This document shows positions 1 through 64,000 of a DNA stretch of 64,000 nucleotides, in pieces. The position numbers were made by a program, and so were the translations under genes. A model generated the notes under the pieces. The model did not search any database, was not told the origin of the DNA, and saw only the letters and a list, made by a program, of their open reading frames with translations. The stretch is taken from the NCBI GenBank assembly GCA_036785375.1, contig JAWMAR010000350.1:2418001-2482000 (forward strand), read 5' to 3'. The stretch's first letter is position 1; every line of letters begins with the position of its first letter. The stretch comes from Leucoraja ocellata. Taxonomy: Eukaryota.

Positions 1-1628
1 TGTTGGTGGCTCTTGTCTTCAATATTAATCTATTTGTATACTTTTTTATTTTTAATGCAAGGCCAGGCCATGTATCTGTATGCATATTAGTGGCAACACT
101 AGATAGCAATAAATAAATGAGCATCTTTGAGTGATTAAATGTTTTAATGTTTCTCAAAATATCATTAATGCATCTGTTTCACTACTTTTATATATTTGGA
201 AAAGAGTGTGATCATATTTATCTATCCTATCCCTTGTTTTCCTTCATCAACTTAACTTGCAGTGTTGCATGCAGATAGTTTAAAATTAATTTAAAAAATA
301 AATTCTCAATTCTCTTTCATTTGTTATAAACCTTGTTTTTCATTGTCATGATTTATCATTTACAGGCTTCTCTCTCTGTCCTATCCTTCCATAATTTTAA
401 ACATATGTCATATTTCTTCATTAGCTTTATTATTGTAGCAAATATATAACATTATACACAGATTTTTTAACCTTTTTCCTGAATATGGTAAAAGCTTTGT
501 TAAAATGACTACTAAGTTTCTTTTTGGCCATTTCCTTAAAGAAATAGATTTAAACGCTGCTCGGCAAAATGATAAATCAACACTTTTATCTTATGATAGC
601 TGATTTCCGAAAGTATTGATAAAATCTGGGCGAAAGGAAGGGTGAGTGAAAAATTAACACATTCATTGCTACCTCCAAAAAGCACAAAACTCCTTGTAAA
701 TGTTTATAAATATATAGCTTTAAAGTTTTACCACAAATGATTTAACTCAAAACTTCAATAATTCCGACTTGCCATATTTTTCAATTCCACACAGGTCGGA
801 AAAGTTGTCACTATAATAGAACCTTTAACGTGCAAATCAGATTGGAAATGCTGGTTACAATTATAGTAAACTAATGTGCACGGGTTGGAAAAGTGAAAAC
901 AGAACATGTAGAAAGAACACAATTTAAGACATATTCTTCAAATCAGATTCCCAAAAAGGAATGAGCAAGTGTCATCCTAATGTTATTCAACCGACAACAA
1001 ATCCAAATCTGTTTAAACTCCTGTAACACTTTTAACACTTTAATAAACTGTAATAGTTTAATAAACTGCCGCCATGTCAGCCTCCTCTCAGGTGATTATC
1101 CGTCACTCTCACCGGGAAAGGGAGGATTTCACTTAATAATAATAATGACTTTCAGGCCTTGTATTAATAGGGATCCAGTTCTAATCGAAGCGGGTTTCCC
1201 AAGGCCTACAGATCAGAGGCACTGAACAGGCAATTTGCTTCCCATCCCGGTGACGAGCTGTCAGTTCAGCCAGTCTCCGAGACGAAAGGTAACACCAGGC
1301 TCCAAGGGTAGGCCCGCAGCCTGCCTCAGGCCGCAGGAAGGGCCGGCCACCTTGATGACAGTGCAATCATACGGAGCCGGGAGGGAGGGAGAATCAGACG
1401 AGGTTGGTGGGGGCGGGCAATGAACGATACCCGGGATCAGTGAGAACATTACTAGGCCGCAAACCAGATCAACACTCGCCCCGACAACACAACAACTGAG
1501 GAGCTCCGCCTCGCCCAATCCCGGATTCGCTCTCCGCCTCAGAAGCCAGGCCTAGCGGTTATGGCGGCTCCCCGATCTCTCCCACAGAGAGAGGCCGAGG
1601 GCAACAGAGGGCCTAGAGTCTCACTCAC

Positions 1629-1644
1629 CTTCATGTCGGGACAT
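1629..1644 (-). CDS. KCMF1: KCMF1 (E3 ubiquitin ligase) first coding exon, MSRHE(G); rest of gene lies left of the window
   Basis: Minus strand reads TAGG-ATG TCC CGA CAT GAA G|GTGAGT: 16 coding nt and a consensus donor at 1628. This matches the vertebrate KCMF1 N-terminus MSRHEGVSC with a phase-1 intron. It sits in a CpG island next to a beta-thymosin gene, as in human. Confidence 0.88.
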
Positions 1645-1789
1645 CCTACACACACGATTACAGCGGCCCCGCGGGCTCCCACGCAGCGTCTCAACACCGG
1701 GCTCGGACAACAACAACTACCGTGCCAAACGGTCATGAAGCTGGTCGTGGCCGTGGCGCTGCTGGGGTGGATGGTTGGGGGTGGGGGGG

Positions 1790-1906
1790 GGGGGAGGAGG
1801 AAGAGGAGAAGGAGGAAGAGGAGAAGGAGGAGGAGGAGAAGAAGGAGGAGCCGCCGCTGCCGCCGCTCCTGTTGCTCAGCCTGCGCGCTCTCTCTCTCTC
1901 TCTCTC
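1790..1906. repeat. (GGA/GAA)n and (CT)n simple repeats in the KCMF1 5' UTR region
   Basis: Directly visible; they explain the poly-R, poly-E and poly-S ORFs in the track. Confidence 0.9.
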
Positions 1907-2193
1907 ACTCGCTCGCTCGGTACGATTTTTTCCCCTCACACTCTGAGCGCGCGAGCCGCGTAGACTGTGAGTGACGTCGGCCTCCCAACGAGGACGCAAA
2001 AACGGGCGCCACCGCTCGCGCCCGGCCGACTCTGCGCGCGCGCTCCCCGCGTCATCGTGCGCGACCTTCGCGCACTCTCGTCCAAGCTCATTGGCTGATG
2101 CGCGGTGACGTCACCCGACGGCCGCGATCAAAGCCGAGATCTTTGGATGAAATGGGGAGCGCGCAGCCTCAGTTCTCTCAGTGCCGGGCGGCC

Positions 2194-2950
2194 CGGGCAG
2201 CAGTGAGGTGGGGGTGCAGCGCTCTGTTCCCTGGTGATGGCGGCCTGGGCAGCAGTGAAGAGGGGGTGCAGCGCTCTGTTCCCTGGTGATGGCGGCCTGG
2301 GCAGCAGTGAGTTGTCAAGATGGAACTGCCGATGCTGGAAGATTGAAGGTACACAAAAATGCTGGAGAAACTCAGCGGGTGCAGCAGCATCTATGGAGCG
2401 AAGGAAATAGGCAACGTTTTTTAGTCTGAAGAAGGGTTTCGGCCCGAAACGTCGCGTATTTCCTACGCTCCATAGATGCTGCTGCACCCGCTGAGTTTCT
2501 CCAGCATTTTTGTGTACCTGGGCAGCAGTGAGGTGGGGATACAGCGCTCTGCTCCCTGGTGGCGGCGACGGCCTGGGCAGTGAGGTGGGGATGCAGTGCT
2601 CTGCTCCCTGGTGATGGCGGCCTGGGCAGCAGTGAGGTGGGGGTGCAGTGCTCTGCTCCCTGGTGGTGGTGAGGGCGACGGCGGCCTGGGCAGTGGGGTG
2701 GGGATGCAGCGCTCTACTCCCTAGTGGCGGTGGCCTGGGCAATGAGTTGGGGGTGTAGCGCTCTGCTGGTGGTGGTGACGGCGGTGTGCCTGGGCAGTAA
2801 GTTTGGGAGTGCAGCGCTCTGCTCCCTGGTGGTGGTGACGGCGGCCTGGGCAGTGAGGTGGGAGTGCAGCGCAGCACTCGGATCCCAGTGCTCAGCTCTC
2901 AGTGCTGGGCAGCGAAGTGGCAGCGCGGCGCTCTGATGGGAGCCTGGGCA
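2194..2950. repeat. GC-rich minisatellite, about 50-65 bp unit, roughly 10 degenerate copies
   Basis: Repeated unit GGGCAGCAGTGAGGTGGGGGTGCAGCGCTCTGCTCCCTGGTG(ATG)GCGGCCT, interrupted by a Penelope fragment. Confidence 0.9.
2313..2519. mobile_element. Penelope pseudo-LTR fragments in inverted (palindromic) arrangement, with hammerhead core at 2426-2453
   Basis: Two inverted copies of the GTACACAAAAATGCTGGAGAAACTCAGCGGGTGCAGCAGCATCTATGGAGCG segment, the same as the ends of the Penelope element at 15559-17111. Confidence 0.88.
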
Positions 2951-3341
2951 GCGAAGTGGGAGCTTGGCGCTCAGCTCTCTGCTAGACATCATCTGAAACA
3001 TGTTGGTGTCCAGGAGAATGGAGTATAAGTGAGCTTCGTATTGCTTTTGTTGCAGCAAGGTACGTGAGGGTTTTGTTTCCCCACCGATGGGAAGGTGGCA
3101 AAATTAAAGCACTTGTTAATTAAACTGTTTTCTTTGTTAGCTATGACCACTGACGCCAAAACCCAGGTTATTGCATTTTATTCTTGTCAGTCTTTTAGCT
3201 TTGTCAATCAGTTTCAAGGCGCCAACTTTCGGCTTCGAATATGGAAGGTGGATCAGAATAGAAATCAGTCACTTATTCTATTGGATAGGTACAAGCTGTA
3301 TGTAGGAGCAGTCCAGCTAGTCCTACTCCCCTACTACTAAC

Positions 3342-3465
3342 CTGAATAATGGTCTCGACCCGAAACGTCACCTATTCCTTTGCTCCATAGATGCTGCCTC
3401 ACTGAGTTTCTCCAGCATTTTTGTCTACCTTCGATTTTTCCAGCATCTGCAGTTCCTTCTTAAAC
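3342..3465 (+). mobile_element. Penelope pseudo-LTR fragment
   Basis: GGTCTCGACCCGAAACGTCACC...CCAGCATCTGCAGTTCCTTCTTAAACA, a variant of the same pLTR. Confidence 0.8.
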
Positions 3466-3595
3466 ATTCCCACATATCACTTGATCTTTGGTTAATTGCT
3501 ATCATTCTGCCTCTACCCCCCCCCCCCCCCCCCCCCAAACACACACACACACACATTTGACTCCTTTGGCAATGGGAACAGTTTTTAAATATGAT

Positions 3596-4515
3596 TAGAC
3601 AATAGGTGCAGGAGTAGGCCATTTGGCCCTTCGAGCCAGCACCACCATTCATTTTAATCATGGCTGATCATCCCCAATCAGTACTGCGTTCATGCCTTCT
3701 CCCCCATATCCCCTGACTCCGCTATTTTTAAGAGCCTATCTAGCTCTCCCTTGAAAGCATCCAGAGAACCTGCCTCCACTGCCCTCTGAGGCAGAGAATT
3801 CCACAGACTCGCCACTCTCTGTGAGAAAAAGTGTTTCCTCATTTCCGTTTTAATTGGCTTACTCCTTATTCTTAAACTGTGGCCCCTGGTTCTGGACTCT
3901 CCCAACATTGTGTTTCCTGCCTCTAGTGTGTCCATACCTTTAACAATCTTATGTCTCAATGAGATATCCTCTCATCCTTCTAAACTCCAGAGTGTACAAG
4001 CCCAGCTGCTCCATTCTCTGAGTATATGACAGTCCCGCTAACCCGGGAATTAACCTTGTAAACCTACGCTGCCCTCCCTCAATAACAAGAATGTCCTTCC
4101 TAACTGCACGCTGCTCCAGGTGTGGTCTCACTAGGGCTCTGTACAACTGCAGAAGGACCTCTTTGCTCCAATATTCGATTCATCTTGTTATAAAGGCCAA
4201 CATGCCATTCTCTTTCTTCACTGCCTGCTGTACCTGCATGCTTACTTTCATAGACTGATGAACAAGGACCCCCCAGATCCCGTTGTACTTTCCCTTTTCT
4301 CAACATGACGCCATTTAGATAGTAATCTGCCTTCCTGGTTTTGCGACCAAAGTGGATAACCTCACATTTATCCGCATTAAGCTTCCTGCCGTGCATCTGC
4401 CCACTCCCCCAACCTGTCCAAGTCACCCTGCGTTCTCATAGCATCCTGGGTTCACACTGCCACGCAGCTTTGTGTCATCTGCAAATTTGCTAATGTTACT
4501 TTGAATCCCTTCATC
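3596..4515 (-). mobile_element. 5'-truncated CR1 LINE (RT C-terminus and 3' UTR), frameshifted
   Basis: ORF pieces NADKCEVIHFG, YRALVRPHLE and RTRGHSLRI..FFSQRVASLWNSLP are typical of the CR1 ORF2 C-terminus; same 3' end as the other CR1 copies. Confidence 0.92.
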
Positions 4516-7500
4516 GGGTCACCGGGGCGTGATGCACGGAGCAGTTCAATCTTCCTGGAGGGCATGGCAGCCTCCGGCATACACTGTTAACACACGAAAC
4601 ATGTACTTTCCTACCTGTTTAAAAACTTGTGGGTGACTGAGCGCTCTGAACCAAATGCTCTGGTATCTTTGCTCTGAACCAAATGCACCAAGGTGTAAGC
4701 GGCCGAAGGAGTGCGTCCCTCGAGACAGTCCCCACTCTTTCTCCCCCCCCCCCCCCCCCCCACCGGGGTCAGTGCTGTCCAGCCACCGCCGCCCTCCGCC
4801 CCATCTCCACAGTGTCACGGGACCGGGTGGAGCGATGCCGCGGTTCCGGGCAGTGGACACGCAGGGATGAAATCCCGGCAACATCCCAGTCAGCTGCAGC
4901 AGACCAGCATCCTGTCAGCTGCAGTAGAGTTGGGGACAGGCTGGTCCCTCCGCCCGCCCAGAGTGCACTGGCACCCCGACCACCCCCCCCCCCCCCAGCC
5001 GCGGGGTGAAGACGGGCCCGCTGTACTGTCGGCCATAGTAAGTGTTTACCTGACATTCACTGCTTGTACTCCAGATGGTGTTGCGAGGCAGCAGTACGGG
5101 TCATGGGTCGTGACCTCGCCTGTCGTGTACCCTCCCTATACCTCTGTCAGATCTTCTCGCAGCCTCCCCTGTCTATCCATATAACTAAAGTTACACTTAT
5201 GTGAATCATTGTATGCACCCTTCTTCCTAAAGGGGTATTTTCAAAAATGTACTGTCCAAGACTGAATGCAATATTTCAGCCGTGATCAAACCAGTCTTTT
5301 ATAAAAGTTCATAAGTGGAACAAGGTGACAGAGGAGGTTGGGAAGAGTGATGAGAGAAGCAAATGGAATTTCTCTTATAACTTGAGAAAGCATAAAGTCA
5401 AATGGGTGGATAAAGGATAGAAGTGAAAAGTAGATAATGCCGTGAGGTAAGGAGAAGAATTGTGAGGCCAGAGGAAGGGGTGTTGGTGGAAGGGGAGGGT
5501 GGGGAATGGGTGTGCATTCAAGTGGGGCACAAGGGAGGGGGGAAAAGGAAGGTGGAGTGTTATATCTATCTTTGTCTTTAATAAACTCAGTGACTGAATC
5601 TACAATCCTCTTGGGTAGAACATTCTAAGGACTTCCTTCCCCTGGTGAAGACATTTTCCCTCTGCTGACCTTGTTCTTTGAAACACTGATCCCGCGGCTT
5701 CAAACACCACAGCAATGTGAAACATCAACTCCATATTTACCATGTCTAATCCTTAAGGGTTTTTTTTATGTTTCAATGAGATGGTATCACTATCTTCTAA
5801 ATTCAGGAGTCTCCTTAACATACCCTCATTTGACAATTCTATAATTTCAGCAATCAGTTGGAACTTTTTCTGCAATTTTTCCATTGGAAATATTCTTCCT
5901 TGAGTAGAGAAGCAAGACCTGTACAGCTTCTGGGGAAACAAGGGTTGAACAAATGTACCCACAATCACCTCGGTTTATGAATGTAAAATAACTTCCTGAC
6001 TTTTTTTGTAACTTGGGTCATTAAAGATTAGTCATTCTCATGATCTGGAAATAATGTAACTAAGGATTGTTAAATGTATTAATTGCCTATTTATCACCTT
6101 TATACCATGAATAGATTAATTTAACTTGTTGAATAGCTGGAAGCTACTATGCTGGGAGTATATTAGTTGCCCTGCCTAATGGGGAGGGGGAGGCGAGGTG
6201 GATGGGGGAAGTGTTGAGAGAAATCTGATTTGTATTTGGTTGTAAGTCCTTGTGATACTGTGTTTACAAGCTGAAATTGTCACGACAACGAGGTTTTACA
6301 CTGCCTGGGACAAGGCAATAAACAAATTTAAGATTAAATAAATAATCTGTAAAATAGAGTAGTTGGCAAAACTTTGCTTTCTCACGTTGTGCTTCTACAT
6401 TGATCCATAAACTATTGTTGCTATTTTTCTGGTTTTAGGTGGGCTCCTGAGGTGAAATCAACTTCTGATTATTTCACCAACATTTTAAATCTGGGTTTTT
6501 CTTTGTAATTTTATAATGTCGAGAGAGGTACATTGTCAGTCGACATTGATTTCTGTTTCTCTGTAATTTTACAAGCTTGGATATGTGGCTTTTTATTCCT
6601 TCATCTATGTGTATTTTCTCTCTTGAATTCCTTTGCAAGTTTCTAACCATGTCATTAATTCACTTTAATTCCATGTGATTCAACTTTTAACTATTTCTTC
6701 TGTGGTACTTTATCAAATGCTTTCAAAATTCCATTAGTAAGATTTGTATGCATTCCCCTGTCCAATGCTTTAGTCTGCCACAGATTGCACCTGATCTAAT
6801 TCCAGACATAACAGGAATAGAGTAAGCCTGGACTTTGCCTTCTACTCCACCATCCTTTGCATTCAAGGAAACCATTCTTCACATTTTCTTCCTCTTCAAA
6901 ATAAGATTCCAGCACCCTTTATCCCTTACAGTAATTATAGAACCACAACTCCCTAGTCTATTCTCTCCCCTCCAACCACTCCAGTTCTTGTATCAGTTTA
7001 CAAAGCAAGTGCAGGAAATGTCACACTATCCACGATCCAGCCCTTCCAGGTGATGCAGTATGTCACTTGCAGTTCTTCCACCATTATTTTCCATAGTTTC
7101 TTTCTAGACTTTTTATCCTTTTTAGAATTCCTTAAGTCTCGTGTGAAGATTTTTCTAAATCAAACCAGACAGACTTTAGTGCCAATTCCATTTTCACCAT
7201 TAAGAATTTTCACCAACCAGTTACTGTGAAGATATAATTTATTTGTGAATAAGTCAACTATGAACAAACTCTGAAAAGAATTACAGGCGACCCTACTGCA
7301 AGAGACTGCAGGTGCTATAATCTGACACACAAACAAACTGCTGGAGGAACTCAGTGGGTCAAGCAGCTGTGAGGGAGGGGAGGGGTGGGGGGAGAGAAAG
7401 GAATTGTCAACATTTTGCTTCGGGATCCTGCATCAGGGCTCTATCAAATATTCTATTGGAATAAACTATATATATAGTATATGCATAAAGTTGTAGCTCT

Positions 7501-7532
7501 ATGACATGTGGCAGGGAAAGAAAGTGAATTAT

Positions 7533-7862
7533 AATAATAATAATAATGGATGGGATTTATATAGCGCCTTTCTAGATACTCAAGGCGCTTTACATCGCAT
7601 TATTCATTCATTCCTCAGTCACACTCGGTGGTGAGGAGCTACTTCTGTAGCCACAGCTGCCCTGGGGCAGACTGACGAAAGCGTGGCTGCTAATCTGCAC
7701 CTACGGCCCCTCCGACCACCACCAGTCATTCACACACAGGCAGAGGTGGGTGAAGTGTCTAGTCCAAGGACACAACGACAGTATGCACTCCAAGCGGGAT
7801 TCGAACCGGCTACCTTCCGGTCGCCAGCCGAACACTTAGCCCATTGCGCCATCTGTCGCCCC
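7533..7862 (-). mobile_element. Full-length tRNA-derived SINE with CORE-like middle and L2-type tail (AFC-like)
   Basis: Minus strand shows A box TGGCGCAATGG, B box GGTTCGAATCC, GTCGTTGTGTCCTTG..AGACACTTCACCC, tail TGTAAAGCGCCTTGAG..AAAGGCGCTATATAAA plus (TTA)n. AATTAT flanks both ends (7527-7532, 7864-7869). Confidence 0.88.
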
Positions 7863-9994
7863 AAATTATGGCAATTTCTATTTCGGCCTTTCTAATCATT
7901 TATAGGTTTTGTTTTCATTTAGGGTTTTGGAAGAAGTAGCTTCAAAAGAGACAAATTTAAGAATGACTTTCAACCGGAGGAAGAAGATCTATTTTGAAAT
8001 TCTATTAGTGAAGTAGAATATTAAAATACATGGTGACACCTCTGTGACTGAAGTGTGGAAAATGTGATTCGTTCAGGAGTTGTATAGTAGTGGGGAAGAT
8101 ACTTTTCTTAAAGTTGGATATCTTGTATTCTTTTTCACATTTATTGTGGATAAACTTGTAAGTGATTTCAAACAAGACTAATGCACAGTGCCTGTGCGTG
8201 CAGACCATATAGTTACAGGTGAGATGATTGAAGTAATGTGATCTACCATTAGGTATTAGTAATTCAAATTATTGTGGATTGCTCAAAATATGGCTCTAGA
8301 TTTCTTTTCACAATAACAATACAGGGAAAATGTTATCTTGCTTACTTTCTCTGTCGCACCTTCGATGTGTGCCCAATGAATGTTGCTGCAATTTAACACT
8401 TACAGGACTGGTCCCAGTGTGTTAATCCGTGTGTGAAGAACATGCTGTTCTCCCAGTATATTTAAAAAAAAAACAAATAAGAGAAAAACATGAATCAAGA
8501 TTAATGTAATCGGCTTTCACCCACAAAAGAAACTATGGCAACTGCGATTGTTTCAAAATTATTTGTACATTATTTTAACACCACAGCCTACAATGGCCAC
8601 ACTGCATTTCCATGCCACTTCTTGTGGATGGTGTTGCTGAAACTGGCAGGGATGTTCGTTCAACTTGAGGCTTTTCCTTAAAATCATGATATTAATATGC
8701 GTTTGCTGCCTTTCACTTACAGAAAGTAACAATCATTGCATAAATTATACAGCAACACTTAGCATTTATATAGCAGCTAATAACAGATGGAGAGTTGTTT
8801 TACAACAGAGAAGATGCAAGAGAATTTACAGCCTAAATTCTGTGGCTTTGTTATAGTTTTTAATAGAAAAAACAAATTATTTCCGTGTACAGCATTTAAC
8901 GGTAAATGCTCAAGTGTTCCTTATCAGTGATGGAAGATACTTGCCTCTCTGTTTCTATTTACTACCATCTTGTTAAAATCAGCTAGACAAATATAACAAT
9001 TGCTTCATGACTAGGTATTCATTTGGGTGCATGATATAGCTAGTGCAGTCTAGCTTTCAGTTGCCATTTTCTGGGAAATCGATTTCCTCATTTATGATTT
9101 TACTCCGTGCATGTCTTATGTCAGTACTGCTATGTATTGTAGGTATGCATTTGTTTGGTTCTTTTTAACCGTATTTGGTTGTTGTAAATCTTTATTAAAA
9201 TGCTGACCCTGATTTGACAATGAAATAGCAAATATCTACATAAGTGAAAAATTATTGGGATGCTCAGCGGGTCATGTGGCATCTGTGGAGAGAAATAGTG
9301 TTAATATTCCTATTTTCAGTGGACTGGAAAAATGTGGCATTAAGTTGCAGAAAAGGGGAGAATAAAAATGTTCAGTGAGATGGAGACCAAGAGAAGATGA
9401 AACACTGATAATATTCTCACCTGGGAGTCTGAAGATCAAGAGTTAAATTTCATTCAAAATTTGATAACAAAATCAACTTTGGCCCTAGGAGCATGCTCTC
9501 TATCATAAGAGTATCATCTTTCAAGTAATATTGAAGAAAAGTTCTCTGGCAGATGTAAACAACCCTTGGTCTTTTTCAAAGTAAGCATGGAATTGCCTGT
9601 CTCCCATTTTAATATTTATATCACCAGTAAAACTAAATAAAGGAGTTATTTGCTAGATGTTACTGTCTCTTATTTTCTGTTGTGATTTCTATTAACACAG
9701 TAACTAAATTAAAAATCTTTCAAAACATTTCACATTGGTAGTGAGAAGCTTTAAATAGTGAATAGTGCCAGATAATTGTAAATCCTTTTTGGAAAAAGAG
9801 CTTGAGGTGTCTAAGTTGTGTTCTATAATTACACAAATTGACTTTTATTGGTAGGTTTCATCTTACAATTTTCTCCACTATGGCATACAAGGCAGGACAT
9901 TAATCAATTGTTCTTTGACCAGTGTCAAACAAGCCTTCGTCGTGGCCCGACTGCAATGTTGTCCAAACCTGCTAGAAAGGAAGGGGACGATCAA

Positions 9995-10010
9995 CCAGCA
10001 GATGGCAGTG
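9995..10010 (+). promoter_or_regulatory. Candidate CTCF site (forward)
   Basis: CCAGCAGATGGCAGTG closely matches the CTCF core consensus and lies in apparently non-repetitive sequence. Confidence 0.5.
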
Positions 10011-10984
10011 TGGAATTGTTGATTTAAAAATGCTGTAATCTGTTATTAGAGCCGTCTTCATAGAGGGAGTAAACCGCCAACATTATGCCATTCCATGAGA
10101 ACTGGGAAAATATAACCAATTTTATTTGATAGAGGCAGGGTTGGGAATATGGATGATTGGAATATCTGGGCGATCCAATTTGGGTGGGGAGTGGCTCCAC
10201 AAGTTGGCCTGTTGGTCCCTGACCCATGGCAGATACTTCCTGCCAATTACATCACAGGATCCTGTGATAGTAACGGGAGGGGACAGATGCTGTGGTGGGA
10301 GCAGTGTTGAGGTGGCAGCAGAGGATCTGAGAGAAACCACCTTCTGTACTCGTGCTATTTGAGATTAGACGATGGAATAATCAAGGGTCTGGGAAGTATG
10401 GTCCAGATAATGAGGTCCTGATAATAAGGTCCAGTCTATTTGCATTATCTATATTGTAGCATTCGTACCTCATGACCTGTCATTTCTCATTTTAACTATT
10501 CCTGTACTACATTTTCTCTTTACAGATCACTGCCCATTTTCTGTTTCCTCCCTTTCACTTTTTCTACTGTCACATGTTCAATTCTCCCCTCTTTTCTCTG
10601 AATATTTTCCCACTGACGTCCATCTCTACTCTGCAGCCGTCATATGGTCTTAAGCTATCATGCAACACCACTCATTCTCTGCTTTGTCTCTTCAGTTGAA
10701 TTCTTCACTCTGCCATGCTGTTTTCTATGTTCTATTCCCATCAACACCCTCTGCTCTTTTTTCATCCCCTTTTGGTATCAACTCCGATATCAGTTATCTC
10801 ATAGGGTCAGGGAACGATATGATACATCATTACTGAGCTCATGCCACTAGAAAGATATCCTGCAAACCTTCCTGTTCTTTTTCCTTCGTCATCTGTCTAA
10901 TCCTCACTTTCTAAGGATCTTTCTCTGAGACCCATTCTTCAAGCTACATTCCATAATCCCCACTCCTTAACGATCATTCTCAAT

Positions 10985-11410
10985 TTGTGGAGATCCCCGC
11001 GCATTAACACTAACCTACATGAGGGACAATTTACATTTATATCAAGCCAATTAACCTACGAACCCACACTTTGGAGAAAACCCACGGTGAGAACATGCAA
11101 ACTCTGTACAGACAGCACCCGTAGCCTGGATCAAACCCGGGTCTGTGGTGCTGTAAGGCAGCAACTCTACAACCAAAGATCCTATAGCAGAGCTGCTATA
11201 GGATCTTTGTACAACAGTGCCACCTTGCTTCCCTAAATCTCTTTTACAGTGTTTCTGCAATCCCTTTCTTGGATTTTGAAGCTCCTGGAGGAAACCAGGG
11301 GACCTAGGGCAAACCCATGCGGTCACAGTGAGATTGTGCAAACACAAAGATAGCACCTGAGATGCAGATTGGACCTAAGCTTTGACACAGCAGCTCTACA
11401 GAGTGTGCCA
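10985..11410 (-). mobile_element. Degenerate HE1/V-SINE copies
   Basis: AAGCCAATTAACCTAC, AAACTCTGTACAGACAGCACC and CCCGGGTC..GCTGTAAGGCAGCAACTCTAC are reverse complements of the SINE at 36687. Confidence 0.7.
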
Positions 11411-11968
11411 CTCTTGCCTGTGGTAATGTGAGAATAATAGTGCTGCAATTAAAGAAAGGATCTGATTAAGCTGTTTAACATGTTAGAAGGATTTGATGGC
11501 ATAGTTACAGAGAAACTTTCTTTGGGAGGGAATCTGAGCAAAAGAAAAAACTGGACTGTCAGAATTTGCTGGCTCTTGTTGGGAGATGAGCAAGCACATG
11601 GTCCACATTGCTCCTTCTGGGCCTCCACTGTGATCAGGTGGAATCTCCAGCCCTCCTGTCAGCAGACAATCTCCACGAGCAAACAAACGGGTGTAAGAAT
11701 GAGTCATCACACCTCGCCTGCTAACCAGCAGGATGCCTTCAAGACCTGGGAACCAGAATGTAATCATTAGGCAGCTCTTTCCTGGGTCAATTAGGCTCAA
11801 CTTCCTTTGTTTCAACCCATTTTATTTGACCAGTAAATTCCTGTGAAATATCCCCCACTGCAGTCTGCATAATTTGCAGTCATATACTGCGATTCCAGTT
11901 GCACATATTTTATTTTAAAGAAAAATAAATTCCAAATACACAAAGATTCCCATCAGACAAATCTAATG

Positions 11969-12095
11969 TCTGAAGAAGGGTTTCGGCCCAAAACGTTGCC
12001 TATTCCCTTTGCTCCATGGATGCTGCTGCGCCCGCTGAGTTTCTCCAGCATTTTTGTGAACCCTCGATTTTCCAGCATCTGCAGTTCCTTCTTAA
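11969..12095 (+). mobile_element. Penelope pseudo-LTR solo insertion with 14-bp TSD
   Basis: AGACAAATCTAATG at 11955-11968 and 12096-12109 flanks a pLTR that starts at CTGAAGAAGGG. Confidence 0.9.
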
Positions 12096-12269
12096 AGACA
12101 AATCTAATGCTCTGAAGTAGAGATGGTTAAGATAATGAACATTTGTGGTGCATCTTCCAGTATTCAGCAAGGCACACCATTCAAACTCTATACAGGATCT
12201 AAAAAATCAAAGTTAATTGTAATTTGAGTTCCAATATTTGTTGGGAGGTACCTCAGGACTTACCGGGAC

Positions 12270-12512
12270 TTACCTTGTCTGCACATCTGGATGCTCGCAA
12301 CGGCGGCTGCGGAGGGTTGTGGTCCCAACCACGGGGGGGAAATGGAGGAGGACTGACCAAATTTTGTGCCTTCCACCACAGTGATGAATGCTGCAGTGGA
12401 TGTTTGTGTTAAATTTTTATTGTGTATTGTGTGTTTTTTTTTAATTGTACCGCTGCTGGCAAATTCATTTCACTGCACTTTATACGTGACGAATAAAACT
12501 GACTTGACTTGA
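12270..12512 (+). mobile_element. 3' part of a non-autonomous LINE-tailed element
   Basis: GCCTTCCACCACAGTGA..GTGGATGTT..AATAAA plus (CTTGA)n tail; same architecture as 62780-62965. Confidence 0.6.
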
Positions 12513-13989
12513 AAGCTCATGAGGGATAGGGAGGTCTGTGAAGAGCACATATGTCAAATCTCAATGAATGGCAAAGCAGGCTCAAAGGGCTGAGCATGTG
12601 ATAGCTCATCTATCCATGGTCTATTGTCAATTCATTGTCTGTCCATTTGTCTATCCATTTCCCTCCACAGATGCTGCCTGGCCCACCAAGTACCTCCAGC
12701 ACTTTGTTTCTGGCTCAAGTTTATAGCTTCTGCTGTTCCTTGTGTCTCCGTGGCTTGGTAGCAATATTATTAAACTATAAATTCATGTTTCTATCGTTAC
12801 CACCAAGCACTAAATTAATTTTCTTCCAAGAACCGGACCCTTGAAGATCCCTCTCCAATCCATCATAGAGAATAACGGCCTTCACCCCTCGCCTCTCACA
12901 TGACGATGATCCCCTAAATCTCAAAATAAACTCTCTTGAATGGTATCTCCAGATTTCTGAGTAAATATCAATTATTAAGCGGTTTAGACGGATATAGAGG
13001 ATAGTTGATCATTCTTCATTTTGAGGGTAAAGAAAGGAAGTGATTTTTTTTTTGGTAGGTGGATTCTTGTTTGTCAGTTTGCTGTTCTGCAACTCGGTGT
13101 GACTGTCTGGAGAAAGCAATGACCCTTTGTACCTGCAACTGCCATTTCCAAGCTGTCCCTGGCAGGTTGCTGTTCCATCTCCCACTGCCTTCCTGTAATT
13201 TGCACTTAATGTTTGTCCTTTCTAATTGAAGTTTGTTGGTGCTGGCTTTGAGCAACATTTTCGTTTGCAAACAAAATGCAGACTATGAGGAAGGAAACTG
13301 TCGGTAACAATCCTTTCAGCCCAGTATCTGCTTTCAACCCCTGAGGTGCGGGCTGCCTTTCAGAATCTCTACTTTGATTTTTAGATTGACAAACCTGTGC
13401 CAGATGCTGAGGAAATACAGGGTGCAGTGGTAAAGAGGTAAGAATGGGGACCCTGGGGTTGTTTGTGAACAGCAAAGATTGAAATTTATCAATAAATAGT
13501 AAAATAAATTGTGATTTTCGGAAATTTGAAATAAAAACAGAAAATGTTCAACAACACTCACTCAGTCAGTCAGGTAGCATCTGTGGTGAACGAAACACAG
13601 TTAGCTGCTGGGCAGACTTGGATGGCCACAGTTTGATAAATACTCATATCATCACCCAATGGGTTCCAGCTTTAGATGTAAAATTGCCACACCTATTCAA
13701 ATTACATAACTGAGTGATGGAGCTCAGAACTACAGCTCCCACAGTATCTCTGCCACTAGTGCTGAATGTTTCCAGCCTTTACTGATTTTATTAATATTTG
13801 TCCAGTTCATTTGCTCAGATCATTGCATCAAGATTCTGCACTAGTGTCCATGGGTGTGGTTTGCTTTGAGTTCAAGTTCCGCATTGGCAGCTTGCAATTT
13901 ATAATCAAGTAGAGAATTAGATCTGGAATGGAAAGTTAGTATCAGGAAAATACAGCCTTTAAAGCCAACCTTGTCCAAGGAAAATACTT

Positions 13990-14275
13990 TACTTTAGATT
14001 TTACTTTCGAAATACAGTGCGGAAACAGGCCCTTCGGCCCACCATGTCGACACCGACCAGTATTCACCCTGTACGCCAGCCTACACACTGGGGACAATCT
14101 TGCAATTTTCACCGAATCAATTTAACCTACATGTCTTTGGAATGTGGGTGGAAACCGGAGCACCCGGAGAAAACCCATGTGATCCTAGGGATAAAGTACA
14201 AACTCCATACAGACAACAGCCATAGTCAGGATCGAACCTGGGTCTCTGACGCTGTAAGGCAGCTACTCCACCGCC
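13990..14275 (-). mobile_element. HE1/V-SINE
   Basis: Reverse complement of the tRNA head, V domain (GGAAACCGGAGCACCCGGAGAAAACCCA) and CR1-like tail GGCCGAAGGGCCTGTTTCC. Confidence 0.85.
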
Positions 14276-15179
14276 CCTCAATCGGTCATTCTCACACAGG
14301 AGGTTCTCTGTATGGCCCCACAGCAGCAATAACGTGATTGTTTTGTAACTGGTTCTGAAATGATTTTGCAAACTGCTCCGACTGGGGACAGGTAAAGGCC
14401 CAGCCAACGATACTTACAGCCGATGAAATAATGAATAAAGAGTGGAGGCAGGCAATCTCTGCACCCTAATAACCAACTCAAAAACTAGGACCATAGACAT
14501 GTGCGCACGTTAACCCACTCCCCATCCCATCAAATCAAAATTAAAGATGTGCCCTTGAAGAGCTTGCAAATGTAGATTCCTGCATTACCCGATCATTTGG
14601 GCAAATAGAGGTAGTAACTTTTGATTCCATTCCATTATAGTTGATCAGGAGAATCCAATAGTCTTACAATATTTACTTCAATCTACCTCATTGTAGAATG
14701 AGTCAGCCCTACAATATGTCTGAATAATTTCAGGCGGATGTCTTTATGCCAGTTTTGGTGCTACATCACGCAGTTTTCTCCTATCTCAGCTCCTCCCTGT
14801 GCAACTCCTGGAGCTCTCCCCAGCCATTGTTCAGGCCACATAGGCAGGTAAGGGTTAACAACCTCCATTCCCTCTGTGAGGCCCTGCGGCAGGCAACTAG
14901 CCTGCCAGTGTCACTGCTCCACAGCCCTAGTTATGAACAAGAGGAGTAGTGAAGTGAAGAATGAGTCACCATGAAAACAACTTCCTTTACTACATTCAGA
15001 CTTTCCGATCATCTTGTGGAATGATTATCACTGGCAAAAGCCATCTTATGATATTCAAAATTAATGGAGTTTGACCACAGTTAAAATGCTTCATATAGAG
15101 TAATTCTTTTGTCACTGTTTATTTTCCTCCATTTATAAGCAATGAATCACTGTTACCTGCATGTTCAAGCAGTCAGTCC

Positions 15180-15242
15180 TATTTCCTTCGCTCCATAGAT
15201 GCTGCTGCACCCGCTGAGTTTCTCCAGCTTTTTTTTGTGTAA
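15180..15242 (+). mobile_element. Very short Penelope pLTR insertion with 10-bp TSD
   Basis: CAGTCAGTCC at 15170-15179 and 15243-15252. Confidence 0.8.
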
Positions 15243-15558
15243 CAGTCAGTCCCAGTCATCTATTTGACCAAGGTTGCCTCTACAGAGAGAACCTCTTAAA
15301 GTTCCCTCTTAAACACTGTGAACAAGGTTCCCTCTTAAACACTGTGTGCCTCTACAGAGAGATTGGATCGTCTTTTTATCCATTATACACTCAATTCCTC
15401 ACATTCACACCTGAATACTGGTCAATATTTTTCCTGATTCTTCCCAGCAGAAAAGCTCAGTACTTTTGGTCGAGTCGGGAACAACAAAATTAGTAAAGAC
15501 TGAGAATCAAATCTGTGTCATTCCTGCTCTGCATGTGTCAGTATTACATTACATATTG

Positions 15559-17111
15559 TTCAAGAAGGAACTGCAGATGCTGGAAAATCGAAGGTACACA
15601 AAAATGCTGGAGAAACTCAGCGGGTGCAGCAGCATCTATGGAGCGAAGGAAATAGGTAACGTTTCGGGCCGAACCCCTTCTTCAGACTGATAGGGGGTGG
15701 CGGGGAGAAAGAAGGAAAAAGGAGGAGGAGGAGCCCGAGGGCTGGGAGATGGGAGGAGACAGCCCGAGGGCTGAGGAAGGATTGTTCGACGTTGTTCAAT
15801 ACGTACCAGGGCCCCATCCCCGACCTCTACCTCCGTTACATCGACGACTGCTTTGGGGCCACCTCCTGCACCCACACACAACTGACTGACTTCATCCACT
15901 TCACCACCAACTTCCATCCGGCACTCAAATACACCTGGACTATTTCCAACACTTCCCTACCATTCCTTGACCTCACTATCTCCATCGCAGGTGATAGACT
16001 TCTGACCGACATCTACTATAAACCCACTGACTCCCATGGCTATCTGGACTACACTTCTTCCCACCCTGCTTCCTGTAAGGACTCCATCCCCTACTCCCAA
16101 TTCTTCCGCCTACGCCGCATCTGCTCCCAGGATGAGGCGTTCCACACCAGGGCATCTGAAATGTCCTCATTCTTCAGGGAACGGGGGTTCCCCTCCTCCA
16201 CCATAGATGAGGCTCGCACCAGGGTCTCTTCCATACCCCGCAACACCGCTCTCTCTCCCCATCCCCGCACTCGCAACAAGGGCAGAGCCCCCTAGTCCTC
16301 ACCTTTCACCCCACCAGCCGTCACATACAACCAATAATCCTCCGTCATTTCCGCCACCTCCAACATGATCCCACCACTCGCCACATCTTCCCATCTCCCC
16401 CTATGTCTGCCTTCCGCAAAGACCGTTCCCTCCGCAACTCCCTTGTCAATTCTTCCCTTCCCTCCCGTACCACCCCCTTCCCGGGCATTTCCGTTGTAAC
16501 CGCAAGAAATGCAACACCTGTCCCTTTACCTCCCCCCTCGACTCCATTCAAGGACCCAAGCAGTCGTTCCAGGTGCAACAGAGGTTCACCTGCATCTCCT
16601 CCAACCTCACCTACTGCATCCGTTGCTCTAGATGTCAAATGATAAATGATCTACATCAGTGAGACTAAGCGGAGGTTGGGCGATCACTTCGCTGAACACC
16701 TCCGCTCAGTCCGCAATAACCTACCTGAACTCCCGGTGGCTCAGCACTTCAACTCCCCCTCCCATTCCCAATCCGATCTTTCTGTCCTGGGTCTCCTCCA
16801 TTGCCAAAGTGAGCAACACCAAAATTTGGAGGAACAGCACCTCATATTTTGCTTGGGGAGTCTGCATCCTGCGGGCATGAACATTGAATTCTCCCAATTT
16901 TGTTAGCCCTCGCTGTCTCCTCCCCTTCCTCAGCCCTCGGGCTGTCTCCTCCCATCCCCCAGCCCTCGGGCTCCTCCTCCTCCTTTATCCTTCCTTCTCC
17001 CCACCACCCCCTATCAGTCTGAAGAAGGGTTTCGGCCCGAAACGTTACCTATTTCCTTCGCTCCATAGATGCTGCTGCACCCGCTGAGTTTCTCCTGCAT
17101 TTTTGTGTACC
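15559..17111 (+). mobile_element. 5'-truncated Penelope-like element (Neptune type): RT C-half, Cys-rich linker, GIY-YIG endonuclease, 3' pLTR and inverted 5' pLTR
   Basis: YLRYIDD RT motif (ORF 15792-16295); CNRKKCNTC linker at about 16495-16521; YISETKRRLGDHFAEH GIY-YIG remnant (ORF 16646-16906). Inverted pLTR 15559-15780 matches 16900-17111. TSD TTACATT(A/G)CATATTG at 15544-15558 and 17112-17126. Frameshifts present. Confidence 0.95.
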
Positions 17112-17879
17112 TTACATTGCATATTGCTTTTGTTATATACCCTTCATTCTCTGTAGTTTTAAGACAACAGACATTCAGTGCTGCTCCAACCATTTGCTCT
17201 GGAGAATACTGCGGCTCCCATGGATTGGAATGTGCTGACAGCAGAAGGTCATCATCTAGTGTAAAAGATTCAGTTTGTGAATGTACCTTCACTTTACACA
17301 CAGCTCGTGCATCCGATTGCTGTGGTTGGCTTTGTTTCCTCCATATTCAGTTGAGGAAGTTCAAGGGAAGTGAATGAATAGCTGAAGTTTATATCACCAT
17401 TTTTAGTTTGCCTTGAGTCATCTGTTTTAGTACAGCACTCCTTGAGGTTGAGGGCTTTGATCAACTGCTTGCAACCCTTTGTGGTCAGAGAATCCAACCT
17501 CCAAAGAAAATACTTTCTGGATTGCTAGAAAAGATAAAGATCAGTGGGAGTCACTGTGAGTTTGTGGCAATGATCCCACCAGCAGCATGTAGGAAGTGAG
17601 TCGGGGGATGGCTAACACATATGGCCATTTATCTATCACAACTCAGATGCAGAATGTAGATGTGTAACAGTGATTTCCAAAACACAGGACAACAATGGCT
17701 ACATCTGTTTGCCAAAAATCATGAAGTTTGTGCTCAAGATCACAACCTATTAGCCAGACCTCTAGCTGGAAGTGAAGGAAGAATTACAAATTCCTTTGTC
17801 CCTGAGACCCGTCCTGATGGAATGTAACTCTTGCTGAGTCACAGCAATCAGGCATTGGAGCCAGATGATGGCCAGTCCA

Positions 17880-18480
17880 GCAGTCGCCACTGAAAGCAAA
17901 CTTGGAAACGCAGCAAGTAGGTAATAATGCAAATAGCATTTTGACCTTTATGGCAATGGGTTCTGAGTATAGTGGTAAGGTGGTCTTGCCACAATTATAC
18001 AGGGCCTTGGTAAAACTGAATTGTATGCAGTTTTTGTCTCTTTTCGTAAAGGACGGTATATGTGCCATGGAGGAAGTGCAGTGAAAGTTCATCATGGTGG
18101 GACAATTATCAGAGGAGAGCCTGGGTGGACATGGCCTGTATCGATTGGAAGTTATAAGAATGAAAGGGATCTCATTCAAGCATATAGAATTCTAATAGGG
18201 TGGTAAGACTGTATGTGGATTAAATGGTTTCACGAGCTGAAAGGATCCAAAACGAGGGGACACATTCTCTTTTTAGAACAGAGAAGAGAAGAAATTGATT
18301 CCAGAAGGTGAACAAGCTATGAAATTCTCTATCACAGATAGCGATGAAGTCCAAAGTGCTGAAAATATTTAACAAGGTAGATACATTTCCGAAAGCAAAA
18401 GACATCAATTTCCTTGATGATAGTGAGATCATGGGGGCGTGATATTCCAAGGCATATTGATATTAAGAACATAGAATAAG
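17880..18480 (+). mobile_element. Old degraded CR1 3' fragment
   Basis: ANSILTF..EY..VVLPQLYRALVK remnants. Confidence 0.7.
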
Positions 18481-19249
18481 TTCAGCATAGTAACTTTATC
18501 TGTTTATTTATTGTATATATATGTTCTATGGTATATAGACACACTGAACTTTTATCTCTTGTTCCGTATTATGTTCACAGATTTCATTGTCCTATCTGAG
18601 ACACATGACAATAAAACTTTCTTGACTCTTCTCTTGACTTGACTCTTGAGTTGCAAAGTTTAAGAGATAATAGAGTGAATGTCCTACTCCTGCCATTTTC
18701 TATTATTCGATATAATGGGTGATTTAGTGACATAGTTGAAGGGACATTTTACCACTTCCCACACTTTTGTGTTATAATGTTAAAAGCAGTTAAGAACTGT
18801 GTCAGCATAGTAGCTGGAGTGTGATTGTCTGACATGATTTTATTTGCAAACAATTACCGTTGTAAGTACTGCAGTTTAGATTGATATCCATTCTTCTATT
18901 TTTCACATAATGACTGTTACATCACGCGGTGTTTCATACTCATACACTTTCTGGGTCCTTATTGTAGTGTGTTCTACCTAAGGTGTGTCTCAACATTTTA
19001 TATTTTATCTTATCTTCCTCGAGAAATACCTTACATATTGATATTGTACCAATTGTAACCCAACCCAGCAAGCCCAAAACCACTCAAAATACCAAAACTA
19101 AGACTGACCATATCCTAACTTTAATGTGGTCTTATAATATAAGCATTGAGCCGCTCAACCTAATCCCAGGGAGTATAGATAATGGAAAGTAAAGATAGAT
19201 AAAAACAATGCAAGTCGTAAGGCAAACTAACATTGGGTCAGGCAGTGTA

Positions 19250-19365
19250 GGAAGGTCTGCAGATGCTGGTTTTACACCGAACATGCTGAAGTAACTCAGC
19301 GGGACAGCAGCATCTCTGGAGAAAAGGAATAGGTGACGTTTCAGGTCGAGACCCTTCTTCCGACT
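19250..19365 (-). mobile_element. Penelope pLTR fragment (second subfamily)
   Basis: CTGCAGATGCTGG..AACTCAGCGGGACAGCAGCATCTCTGGAG..GTGACGTTTCAGGTCGAGACCCTTCTTC. Confidence 0.78.
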
Positions 19366-20717
19366 TCTTCAGGGCCAAGCAAACTCGAGAAATGAGAATA
19401 AGAGGAAGGAAGGGACAATTGCCTTGCCGACTTTGTATGTTTAGTTATTGGAATTATTCTCTGATTTCATCTTGATTTAATAGGTTTGTGTCACACAATG
19501 AAACTAATTGATTTTATGTGTAAGATAAAATTCTACATATGATGTGTAGCGGTGTTTGAATGCAAGAATTGCCACAATGTCCTCATGCACAAACACGTTT
19601 TTTAAAAACAGATACAATTAAAATTCTCTGAACTTTCTGAAACAAACATAATGAAAAGTCGCTGTTTAATGTGAAGCCATTTTTTGGACACATTCATATA
19701 AAAAATAATGACATGTTTGTGCCGAGTGCAGAATTAGCTTCACAACTTCTGTTACTCTAGCTTTATTGGACTCTTTCTCTTTCATTACCTCCTCTTTCTG
19801 CACAGCTCTCACACACATTCCTGTTATCTCTTTTTCTGTCTCTAGATTTTCTCTGACACCATATCTCTCTTTGTCTCAAAGCTTTCCTCTCTTTTCTTAT
19901 TTGTTACTCTATCTGTCTGCCCATCTATCTTTCTCTTTCACACAATGAAAAAAGGATTTATTTTAAATAAGCCTCTATGGCCTGGTCATGGTCCAGTCAG
20001 AGTTGCTATGGGAACACCTACGTGGATTTTCCAGCAATTCTGCACACATACACAAAATGTCAAGGTGTCTGATTTCATTCTTGGATAGCTCTAACAGCCG
20101 GACAAGTGTCTGCTAAAACTGAGCCATCTAGCGATGTGATTTGTATTATTTCTTTCTGTTTTTCTAGGTGGGGACATTTTCTGAACTTGTTGCCTCAGTC
20201 CTGTCACAGTGACCAAAATGCTTCAGAAATTAACAAGCTGCTTTTCACCCCAGATGTCTGTGCTATCCACTTGCTTTGAAAATATTTAAACTATTTGCAA
20301 TAAATTCACCCATTGTACTCTCCTCATACTGATCTATCTTTTAGTTTATTACTTTACCCAGTATGGATTTTTTTTTTAATGTTCACATTCCTTCCCTGAA
20401 TGTGGGCAAGCCTGTCATTTATTGGCTTTTTCTAATTGCCCTTGATGAAGTGGTGATGAGCCTTGTTTTTGAAACACTGCAGTCTTGATGACAAACCCCC
20501 CATTGGATTATAATCCGTAAACTGGATGTTTGAGTCACTGTGACAGTGCAAAATTTACTCAAATTAGGATGTTATGTAACTTTGAAGTTGTGGTGTTCCC
20601 AAGTGTCTGCTGCCATTGTCCTTCTTGATGGAGGTTATGACTTTGGAATGTGCAGTTAAAGAACTATTAACTAGTCCATTCGTTGTGAGATTTTACTTCG
20701 GAGTCACGTGAGTGACT

Positions 20718-20752
20718 ACGTGAAGAACCCACCCAGCGCGCAGGCGCGGCAT
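20718..20752 (+). repeat. DIRS left ITR core (pairs with 25387-25421)
   Basis: ACGTGAAGAACCCACCCAGCGCGCAGGCGCGGCAT is the exact reverse complement of 25387-25421. Confidence 0.95.
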
Positions 20753-20871
20753 TTACGTCAGCAGTGCAACAGCGGCAGCAGCTGGAGCCAGGCTCTCCAG
20801 CGGCAGCATAAAGACAAGACCTCAGGTAAGTGCCTTTTTTGTGTTACAGAGTCGCTCAACGGTGGAGAATT

Positions 20872-22092
20872 ATGGCCACTCGAAAGCGACCAGCCAGAAG
20901 GACTGCCTGCCCAACTCCACCCGAGGAGGGGTCCATAGCTGGGCGGCAGCCACTCGTAGCGGAGGAGCCATTTCAACGCTCCCGCTCACCCGACACCGAG
21001 CCGCCCCCTGTGCTGCCGATATCGACGCCCCGCACAGGGAGGAAGGCTACTCACAAAACCGACCGGCCGGTGTCCTCCGATTCATCGGAGGAACGGGAAC
21101 GCTCTCCACCACCGAAACGGGGAGACGCCCGCATCAGCTGCATGAGGCAGCTCCTGGAACAAATGATCGATGAGGAGATGCAGGCTAGGCATCTCCCAGG
21201 AGGGCGGGCTTTGGCCTCCTCCTTACCATCACCACACCCTTCTGTACCCTCTCTGTTCGAGGGCAGTAAGGGAGGCCAGGACTGGGCTGGCCTATCCCAA
21301 GGGCAGGCGGACGACAACATCAGTATGCCGGGCGTGCTAGAAGAGCTACTGGGTGTAGTGGGTCGGTACGCACCGCCCCCAACGACCGGGATGGTACTAC
21401 CACCTAGAATGGCGGCCAACATTAATAGGCTTTCCAACAAGCCGCTGCAGGACAAGGTCGTCCAGCAGGCCCTTGATACGTACACAGCGCCAGAGAATTG
21501 CGAGGCGCTGCGGGTGAAAACGGTCAACGGGCAGATATGGAACCAGCTGGGGCAGCAGATCAGGGCTCAGGAAGTAAAAATGCAGCGGGTCCTGAAGCTC
21601 CACTCAGCAGCCATCACCGCCTTTGCTCGGTCCGTCGGGAACGAAGAGCTATCCATACCCCAGCAGGATGCACTGGCGTTGATGTGCAACACCACGTACG
21701 AGCTCAACAGCCTACGGCGGGATAACATCAGGCCTGCCCTCAATCCGAAATACGCAGGCCTCTGCAAAGCTCCAGCGCCGGAACGAGAGGCGCTGCTATT
21801 TGGTGCAGATTTGGCCAAGAAACTGAAGGAGTTGGAAGAGGCGGCCAAACCGGTAGGCCTCATGAGGGCAGTGCCAGGACCGAGCAGGGTGAAGACACCC
21901 AGTTGGCAGCACGCCTCGGCATCCACCAGCAGGTACCGAGCTGGTGAAAGCCTGGTGACCGCCTCCCACTACCCCCAGAGCTCTTTTTTAGAGCGGGGCC
22001 CAGGGCGGAGCCGTGGGAAGATGCGCCGCCCCACCGCAGCACCAACACGGACAACCTTGGGCCAAACCTATCGAAAACGCCCCCACAAATAA
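20872..22092 (+). CDS. DIRS ORF1, gag-like protein (406 aa from first ATG)
   Basis: Long open frame upstream of RT with DIRS gag-like segments PENCEALRVKTVNGQIW and ELNSLRRDNIRPALNPKYAGLC..LLFGADLAKKLK. The track ORF starts at a GTG; the first ATG is at 20872. Confidence 0.88.
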   Translation: MATRKRPARRTACPTPPEEGSIAGRQPLVAEEPFQRSRSPDTEPPPVLPISTPRTGRKATHKTDRPVSSDSSEERERSPPPKRGDARISCMRQLLEQMIDEEMQARHLPGGRALASSLPSPHPSVPSLFEGSKGGQDWAGLSQGQADDNISMPGVLEELLGVVGRYAPPPTTGMVLPPRMAANINRLSNKPLQDKVVQQALDTYTAPENCEALRVKTVNGQIWNQLGQQIRAQEVKMQRVLKLHSAAITAFARSVGNEELSIPQQDALALMCNTTYELNSLRRDNIRPALNPKYAGLCKAPAPEREALLFGADLAKKLKELEEAAKPVGLMRAVPGPSRVKTPSWQHASASTSRYRAGESLVTASHYPQSSFLERGPGRSRGKMRRPTAAPTRTTLGQTYRKRPHK

Positions 22093-22094
22093 AC

Positions 22095-24029
22095 ATGGAG
22101 GTAGGTGGGTCTGGTTCCTGCCAACATACACAGACAAAGGGTGCTGTATTAACAGGAGGACGTTTGAGGTTCTTCAAGCATGTTTGGTGCTCCCTAACTA
22201 ACAATAAGTTTATACTCAACAGTATCAGTGGATACAAAATTGAATTCAAACCAGGCATAGAACCTCCAGTTCAGCACATGCCCCAAAGGGTATTCCTTCC
22301 CTCAGCATTTGAGAAGGTAGAAGGACAAGCTGAACTAGATAGGCTCGTGGCTAAAGGCATCATAGAAATGACCACACACGAGCCGCACGAATTTGTATCA
22401 AATATTTTTCTCAAATCCAAGAAAGATGGTGGATGTCGCATTATTATTGATTTGACGTCACTTAATCAGTCTGTTGAGTATCAACATTTCAAAATGGAGA
22501 CATTTGTCACTGCCAGACAACTGATCTCCAAGGGATACTACATGGCAAGCATAGATATCAAGGATGCTTACTATTTAGTACCCATTCATAAGGATTATTA
22601 CAAATATCTGAAATTTATCTGGATGGGCCAGCTGTGGCAGTACAGAGCCTTGCCCAATGGTTTAACGACAGCTCCCAGACTATTTACAAAAATTCTCAAA
22701 GTGGCCATGAAAAAATTGAGAGAACAAAAGCATTTAGTTGTGGCCTATCTGGACGATGTTCTCATATTAGGGAGAACAAGGGAACTAGCTGTCGCAGGAG
22801 TTTTAGCCACTAAACAACTCCTTGAAACTTTGGGATTCATCCTACACCCAGATAAATCTATATTGGAGCCTACTACTAACATGGATTACCTAGGCTTCAC
22901 TATTGACACTATCCATATGACTGTTACTCTGCCCAGAGACAAAAAAGTTTCACTCATCGAAGCTTGTAACCATTTAATTGCTACACCGCAACCAAGGATA
23001 CGGCACGTAGCCAGAGTCATTGGCTCTATAGTAGCAGCATTCCCGGCTGCCCAATATGGGCCCTTGCATTATCAAAATTTGCAAAGAGCAAGGAGTCATG
23101 CGCTACGTCTTAATAGGGGGCATTATGACCGCAAAATGGAGTTACCCACTGAAGCCAGATCAGAACTTCAGTGGTGGGTAGATAATATTTGGCACAGTCA
23201 CAGTCCTATCGCCGTCACCAATCCTAACATAACCATTACAACGGATGCCAGTGCTTTAGGCTGGGGAGCTACTAACTCCATAGACAGCACAGGTGGCAGA
23301 TGGACTAACTCAGAGGCATCGCTACTACAAACACTGGGCATTAACTTCTTGGAGATGCTCGCCGCCTTTTATGGGCTAAAAGCATATGCATCTGAAATGC
23401 GGCATGTGCATGTTAGAATTATGATTGACAACACAACGGCGGTATCTTATATCCAGCACATGGGTGGCATAAAATCAGTATCATGCGACAAATTGACTAC
23501 TATAATCTGGCAATGGTGTGTCGAGAGACATATTTGGCTATCAGCTGCCTATTTACCAGGGAAGCTAAATTTAGTGGCGGACACCAGGTCACGAAAATTC
23601 AACGACAACATCGAATGGATGTTGGACCCGAAACTATTTGCTAGAATTGTCAAGCAATATGGTACGCCAGATATAGATTTGTTTGCGTCTAGACTAAATC
23701 ACCAACTACCCATGTATGTGGCTTGGGAACCAGACCCAGAGGCAGCAGCGGTAGATGCCTTCACGCTGGATTGGGGAAATTTCTTTTTCTATGCTTTCCC
23801 TCCCTTCTGCCTCATCAGTCGGGTACTCCAGAAAATTCAGGCAGACTCAGCCTCCGGCATTCTGGTCGTGCCCGACTGGCCTACCCAACCATGGTTCCCA
23901 ATGTTCCACGACATGGTGGTAGAGACACCTATGGTCCTTCACAACCACCCCCAATTATTGACTCACCCGGTAACTGGCATTAGTCATCCATGCCACCAAA
24001 AATTGAACCTCCTGGTTTCCAGATTCTGA
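22095..24029 (+). CDS. DIRS ORF2: reverse transcriptase, RNase H and Dam-like methyltransferase domain (644 aa)
   Basis: GGRL, KKDGGCRIIIDL, DIKDAY, LPNGL and YLDD (22746-22757); RNase H TTDAS..GWG, E, DN..AV, ADTRSR; C-terminal DLFAS..FPPF..P.WP.QPW. Confidence 0.97.
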   Translation: MEVGGSGSCQHTQTKGAVLTGGRLRFFKHVWCSLTNNKFILNSISGYKIEFKPGIEPPVQHMPQRVFLPSAFEKVEGQAELDRLVAKGIIEMTTHEPHEFVSNIFLKSKKDGGCRIIIDLTSLNQSVEYQHFKMETFVTARQLISKGYYMASIDIKDAYYLVPIHKDYYKYLKFIWMGQLWQYRALPNGLTTAPRLFTKILKVAMKKLREQKHLVVAYLDDVLILGRTRELAVAGVLATKQLLETLGFILHPDKSILEPTTNMDYLGFTIDTIHMTVTLPRDKKVSLIEACNHLIATPQPRIRHVARVIGSIVAAFPAAQYGPLHYQNLQRARSHALRLNRGHYDRKMELPTEARSELQWWVDNIWHSHSPIAVTNPNITITTDASALGWGATNSIDSTGGRWTNSEASLLQTLGINFLEMLAAFYGLKAYASEMRHVHVRIMIDNTTAVSYIQHMGGIKSVSCDKLTTIIWQWCVERHIWLSAAYLPGKLNLVADTRSRKFNDNIEWMLDPKLFARIVKQYGTPDIDLFASRLNHQLPMYVAWEPDPEAAAVDAFTLDWGNFFFYAFPPFCLISRVLQKIQADSASGILVVPDWPTQPWFPMFHDMVVETPMVLHNHPQLLTHPVTGISHPCHQKLNLLVSRF

Positions 24030-25000
24030 ACAGACCTTACCGGGGATTGGGGTTATCAGAGAGAACAATCACCACCATGTCGGCATCCCTGCGAGTTTCC
24101 ACCAAGAAACAGTACCTGACCTACATCAGGAAATGGGAACAGTACTGTCTGGAAGCAGGGACATCTTACAAGACGGCTTCGGTCTCGGATGTGCTGGAGT
24201 TCCTGGCCCACCTGCACCATGACCTAAAGATGAGCTACAGTGCCATCAATACAGCTCGGAGCGCCCTGTCCGCATACCTCATGCCCATAGGACAGCATAG
24301 TGTTGGATCCCACCCTCTGGTTATCAAACTCCTTAAAGGGATTTATAACACCAAACCCCCTACACCTAGATACACCCAAGTGTGGGATGTTAGTGTAGTA
24401 TTGACACACCTTCGAGGTTGGCCTCCGGTGGGATCCCTGAGCCTGGAACAGTCCACTTACAAGACCCTTATGCTCATGGCGCTTGTCTCTGCTCAGAGGG
24501 TTCAGTCGCTGCATCAGTTAAGTCTGGACCACATGGTGACCACCCCAGATACCATTACTTTTACCATGCCGGGGTTGGTCAAACAGAGCAGACCAGGTAC
24601 ATCCAACTCCCCGTTGATCTTCCGGGCATACCCTCCAGAACCTAGGCTGTGTGTGGTGACCCACCTTTATCATTACTTAGACACTACCCAAACTCTTAGA
24701 GGGAGAGAAAAAGCCTTATGGGTCAGCCATAAAAAGCCTTTTGGACGGGTTACCAGCCAGACAATATCCAGATGGTTGAAACAGGTCCTTAACATGGCAG
24801 GGATTAACACAGATGTTTTTAAATCCCATTCAACCAGGGCAGCGTCCACCTCAGCGGCGGATCGGATGCAGGTTCCCCTAGACCACATCCTCAGAGCAGC
24901 GGGATGGTCAAGGGAATCGACATTCCAAAAATTCTACAGAAAACCGCTGATGGGAAAGGACGTCTTTGCGGAGAGAATTTTAGAAACCGCAAATTTATAA
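23990..25000 (+). CDS. DIRS ORF3: tyrosine recombinase
   Basis: N-terminal core-binding region (YSAINTARSALS), catalytic R in SAQRVQ, HSTR, GW and Y in FQKFY. The true start may be ATG 24077. Confidence 0.95.
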   Translation: MPPKIEPPGFQILNRPYRGLGLSERTITTMSASLRVSTKKQYLTYIRKWEQYCLEAGTSYKTASVSDVLEFLAHLHHDLKMSYSAINTARSALSAYLMPIGQHSVGSHPLVIKLLKGIYNTKPPTPRYTQVWDVSVVLTHLRGWPPVGSLSLEQSTYKTLMLMALVSAQRVQSLHQLSLDHMVTTPDTITFTMPGLVKQSRPGTSNSPLIFRAYPPEPRLCVVTHLYHYLDTTQTLRGREKALWVSHKKPFGRVTSQTISRWLKQVLNMAGINTDVFKSHSTRAASTSAADRMQVPLDHILRAAGWSRESTFQKFYRKPLMGKDVFAERILETANL

Positions 25001-25159
25001 TTTAAAGCCCAGGGGAGCTATTTTTTGTTGTTGTTAATAAACATTTGTTTTTTAAAACTAACAAACTTGTTGGTCTTTAGATACCACTTCCTCCCTCGAT
25101 GATCTTTCGGCAGTGAGTGATATAACTGTTACATGGTTTGAAATCACAGACCTTTGAAG

Positions 25160-25272
25160 TCTTCACGTAGTCACTCACGTGACTCCGAAGTAAAATAGTA
25201 AGATTAAACGAGTACTTACCAGTACGAAGTTTGATCTGTATTTTATGAGGAGTTACGATGAGGGATTACGTG
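25160..25272. repeat. DIRS internal complementary region (ICR)
   Basis: 25160-25196 is the reverse complement of the left terminus 20690-20726. 25194-25272 is the reverse complement of the right terminus 25417-25495. Confidence 0.96.
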
Positions 25273-25659
25273 CCCTCCGCTCCCACCCTCATTGTATAGA
25301 TCAAACTCGGACTGATGTCTCATTAATCTTTACTATCTTTACTTCAATTTGTGTCTATCTGTGATTCCACACCGCTGCTTGGAAGTATGCCGCGCCTGCG
25401 CGCTGGGTGGGTTCTTCACGTAATCCCTCATCGTAACTCCTCATAAAATACAGATCAAACTTCGTACTGGTAAGTACTCGTTTAATCTTACTATTACTTA
25501 GCTCTATCTGCAGCCTATTGTTTCAGTGTTTAGCATCCTGTGTGTAGCTTTAGTAAACTGCATTACATTTTCAGTGTGGTGCTATCCTCAGCACTCTTTC
25601 CCACACCAGTCATTGAAGCAGAATTGTGCAGTTTTGAGGCTCGTAGATAAAGGTGAATG

Positions 25660-26550
25660 AAGATTCAAGATTCAAGAGAGTTTATTGTCATGTGTCCCAG
25701 ATAGGACAATGTAATTCTTGCTTTGCTTCAGCACAACAGAATATAGAAGGCATGAATACAGAACAGATCAGTGTGTCCATATACCATTATATAAATATAT
25801 ACACACATGAATAAATAAAACAGATAAAGTGCAAATAAATAGATAATGGGCTATTAATGTTCAGAGTTTTGTTTGAGTTGAGTTTAATATCCTGATGGCT
25901 GTGGGGAAGAAGCTGTTTCTGAACCTGGGCGTTGCAGTCTTCAGGCTCCTGTACCTTCTACCTGAAGGTAGCGGGGAGATGAGTGTGTGGCCAGGATGGT
26001 GTGGGTCCTTGATGATGCTGCCAGCCTTTTTGAGGCAGCGACTGCGATAGATCCCCTCGATGGTAGAGAGGTCAGAGCCGATGGTGGACTTTCTGTAGTC
26101 TTTTCCGCTACTGGGCGCTCAAGTTGCCGAACCAAGCCATGATGCAACCGGTCAGCATGCTCTCTACTGTGCACCTGTAGAGGTTAGAGAGAGTCCTCCT
26201 TGACATACTGACTCTCCGTAATCTTCTCAGGAAGTAGAGGGGCTGATGTGCTTTCTTTATAATTGCATCAGTGTTCTCTGACCAGGAGAGATCTTCAGAG
26301 ATGTGCACGCCCAGGAATTTGAAGCTTTTGACCCTTTCCACCATCGACCCGTTGATATAAACGGGACTGTGGGTCCCCATCCTACCTCTTCCAAAGTCCA
26401 CAATCAGTTCCTTGGTTTTGCTGGTGTTGAGGGCCAGGTTATTGTGCTGGCACCATTTGGTCAGTCGGTCGATCTCTCTTCTATACTCTTACTCGTCCCC
26501 ATCAGTGATACGTCCAACAACAGTGGTGTCATCAGCGAACTTGATGATGG
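25660..26550 (-). mobile_element. 5'-truncated Rex1/Babar-type LINE
   Basis: KFADDTT, FKFLGVHISEDLSW, YRCTVESMLTGCIMAWFGN; AATAAA and (TCTTGAA)n tail at about 25660-25686. Confidence 0.9.
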
Positions 26551-26741
26551 CGTGATAATGGGTCATGGGTGAAAGAAGTGGAACATACGTTGAAATTGAA
26601 GACTCAAGAATGTTTATTGTCATGCCCCGAAACAGAACAATTAAATTCTTACTTGCAGCAGCACAACAGATATGTAATCATAGTACTGTGTAAACATTCT
26701 AATAAACACCAACAAAAGTTCAGCAGATATATTTTATGTAC

Positions 26742-27587
26742 TGTGGTAAGAAAGTCCAGGATTGCATGGGAGTGCTGTTTCTTGCCTTCAGGGTGCATGT
26801 GCAGTGCCGCTGATGATCTCGGGCTTGCCTGGCAGCTTGGTCCTGATCTTGAAGGAGGACGTGTGGCTATCTCAGACTTCTCCCTGCAGTTCAGCCTTGC
26901 CTCAAGAGGAGATGCTGACGGTCTCAGGTTTATCGTGGCGGCTCAGCTTTGCGGGTTGAAAAAGCAGTGCTGGTGGTCTCTGGTTGCTGAGGCACGCACT
27001 GAAGCTCGGTGCAGCCAACACCAAGGCTCGCTAGGGAGGGACCACAGTCTAGAGTCCATCCGCTGCTGGACATAGGGGGGCAAGGTGTGGTGGAGATGCC
27101 CCTCAAAATAAGGGAAGGGATACCACGCCAGTGGGCACATGAGTGGCATGGGTGGGGGATAAATTTGTGAAATTTGAGTAATGTAAGTAAACAGTTTTGA
27201 ATGTTTTGTATAGACTCCGAAAATATCGGATGAATTTATTGCACGGTTCATGTATTGTACTTATTTATTACCTGAATAAAGTCTATTTTGAAATAAAAAA
27301 ATCCTGGCCACTCAGTCTTTGCCGCTGTGTGTGGGCAGTCTCTTGTTCTCGGTGGGTAGGAAGAGGTCCTGGCGTCTCCGGTTTGCCCCGGCCACTCACT
27401 CTAAGCCACAGTAGAGACACTGGCTCTCTCACCCTCTCCCTTCTCCCCTGTGGCTAGAATGCCTGGGTTTTATAGGGACTAGGCTGACGAGGTTCAGGTA
27501 ATCAAACCAATACCAGCTGAGGATTGGCCTCTCCTGGTTAGTCACCCAGTGATAGGGATCAGAGCGACATCTGAGGGCAGCGTCACA
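26742..27587 (-). mobile_element. Probable solo LTR, interrupted by a LINE 3' end with poly(A) at about 27075-27301
   Basis: TGTG...CACA termini. CCAAT (about 27523) and TATAAAA (about 27468) on minus. Flanks GTAC/ATAT are not a clean TSD. Confidence 0.45.
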
Positions 27588-27592
27588 ATATA

Positions 27593-28388
27593 TGTATATT
27601 CGCCACTTTTTGTAATCTTCTTCGTTCTTCTTTAAATTGCCAAACCAGGCTGTCTGTAATGCTGTGACTGATATTCACTTTCCAAACCAAAGGCTTGTTC
27701 ACTTCACAGGCCCCAATGCTTTTTACTAAACTCAGCTTTTTAGCGCAACAACTGTCCAAGGTTCAAGATGTTTGGTGTTCCGTAGGTTAGGAATCTAATC
27801 ACTACATACCTTGCTCACCCTCTTGATTTAATCAAGAGAAACAATAAGCCAAGGCTCAAGATGATTGTTGTTTACTAAGTTAAAGATCTAATCAGTACAC
27901 AGTTTGCTCACGTTGGTGTTCATTCAAAGAAAGAATGGGTCCAAGGTTGGCCTAACAAACACTTCATCCTTCTGACCTAATCAAGGTATTTCAAGGACAT
28001 GGCATGAAGATGAGGTCAACCAGGAGCGAAACAGTATAAATGTTAGAAGAAAGCCAGGATTGGTAGGGGTTAATTAAAATGGAATAAGAGTGAGGAAATA
28101 CAATCCACTCCTCGGCCCCACTCCTCTTTCCCCATCTTCTGCCGAGGACAACTTGTTCGTCTGCAACTCATTGGTATGTTATCCTAAGTTAAAAGAATTG
28201 TACTTGTGTTTTGGAAATCCTTTGTAAACTATGATCTCCCGTTAAAATTATTCCTCAGAATTAAACGTGATTCATTTAAATATATAACTGTTTATTCTGC
28301 TTTGTTAGCTGGAAGTAACTCCTCTTTGGTTGGGAGGAGGGACCCACCGCTCAAAATAGTGATTATTGACAGATAAACTCCTTCAACA
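27593..28388 (+). mobile_element. Possible solo LTR with two tandem 92-93 bp repeats
   Basis: TG...AACA ends; repeat units start CCAAGG at 27756, 27849 and 27941; TATAAA at about 28035 and ATTAAA at about 28260. No TSD found. Confidence 0.4.
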
Positions 28389-29154
28389 GAGACTAGAGCA
28401 GTGAATTGTTGTCTTTGAAATATAGGTTGATACAATATAATCTCATTATAGTGAGAGTACTTGTAGATGCTTACTGTATAACAGATAAGACAAAGTCTTG
28501 ACTCAAGTTTAGGGCTCTTGGATGGGTAAACTCAATATCATCACAATGCAACCAGCCAAGATGCTCTCTACTGAACACCTGTAGAGGTTCAGACAATATT
28601 TGATGACATATCAAATCTTCTCAATCTTCTAAGGAAGTAGAGGTGTTGATGAGCTTTCTTTATGATTGCATCGATGTGCTGGGTCCAGGACAGATCTTCA
28701 GAGATGTGTACACACAGCTGTGAAGAAATTGCAGAGGGAGACCTGACAAAAATGGTAGAAGAGGGAAAATTAAAGAAGGGAGAATTACAGAAGGGGGGGG
28801 TGGGAAGATATTAGAGTGAAATGAGTGTTGTTGCAGGGCTAATGAATAAGCTATAGGAAAGCATGCGTGTTTGTGTTCAAGTGATGTGATTGGAAAGTGT
28901 GAATCTGCATGTGGTTAGCTTGGTTTTTGTGTGTGCGTGCGTGTGCGTGAGTGAATGTGTGAATGTATGGTGTGTGGTTAGTTAGTTCAGCAAAACTTGG
29001 TCTCCAGGTGTCATGGGCCTCCTTTTCATTGGAGTCAAAGCTCACTCTGTCAGGAGTGTCTGATAGCTGTTATGCTACAACTAGCCCCACGTTGAAAGGT
29101 GCCCATAATAGGCATCTACTGCTCTTCAAAAGGCTGGCAAAAATGCAACTCATT

Positions 29155-29905
29155 TAGTTTTACTTTAATTTAGTTTAGTTTATTGTCACATATACTGAGA
29201 TACAGTGAAAAGCTTTTGTTGCATGCTAACCAGTCAGCGGAAAGACAATACATGATTACAATCGAGCCATTCACAGCATACATATATATGATAAAGGAAA
29301 TAACGTTTAGTGCAAGATAAAGCCAGTAAAGTCTGATCAAAGATAGTCTGAGGATCTCAGATGAGGTAGATAGCAGTTCAGGGCTGCTCCCTAGTTGTGG
29401 TAGGATGGTTCAGTTGCCTGATAACAGCTGGGAAGAAACTGTTCTTGAATCTGGAGGTGTGCGTTTTCACACTTTTATACCTTTTGCCCGATGGGAGAGG
29501 GGAGAAGTGTGTGGCCAGGGTCACATGCTTCTTTGATTATGCTGCTGGCTTTGCTGAGGCAGTGCGTGGTCTAAATGGAGTCAATGGAAGGGAAGTTGGT
29601 TTGTGAGATGGTCTAGGTCGTGCCCACAATTCTCTGTAATTTCCTGCAGTCTAATGCCCCTGTCCCACTTGGGAAACCTGAACGGAAACCTCTGGAGACT
29701 TTGCGCCCCATCCAAGGTTTCCGTACGGTTCCCGGAGGTTGCAGGTAGTGGAAGCAGGTAAGGGAGACCGACAAAAACCTCCGGGAACCGCATGGAAACC
29801 TTTGGTAGGGCCCAAAGTCTCCAGAGGTTTCCGTTCAGGTTTCCTAAGTGGGACAGGGGCATTAGAAGGAGCTGTTTCCAAACCAAGCTGTGATGCATCG
29901 CAATG
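29155..29905 (-). mobile_element. Rex1/Babar-type LINE 3' fragment hosting a MITE
   Basis: (TTTAG)n tail, TTTATTGTCAC and AGCTGGGAAGAAACTGTTC (SFFPAVI on minus). Confidence 0.75.
29655..29861. mobile_element. Palindromic MITE, PIF/Harbinger-like
   Basis: About 85-bp near-perfect inverted arms starting TGCCCCTGTCCCACT; TAA and TTA flanks, consistent with a 3-bp TWA target. Confidence 0.85.
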
Positions 29906-30456
29906 TAACTCTCCTTCGTGCTCGAGAGAAGTTCCCGCATACTCACGGCCTCAGTTTGGTCAAGGAGTATTTTTTATCATGCTGAAAAATTGTCCGCGAG
30001 TAAACATTGGTCGGCATGGAAAAAAATCAATTTTTTTTTACTTGAAGGTTAGTCGAAGTGGGTCATAGTAGGTCGGCATTTTATTCGTAGGTAATCAAAG
30101 GCAATCGAAGGTAGTCGACGGTAATCGAAGGCAGTCAAAGGTAGTCGTAGATCGTGTTAGTATAGTCGAAGGTGGTCGTCTTCACTCTCCACTATTCGGT
30201 GTCTGATTTTCCAGAGAGCATCGGCGAGTAAATCGTAGATAGTCGAAGCAAGTCTTCAACATAGTCAAAGGAGATCGAAGGAGGTCTTCTACATGGTCGT
30301 AGGAAGTCTTCAACATATTCGTGGGAGGTTCTCTACATAGTTGAAGGAGGTCATAGGAGGTGTTCTATTTCGGCGATACAAGAGCATGACACTCTCCTTG
30401 ACTCTCCTAAACTCTTCTAAACTCGCAAATTAAGTCCCCGCAGTGGGACAGGCCCT
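29906..30456. mobile_element. Related Harbinger-like non-autonomous element with one TIR left
   Basis: Ends in AGTGGGACAGGCCCT-TAA, the same TIR core as the MITE. Internal degenerate (GGTAGTCGAA)n array at about 30050-30350. Confidence 0.65.
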
Positions 30457-31574
30457 TAAATATTTTAAGTTGTTATCCTTCAAATATCATCTCGCAGCCA
30501 TGGATATAATTTCTCCTGATCTGCATGATCAAAACCATGTATTAACCGTAAATAAACCTTTCCTTAATCTCTGCTATTCTCCAAGAAGAACAATTCTGGC
30601 TTTTCCACTCTCTCTCCATAGCACCAATATAGAAGCATCCTCTACACCCCAAACAAAGCCATGACATGGAGGCCAGAATAGGACTCAGAACATCAGTCGA
30701 TATCAACTATGTTTAGTTATCTTATTTTTTTAACATTATTGAGGGTTTATTTTTCCAACTATTTATTATCAGTGATTACTATTCGCTGATTCTTGAAGAG
30801 ATGATAATCTTGAACATTGCATTCTCTCTCTTTCCAAAAACCCACAAGGATTGAAATCTGTAGCAGCGGAACAATAAGAATCTCTAGTTCCTGAATAATA
30901 GATCTCTCCAGCTGCTTTTGCTTTAATTAAATATTTATTTAAATGTCAATTTTGCAGTTGATGGCTTAAGTAACATTGTGTGTTCAATGACTGAGGGCTC
31001 GGAGGTGAATTTTGAAATGCAGTAGCTGACCAAATCCTTTGTTACCAACACCGGGTCACTTTGCCCTGGTATAAAGATCCATCTGTAGAGTGTACACCTG
31101 AAGCTATGAAGCCCTGCCTACACATCAACACCAGGCTGCACGTGTCCCAACTGCACGTAGCACGGTGTGCCAGGGCTGGGAATTCAAATCCCAGGACAAA
31201 TCTCCAACTGGAAATTGTTCATGATCCAAGGACACATATTTCAAGAGTAACTCCATCACATGTGATTCTCTTAAGGGTGAGTTCTTCATTTATTAAGATA
31301 AATGCAAAACAATATGGAATCTGGTACATTTTGAGTCTGACCTTATGTTAATAAATAACAAAACGGAAAAACAATGATTTAGTTTAAAACAGCTTCAAAA
31401 TGAAATCATGTATGAAATATAGGGAGGCAAGGTGGACATCACACAGAATAAAGCCAGACCAGAATTGTACTGGATGGAACCTCGTATTCTGCCGGGGTTG
31501 CCTACAAACCTAATGGCATGAGCATTGAATTTGAATATTATTATTTTTTTTAATTAAAAAAAAACATTGAATTT

Positions 31575-32345
31575 TCACACCATGAACCAAATTGTTCTAT
31601 AATATTTAGAACATTTGGAATACTAACTTGCGGATTAGTAATGTATAAAAGTACATCATCTGCATATAACAAGATTTTATTGGTGGTATATTTGGTATTG
31701 TATCCATAAATGCCTGAATGGGACCTGATAGAACCAAGAGGTTCTGTGGCTAAAGTAAATAACATTGGAGAAAGGCACATCCTTGTCTGTTACCCCGAGC
31801 TACATAAAATTTAGGTGAAAGCATTTGATTTGTCAGTATGCTAGCTGTTGCATTAGTGTGTAAAAGCTTCACCCATAAAGTAAAGTTTTCTCCCAATTGA
31901 AATTTTTCCAACATTGTGAAAAGATAAGACCATTCCACTTGGTCGAAAGCTTTTTCTGCATCTAGAGAAATAATTATTAGTTCTTCGTTTGGCATTCATA
32001 TTCATCTGCGAATATAATATGTTAAACAAACGTCTCAAATTATAAAACGAGTGTCGTTTAGGTATAAACCCAGTTTAATCTGGATGTATTAATTTACCAA
32101 TAACCAAGCTTAATCTACGAGCCAAAGTCTTAGCTAGTATCTTCTGATCTGTATTTAAAAGGGCTATTGCCCTATAGAATCCAGGCTCCTTGAGATTTTT
32201 ATCTTTTTTTGGAATTAATATAATAGTTGATTCAGCAAGAGTTTGTACTTTAAATGCTTGAATATAAAGGGCTTGTAAGCATGGAGAAATTAAATCATCA
32301 CATTTTTTATAAAAATGTGTTACTAAACCCGTCTGGGCTAAGAGT
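31575..32345 (-). mobile_element. L1-clade LINE RT fragment
   Basis: YRAIALLNTDQKILAK, IISLDAEKAFDQVEW, RGNRQGC, LSPMLF, LYADD; frameshifted. Confidence 0.9.
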
Positions 32346-32349
32346 TTTG

Positions 32350-33800
32350 TGGGAGGGGGAAAGAAAGTTGTAGGAGAGGAGGGCAAGATAAAGCCTAGGA
32401 GACAATAGGCACATATAAGGGAGGTTATTTGATATGCAGATGTTTGGACAAAGACAGAGATGAAAAGGCTGAACAAGTTGAAGAGTTGCAAATTGTGAAG
32501 CTAGAGGAAAGAATATTAGTTGAAGGGGAGGGGAGTGCGAGTCCAGGTGGAACACAGAGGAGAGGAGAGGGGAGGGGGAGTGGAAAGAAGGGAGAGTAAA
32601 TGGGGAAGAAAGGAGAGGGGGAGGGATATGCAGTCACCTAAAATTGTACAATTCACTGCTCATAACATTGAGTTGTAAGCTACCCAAGTGGAATACGAGG
32701 TGATGTTCCTCCATTTTGCATGTGGTCTCACCCTGGTAATGGAGGAGGCCCTGGACAGATGAATGGCCAAAGGAGTCAAAAAGGATAGCAACTGGGCGAT
32801 CCTGCAGGTGTTGGTGGGCTGAGCGTGTGTTTGGTGAAACGGTCTATGCTTAGTCTCGCTGATGATGTATGCCACATCAGGAACACAGTAGATGAGGTTA
32901 GACAAGATGCACATGAAGTATTGTTTCAGCTGGAAGGACAGCTGAGATCCCTGGATGGAGGTGTGGGAACTGGTGTTACATCTGTGGTTGCAGAGGAAGG
33001 TATCTGAAGTGGGGGTGGTTTGGGTGGGAAGTGATGAGTGAACCAGAGTTATGCAAGCAGGCAGAAAGGAGTGGGGATGTGACTTGCAGTGGGATCTCAG
33101 ATAACTATGGGAGCCAGTAGGTTTGTAGTAGGCGTCAGCCGATAGTCTGTCCCCTGCGATGGAGACAGAGAGAGATCAAGAAAGGGGAGAGAGGTATCAG
33201 GTAGTCCGAGCGAATTTGAGGTTGGGGGTGGAAGTTAGAGGTAATGTTAATGAAATCAACTAGTCTGCACGGGTGTAGGAGAGAGCCCTGATGCAGTCGT
33301 CTATGTAGCTGAGAAAGTAGGAGGACGGGGTCAATGTACATCTGGAACAAGGACACTTCAATGTAACCAACAAAAAGTCAGGCATGGCCGGAGCCCACGC
33401 GAGTGTCCATGGCTACACCTTTAACTAGAAGAAAGTGAGAGGATCAAAGGAGGAGTTGTTGAGGGCGAGGACAGTTTTGGCAGAGAGGAAAATGGATTGG
33501 GTCTCTGTTCGAAGAAGAACTGGAGGGCCTTGAGATCTTCCTGGTGGGGGGGTGGAGGTGTAAAAGAGCTGGACGAACATGGTAAAGATGAACATGGTGA
33601 TCATTGAACAAGAATGTTCAACTTTGCCAGAAAAAAGACTACACCTTTAGTTTGAGGAAAGTGAGAGGAATTTAAAAAAAAATTGTTGAGGGTGAGGACA
33701 ACTTCCAACAAATGGAGGAGAGTGTTAGTTAAGGGGAACTAGTTGGGACTTTGTTCTTTAGAGGAAATGGAGGTGGTCATCGATGGGGGTCAAGATCAAG
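32350..33800 (-). mobile_element. Old degraded Penelope-like element
   Basis: Remnants SNLIYC..YIISETKHR and LVDFINITSNFHP, homologous to 15559-17111. Confidence 0.75.
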
Positions 33801-34533
33801 TGGTGGCTAGGAGGAAGTGTCCAAGACATTGCCTATCCTCGGCAAGGTAGAGGTCAATATGCTTCTTGTGTATGGTACAAGTGACATTTATTTCCCAAGC
33901 CCAGTTTCTGAAAGAGTTTAAACAAAGACTGTGCTGTTGTTTGCAGGAGACGGACACCCCAATACATAGGAGGGCGATTCTTCATGATCAGGGAGTCATG
34001 TTCATTGTTGGGTAGTGAAGCACGCTCTGTAATGGATCTAGCATTGAAAGAGGGAGTGTGAAGACTGAAGACATGACTGTCTTACTTTGTGTACTGAGGG
34101 GAGAGGGAGGAAGAGGAAGTGGGGAGGTTTTTCTCTCCTCCAAACAACAGCATGAAACTCTTCCAGAAACTGGGCTTGGAAAATAAATGTCACGTACAAC
34201 ACACCAAGAAGCATATTGACCTCTATCTTGCTGAGGATATTTTACAATATTACAGCAATCAATTATTCAGTTTACAGAACAAAGCTAAACACTAAGTGCA
34301 ATTTGCTAAATTGCAGCCTTCACAGTCATATTTTTAATAAGGAAGGAAGAATGTGATTGAATAAAGAGCAGGCTAATGTGCAGTGTATAGAGAACAAGCT
34401 GGGCAGAGAACAAGACTCTCCTACCTTAGAGAACTGAGAGACTGCTCACCCCTGATTGTGCCATCCAACCCAAGAGCTACTCCCTTCACCGGATGGACCG
34501 CATGGCATCATGCAGATGTTCTATCAATCAGTG

Positions 34534-34662
34534 TTCAAGAAGGAACTGCAGATGCTGGAAAATCGAAGGTAGACAAAAGTGCTGGAGAAACTCAGCGGGT
34601 GAGGCAGCATCTATGGAGCGAAGGAAATAGGCAACGTTTAGGGCCGAAACCCTTCTTCAGAC
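34534..34662 (-). mobile_element. Penelope pLTR inserted in a Rex/Babar LINE
   Basis: Flanked by TTCTATCAATC(A/G)GTG at about 34519-34533 and 34667-34681. Confidence 0.85.
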
Positions 34663-35290
34663 TACATTCTATCAATCGGTGGTAGCCAGTGCGATCTTCT
34701 TTGCTGTCGAATGCTGGGGTAGCAAGGCGAAGGCCGCAGACGCCAACAGAATTAACAAGCTCATCAGGAAAGCTGGCTCCATCCTGGGGGATTCACAGGA
34801 GATGGTCTTGGAAGGGAGGATGCTCCCCAAACTGCAGAGCATCCTGGACAATACACCTCACCCCCTCCATGACACACTGGTCAACCTGAGGAGCGCCTTC
34901 AGCAACAGATTGATTCCACCAAGATGCAGCACTGAACGCCTCAGGAGATCCTTTTTCCCGGTGGCTATCAAACTGTACAACTGAAGGGCCTCGTCCCGAA
35001 ACGTCACCCATTCCTTCTCTCCAGAGATGCTGCCTGTCCTGCTGAGTTTCTCCAGCATTTTGTGTCTACCTTTGATTTAAACCAGCATCTGCAGTTCTTT
35101 CCTACACAACTCCTCCCCTTCTGTTGTGGGGTAGACTGGCTCCCCTTCCCCCTCCTTTCCCCGCTCCAATCTTCGCACATCCCAAATCCTGGACTTTCCA
35201 TTCGTCACTTTAATTTCATGTGTCTTGTGTTTTAAGACTATTGGCAAATCAATTTCCCTCCTGGGATAAATAAAGTTTTATCATATCGTA
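34663..35290 (+). mobile_element. Rex1/Babar LINE 3' part with a further Penelope piece at 34981-35106
   Basis: VASAIFFAVECWG..NKLIRKAGS..HPLH..RRSFFPVAIKLYN; AATAAA and short-repeat tail. Confidence 0.85.
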
Positions 35291-35429
35291 TCTTCGGGTA
35301 GGTTTAGAAGTGAAGGGGTCTGCTTCCTAATCAATACCTTGCGGTCTTTGTGAGCTTGTGCTCCCCAGGCCTAGAATATCTAACCATCACTCAAACCAAC
35401 CTCCGTGTCATTGACTTCATATATACTTA

Positions 35430-35785
35430 ACAATGCCTTGGCAAGCTGCCAGCATAATCAAGGACCAGTCTCACCCTGGTCACTCTCTCTTCTCCCCTCT
35501 CCCATCAGGCAAGAGGTACAACAGTTTGAAAATTCATACCTCCAGATTCAGGGACAGTTTCTTCCCAGCTATTATCAGGCAACTGAACAGTCCTCTCACC
35601 AGCTAGAGTGGCCTGGCCTCCCATCTACCTCATTGGAGACCTTTGACTATCTTTAATCAGATTTAGTTGAACATCTTGCACTAAATGTTGTATCCTTCAT
35701 CTGTGCAATCATGCAGAATCTTTCCTTTGACTGGATAGCATGTAAACCAAAGCTTTGCATTGTACCTTGGTATACGCAATGATAA
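35430..35785 (+). mobile_element. Older Rex1/Babar 3' fragment
   Basis: CAGTTTCTTCCCAGCTATTATCAGGC and AATAAAC(TAAAC)n tail. Confidence 0.7.
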
Positions 35786-36686
35786 TAAACTAAACTAAAC
35801 TATAATGTAGGACCTCTAGTTTCCAACAGCGAGGATCTGTCACAAAGTAACTTCAATACTTCAGATAGACTGCGGGAATTTCTAGTTTAGTAATACCTTT
35901 CATGATCAACTATTATCTGATGCAATGATATCCATTATTTCCTTTCAACCAATTCTGAACTAATCTCTAAACCAAGAAATCAGTTTGTATACAGATGTAC
36001 AGGAGATCCAGGAGAGTTTGAATATTCTATAACTGTGATGAACTGGGCATTTGTTTATGGCCTTATGTCAAGTGAATATCACAACAGTGAAATAGCCACA
36101 TCCAGTATCTTTGACCTATGCAGTCTATGAGATTCTAGGGGCTTGATTTCATAGATGGTCTCGTGTATTCATGAAGGTCCCCCAGGTTTTGGCAGCCGTG
36201 CCTTTGGTTTTACAATTCAGTATAAATCACATTCTCTCGTCAGTTCTTCCCACCTCACCTCATTGAATCTCAGCATGAAAAAAGCATTTTTTGTTTAATA
36301 ATCTAATGTTGATTTCTTCCCCAAGTGTCTGCACCCACAAGTAGACACTGAAGACAAATTGGAAATCACACAACATATTTTATGACTTTTAGATGAATCA
36401 CCTGTAAAATCATGACGTGAGCTCATTTCCCAACCCTGAAAACAAGTTTCACTTACACCGATGTAACCAGAGCACAATCTGGAAGATATTAACAGTGAAG
36501 AGAATGGCATTTGGAAACCACAAAGGGCCTGACTTAATTCATTGAACGTATTCCACCAAAGCAGCTATCTTCTATTCCAATCATTCTGTGCCTTGCCAAT
36601 TTAAATGTCAGACTAAGTGCTTCTCAAATGTAGCAATTATATCTGATTCCACTACCTCCTTTGGCAACATGTTCCATTCATCAACT

Positions 36687-36982
36687 ACGGTGGCGCAGCG
36701 GTAGAATTGCTGCCTTATAGCAAATGCAACACCGGAGACCCGGGTTCGATCCTGACTACTGGTGCTGTTTGTGCGGAGTTTGTACCTGCGTGGGTTTTCT
36801 CCAAGATCTTCAGTTTCCTCCCACCCTCCAAAGACCTACAGGTTTGTAGGTTAATTGGATTGGTATAAGTGTAAATTGTCCCTATTGTGTGTAGGATAGT
36901 GTTAATGTACGAGAATCGCTGGTCGGCGCGGAATCAGTGGGCCGAAGGGCCCATTTTCACGCTGTATCTCTAAACTAAACTA
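36687..36982 (+). mobile_element. HE1/V-SINE (elasmobranch tRNA-derived SINE)
   Basis: A box GGTGGCGCAGCGG, B box GGTTCGATCC, V domain GGAGTTTG..CTGCGTGGGTTTTCTCC..TTTCCTCCCAC, (CTAAA)n tail. Confidence 0.9.
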
Positions 36983-36999
36983 CTCAGTGTTAAAAAACT

Positions 37000-37900
37000 T
37001 ACCTCTCAGATTTCCGTTAAAACTGCTTCCTCCCCTTAAAACTATGCACCCTCGTTTTTGACGTCTCAACCTTAGGAAAATATTTTGACTCTATGCTGTC
37101 TACGCATCTCAATCTTAAATACGTCTATCAGGTTATAACTCGGCTTACTTTGCACTAGTTTATCTAAACTATTTCCATATCCAAATCCCCCCCAATCCAG
37201 ATAATATCCTGACATCTCCCTGCACTCTAGTGCAATTACATCCTACATATTGTGGCAACCAGAACTGCACACAATATTCTAAGTGCAGCCCAAGCAGCAT
37301 TTTGTAAAATTGCTGCATAACATAGCCACTCTGTTATATGTTCTAACCAGTGAAGACAAGCACCTGATCTGTGCTTGTCTCCACTGGTTAGAGCATATAA
37401 TATAATGGATCAGTGATGCCACTTTCACTGGATTATGGACTGAATCTCATGGCGTCTCGATTCTTCAACATTTCTTAGTACCCTGCCATTTATTGAATAA
37501 TTCTAACCCTATTTGACTTCTCAAAATGCACCATTATATACTTGTTAGGATTACATTCCAATAGCCAATGCTCCATTCAACTTTCATTATCTATATCAGG
37601 CAACCGTCCTCATTTTCACTCCACCACCAATTTTCATGTAATCTGTAAACTTACTAATCATACCTCCTACATTCACATCCAAGTCATTCATATCACAAAC
37701 TTTAAAAGTCCCAACACTGATCCCTGCTGTACACCACTAGTCACAGACCACGAGTGGGACAAAAAAATATCAGTACCCTCTGCCTCGTGTCATTAAATAA
37801 ATTTTGGATCAAATTCATCAGCCCACCTTGGATCCTATCTGCATTAACCTTCTGAACCAGCCTACCATGCAGGAGCTTGGCAAATGCCCTAAAGTCCAAA
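37000..37900 (-). mobile_element. Old degraded CR1 fragment
   Basis: CCAGAACTGCACACAATATTC, ACCACCAATTTT..ATCTGTAAACTT and CTGATCCCTG..ACACCACT match CR1 RT on the minus strand. Confidence 0.7.
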
Positions 37901-38667
37901 AAGTCCAACATATAAAAGCTCTAGGGATGCTGCACTGGCAACAGCCTCTCTGTCATTTCTATCTCTTTTTTTTTTCCAGTTAGTCCAAAGTCTGTTTTAG
38001 GGGGAAACTTTTACTTTTCAATGTGTGGGAGGGGGGCAGGGTAAGGGGGAAACCGTCTCCCAGTCTCTTCCTGGCGGGGACGTGACTATTTCTCCGAGTC
38101 GCGTCCGCGTCCCCCACCTCACGACCTACCAGCTGGATCGGAGCAGCCTTTCCTGCCAGGGACCGGACCAGGGCTGCTACAGCGGCAGCGCAGCGCTGGA
38201 GTCACCGCGGAGCGGGCGATGCCTACCTGGGTCGCCTTTTGGAGCTCCAGAGCGTTGGGCCGCTGCTCCAACATCATGGAGCTCTGGTGCGGAGAGCTTC
38301 CAACGCGGGCGGTGCTGAACAACATCGTGGAGTCCTGGGGCACCTTGCATATGCCTTTCCAACCCTCCACAATGTTTTTTATTTTTTTTTTTTTTTAAAT
38401 CACAACTTCCAATGCAATCTTTCCTATTATCTAATCTACATGGTCCTTCGTGTTTGCAGCAATTCCCTTCTTACTTCCAAATGCATTTGCTGCTCACATT
38501 TGGGGGGGTGGGATGGGGCAAGATAATAGCCGGGGTGACTATTTTTGCACAATATCTGTTCAGTCCTTAAGGGCTACCAAGTTTTAAGTCTCTGGTCACC
38601 AATTCCCCATCCTATTCCAACGTCATTCTTTGACCACCCAAATGCTGATCAATACAAACAAGGTACA

Positions 38668-38832
38668 GCATCTATGGAGTGAAGGAAATGGGTGACGTTT
38701 CGGGCCGAAACCCTTCTTCGGCCCGAAACGTCACCTATTTCCTTCGCTCCATAGATGCTGCTGCACCCGCTGAGTTTCTCCAGCATTTTTGTGTACCTTC
38801 GATCTTCCAGCAACTGCAGTTCCTTCTTGAAC
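38668..38832. mobile_element. Palindromic Penelope pLTR fragment
   Basis: Inverted pLTR halves meet at CCCTTCTTC|GGCCCGAAAC; ACAAGGTACA(G/A)CATCT duplicated on both sides. Confidence 0.85.
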
Positions 38833-39210
38833 ACAAGGTACAACATCTGACTGGGTGCAATGTAGCCTTCAGGGAAGGTTGTCAAACTTGATGCCATCTT
38901 TCTGATGACAGATCCTTGACCCAAAACAACCACAACTGGATTCTGCAGATACAGAGAGCTCCTGGAATGGGGCAGAAACTATCACAGGCACAAGCACATC
39001 ACTTTCTTCAACACAAGCAGCCTGTAAACCACAAAAGACCCAAAGAAAGTTTATTCTAAGGGGACTTTAGTCAAGTGCAGAAGAGAGGCAAGTTGCAGTG
39101 TTAATGTTATTTTTTTTTTTTTAATTCTGCCTACTTTCAATTTTTAGCATGTAAAATTATCTTGAATTATAGTTTAAGCAAAGTCAAGGCAATATTGTGC
39201 AAATTGAATT

Positions 39211-39216
39211 TTTATT
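39211..39216 (-). terminator. Polyadenylation signal of the beta-thymosin gene
   Basis: AATAAA on minus, about 180 nt after the stop codon. Confidence 0.7.
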
Positions 39217-39393
39217 CATTTCCTTTACAACACTGGATAAATCACAGCCATGGTCCAAAAGGTATCAGAACCAGCAGTCATTTAGCAACGCTCTGCCCCT
39301 TCAGTAGTTCAGTTCACAGTAAGAATTGGAATTCATTTCTCGAAATAAAACCGAGCGATTCCCTCCGCCATGGATACAGTATAATTTCAGCAA

Positions 39394-39428
39394 CTAGCTG
39401 CTCTCTGCTTTCTTCTCCTGATCAATAG
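39394..39428 (-). CDS. TMSB10: Beta-thymosin exon 3, (T)IDQEKKAESS*
   Basis: TTTATTTTCCAG|CT ATT GAT CAG GAG AAG AAA GCA GAG AGC AGC TAG; the phase matches exon 2. Confidence 0.95.
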
Positions 39429-39459
39429 CTGGAAAATAAATCAAAATAAATTCAGGTCA

Positions 39460-39633
<174 letters not shown>

Positions 39634-40189
39634 TCAATCTATTAAAGAAAAAACTAGCAGTCAGTTCGACTACAATGACGAAACTCAGATATGAGGAGAG
39701 AACGCGTGCAGTGTAAATCACTGAATAACTAGCACGTTTAACGTGGAATGAGAAAAAGGGGCAAAATGAAAAATCATTTTGTTAGCCGCACATACACACT
39801 TAATTCCCCTTTCTAACACATTGCAAACCTCCCCAACCCATGTGCAGTCATTCCCAAGTTTTCACTGCACTATAAGCTACTTCTTATAACACGAGCTAAG
39901 AGCTCATTCCATCCATTCTACCATCCTTATCTCGAACCTCTCGCCCACCGCCCCACAAACTCCTCTAACGTATTCGAGCCCCCTCCCCCCTCCTTCTCCA
40001 TCGCCCCTGTTCTCCACCGCCGACCCGCTCTCGCCGCCCAATCCCAGAGAGCACGAATAGCGGACATGACTGCGACAGGTTGTCCCTTTTCCCTCCCTCA
40101 TTCTACAGTCTCTGCGCGGTAACAATCAAAGCTCGATGATCTTCGGTTACAACTGCAAGCAGCGGCTGCCCGTCCTGCCCACGCCGTAC

Positions 40190-40234
40190 CTCTGGCCGCG
40201 TCCACCTCACGCACTGCCTTCCTTGTCGAACAAT
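40190..40234 (-). other. TMSB10: Beta-thymosin non-coding exon 1 (predicted)
   Basis: Begins about 30 nt downstream of the TATA box and ends CAGAG|GTACGG; beta-thymosin genes have a short non-coding first exon. Confidence 0.65.
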
Positions 40235-40320
40235 AGCCGCGGACGCCGCCTCGGCATCTTTATAGCGGCCACCGCCCAGCCCCGCCTCCCCGCCGCAGCC
40301 CCCCTCCTCCATTGGGTTCC
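40235..40320 (-). promoter_or_regulatory. Beta-thymosin core promoter inside a CpG island (about 39940-40560)
   Basis: TATAAAG 40264-40258, GC boxes 40272-40295 and CCAAT 40315-40311 in canonical spacing on the minus strand. Confidence 0.85.
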
Positions 40321-41257
40321 AAGTTGAGGAGGTCGGGCTGATTTGTTCACGCTGGTCGAGACAAAGAGAGATGGAGCGGCGGCGGCGTTGATGCTGGTGC
40401 TGGGCTTCTGCCGGTGGCTGCCCGTCCTGCGGCCAGGGTGGGCCAGCAAGAGAGCCGCACCCTAGAGCGCAGTCTTTCTTTTGTGGTGCGGCCCGGTGGC
40501 TCGGGAGACTCTCGGTTGGGCGGGTGCCGAGCGTCAGGGAATGGTGGGGACAGCAGGATAAAACGAGTCTGACGAAGGTTTCTTTTGTTCGTGGAAGGTC
40601 TTGATATTTGGGGGTTTGTTATATTTTAGATTAACTCGATCGTGATAATTAGTAGATCCTGAAAATAAGTTATTTATTTAATGAAACCAGGTAATATATA
40701 AAGCTGGATTATGATAGGATTGAATTGTTCGGTTGACCTTTGTGTGGTATCAACTGCTCTAGACTATGCAGTACAGGAAAATGATTCTTAATTGAAATGC
40801 CCCAAGTCTCAATTGGATTCGTCCTTAATTTTCCATCTATTTAGTCGATCTCCGGAATCAAAGATAGTTTGCATCCACTTTGTGGGTTCTGAACAGATTG
40901 TCAGTCCCTACCGCAAGTGGCTTAGTGATGCTCGATAAGACAAGTGGAACATTTGGGAGGCTGTGTGCACTTTCCACTAATTGCACTTGGTTGTGGTGTA
41001 TTCTCACATGTACACGAAGTGTTCAGTGGCTTCCTAGATGCTCTGCTATTAGGAGGATTCTGATATTTTTCTAGCAGGTTTTGAGTATATTGTCAAGTCA
41101 ATAGTGTTTATTGTCATATGTACACGGATTGTGAGGTACAGATACAATGAACATTTTGCTTGCAGTAGCATTGCAGCCACATAAGCACTGACATAAATTA
41201 GACATACAGTGTGGAAACAAGCCCTTTGGCCCAACTTGCCAACACCAGCCAACCTGT

Positions 41258-41520
41258 CATAGAAACATAGAAATTAGGTGCAGGAGTAGGCCATTCGGCC
41301 CCGAGCCTGCACCGCCATTCAATATGATCATGGCTGATCATCCAACTCAGTATCCCGTACCTGCCTTCTCTCCATACCCCCTGATCCCCTTGGCCACAAG
41401 GGCCACATCTAACTCCCTCTTAGATATAGCCAATGAACTGGCCTCAACTACCCTCTGCGGCAGAGAGTTCCAGAGATTCACCACTCTCTGTGTGAAAAAA
41501 GTTCTTCTCATCTCGGTTTT
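41258..41520 (-). mobile_element. Young CR1 3' end inserted in an older SINE/LINE tail
   Basis: Near-identical reverse complement of 45240-45501; (CATAGAAA)2 tail. Confidence 0.9.
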
Positions 41521-42621
41521 AACATTTTTTCTATCTATACTAGTCCCATCTGCCTGTGTTTAGCCCATATCCCTCTATACCTATCCTATAATGTACCTGT
41601 CTAAATGTTTCTTAAATGTTGCATTAAATGAATTGTATACGATAATAGAAAGAAAGACTGCAAGATGATAGATGTCATCTTAGACCATAGAACGGCGCGG
41701 CACAGCACAAGAGCAAGTCCTTCGACCTACAATGTCCACCCCGAACATAATGCCAAGATAAACTAATCTCTGCCACCAAGTGATCCATATCCCTCCATTC
41801 CCAGCATATCCATGAGCCTATCTAAAAGCCTCTTAAATGCTACTATCGTACCTGCTCCCACCACCACCCTGGCAGCTCGTTCTAGGCACTCATCACTGTG
41901 TAAAAACCTTGCCCCTCTCACCTTAAAGCTATGCTATTTGGCCCTTGATATTCCACCCTGGGAAAAGGTTCCTGACTGACTACCACAGACTCAGACAAGA
42001 GAATGTAAAGAATAACACTGCAAAATACATAATTAGAAAATGGTCGTGCAAGAGGTGATCCTGTATTGTTCTCGTGATGAGGTAGAATTAGGGTTTTGCA
42101 GGTTGGAATAAGAACCTGATAGCTATATGTAGGTGGCCTGAACCTGGTGGTGTGGAACTTCAGGCTTCTGTAGCTCCTACTCAATAGTAGCAGTGAGAAT
42201 GGTGGGGATCCTTGCTGATAGTTGTTACCTTCAGACAGTGTCTCTTATAGGTGCTTTTGATGGAATGGAGGGCTGTGCCCATGATGGACTGGAGCTGAGT
42301 ACACCACTCTCTACAACCTCTTGCATTCCTGAACATCAGAATTGCCATACCAGGCCATGATGTAACAGGTCGGGATACTGTTTGACCGTTTCTGCCCAGG
42401 AAATCTGTTATAACGCAGCTCAAAGTTTAATAGCTGTTTCAAAACGTGTGCATCAAGTTGAATGTGACCAGAGCCACTGCAGTCACTGCTGGTGCTGTTA
42501 TGCTGGGAGAGAATGCAGATGACCAAAAAATGTGCACAACGTTAATGATACTTTAGTGTTTTGAGATGCCTCCTGTAGATTGTCCATATTTTTGAAGCAT
42601 GAAGGAGGTTAGGGATCATTG

Positions 42622-42714
42622 GTTACACAGAAAAGCTGGAGAAACTCAGCGCGTGCAGCAGCATCTATGGAGCGAAGGAAATAGGCAACGTTTCGGGCCG
42701 AAACCCTTCTTCAG
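42622..42714 (-). mobile_element. Penelope pLTR insertion with 16-bp TSD
   Basis: AGGTTAGGGATCATTG at 42606-42621 and 42713-42728. Confidence 0.9.
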
Positions 42715-43204
42715 GTTAGGGATCATTGTTGCTTAATAGACTGTGCTTTCATGTTTTAGTGTTTGAAATTTCCTTTCCTCTGTTAGCCAGAGGAAATGTC
42801 CTTTCCTCTGTTAGCCTCTGTACTGCTGCTCTGGAAGTCATGGTGAGTTCTATCATCGACATCTGTTTTGGCTAAAATGTGGCACCCAAGATATGGGGAG
42901 TGATTCATGTGTTCCAGGGTGCTTCGTGAAACAGAAATGCTGGAAGTATCAGCCAGTCAAATAGGGTGTAGAAAAATAAACTGGTTAATGTTTCATGTCA
43001 GGGACCCTTCCTCCGAACTGGGGGTAGAACCATAAAGTATAGAAACAGGCCCTTCAGCCCATCTTGCCCATGCCAACCAAGGTGCCCTATCTACACATGC
43101 CCATGTTTGGCATATATCCCAGTCCAACTTTTCCTATCCATGCACCTGTTCTAACATCTTTTAAATATTGTGATAGTTTCTGCCTCAACTGCATCTTCCG
43201 GCAA

Positions 43205-43395
43205 AATAGAGAAAAAATGCTGGATTAACTCAGCGGGCCAGGAAGCATCGCTGGAGAGATGGAATGAGTGATGTTTTGGGTCTAAACCTTTAACGTCACC
43301 CATTCCTTCTCTCTAGCGATGCTGCCTGGCCCGCCGAGTTACTCCAGCATTTTGTCTGTATCTTCGGTCTAGCACCTACAGTTCCTTCCTACACA
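43205..43395. mobile_element. Palindromic Penelope pLTR fragment (second subfamily)
   Basis: Inverted AAAATGCTGGA.TAACTC.GCGGGCCAGG.AGCATCGCT halves. Confidence 0.75.
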
Positions 43396-44965
43396 TACGT
43401 CTTCCGGCAGCTCATTCAGTATACCCACCACCAGGTGTCAAAGGTTATGCCCACCAGGTGTCAAAGGTTATGGGAGGAAGGCAGGAGAATGGGGTTAGGA
43501 AGGAGAGATAGATCAGGCATGATTGAATGGTGGACTAGACTTGATGGGCCAAATGGCCAAATTCTACTATTATATCTGACCCTGTGTGTGAAAAGGTTCC
43601 CTTCAGATTCCTACAATCTTTCCTCTCTCACTTTAACCTATGTCCTCTGGTTCCTGATTCCCCAACTCTCGGTAAAAGACTCCCATGACCTTATACATCT
43701 CTATATGTTCACCCCTCATCCTTCTGTACTACAAGGACTACAGTCATAGCCTGCCCAATATCTCCCCATAGATCATAGAAACATGGAAAATAGGTGCAGG
43801 AAGAGGCCATTGTGATCATGGCTGATCGTCCCCTATCAATAACCCTAGCCTGCCTTCTCCCCATATCCCTTGACTCCACTAGACCCTAGAGCTCTATCTA
43901 ACTCTCTTAAGTCCATCCAGTGATTTGGCCTCCACTGCCCTCTGTGGCAGGGAATTCCATAAATTCACAACTCTCTGGGTGAAAAAGTTTTTTCTCACCT
44001 CAGTCTTAAATGACCGCCTTTATTCTAAGACTGTGGCTCCTTGTTCTGGACTCATCCAACATTGGGAACATTTTTCCTGCATCTTGCTTGTCCAGTCCTT
44101 TTATAATTTTATATGTTTCTATAAGATTCCCCCTCATCCTTCTAAACTCCAGTGAATACAAGCCTAGTCTTTTCAACCTTTCCTCATATGACAGTCCCGC
44201 CATCGCAGGGATCAATCACGTGAACCTACCCTGCACTGCCTCAATCACACGGATGTCCTTCCTCAAATTAGGAGACCAAAACTGTACACAATACTCCAGA
44301 TGTGGTCTCACCAGAGCCCTATACAACTGCAGAAGAACCTCTTTACTCCTATACTGAAATCCTCTTGTTATGAAGGCCAACATTCCATTAGCTTTCTTCA
44401 CTGCCTGCTGTACCTGCACGCCAACTTTCAGTGACCGGTGTACAAGGACACCCAGGTCTCGCTGTACCTCCCCCTTACCTAACCTAACCCCATTGAGATA
44501 ATAATCTGCCCCCTTGTTTTTGCTGCAAAAGTGGATAACCTCACATTTATCTATATTATACTGCATCTGCCACGCATCTGCCCACTCACTCAACCTGTCC
44601 AGGTCACCCTACAACCTCCTAACATCCTCTTCACAGTTCACACTGCCACCCAGCTTTGTGTCATCCGCAAACTTGACAATAAACTCACTTGAACTTGAAA
44701 CTTGCTCGTGTTGCTCCTAATTCCCTCTTCCAAATCATTAATATATATGGTAAACAGTTGCGGCCCCAACACAGAGCCTTGCGGCACTCCACTCGCCACT
44801 ACCTGCCATTCTGAAAAGGACCCGTTCACTCCTACTCTTTGCTTCCGGTCTGCCAACCAATTTTCTATCCATGTCAACACCCTACCACCAATACCATGTG
44901 CTCTAATTTTAGTCACCAGTCTCCCGTGCGGGACCTTATCAAAGGCTTTCTGAAAGTCTAGATAC

Positions 44966-46095
44966 AGACACAGATTCAGATTCAATCTTTATTGTCATTG
45001 TGCAGTGTACAGTACAGAGACAACGAAATGCAGTTAGCATCTCCCCAGAGGAGCAAACATATAATAATGAGCAATAAATATATATATATACTCTCTAGAA
45101 TTTAGGAGATTGAGAGGGGATCTTATAGAAACTTACAAAATTCTTAAGGGGTTGGACAGGCTAGATGCAGGAAGATTGTTCCCGATGTTGGGGAAGTCCA
45201 GGACAAGGGGTCACAGCTTAAGGATAAGGGGGAAATCCTTTAAAACCGAGATGAGGAGAACTTTTTTCATACATAGAGTGGTGAATCTCTGGAACTCTCT
45301 GCCACAGAGGGTAGTTGAGGCCAGTTCATTGGCTATATTTAAGAGGGAGTTAGATGTGGCCCTTGTGGCCAAGGGGATCAGAGGGTATGGAGAGAAGGCA
45401 GGTACGGGATACTGAGTTGGATGATCAGCCATGATCATATTGAATGGCGGTGCAGGCTCGAAGGGCCGAATGGCCTACTCCTGCACCTAATTTCTATGTT
45501 TCTATATATATATATGTACATACAGTAGTAGTAGTGCAATTTGTCTGGGGGAAGGAGTGGCCGTGGGGGGGGTTGACTGGCAATCACCAAGGTGCAGAGT
45601 TAAGTAATGTAACAGCCGCAGGGAAGAAGCTGTTCCTCGACCTGCTGGTTCGGCAACGTAGAGACCTGTAGCGCGTCCCGGATGGGAGGAGGGTAAACAG
45701 TCCATGGTTGGGGTGAGAGCAGTCCCTGACGATGCTGAGCGCCCTCCGCAGACAGCGCTTGCTTTGGACAGACTCAATGGAGGGGAGTGAGGAACCCGGC
45801 GATGCGTTGGGCAATTTTCACCACCCTCTGCAGTGCTTTCCGGTCAGAGGCAGAGCAGTTGTCATACCATACTGTGATACAGTTGGTAAGGATGCTCTCG
45901 ATGGTGCAGCGGTAGAAGTTCACCAGAATCTGAGGAGACAGATGGACCTTCTTCAGTCTCCTCAGGACCTTCTGAAGTCTACAATGAGCTCCTTGGTCTT
46001 CTTGGAGTTAAGGGCCAGGTTGTTGTCAGCACACCATGCTGCTAGGAGCTGGACCTCCTCCCTATAGGCCGACTCATCGTTGTTGCTGATGGTGC
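44966..46095 (-). mobile_element. Rex1/Babar LINE 3' part nested in CR1
   Basis: DESAYREEVQLLAAWCADNNLALNSKKTKELIVDFRR and HGLFTLLPSGTRYRSLRCRTSRSRNSFFPAAV; (GAATCT)n tail. Confidence 0.9.
45093..45501 (+). mobile_element. CR1 3' fragment nested in a (TA)n tract of the Rex/Babar copy
   Basis: RGDLIETYKILKGLD..RTRGHSL..RVVNLWNSLP; (TA)n on both sides. Confidence 0.92.
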
Positions 46096-46793
46096 CAGTG
46101 ACCCGGTATTGCCGGGTCAGTATGTGGTAGGGATGCAGACATCCAGCAAAGACAAATATTACCAGCACAGCTGTTTCTTTTTTTCGGAACATTTAATTTG
46201 TTTTTGATGAGAAATAAAAGAATCTTTTGTTTAAAAAAAAAAAAAAATCAAAGCTTGTTCTACTTCCACTGACAACAGCATCACAGCCCCTGTATTGTGC
46301 GTTCCCCTCTCACCAAGAGGGGAGGGGTCCCTGCTATCGTGATGAAGTTGCCAGCAATGGATAAAAAATAATACTGAATTAGAAAAGCACATTCTTAAAG
46401 TAAAACGATACCTCTTTAAGCACGGTCAATATATACGCATATTAAAAGCATATTTTATCCCTGTACTCTGCAACCATCAGACTCCTCAAATAATCTACAA
46501 GTGTACCTTATGTCATGATCTTTTTCTCCTCTGTATTCTATTACAGTTGTAAGATATATTGTCCGGTATCCTACATGACAGGGAGATATTCCGGACATGA
46601 AGTTTCATCAGTGAATGATAACATTGTGCCTGAATGAAATGTCTTTATTTCCTTGCAACACCCATTTATACCACATTAACGAGAGTAGCCACCTTCAATA
46701 TAAACACTTCATGCAGCACAGCCTCAACATTCTGTAGTTAGATCCTTTTGTATCAGAGGGCAGTTTTAAAACCTCTTCATTCCACAAAGAGTT

Positions 46794-47342
46794 CTCTCTC
46801 ACACACACCCTCTCTCTCTTTCTCACGCTCCCTCTCTCCTCTCTCACTCACACACACACTCTCTCCCTCTCACACACTCTCACTCTCTCACATGCACAGT
46901 CCCCCTCTGTCTCTCACTCGCACACACTCGCGTTCTCACACAATTTTTCACACACTCTCCCTCTCACACACTCTCTCACACCCACTCTCTCTCTCACATG
47001 CACTCTCCCCCTCTCACTCTCTCTCTTTCTCACACAGACACCCTCTCTCATTCAAACTCACTCTCTCACTCACTCTCACACACACACTGCTGTGCTGGTA
47101 ATATTTGTCTTTGCTGGAAGTCTGCATCCCTACCACATACTGACCCGGCAATACCGGGTCACTGGCACCATCAGCAACAACGATGAGTCGGCCTATAGGG
47201 AGGAGGTCCAGCTCCTAGCAGCATGGTGCGCTGACAACAACCTGGCCCTTAACTCTCACACACACACTCCCTCTCCACCTCACTCACTCACTCTCACACA
47301 CACTCTCACCTTCCCCTCTCTCTCCCCCCCCCCCTCTCTCTC
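46794..47342. repeat. (CT)n/(CA)n low-complexity tracts surrounding an inverted LINE-derived arm
   Basis: Directly visible. Confidence 0.9.
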
Positions 47343-49440
47343 AGGCCAACTTGAGTATAACATCATGGCTATTATAGGGGCATTGACCACTGTCTGCGGC
47401 ATTGCCACACTACATTCACTGGCACCCCTTCATCCATCACATCCTCCAAAAATTCCAGAAGATTAGTCAAGCATGATTTCCCTTTCATAAATCCATGTTG
47501 ACTTGGACTAATCCTTTTACTGCTATCCAAATGCCCCATTATTACCTCTTTAATAATTGACTCCAGCATCTTTCCCACCACCGGTCAGGCTAACTGCTCT
47601 GTAATTCCCCGTTTTCTCTCTCGCACCTTTCTTGAAAAGTGGGATAACATTAGCTATCCTCCAATCCACAGGAACTGATCCTGAATCTATTGAACATTGG
47701 AAAATGATCACCAATGCGTCCACTATTTCTAGAGCCACCTCCCTGAGGACCCTGGGATGCAGACCATCAGGCCCAGGGGATTTATCATCCTTCAGTCCCA
47801 TTAGCGTACCCAATACTATTTCTCGCCTAATGAGAATTTATTTCAGTTCCTCTATCCCCTTAGATCCTCTGTCCTCCAGTACATCTGGGAGATTGTTTGT
47901 GTTTTCCTTAGTGAAGACAGATCCGAAGTACCTGTTCAACTCTTCTGCCATTTCCTTGTTGCCCATAATAATTTCACCCGTGTCTGCCTCCAAGGGACCC
48001 ACATTTGACTTTGCTACTCTTTTTCCCTTAACATATTTAAATAAGCTTTTACTGTCCTTCTTTATATTCCTGGCCAGCTTCCCCTCATACTGCATCTTTT
48101 CAGCCCGTATTGCCCGTTTTGTTTCCTTCTGTTGTCCTATGAAAGTTTACCAATTCTCTGGCTTCCGGCTATTCTTTGCTGTGTTATACATCTTTTCTTT
48201 TAGTTTTATTCTATCCCTAACTTCTCTTGTCAGCCACGGTTGACTCCTACTCCCCTTAGAATCTTTCTTCCTTTTTGGAATGAAATGATCCTGCGTCTTC
48301 CGGATTATGCCCAGATATTCCTGCCATTGCTGTTCCACCATCATTCCTGCTAGGATCCCTTTCCAGTCTACCTTGGCCAGCTCCCCTCTCATGCCTTCAT
48401 AGTCCCCTTTGTTCAACTGCATCACTGACACTTCCGATTTAACGTTCTCCTTCTCAAATTGCAGATTAAAACTAATCATATTATGATCACCAAGCGGTTC
48501 CTTTACCTCGAGTTCTCTTATCATATCTGGTTCATTGGCCAATCCAGAATTGCCTTTTCTCTGGTCGGCTCCATTACAAGCTGCTCTAAGAATCCATCTC
48601 GGAGGCACTCTACAAACTCTCTTTCTTGGGGTCTTGAACCAACCTGATTTTCCCAGTCTACCTGCATATTGAAATCCCCCATCACCACAGTGGCATTACC
48701 TTTGTTACATGCCAGTTTTAACTCCTGCTGCAACTTACACCCTACATCCAGGCTACTATTTGGGGGTCTGTAAATAACACCAATTAGTGTCTTCTTGCCT
48801 TTGCAATTCCTCAACTCAATCCACAGTGACTCTACCTCGTCAGTCCCTATGTCTTCCCTCGCAAGGGACTGAATTCCCTCCCTCACCAGCAGAGCTACCC
48901 CCACTCCTCTGCCCACCTGCCTGTCCTTTCTATAGGATGTATAACCCTGAATATTAAGTTCCCAGGCCCGATCCTCCTGCAGCCACGTCTCAGTAATCCC
49001 CACAATGTCATATCTACCAACCTCTAACTGAGCCTCAAGCTCATCTTCTTATACTTTGCGCATTCATATACAATACTTTGAATTCCTTACGCATCTCACC
49101 TTTCACATCGATCCCTATTACACTTGGCCATACTCTCCTATCCCTTTGTGAGCTTCCTTTCCCGTTAACTCTGGGGTCATTAACCATCCATTTACTCTCT
49201 TTCCCTTTAATTCCATCCTCGACTATCCCATTTGACACCCCACCCCCCCAATTCAGTTTAAAACTACCCGTGTAGCAGTGGCAAACCTGCCTGCCAGAAT
49301 GCTGGTCCCCCACCTGTTAAGATGCAATCCGTCCCTTTTGTACAGTTCCCCCTTACTCCAACACAGATCCCAGTGATCTAAGAATCTAAATCCCTGCCCC
49401 CTGCACCAGTTCCTCAGCCACACATTCAGGTCCCATATCT

Positions 49441-50031
49441 TTTGTTAGTCCTTGCTGTCTCCTCCCCTTCCTCAGCCCCCCTGCTGTCTCCTCCCATCCC
49501 CCAGCCTTCGGGCTACTCCTCCTTTTCCCTTTCTTGTCCCCACCCACCCCCGCCCCCGATCAGTCTGAAGAAGGTTTTCGGCCCGAAACGTTGCCTATTT
49601 GGACAAGCTTTTCCCTTTGAGAATAGGGAAGATTCAAACAAGGGGACATGACTTCAGAATTAAGGGACAGAAGTTTAGGGGTAATATGAGGGGGAACTTC
49701 TTTACGCAGAGAGTGGTGGCGGTGTGGAATGAGCTCCCAGTGGAAGTGGTGGAGGCAGGTTCATTGGTATCATTTAAAAATAAATTGGATAGGCATATGG
49801 ATGATAAGGGAATGGAGGGTTATGGTACGAGTGCAGGCAGGTGGGACTAAGGGGAAAAAAATTTGTTCGGCATGGACTTGTAGGGCCGAGATGGCCTGTT
49901 TCCGTGCTGTAATTGTTATATGGTTATATGGTTATTTCCTTCGCTCCATAGATGCTGCTGCACCCGCTGAGTTTCTCCAGCTTTTTTGTGTAACCTTCGA
50001 TTCTCCAGCATCTGCAGTTCCCTCTTAAACA
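49441..50031 (+). mobile_element. Penelope pLTR nested in CR1 ORF1 and itself split by a CR1-like 3' end (about 49601-49932)
   Basis: 14-bp TSD CAGGTCCCATATCT at 49427-49440 and 50032-50045. Inner element encodes TRGHDFRI..NFFTQRVVAVWNELP, has a (TTATATGG)n tail and is flanked by TATTT. Confidence 0.9.
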
Positions 50032-51284
50032 CAGGTCCCATATCTCCCTGTTCCTGCTCTCGCCAGCACGAGGAACAGGAAGCAAACCGCAGATAACAAC
50101 CCTGGTCCTGCTTTTCAGCATTTTTCCGAGCTCTCTAAAGTCACGCTGCAGAATATTCATCCCCTTCTTTCCGACATCGTTTGTGCCGACATGCACTACC
50201 ACTTCCGGCTGTTCACCTTCGGCCTTGAGGATTTTCTGCACTCTGTCCTAGACATCCTGGAACCGGGAAGGCAGCACACTTGCTGCAGATACCCCTGTCC
50301 GTACCTCTAACAATGGAGTCTCCAACTACAATGGCGTTGTCTGACGTTGGCCTCTTTAGTTTTGGCTCAACAGCCCTTTTTGCTTCGCAAGCCAGTCCGC
50401 CGCTCGATGTAATAACGTCTTCTGACCCGACGGCTTCTAAGTGGGTGAACCTGTTCACAAGAGGTACAACACCCGGGGATGTTTGCATTCCATGTTTCCC
50501 TCTCTTTCTCACCATCACCCACCTTCTCTCTTACAGTACCTTAGGTGTAACAATCTTACTGTAGGACTTGTCGAGGAACGACTCAGTTTCTCGGACGAAC
50601 CTGAGGTCATCCACTTGCTTCTCCAGTTCCCCAACATGGTCCTTCAGGAGCTGTACCTGGATGCACTTCTCACATTTGTAGCAGCCAGAGGCACCAGCAG
50701 TGTCCTTGACCTCCCACATACTGCAAGAATCACACTGAATCAGCTTGCCTGACATCTCCTTCTTTCGTCTCTCCCTCTCCAGTGTTTTGCGTAGCCTCCT
50801 CACTAAAGACTCACACATTACTCAGAAGGCCGCTCCCTCACTGCCGCTCCCTAAGAGCCGTCTTGATTATATTAACTGATAAATTGCCTAATTTATCAAT
50901 TTACAAACCAAATTCCTCAGTTTTAAACTGTTTCCCCCCTCTGACTCACTTCTAACACTCCTCCCACTCGGGCTAGAGCCAATCAGTGTTTTCTCCTGCT
51001 TCTCTTTGTTGCTGTTGCTTCAAAATCCACAGGAGCTCTGAGTAAAGATCAGCCTCTCAAGTCTTGGCAAATCCTCATAAATCATCTGTGCACTCTTGCC
51101 CATTTACCACAATCTTTCCTTAAAACAGGGTGACCAAATTTGAACACATTACTCCAACTGTGGCCCAACCAATACCTTGTGTAGCTGTAGCATAATATTC
51201 CAACTTCTATACTCAAAACCCTGACTGATGAAGGCCAATGAACCAAAAACCTTATGGACCATCTTATCTACCTGTGATGCCACT

Positions 51285-51995
51285 GAAAGTCAAAGAAGCC
51301 ATTATGAGATTGAGAAATAAGAATAAAACTGTTGGAGATGTCAGCCAAACCTTAGGCTTACCAAAATCAACAGTTTGGAACATCATTAAGAAGAAAGAGC
51401 ACTGGTGAGCTTACTAATCGCAAAGGGACTGGCAGGCCAAGGAAGACCTCCACAGCTGATGACAGAAGAATTCATTCTATAATAAAGAAAAATCCCCAAA
51501 CACCTGTCCAACAGATCAGAAACACTCTTCAGGTGTGGATTTGTCAATGACCACTGCCATGCAAACACTTCATGAACAGAAATACAGAGGCTACACTGGA
51601 AGATGCAAACCACTGGTTAGCTGTGAAAATAGGATGGCCAGGTTACAGTTTTCCAAGAAGTACATAAAATAGCAACCACAGTTCTGGAAAAAGGTCTTGT
51701 GGACAGATGAGATGAAGATTAACTTATAACAGAGTGATGGCAAGAGTAAAATATGGAGGAGAGAAGGAACTGCCCAAGATCCAAAGCATACCACCTCATC
51801 TGTGATGTTTGAGCACTGCTGTAATTTCTAAATGATGAAACCAAAATCTATTTTAAAAAATGACCTATATTGATACCTGACAATATGCACTTTAACCACA
51901 TGTGATTTTTTCTATTACAAATCTCAAATTGTGGAGTACAGAGGCAAAAAAATAAATGATGGGTCTTTGTCCCAAACATTATGAAGGGCACTGTA
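51285..51995 (+). mobile_element. Tc1-like DNA transposon relic, internally deleted
   Basis: Remnants KSTVWNII, TGRPRKTS..DDRRI and FWKKVLWTDEMKINL; right end CCAAACATTATGAAGGGCACTG-TA. Confidence 0.9.
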
Positions 51996-52039
51996 AAGGT
52001 AGAGTGATTGAAATCTGTTTACATGCAAATGGACCAATC

Positions 52040-52700
52040 ACCGAAGTCAAGCATACAGGTGTAGACAACTGCTGACGAGGGAATGGTATGTTGGCTTTCA
52101 TTGCAAGAAATTTGGAGCACAAAAACAAGGAAATCTGTTTGCAATTATACAGGGGCATGGTGAGACCACACCTAGAGTACTGGGTGCATTTTTTATTTCC
52201 TACTTAAGAAAGGATGTACAGGCCATAGGAAGTACAAGATTCACCAGGTTGTTCCTGGAATGACAGGACCACAAATCAGGAAAGATTGAGTCAACCACAC
52301 AATGTTGATTTTTGTAATGAAGAATGGGAATTGATTTCATTAAAAATGTACAAATTATTGAAAGGAATAGACAGAGTCCATCTCGGCCACATATATCCAC
52401 AGGTTTGTGGGGTGGGGATGGTTGTAAAATCAGGGTCATGGTTTCAGGATATGGAGCAAGAACTTGAGGACTGAGATGTGGTCTTTACTCGGAGGCTGTG
52501 GAATTCTCTACTGCAAAAGGTGATTGACCCCAATTGTAAGTATTGAAGATGTGTAGATTTCTAGACACTAAAGACACCAAGAGATACGGAGAGAGAGTAA
52601 AGTAAAGGTAAGGGGTAGAGGATATGCAATGATCAGATTGAATGGAATTGAATGCAATGGTATTGAACGCAATGATCAGATTGAATGGAGAGAGACGGGC
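52040..52700 (+). mobile_element. Old CR1 3' fragment
   Basis: GMLAFIAR..QLYRGMVRPHLEY remnant. Confidence 0.75.
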
Positions 52701-54699
52701 TAAATGGTCAGGGTCAGATTCCGACAGCTGGGAAACATGCTTCAATCCACTGAAATCTGCACATCTTCAAAACTTGCAATAATATGACCTCCATCGCCTT
52801 CTGCAGTAGAATTCTACAGGTTTGTCAACCTCTGAGTAAAGACCTCATCTCAGTCCTCAAGGTCTTGCTTAGACAACTGAGTCCACGCCAACCATCAAAT
52901 ACCCATTCACACTAATCCTACACTAATCAGTTTTTATTCACCGAATCAAAAGCAGTTGAAGAATGTTGTAAATTTCAGAATTATGTGATTATACAATGTA
53001 TATAGTCGTATGATTATATGGAATTCTCAACAACACTCCAATTTTTGTAATCACCACTCACAACTTGTGTTTGCCAAAACCCTACTTAGTTAATTGGCAC
53101 TGTGGCAAAATCCCATGCCAATTTGCATAAACTAATATCCCGAACTTGCACTGGTCTAACCATTTAATGTGAAAATGTCAGTTTTTTCTTATATAGGCAG
53201 TCTTCTTTGCAACAGATTATTTTTACTTGTTGTTTGCTTTGGCAGCAGACCAATAACCCAGAGTGTACTCTTTATAAGTAGATGCTGAAGGAAATCCAAA
53301 AGTACAGACATGGAAAAACAGAATGGGCAAAGGATATGCAGAGAAAAACCTTTGATCCCAGCTGTGAGCCACAGAAATGCCACTAAATAACAAATAGTTA
53401 TACCACATTATTTATCATTATTCATGAACAATCTGGGTGTAGCCAGAATTGATAATGCAACATCTGCTTATCTGGACTAATGTCCACATGGTAATCCTTG
53501 ATCTTAATTACTGGATAACAACATAATGGCCTGGTCCTCTTACATGTTTCTGACCCTGTCCAGATTACTAACGCGTTTCCCCCCTGTACAAATGTTGCCA
53601 AAGTTTGGCATTATTCCATCTTTACTCTCCACCTTGTAAAGTTGATTTGTATTCCCTTGACTTTAAACTGATTATATTACTCACTCAATCTTCTAAAGTC
53701 ATAAAAGATTCTAAATGGAAGATGCAGGGAGACTATATCCTCTGGTGACAGTATCCACACAAAACAGCTAACTATTGAAATTTTTTTAAATGGTAGCAGA
53801 AATCTCGAATTATTTGCTTCAATAAGAAGATGAGGCTGGATAAAATAGAACTTTCAAAGCTCAGTTTGATACATCTGCATTAAGTAAGAGTTTTGGGGGC
53901 TATGGGGCAAAACCAAGTGCATGGAGTTCAAATGCAGATCTGTGATGATTGAACCGAATGATAGAATAGATGCAAGGAGATCCTGCACCTGGGATCGTCT
54001 CCCAGCAAACACCAAGACCTTATTGTAATGGACTTCTTTAACAAGGGTATAATCTGCCCGGCTGTCTCCTGTACCATAGCCCTACAGTCAAATATTCACC
54101 CAGCTTTAGTGTTAGACCTTCAAATTTAGGAATTAGGTGTGGAGTAGACTACAAGGTTCCTTGAGCTGGCTCCACCATTCATAAAATCATGGCTAATCTG
54201 ACTATAATGGGACCTCTACATTTCCGATCATCTGTGGTAACCTTTCACCCTCTTGTTAACAAGAATCTATTTATTTCTGCAATAAAAATATTCAAAATCT
54301 CTGCATCCATTGCCTTTTGAGGGAGAGCTTCAAAGTCGCAATTGTCTGACAGAGAGAAGCAGAAAAAAATTAACCTAATCCAATTTCTTTGAGATATATA
54401 GATACAGTATAGTAGGCAGTAGAGTGATGTGGTGGCAAAAGTACTGTGGGCGGAGTTAAAATATTGTGGGACACTTAATTTTCAATTATATAAACTAACT
54501 GCAGATGCTGAAAATATGAAATAAAAATAAAGAATGCTGGAACCATTTAGTTCAGAGAACACCCTTGGAAAGAGAAATAGAGTTTCCTTTCACTGTATAA
54601 ATTAATTTTGTTTCTCTTGGTGCAGCGACATCACAGTACTGTCAAATTCCTGCTCTCCCAACCTTGAATCTTTCTTTATAAACTGCACATCCTTCTACT

Positions 54700-54905
54700 C
54701 TCCGAGGGAATTTAACTTATTCTCGCTGGAGTTTACATCCCCTCCCCCCCCCCCAAGCCTGTGTACGTGAGGCGCAAACGCATCACGCTGACCAGGTAAT
54801 GAGGGTAGAGAGTGACTTCCCGGACACCATGGTCATTGTTTTGGGGGACTTTAACAAAGAAAACCTCAGCCATGACCTTCCAAAGTACAGACTTCATGTT
54901 ACCTG
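54700..54905 (+). mobile_element. Rex/Babar-type APE endonuclease fragment
   Basis: GVYIPP and PDTMVIVLGDFNK..LPKYRLHVTC reading. Confidence 0.6.
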
Positions 54906-55059
54906 CCTCGCTGATGCTGCCTGATCAGAGGAGCATGCCCAGCATTTTTTGTTTAGTAATTTCTAGAATAGGCTAAATATAAAAGGAGCAGTGTAGCCTT
55001 AACGTTAAAAGATGAAACAAAAGCAGTAAAAAGTATCTTTGCTCAGAAAATCAAGTTAT

Positions 55060-56560
55060 AGAATCAGTTTAGGTTGAGCTATGAAAAGGCAAGGAATATA
55101 AAATATTGGGGTGGAAATTATTTATAGGTCCCTCAACAGTGATGTTTAGCATGTTATAAATCAGGACATAAGATTTGCATGTAATAAGGGTAATACAACA
55201 ACCCGAAGAATCTTTAAAAAAACAAACCAAACATGAGTATTAAAGGTATGGGGGATGAATTCATTGGAAAGTATAGAATTTCCTAAATCAATAAATTGAG
55301 GATCTAGTGAGGGAATGGATTATTTTAGATAGTATTGTTCAACAAGTAAAGGTTAATTAATAATCTGCTGGTTAAAGGTCGTTCAACGAACACTGGTGAT
55401 AGATAGAGCTTTGTATAAAAATTGAAAGTGTGAAACTAGGATCTAGAATCTGAAACAAAGCAAAGTACGAAAGCAAGAGTTGGCTATGAAATATTGGGAA
55501 AGTACATTCAAATGTAAACATGCAGTGGCTAACTTTTAAATAATTAATAGATAATTTACAAGTATATTCTTAAGTTAAAAAAATTCCAATAGCAAAGTCA
55601 GCTGTGGCTATTTGACAAGTATTAGAACAAATTAAACGATGCATGATGCTGCCAAAAAGGCAGTAGACCAGATTAAGAAAATTTAAGAATTCAGCAAAGG
55701 ATGGAAGCATCAATAGGAGAAAGTAAGATATAACATTAGCTGGCAAAAAAACCCCAGAAGCTCTTGCACTCTGTATTACGTTAAAAGCAAAATAAAGCTA
55801 AAAGTGGGCCCCAAAACATTCTGCAGAAGTTACACTGGGGAATAGGGGAATGGAAGAGATTTTTTTTTTCTTGTTTGTCATTATGAAAGAAGTAAAAAAT
55901 AACCCAGAGATAACGATTAATTATAAGATCTAGAGTGAACAGCTCAATTAAAATTGTGCCAATAAATGCAAACAAGCACTAGAGAAATGAACAAAGAGTA
56001 CCTTTAAACCTATCTTTGCAGCATCAGCAAACATGGATATATTATGTTCAATCCTCACTTCATAGCTACAGATTGCGAACAGTTAGGGGTCCTCAGTGGT
56101 TGTAGCCGTTGAATCGGAATAGCTGATACGAAAGGTAATGTATTCCAAGGACTCTCCATCCAGCATTGTAGGCATTTGGAGGCAGTCGTCTATGTACTGG
56201 TTGTTATCTTCCAAAATTCCAAAGATTTTTAAAGGTCCCCACAGTAGCCACACTAATGAAGGATCAAGGAAGGTAATGTGATAATGTGCAGATAATCGGG
56301 AACTTTGACATCTGCAGTACAGAAAATACTGAATCTATAATGAAGGAAGTGAAACAAGGGCACAGGAAATAATAGGATTGATCAGAATAAATCATATTTG
56401 ACAAGTCTGTTACAATTTTTGAGGTTCTAACTATCTGAACAGCTGATGGTGAGCCAGTAGAGCTAGTCTAACCTTTGAAGAATTTATTGCGCTAGAGGGC
56501 TGTGGAGGCTCACATTCTCAATTTATGCAAGGAGGAGATTGATGGATTTTTAGATATTAA
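55060..56560 (+). mobile_element. Highly decayed CR1 ORF2
   Basis: Scattered remnants colinear with the CR1 at 47400-49000 (IYRSLNS, CATGTAATAAGGGTAAT, TTATCTTCCAAAATTCC). Confidence 0.55.
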
Positions 56561-57571
56561 TGGAATATGTTATGTTCTGATAGATAGTCGGCATTAGTGA
56601 TGCAAAAGGTTTTAAACTCGGACAAATTAATTATGATCCACCAACAAAGACTTGGCTACACTGACATTTTTAGTTTTGTTTGAAAGATTGTTCTAAATCC
56701 GTTGATGGAATGTATTACATTGTTCCCATTATCTTTTATTCCTAAAAATTACACGAATACCCAAGATTTTCAACTCTGAAAATATAATTTTTTTAACTCA
56801 TCCATTGACATCAAAGACAGATACTGCAACATCATTAAATCAATAATTAACTACAGGGGTATTAGAAATAGCATTTAAATATATTTTATCCATCGCTTAC
56901 ATAAAAATAGTAATATTATGCACTTTAAAGAACCTATAAAACCTTTCATGACATTCAGAGGACATGAGACGTTTGCAGTCAATAAGCACTATTGAGATAT
57001 AGTCAGTGTTTAATGAAGAAAACATGACGGTGCATACAATAGGTTTCCAAAACTACAATGAAGTAATAACAAGATTAATGTTCAATTAATTTGAGAGGGT
57101 CATCTGGGAGGACTTCCATTCTCTTTGAATAGTGCCACGGGATCTTTTATAGCCACAAGAGTGTTATCACGACATCAGTTTAATTCTTCATCCAAAAGGC
57201 AGCATCAATATAGAAACATAGAAGTGCTACAGAATGATATACTCCTGTCTCTGGATTTGAACCCACAACCTGGTTTAGTTGTAAGGGCTAAAACAAAGAT
57301 TTTTTATCTGACCTGGATATATGTCAAAGTCCATTTTATTCATCACATATGTTGTCCTATGTCAGCTCTAGGTTTGAATTCTGCAACTCTTACCCAATAG
57401 CACTACGAGAGTTCCTTCAGCAGGACTGTAGCAGTTCCAGACGTTGGCTGGTCAACAACTTTTCCTGGGCAGCTAGGGACGAGCAACAACTGGATCTTGA
57501 AATTGTCCCCACAAATTAATGTAAAGTGCAGATTTCATTTTGTACCTTTTACATTTAGTCAACATTGTAAA

Positions 57572-57588
57572 CTGTGCCACCTGGTGGA
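57572..57588 (-). promoter_or_regulatory. Candidate CTCF site (reverse)
   Basis: Minus strand TCCACCAGGTGGCACAG is a close match to the CTCF core. Confidence 0.5.
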
Positions 57589-58029
57589 ATCATTGACAAA
57601 AATCATACCTATTTCTTCTAAACCTGTAATCATTCTACAAATATGAGAACAGATCATTATTTCAGAATTAGTTTTATGTCACCCCAGAACAAAAAACAGC
57701 CTAATTGTGCAGTACTTTTTATTTTATGAAGTATTTCGTAAGGTATGGAATTGGATGACTTATTAATGTGCCGAAGAGCTGTGAGAAATATTCTGTTCTC
57801 ACTAGCATTTGAACTGCAATTTTCATGATTTATCTATTGCAACATTATTTATCACAAAACAGTGTTAAATACTCTCATGTAGAAAAATTAATAAGACATT
57901 AAATTGGTTCAGGAGAGAAACTGCATTTCAGGATATTTCACTCCATAGCATCACAAGGATTCTTTGATATACATCACACCAGGATTACCGAGTGCTGATA
58001 GATTTCAGGCCTCTAAACGTGCCAAATTG

Positions 58030-59380
58030 TTACCAGATCCTTTAGGGTTGTAATAGTAGATGATTTGAACTTTCCCCATAGTGCAAAGGAATTGTGCGAA
58101 GGCAGAATTTGGTCAGAGTTTCCATGACACTTTTCTGAAGCAATATATAGATTACCCGAATCAAGAAGGGGTTACTCTCTACCTCCGCTTAGGAAATGAG
58201 GCTGGGCAAGTTCATTCGCTCGCGTGTCAGACGACGCATAGCTCGCTGTTGACTTCCATCGTCGTCCAACATGTTGACAGAATTGGTCGCCCGACGTGTC
58301 ACAAAGTGCATCGTGCGTCGTTTCCGGGGATCGCCACACGGAGGCTTCTGTCATGATCCCCAGCCCACAGTTAAAGTCCTGAATGAGGGCAAGGTTAATT
58401 TTAATGGTTAAATAGGAACTTGCAAATGTTGGTTGGCAGAGGCTGTTACCAGGAAAAGGGACGCCTGGAAGTAGGAGACATTTAAAAATGAGGTTGGCAG
58501 TGTTCAAGGCCAATGTGTTGCTGTAAGAGTGAAAGGCTAGGCTGGCAGGATTAGGGTACCTTGGTGGACTAGGCATATTGAGGCTCTTATCATGAAAATG
58601 GAGGTGCATGTCAGGTTTCAGCAGCTTGGTTCAAGTTTGTTTCTTGAGGAGTATAAGGGAGTACACTTAAGAAGAACATTATAAGGGCAAAAAGGGGACA
58701 TGAGATGTCTCTGGCAAATATGGTAAAGGATAACGCTAAAAGCTTGAGTATTAAACACAAAAGGGTAACTAGGAAAAGAGTAGGTCATCTTAAGGATCAT
58801 TGTGGTTATTTATATGTGAAGCCTCAAGAAAGATCTTACCTGAATGCTTCTTTATTCACATGAACTTTAGCGGGATCTTTGACAAGGTCCTGCATGGGAG
58901 ACTGGTCTGGAAGATGTGATCACAGGGTGAGTTGGTCAATTGGATACAGTTAGCTTGGTATCAGAGGGTGGTAGTGGAGGGTTGTTTTTCAGACTGACGA
59001 CCTGTGGCATGCTGCTGGGACCAATGCTAAGTACCATGTTGTTTGCCATTTATATTAATGATTTCTTTGAGAATGTCATTAGCCTGATTTGTATGTTATT
59101 CATATAACACCAGAATTGGTGGTGCAGTGGACAGTGAACAAGGTTGTCTAAGATCACAACAGGATCTACAACAACTGGGAAGGTGGGTCAAGGAATGGCA
59201 GATGGAATTTAACTTGGACATGCTTGCGAAAGTGCAGTGATGATTCACCAACATATTGTCTGGATTGGAACATTTTACTTACAAAGATGAGAATGGTTAG
59301 GCTTGGTTTGGTTTTGCTGGAGCAGAGGAAGCTGTGACGTGACGTGATAGAGGTAAACAAAATTGTGAGAATAGATAAGG
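58030..59380 (+). mobile_element. Decayed CR1 ORF2
   Basis: TTTGACAAGGTCCTGCATGG (FDKV.HG), TTTATATTAATGA and ACCAGAATTGGTGGTGCAGTGGACAGTGA remnants. Confidence 0.7.
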
Positions 59381-59614
59381 GACATCGAAAGATGTCTCAA
59401 TTTGCCTCATCCACCAAGGGACCCTAATCCTATGCTCTAACAACATGGTGTCTGTCCATTCCCTCCACAGGTGCTGCCTGACCCGCAGAGTTCTTCCACA
59501 ACTGTGTTTTGCTCAGGATTCCAGCATCTGCCGTTTCTTGGGTCCCAACAATAATCTGGCCTTGTCGTTGAAAACCATTGTGAAAAAATATCAAAATGAT
59601 TGAGTGGTACGTAA

Positions 59615-60400
59615 AATAAATTATGAGATGGGTTCAATTTATTCCCATCTTCCATTACTCCAAATATAATCATTTCAGTATTAGGTTCCATTCTTATCTT
59701 AAATAATTTTGTAAATATTTCAAAAATATCACTCCAAAATCTATAAAATTTTAAGCAGGAAACAAAAGAGTGTGTTATAGTTGCGTTTTGGGATAGACAT
59801 TTATCACAAATGGGGGATATATTTGGATAGAATTTGTTCAATCTTGTTTTTGAATAATATAATCTATGTAAATTTTTAAATTGAATTAGATTATGTCTTA
59901 CATTAATCAAACATTTGTGACTATATATCAAATACTTTTCCCATGTAACCTTCATAATTTTTATCATTAATTCCCGTTCCCACTCTTCTCTAAGTACCTC
60001 TGTCGATGGCAGGTCTATATTTAAAATACTATTATATAAATATGATATTAAAGTCAGCTTTAATATTCATTGCTTCTTCCAATAAGTCAGGAGTTATTTT
60101 TTGATATCCTTGTATGTATTTTTTCATGAAATCGCAAATTTGAAGATATTTAAAATATTGGTTGTTTTACAATTTAAATTTTAATTGTAATTGTTGGAAT
60201 GATAGTAGGTTTCCCATTTCATACATATCCCCAATCCTTTTAATTCCGAAACTTTCCCATTGGTTATATGTTTTATCAATAAGAGATGGTTTAAATAAAG
60301 TGTTATTCGCAATTGGCATTAACAATGATAAATTTCTTAATTTTAAAGATAATTTTATTTGTTTCCAAATTCTTATTGTATCATGTATAATTGGGTTCTT
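59615..60400 (-). mobile_element. L1-clade LINE ORF2 C-terminal fragment
   Basis: LIQFKNLHRLYYSKTRL..CDKC..THSFVSC..FW, the CCHC-type C-terminal domain; strongly AT-rich. Confidence 0.88.
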
Positions 60401-60509
60401 CTTATATATTGTGTTGTTCAGTTTTTTCTGGGGGGGGGAAGAGGATCGTTCCTATATTACAATGACTTAAGTGACATGTTTTAAGTAACATATGTGGTTC
60501 AATAGACAT

Positions 60510-61965
60510 ACTGACACTTCCGATTTCCCTTTCTCCCTCTCGAATTGTACATTAAAACTTATCATATTATAATCACTACCTCCTAATGGCTCCTGTACCT
60601 CGAGTTCCCTTTATCAAACCAAGTTCATTATACACCATTAAATCCAGAATTGCCTTCTCCCTGGTAGGCTCCAGTACAAGATGTTCTAAGAATCCATCAT
60701 GGAGGCACTCCACAAAGTCCCTTTCTTGGGGTCTAGTACCAACCTGATTTTCCCAGTCTACCTGCATGTTGAAATCTCCCATAACAGCCGTAGCATTATC
60801 TTTGTGACATGCCAACTTTTAACTCTTGATTCAACTTGCACCCTATATCCAGGCTACTGTTTGGGGGCCTGTAGATAAGTCCCATATGGGTATTTTTACC
60901 CTTACAATTCCTCAGTTCTATCCATATTGACTCTACATCTCCTGATTTTATGCCACCCCTCGCAAGAGCCTGAATTTCATTCCTCAACAACAGTTACGCC
61001 ACCCTCTTTGCCCACCTGTCTGTCTTTTCGATAGGACGTATACCCTTGAATATTCAGTTCCCAGCCCTGATCCTCTTGCAGACATGTCTCTGCAATTCCC
61101 ACAACATCATACTTGCCAATTTCTAACTGAGCTTCATGCTCATCCACTTTATTTCTTATACTTCATGCATTCATTGAAAACACTTTAACTTTAGTATTCA
61201 CCTCCCCTCTCACACTTCTCAAACTATCCTTCCCATTAATTCGGGAATCTTTTGTAACTTTTCCTGTACTCACTTCCCCTTTAACTCCATCTTTATGCTC
61301 CCAATTCGTCAATCCCTCCCTCCCCCCCACTATTTAGTTTGAACCCACACGTGTAGCAGTAGCAAACCTGCCTGCCAGAATGTCGGTCCCCCTCCAGTTA
61401 AGGTGTAACCCGTCCCTTTTGTACAGGTCACCCCTACCCCAGAAGAGACCCCAGTGGTCTATAAATCTAAATCATTGCTCCCTGCACCAGCCCCCCAGCC
61501 ACACATTCAGATCCCCTATCTCCCTGTTCCTGTCCTCACTAGCACGAGGTAATGGAAGCAATCCAGAGATAACCACCCTAGAAGTCCTGTTTTTCAGTCT
61601 TCTTCCTAGCTCTCTAAACTTGCATTGCAGAATCTCCTTCCTCTTCTTCCCGACGTTGTTTGTGCCCACGTGCACAACTACTGCCGGCTGTTCATCTTCC
61701 CTCTCAAGGATGTTCAGAATTCGGTTTGTGATATCTTTAACCCTGGCACCAGGGAGGCAACAGACCATCCTCAAGTCTCGTCTGCCGTCACAGAATCTCC
61801 AGTCTGCACCTCGGACAATGGAGTCACTATAGCTCTGTCCGACGACAGTTTCGTCGGTCGAATCTCATCGCTAGGATTGTAGCCACCAACCTGCCCGCCG
61901 CTTGGACTGGAAGTGTTGTCTGCCCCGACAGCTCCTAAAAGGGTGTACCTGTTTTCATTTGGCAC
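60510..61965 (-). mobile_element. CR1 5' part (ORF1 esterase and ORF2 endonuclease), 3' end missing
   Basis: CCLPGARVKD, VVVHVGTNN, GLIYRPPNSS, GDFN; paralogous to 48400-50500. Confidence 0.92.
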
Positions 61966-62234
61966 AGCTTTATTACTATTTGTGGGATCTTGCTATGTTC
62001 AAAATGGCTACTGTCTCCAAATATTAGAATAATAAGGACCCCTCACCAGCACTGGTGATTTTGGAACATCTCCAAGTCCTCAGAGATCCTAAATAAGTTA
62101 TTTTTGTGTATCTAAGTGTATTCCTTGCTACACCTTCTGCATTGGCATTACTATCAAAACCTATGAAAGACAGTTAGTGCTCAAATCATTCATCACCTTT
62201 AGTATTAACAACCCTTTTTATTAACAAACCACGA

Positions 62235-62965
62235 TAGCAGCTCCGCCAGCAGCCTGTTCGTTTTTTCATCTTTTTTTTATTTTTAGTGTTTGTTAAAAGT
62301 TTGTTTTAATGTTCTCTGGTTTTTCTTATGTGGGGGGAGGGGATCGGGGGAAACTTTTTTTCAGGTTCTTACCTTTCCGGAGATGTGATTAATATTCGGA
62401 TCGCATTCTCCGGGCAATCTGCGGCCTTCCATCGATGGAGCTGGAGGCCTCCTCGGACTGTCGTGAGTCCCACCACGGGGCGTGAACTTAACATCGGAGC
62501 TGATCCCTTGCATGGTATCACTCCAACCTCGGCCTGCGGACTTACCATCAAGAGCTCGCAATCTCGGGAGAGACCGAGTCGGGAAGCTCCAACAACGCAG
62601 AAGATTCGACCAGCCCCATCGCGAGGTTCGATCGCCCAGCATGGGGGAGCTGACATCCCCCCGATGCAGGAGCTGATCGCCTCGACGCGAAGGGCCCGAA
62701 CGCAGCCGGCTACGGGAGTCAAGATAGTCCCGTCTACGGAGGGCGCGAGGCTCCCGACCGCGGGAGAACAAAGGGAAGGGACTTGAACTTTATTTTGCCT
62801 TCCATCACAGTGAGGAATGTGTAGGAGTCACTGTGGTGGATGTTCATGTTAAAATGTGTTTTGTGTGTTCTGTTGCTTTTTAATTGTATGACTGACCTGG
62901 CAAATGAAATTCCTCGTTTGTTGCAAAACATACTTGGCAAATAAAGTTATATTCTGATTCTGATC
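62235..62965 (+). mobile_element. Non-coding GC-rich element with LINE-type tail (non-autonomous retroelement)
   Basis: CpG-rich body, AATAAA and (TTCTGA)n tail. Head resembles 37920-38340 and tail resembles 12270-12512. Confidence 0.55.
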
Positions 62966-64000
62966 TGTCACTGTCTAAGCATTAGAAGACATTCCTCATG
63001 AGTGTGGAACATTATGTAATATGATTAATGTTACATGGCTTAATATATCCTGAACTCACTGAAGTGTGCATATTAACACTCTGTCGTTCACTCAAATCTA
63101 TTGATTCCGAAGTGCATTCTTCATCCTTCCCTTAATCTTCAGGTACATAAATGCAGACATACTACTACCAGTCAGTGCACCAGTGACAGGTAACTTTTAC
63201 TGTATTCGTCTTTTAGTTTAATATTGTCTTGTGCATCTACAAGTATCCGAAATATTTGACATCAATAGAAAAAATGTTCACTGCTAAGGCAATAACTCTT
63301 CTGGTCTCTACGTTAGATGGAACGTGACGGTGTAATTTTCACATAATTAATCCCCTCATTCTAGCCAACTCCCGCAGTTGCCCATATTTTTATTGTTTAC
63401 TCACTCTGTTCCATCTAATCCACTTCTGTTCCCATTACCCTATTTAGTTACATCAGTGATCAAGGCAATCTCAATCCGAACCCTTGTCTTACAATATTTC
63501 TTTATCGCTTCAAAGTCACTAGAAAAGGTATCCCATCACTCTCAATTATATTTTCTTAAAATTTATATAATGCCTAGTCCAATTAAATTATATATTTTGC
63601 TTCTATGTATATATTTTTAAAATTCTAGTTTCTATTAAATGATCTTTCAAGCCATATCCTTACTCAACATCTAGATTCACAGAACAGTTACAAGCTATTC
63701 CATTGAAAAGTAAACATAAAATGCTGGAAACACTGTTGGTCAGGCATCTATGGAAAGAGAAAAAAAGTTGTTGGAATTTCACAAATGACTTGTGGGCTGA
63801 AAACCAAATGATGGGCAGAACAGTGGCACAGTAGTGCCAAGTTGAATTCTGACATCAGGTGTTGACTCTGTATAGTTTACATGTTCTCCCCATTTCCTCT
63901 TATATACAATACAATACGATAGAACTTTATTTATCCCAGGAGTAAAATTGATCTGCCAACAGTCATAAAAAACACAAAATACATGAAACATGAAATTACA

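Follow-up and report, generated by a model that had tools for sequence, protein, structure and literature searches.

A putative -1 ribosomal frameshift site fusing Gag to reverse transcriptase in a DIRS1-like retrotransposon of the skate Leucoraja ocellata

The reverse transcriptase (RT) and recombinase ORFs of DIRS retrotransposons often have no start codon, and the literature that we examined gives no answer to the question of how they are expressed. This question is raised by an element in a window of 64,000 nucleotides from Leucoraja ocellata (contig JAWMAR010000350.1 of assembly GCA_036785375.1, positions 2,418,001 to 2,482,000 of the forward strand; all positions below are counted from the first letter of the window). 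Based on comparisons with related loci, we propose that ribosomes undergo programmed -1 frameshifting at the heptamer 21984-21990, by which Gag is fused to RT, a reading to which we assign a probability of roughly 85%.

The element and its gag-RT junction

The features of the element are collected in Table 1. Gag, RT/RNase H and tyrosine recombinase ORFs are all present, and the AAT junction in the internal complementary region (ICR) is complementary to the ATT trinucleotides at the ends, as in DIRS1-like elements. Positions 20709-20752 are 95% complementary to 25387-25430, and positions 25417-25495 are 100% complementary to 25194-25272. The left boundary of the element is also visible in RNA reads from other copies, which lose their alignment before 20689/20690. 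No Pfam match was obtained for Gag, nor for a methyltransferase-like domain on the RT protein of the window element; PF05869 was matched on several full-length RT relatives. The RNase H and methyltransferase-like (MT) parts of the RT ORF are assigned here, with due reservation, from the DIRS1 layout.

Table 1. Positions of the DIRS1-like element and its observed and predicted features within the window
Feature	Positions	Strand	Remarks
Whole DIRS1-like retrotransposon, ATT...ATT ends	20690..25495	+	Both ends match the ICR
Left terminus (inverted terminal repeat)	20690..20752	+	Matches left ICR
Leader splice-donor consensus CAG/GTAAGT (20826/20827), then 23 nt on a pyrimidine tract and CAG	20824..20849	+	
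gag ORF, 406 aa	20872..22092	+	ATG 20872; 1,818 relatives by profile search
gag/RT overlap, RT in -1 frame	21948..22092	+	ORF phases
RT/RNase H/methyltransferase-like ORF, 693 codons stop to stop	21948..24029	+	PF00078, E 6.8e-19
Putative slippery heptamer T TTT TTA, gag codons 372-373 (F, L)	21984..21990	+	gag codons TCT TTT TTA GAG
Putative trans-frame linker (-1 frame), 37 codons, ending at the predicted donor	21990..22100	+	Sequence variable across families
G+C-rich tract, candidate stimulator	21991..22045	+	76% G+C
Predicted splice donor GAG/GTAGGT (22100/22101), phase 0 in RT frame	22098..22106	+	8 nt past gag stop
Tyrosine recombinase ORF	23984..25000	+	PF00589 above cut-off; SAM-like domain
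Predicted splice acceptor ending TTTCCAG (24022/24023), phase 0 in recombinase frame	24006..24022	+	
Internal complementary region (ICR)	25160..25272	+	Left and right parts overlap on AAT junction 25194-25196
Right terminus with right extension	25387..25495	+	

The element is intact and has about 1,000 near copies in the genome. The flanks of the slip site were matched exactly at 1,014 places, with TTTTTTA in all of the first 100 listed. The best 40 of 1,548 candidates of its own family are 99-100% identical, and on sequence identity this family is young. When RT alone was used as a protein query against the same genome, matches were only to the young family. The nearest named Gag belongs to the little skate; at the 90% level it clusters with a protein whose identity to the window Gag is 89%. 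Named protein relatives come from urchin, brittle star, corals and bivalves, and a search of viral contigs for relatives of the element found none.

The first-pass annotation of the window had described a T TTT TTA in phase with gag, an RT in the -1 frame and 35 codons from the site to an RT ATG, and all of these coordinates check. The heptamer at 21984-21990 is divided by the gag frame as X XXY YYZ, and the -1 frame is open from just after TGA 21945-21947, with 35 RT-frame codons between 21990 and ATG 22095. No other X XXY YYZ (Z = A, C or T) occurs in any phase within 20660-22610. A heptamer in a single element is weak evidence when taken alone, as 30 of 389 equally long control windows further upstream in gag hold one in phase.

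The start of the RT ATG frame suggests a different explanation. ATG 22095 stands 2 nt past the gag stop (TAA-AC-ATG) in a strong context, with A at -3 and G at +4, and stop and ATG are also 2 nt apart in a second family of the skate genome. ORF2 of LINE-1 is made by reinitiation after an upstream stop, and this close spacing would suit reinitiation after the gag stop as the source of RT, the heptamer being incidental. Such a route leaves the 35 open upstream codons and the heptamer unexplained, however. Of 18 sister loci, five have ATA and one has CTG at the position of ATG 22095, and 27 of 45 diverged families (see below) lack an RT-frame ATG upstream of the RT core motif. We consider reinitiation very unlikely indeed, and ATG 22095 is probably not the start of RT.

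Conservation of the heptamer and its phase

We compared the junction with other DIRS loci in the same genome. Twenty loci were chosen for variety among 96 recombinase matches, and the gag-RT junction was visible in 18. T TTT TTA stands in gag phase in 15 of the 18, with gag 33-55% identical. The remaining three loci belong to one family of old copies with indels, with no heptamer and with Gag apparently running in frame into RT. In the second family mentioned above (Gag 52% identical), CCT TTT TTA GG was found in 25/30 loci; one T was lost in two of the other five, and three had no match.

For a wider sample, an alignment of 109 RT relatives was used to fetch 80 metagenome loci, the best among 438, and the full set of 20 genome-contig loci. 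The latter are assigned to bacterial or archaeal bins and are presumably host DNA. Together with the window element and one sister locus, the collection comprised 102 loci, and the RT start was present in 90. These loci formed 68 clusters at 80% identity, five without a Gag match, and 63 families were analyzed. They represent one clade of animal DIRS1 elements, and it is for this clade that the claim is made. The gag frame was anchored in the gag core for all junction counts. RT overlaps gag in the -1 frame in 45 of the 63 families; 11 are fused, 4 are broken, RT is in +1 in 2, and the last one contains an in-frame stop.

A strict heptamer was found in gag phase in 36 of the 45 families with a -1 overlap, versus 10 and 3 in the other two phases. 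When G was allowed at the last position, the numbers rose to 42/45 in gag phase versus 14 and 3; even then, 3/45 families had no heptamer in the overlap. Redrawing synonymous codons (300 draws) gave 13.4 +/- 2.8 families with a maximum of 21, versus 36 observed. By these counts, the slip site and its phase are conserved beyond protein constraint.

The heptamer itself is not constant. Among the 42 families with a site, TTTTTTA occurs in 17, AAAAAAC in 12, TTTTTTG in 6, GGGTTTT in 3, and TTTTTTT, TTTTTTC, TTTAAAC and CCCAAAC in one each (for families with several heptamers, the type was picked by a fixed preference order). In a tree of 59 families, with four omitted for stops, the heptamer types are interleaved, and well-supported branches require at least six AAAAAAC changes, including one in a sister pair within the clade of the window element.

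The first-pass annotation had pointed to sister families as the place to look for the heptamer and the open -1 frame, and both are kept there, in 15/18 loci of the same genome and in 36 to 42 of the 45 diverged families. Its suggestion that the element makes a Gag-Pol fusion by programmed frameshifting is likewise backed by the 36 in-phase families, compared to a null of at most 21, and by the exchanges of heptamer type.

One may ask whether the bases are kept for the sake of the Gag protein, with the heptamer as a by-product of a conserved F-L-G motif. F-L is indeed found within the last 75 residues of 87/102 Gag relatives, and 4 of the 11 fused families keep TTTTTTA. Two of these four may be indel copies, and two have a donor-like GT directly after the motif (scored by eye). 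The synonymous redraw preserves the protein, however, and does not come near the observed count; K-N (A AAA AAC) stands in the place of F-L in 12 families; and 7/11 fused families have lost both the F-L motif and the junction heptamer (again scored by eye). On this comparative evidence, the protein-motif explanation appears to be largely refuted already, and we regard it as exceedingly unlikely.

Slippage could also be a property of RNA polymerase rather than of the ribosome, with a fraction of in-frame gag-pol transcripts arising on the T6 or A6 run. Most sites contain a six-base run, and single-base losses in the run were seen in 2/60 and 2/30 genomic copies. A polymerase does not require codon phase, however, and the GGGTTTT and TTTAAAC sites are without a six-base run, so that this explanation, too, is hardly credible.

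Finally, TTTTTTAG might be a splice acceptor, with the leader donor 20826/20827 joined to 21992, gag removed, and RT translated from ATG 22095 in its strong context. The leader donor is perfect and is retained in 55/60 loci of the own family; a CAG/GTAAG donor also lies 130-160 nt from the left end in 5/8 sister loci. In all 15 loci of the same genome that have the site, the next base is G, which gives AG. Among the diverged families, by contrast, AG is offered at the site in only 14/42, and 12 have AAAAAAC. An acceptor requires no gag phase, yet 36 heptamers are in gag phase versus 10 and 3. Moreover, the first ATG past 21992 is in the gag frame (22021), and the RT ATG is absent in sister families. 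The use of the site as a splice acceptor only, which the first-pass annotation had raised against its own reading, thus fails as a general account, and we consider it very unlikely for the window element.

Together, the conservation, the exchanges of heptamer type, the few AGs and the missing RT ATGs argue for ribosomal slipping, and against a splice acceptor, reinitiation, a protein motif or polymerase slippage.

The downstream tract and a predicted splice to the recombinase

The usual spacer between a slippery heptamer and a stimulatory structure is 5-9 nt. Complementary blocks in the G+C-rich tract of the window element (GGGCGG with CCGCCC, GTGGG with CCCAC) had been proposed earlier as such a structure. 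The blocks are present where they were placed, but they share 22030-22031, and the 12 nt that separate them from the heptamer are too long a distance. They are not kept in sister families, and the 55-nt tract does not fold better than shuffled sequences (z +0.38; 126/200 shuffles as good). The pairing of these blocks as the stimulator is not supported.

A scan with a crude score found no H-type pseudoknot at the window site, and found one in 8 of the 42 families. The 50 nt 3' of the site fold slightly more strongly than those 5' of it (42 families, mean z -0.94 versus -0.04, p 0.003), and z was below -2 for 7 families downstream versus 3 upstream. For ten skate-genome loci, we obtained a weak consensus hairpin of 8 pairs with 88% of cells paired, the covariation of which was not significant (82/500 shuffles as good). 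A weak hairpin is our best guess for the stimulator.

A predicted splice donor adjoins ATG 22095 and lies 6 nt into the ATG-started RT frame. Phase-0 donor motifs occur in the RT-frame linker of 33/57 families versus 8/452 control windows inside RT, for a set of motifs that was picked after inspection of the data. On the acceptor side, 24023 is the first position with recombinase homology; TTTCCAG stands immediately before it, and the first later ATG comes only at 24077. At the place of this acceptor, YAG is found in 17/19 loci of the same genome. The predicted donor and acceptor thus show both matching phase and conservation. Since both sites are in phase 0, removal of the 1,922 nt between them (22101-24022) would join linker and recombinase in frame.

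In the diverged families, acceptor and recombinase frame covary. An AG in the RT motif FPPF-x goes together with a recombinase frame that is open at least 60 codons back (40 families), whereas in most families with no AG in FPPF-x this frame is closed, usually with a phase-0 AG further on (14 families). There were 4 and 1 exceptions (p 3e-9, with families that are not independent), and 3 of the 62 families in this set had no match to the FPPF-x motif. The serine in FPPF-x is encoded by AGY in 41/42 cases, versus 578/2,214 (26%) elsewhere in RT.

Some RefSeq gene models, which are predictions and not RNA evidence, follow similar paths. The Diadema models P0210 and P0304 join the -1 linker to the recombinase at the predicted donor, in the Amphiura model P0308 the joint is between Gag and the recombinase frame, at the upstream acceptor, and the little-skate isoforms P0127 and P0318 exit Gag at the donor of a fused family.

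Eight of 24 listed sequencing runs were aligned, three of them raw RNA and five contig sets presumed to be RNA, from a related organism or unlabelled. Near the junction, coverage is ~4-30 on both strands, and the reads are mostly less than 99% alike and stem from many diverged copies. The joint 22100-24023 is absent among the joints listed in these eight low-depth runs, with 4 joints in one set of alignments and at least 15 in the other; so is the joint 20826-21992, which counts weakly against the acceptor explanation of the slip site. In the genome, intron-less copies gave 0 matches with two junction patterns, versus 428 for the unspliced donor. We treat the missing joints and the missing intron-less copies as weak negatives. 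Judged by its sequence, the combination of a conserved phase-0 donor and a covarying acceptor would likely serve to splice out pol and to produce a Gag-recombinase.

In the mechanism that we propose, most ribosomes would complete the 406-aa Gag, ending at 22090. A smaller share, slipping at F372-L373, would continue through the 37-codon linker into RT/RNase H/MT, for a product of ~1,050 aa in all. On RNAs with 22101-24022 spliced out, the same slip would, with good probability, give a Gag-linker-recombinase of ~735 aa. In this way, RT and recombinase alike would be made in Gag-tethered form, at a low fixed ratio. For the large animal DIRS1 clade, we somewhat favor a model in which one -1 cassette is the shared gateway to both enzymes, with unspliced RNA giving Gag-RT and RNA without pol giving Gag-recombinase; lineages would freely swap heptamers or turn to in-frame fusion, and would keep the donor.

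Known retroelements and the expression of DIRS enzymes

The gag-pol frameshift of HIV-1 uses U UUU UUA together with a stem-loop, according to the parts of PMC4373837 consulted. The window element has the same heptamer in the same phase, with pol likewise in the -1 frame and a short overlap. The two differ in that HIV-1 has a stem-loop, whereas the DIRS element is without a demonstrated stable one, and in that the DIRS linker carries a predicted splice donor. In addition, DIRS elements are described in the excerpts consulted as encoding no protease, so that a Gag fusion would not cleave itself, in contrast to HIV-1.

Within the DIRS order, the window element agrees with the DIRS1 definition in PMC3266345 and with the mollusc-type rows of its Table 3, as far as that source was available. 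The table includes AcaDIRS1/2 and LgDIRS1/3 among DIRS1-like elements with short inverted terminal repeats of the ATT/AAT type. These share with the window element the Gag, RT/RNase H/MT and recombinase ORFs, as well as the inverted termini, ICR, ATT ends, AAT junction, right extension, short RT/recombinase overlap and length of 4.8 kb. The available passages on DIRS1-like elements in the same paper describe ORF overlaps and mention neither a gag-pol slip site nor a splice.

In many animal LTR retrotransposons, Ty3/gypsy elements among them, pol is in the -1 frame and classical heptamers are found at the overlap (Gao et al., 2003, as cited in the accessible part of PMC5009743). As in the DIRS families, -1 overlaps and single-ORF gag-pol are mixed among relatives, and the same part of PMC5009743 does not mention DIRS. 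The Ty3/gypsy integrase lies inside Pol, whereas the DIRS recombinase is a third ORF, predicted here to be reached by splicing out pol.

For Ngaro-like elements, a frameshift from RT/RH to recombinase was suggested by Poulter and Butler (2015), as quoted in a portion of PMC13003380. This proposal likewise concerns the DIRS order, but places the shift at the RT-recombinase junction, whereas the slip site of the window element is at the gag-RT junction and its recombinase is apparently reached by a splice. In the sources as consulted, the Ngaro suggestion is the only frameshifting proposal that we found for the DIRS order. We found no literature report of gag-pol frameshifting or of pol splicing for DIRS1; older reviews or Repbase entries may mention them. 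The consulted portions of PMC3266345, PMC3783388, PMC7192593, PMC13003380, PMC6681497, PMC9210276, PMC4157794, PMC12440569 and bioRxiv 10.64898/2026.05.21.726589 make no such claim for DIRS1.

The model accounts for odd Gag-recombinase gene annotations on DIRS repeats, and it predicts Gag-tethered enzymes that would enter a particle-like assembly without a protease. It names the exact bases for testing and supplies dozens of natural animal frameshift cassettes. If true, it would extend -1 frameshifting to another retroelement order, and with the shared gateway an entire retrotransposon order would have a plan of expression that is as yet undescribed.

Leader signals and further repeats in the window

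Immediately 5' of the gag ATG, the leader of the window element carries a perfect splice donor followed 23 nt on by an acceptor-like tract, a spacing that is too short for a single intron. The same donor/acceptor-like pair is also found in sister families, in one of them with a spacing of 28 nt. Another donor consensus lies within the left terminus.

Splice-like signals of the leader and left terminus, and further repeats, in window coordinates
Feature	Position	Detail
Leader donor and acceptor-like tract	20824-20849	
Donor consensus within left terminus	20710/20711	
Further repeats	15586-17118, 29650-29866, 30082-30349	Inverted pair of 195 nt, 1.1 kb apart; hairpin-like inverted pair of 91 nt; tandem arrays of 10 and 22 nt

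Variants of the gag-RT junction

In one DIRS locus (L102), the RT ORF starts directly after the gag stop (near 1743-1745) without a change of frame. Since the nearest family (L103) has a -1 overlap, the same-frame stop is either read through or the mark of a damaged copy. Gag and RT are fused in L153 and L170, with a donor-like GT directly 3' of TTT TTA G (FLGK, FLGE), and the splice layout of these two loci may possibly differ. One DIRS family of the window's own genome (L202, L208, L209) apparently has gag in the RT frame and lacks the heptamer, yet donor and acceptor are the same. The divergent element L189 has another layout: the recombinase frame stays open over 635 upstream codons, RT is in +1 relative to the preceding ORF, and the FPPF acceptor is absent.

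Provenance of loci and incomplete copies

Animal-type DIRS elements (L171-L190) occur in contigs that were binned as bacterial or archaeal genomes, such as Sedimenticola, and these bins are likely contaminated by host DNA. The little-skate gene model P0124, which joins methyltransferase and cytokine-receptor domains to DIRS Gag, is probably an annotation chimera, or possibly a case of exonisation.

For the second family of the skate genome (L061-L090), an RT match beside gag was missing in 24 of the 30 loci, and one member (L072), with a leader about 800 nt longer, breaks off soon after the RT start. These features suggest the existence of non-autonomous subfamilies.
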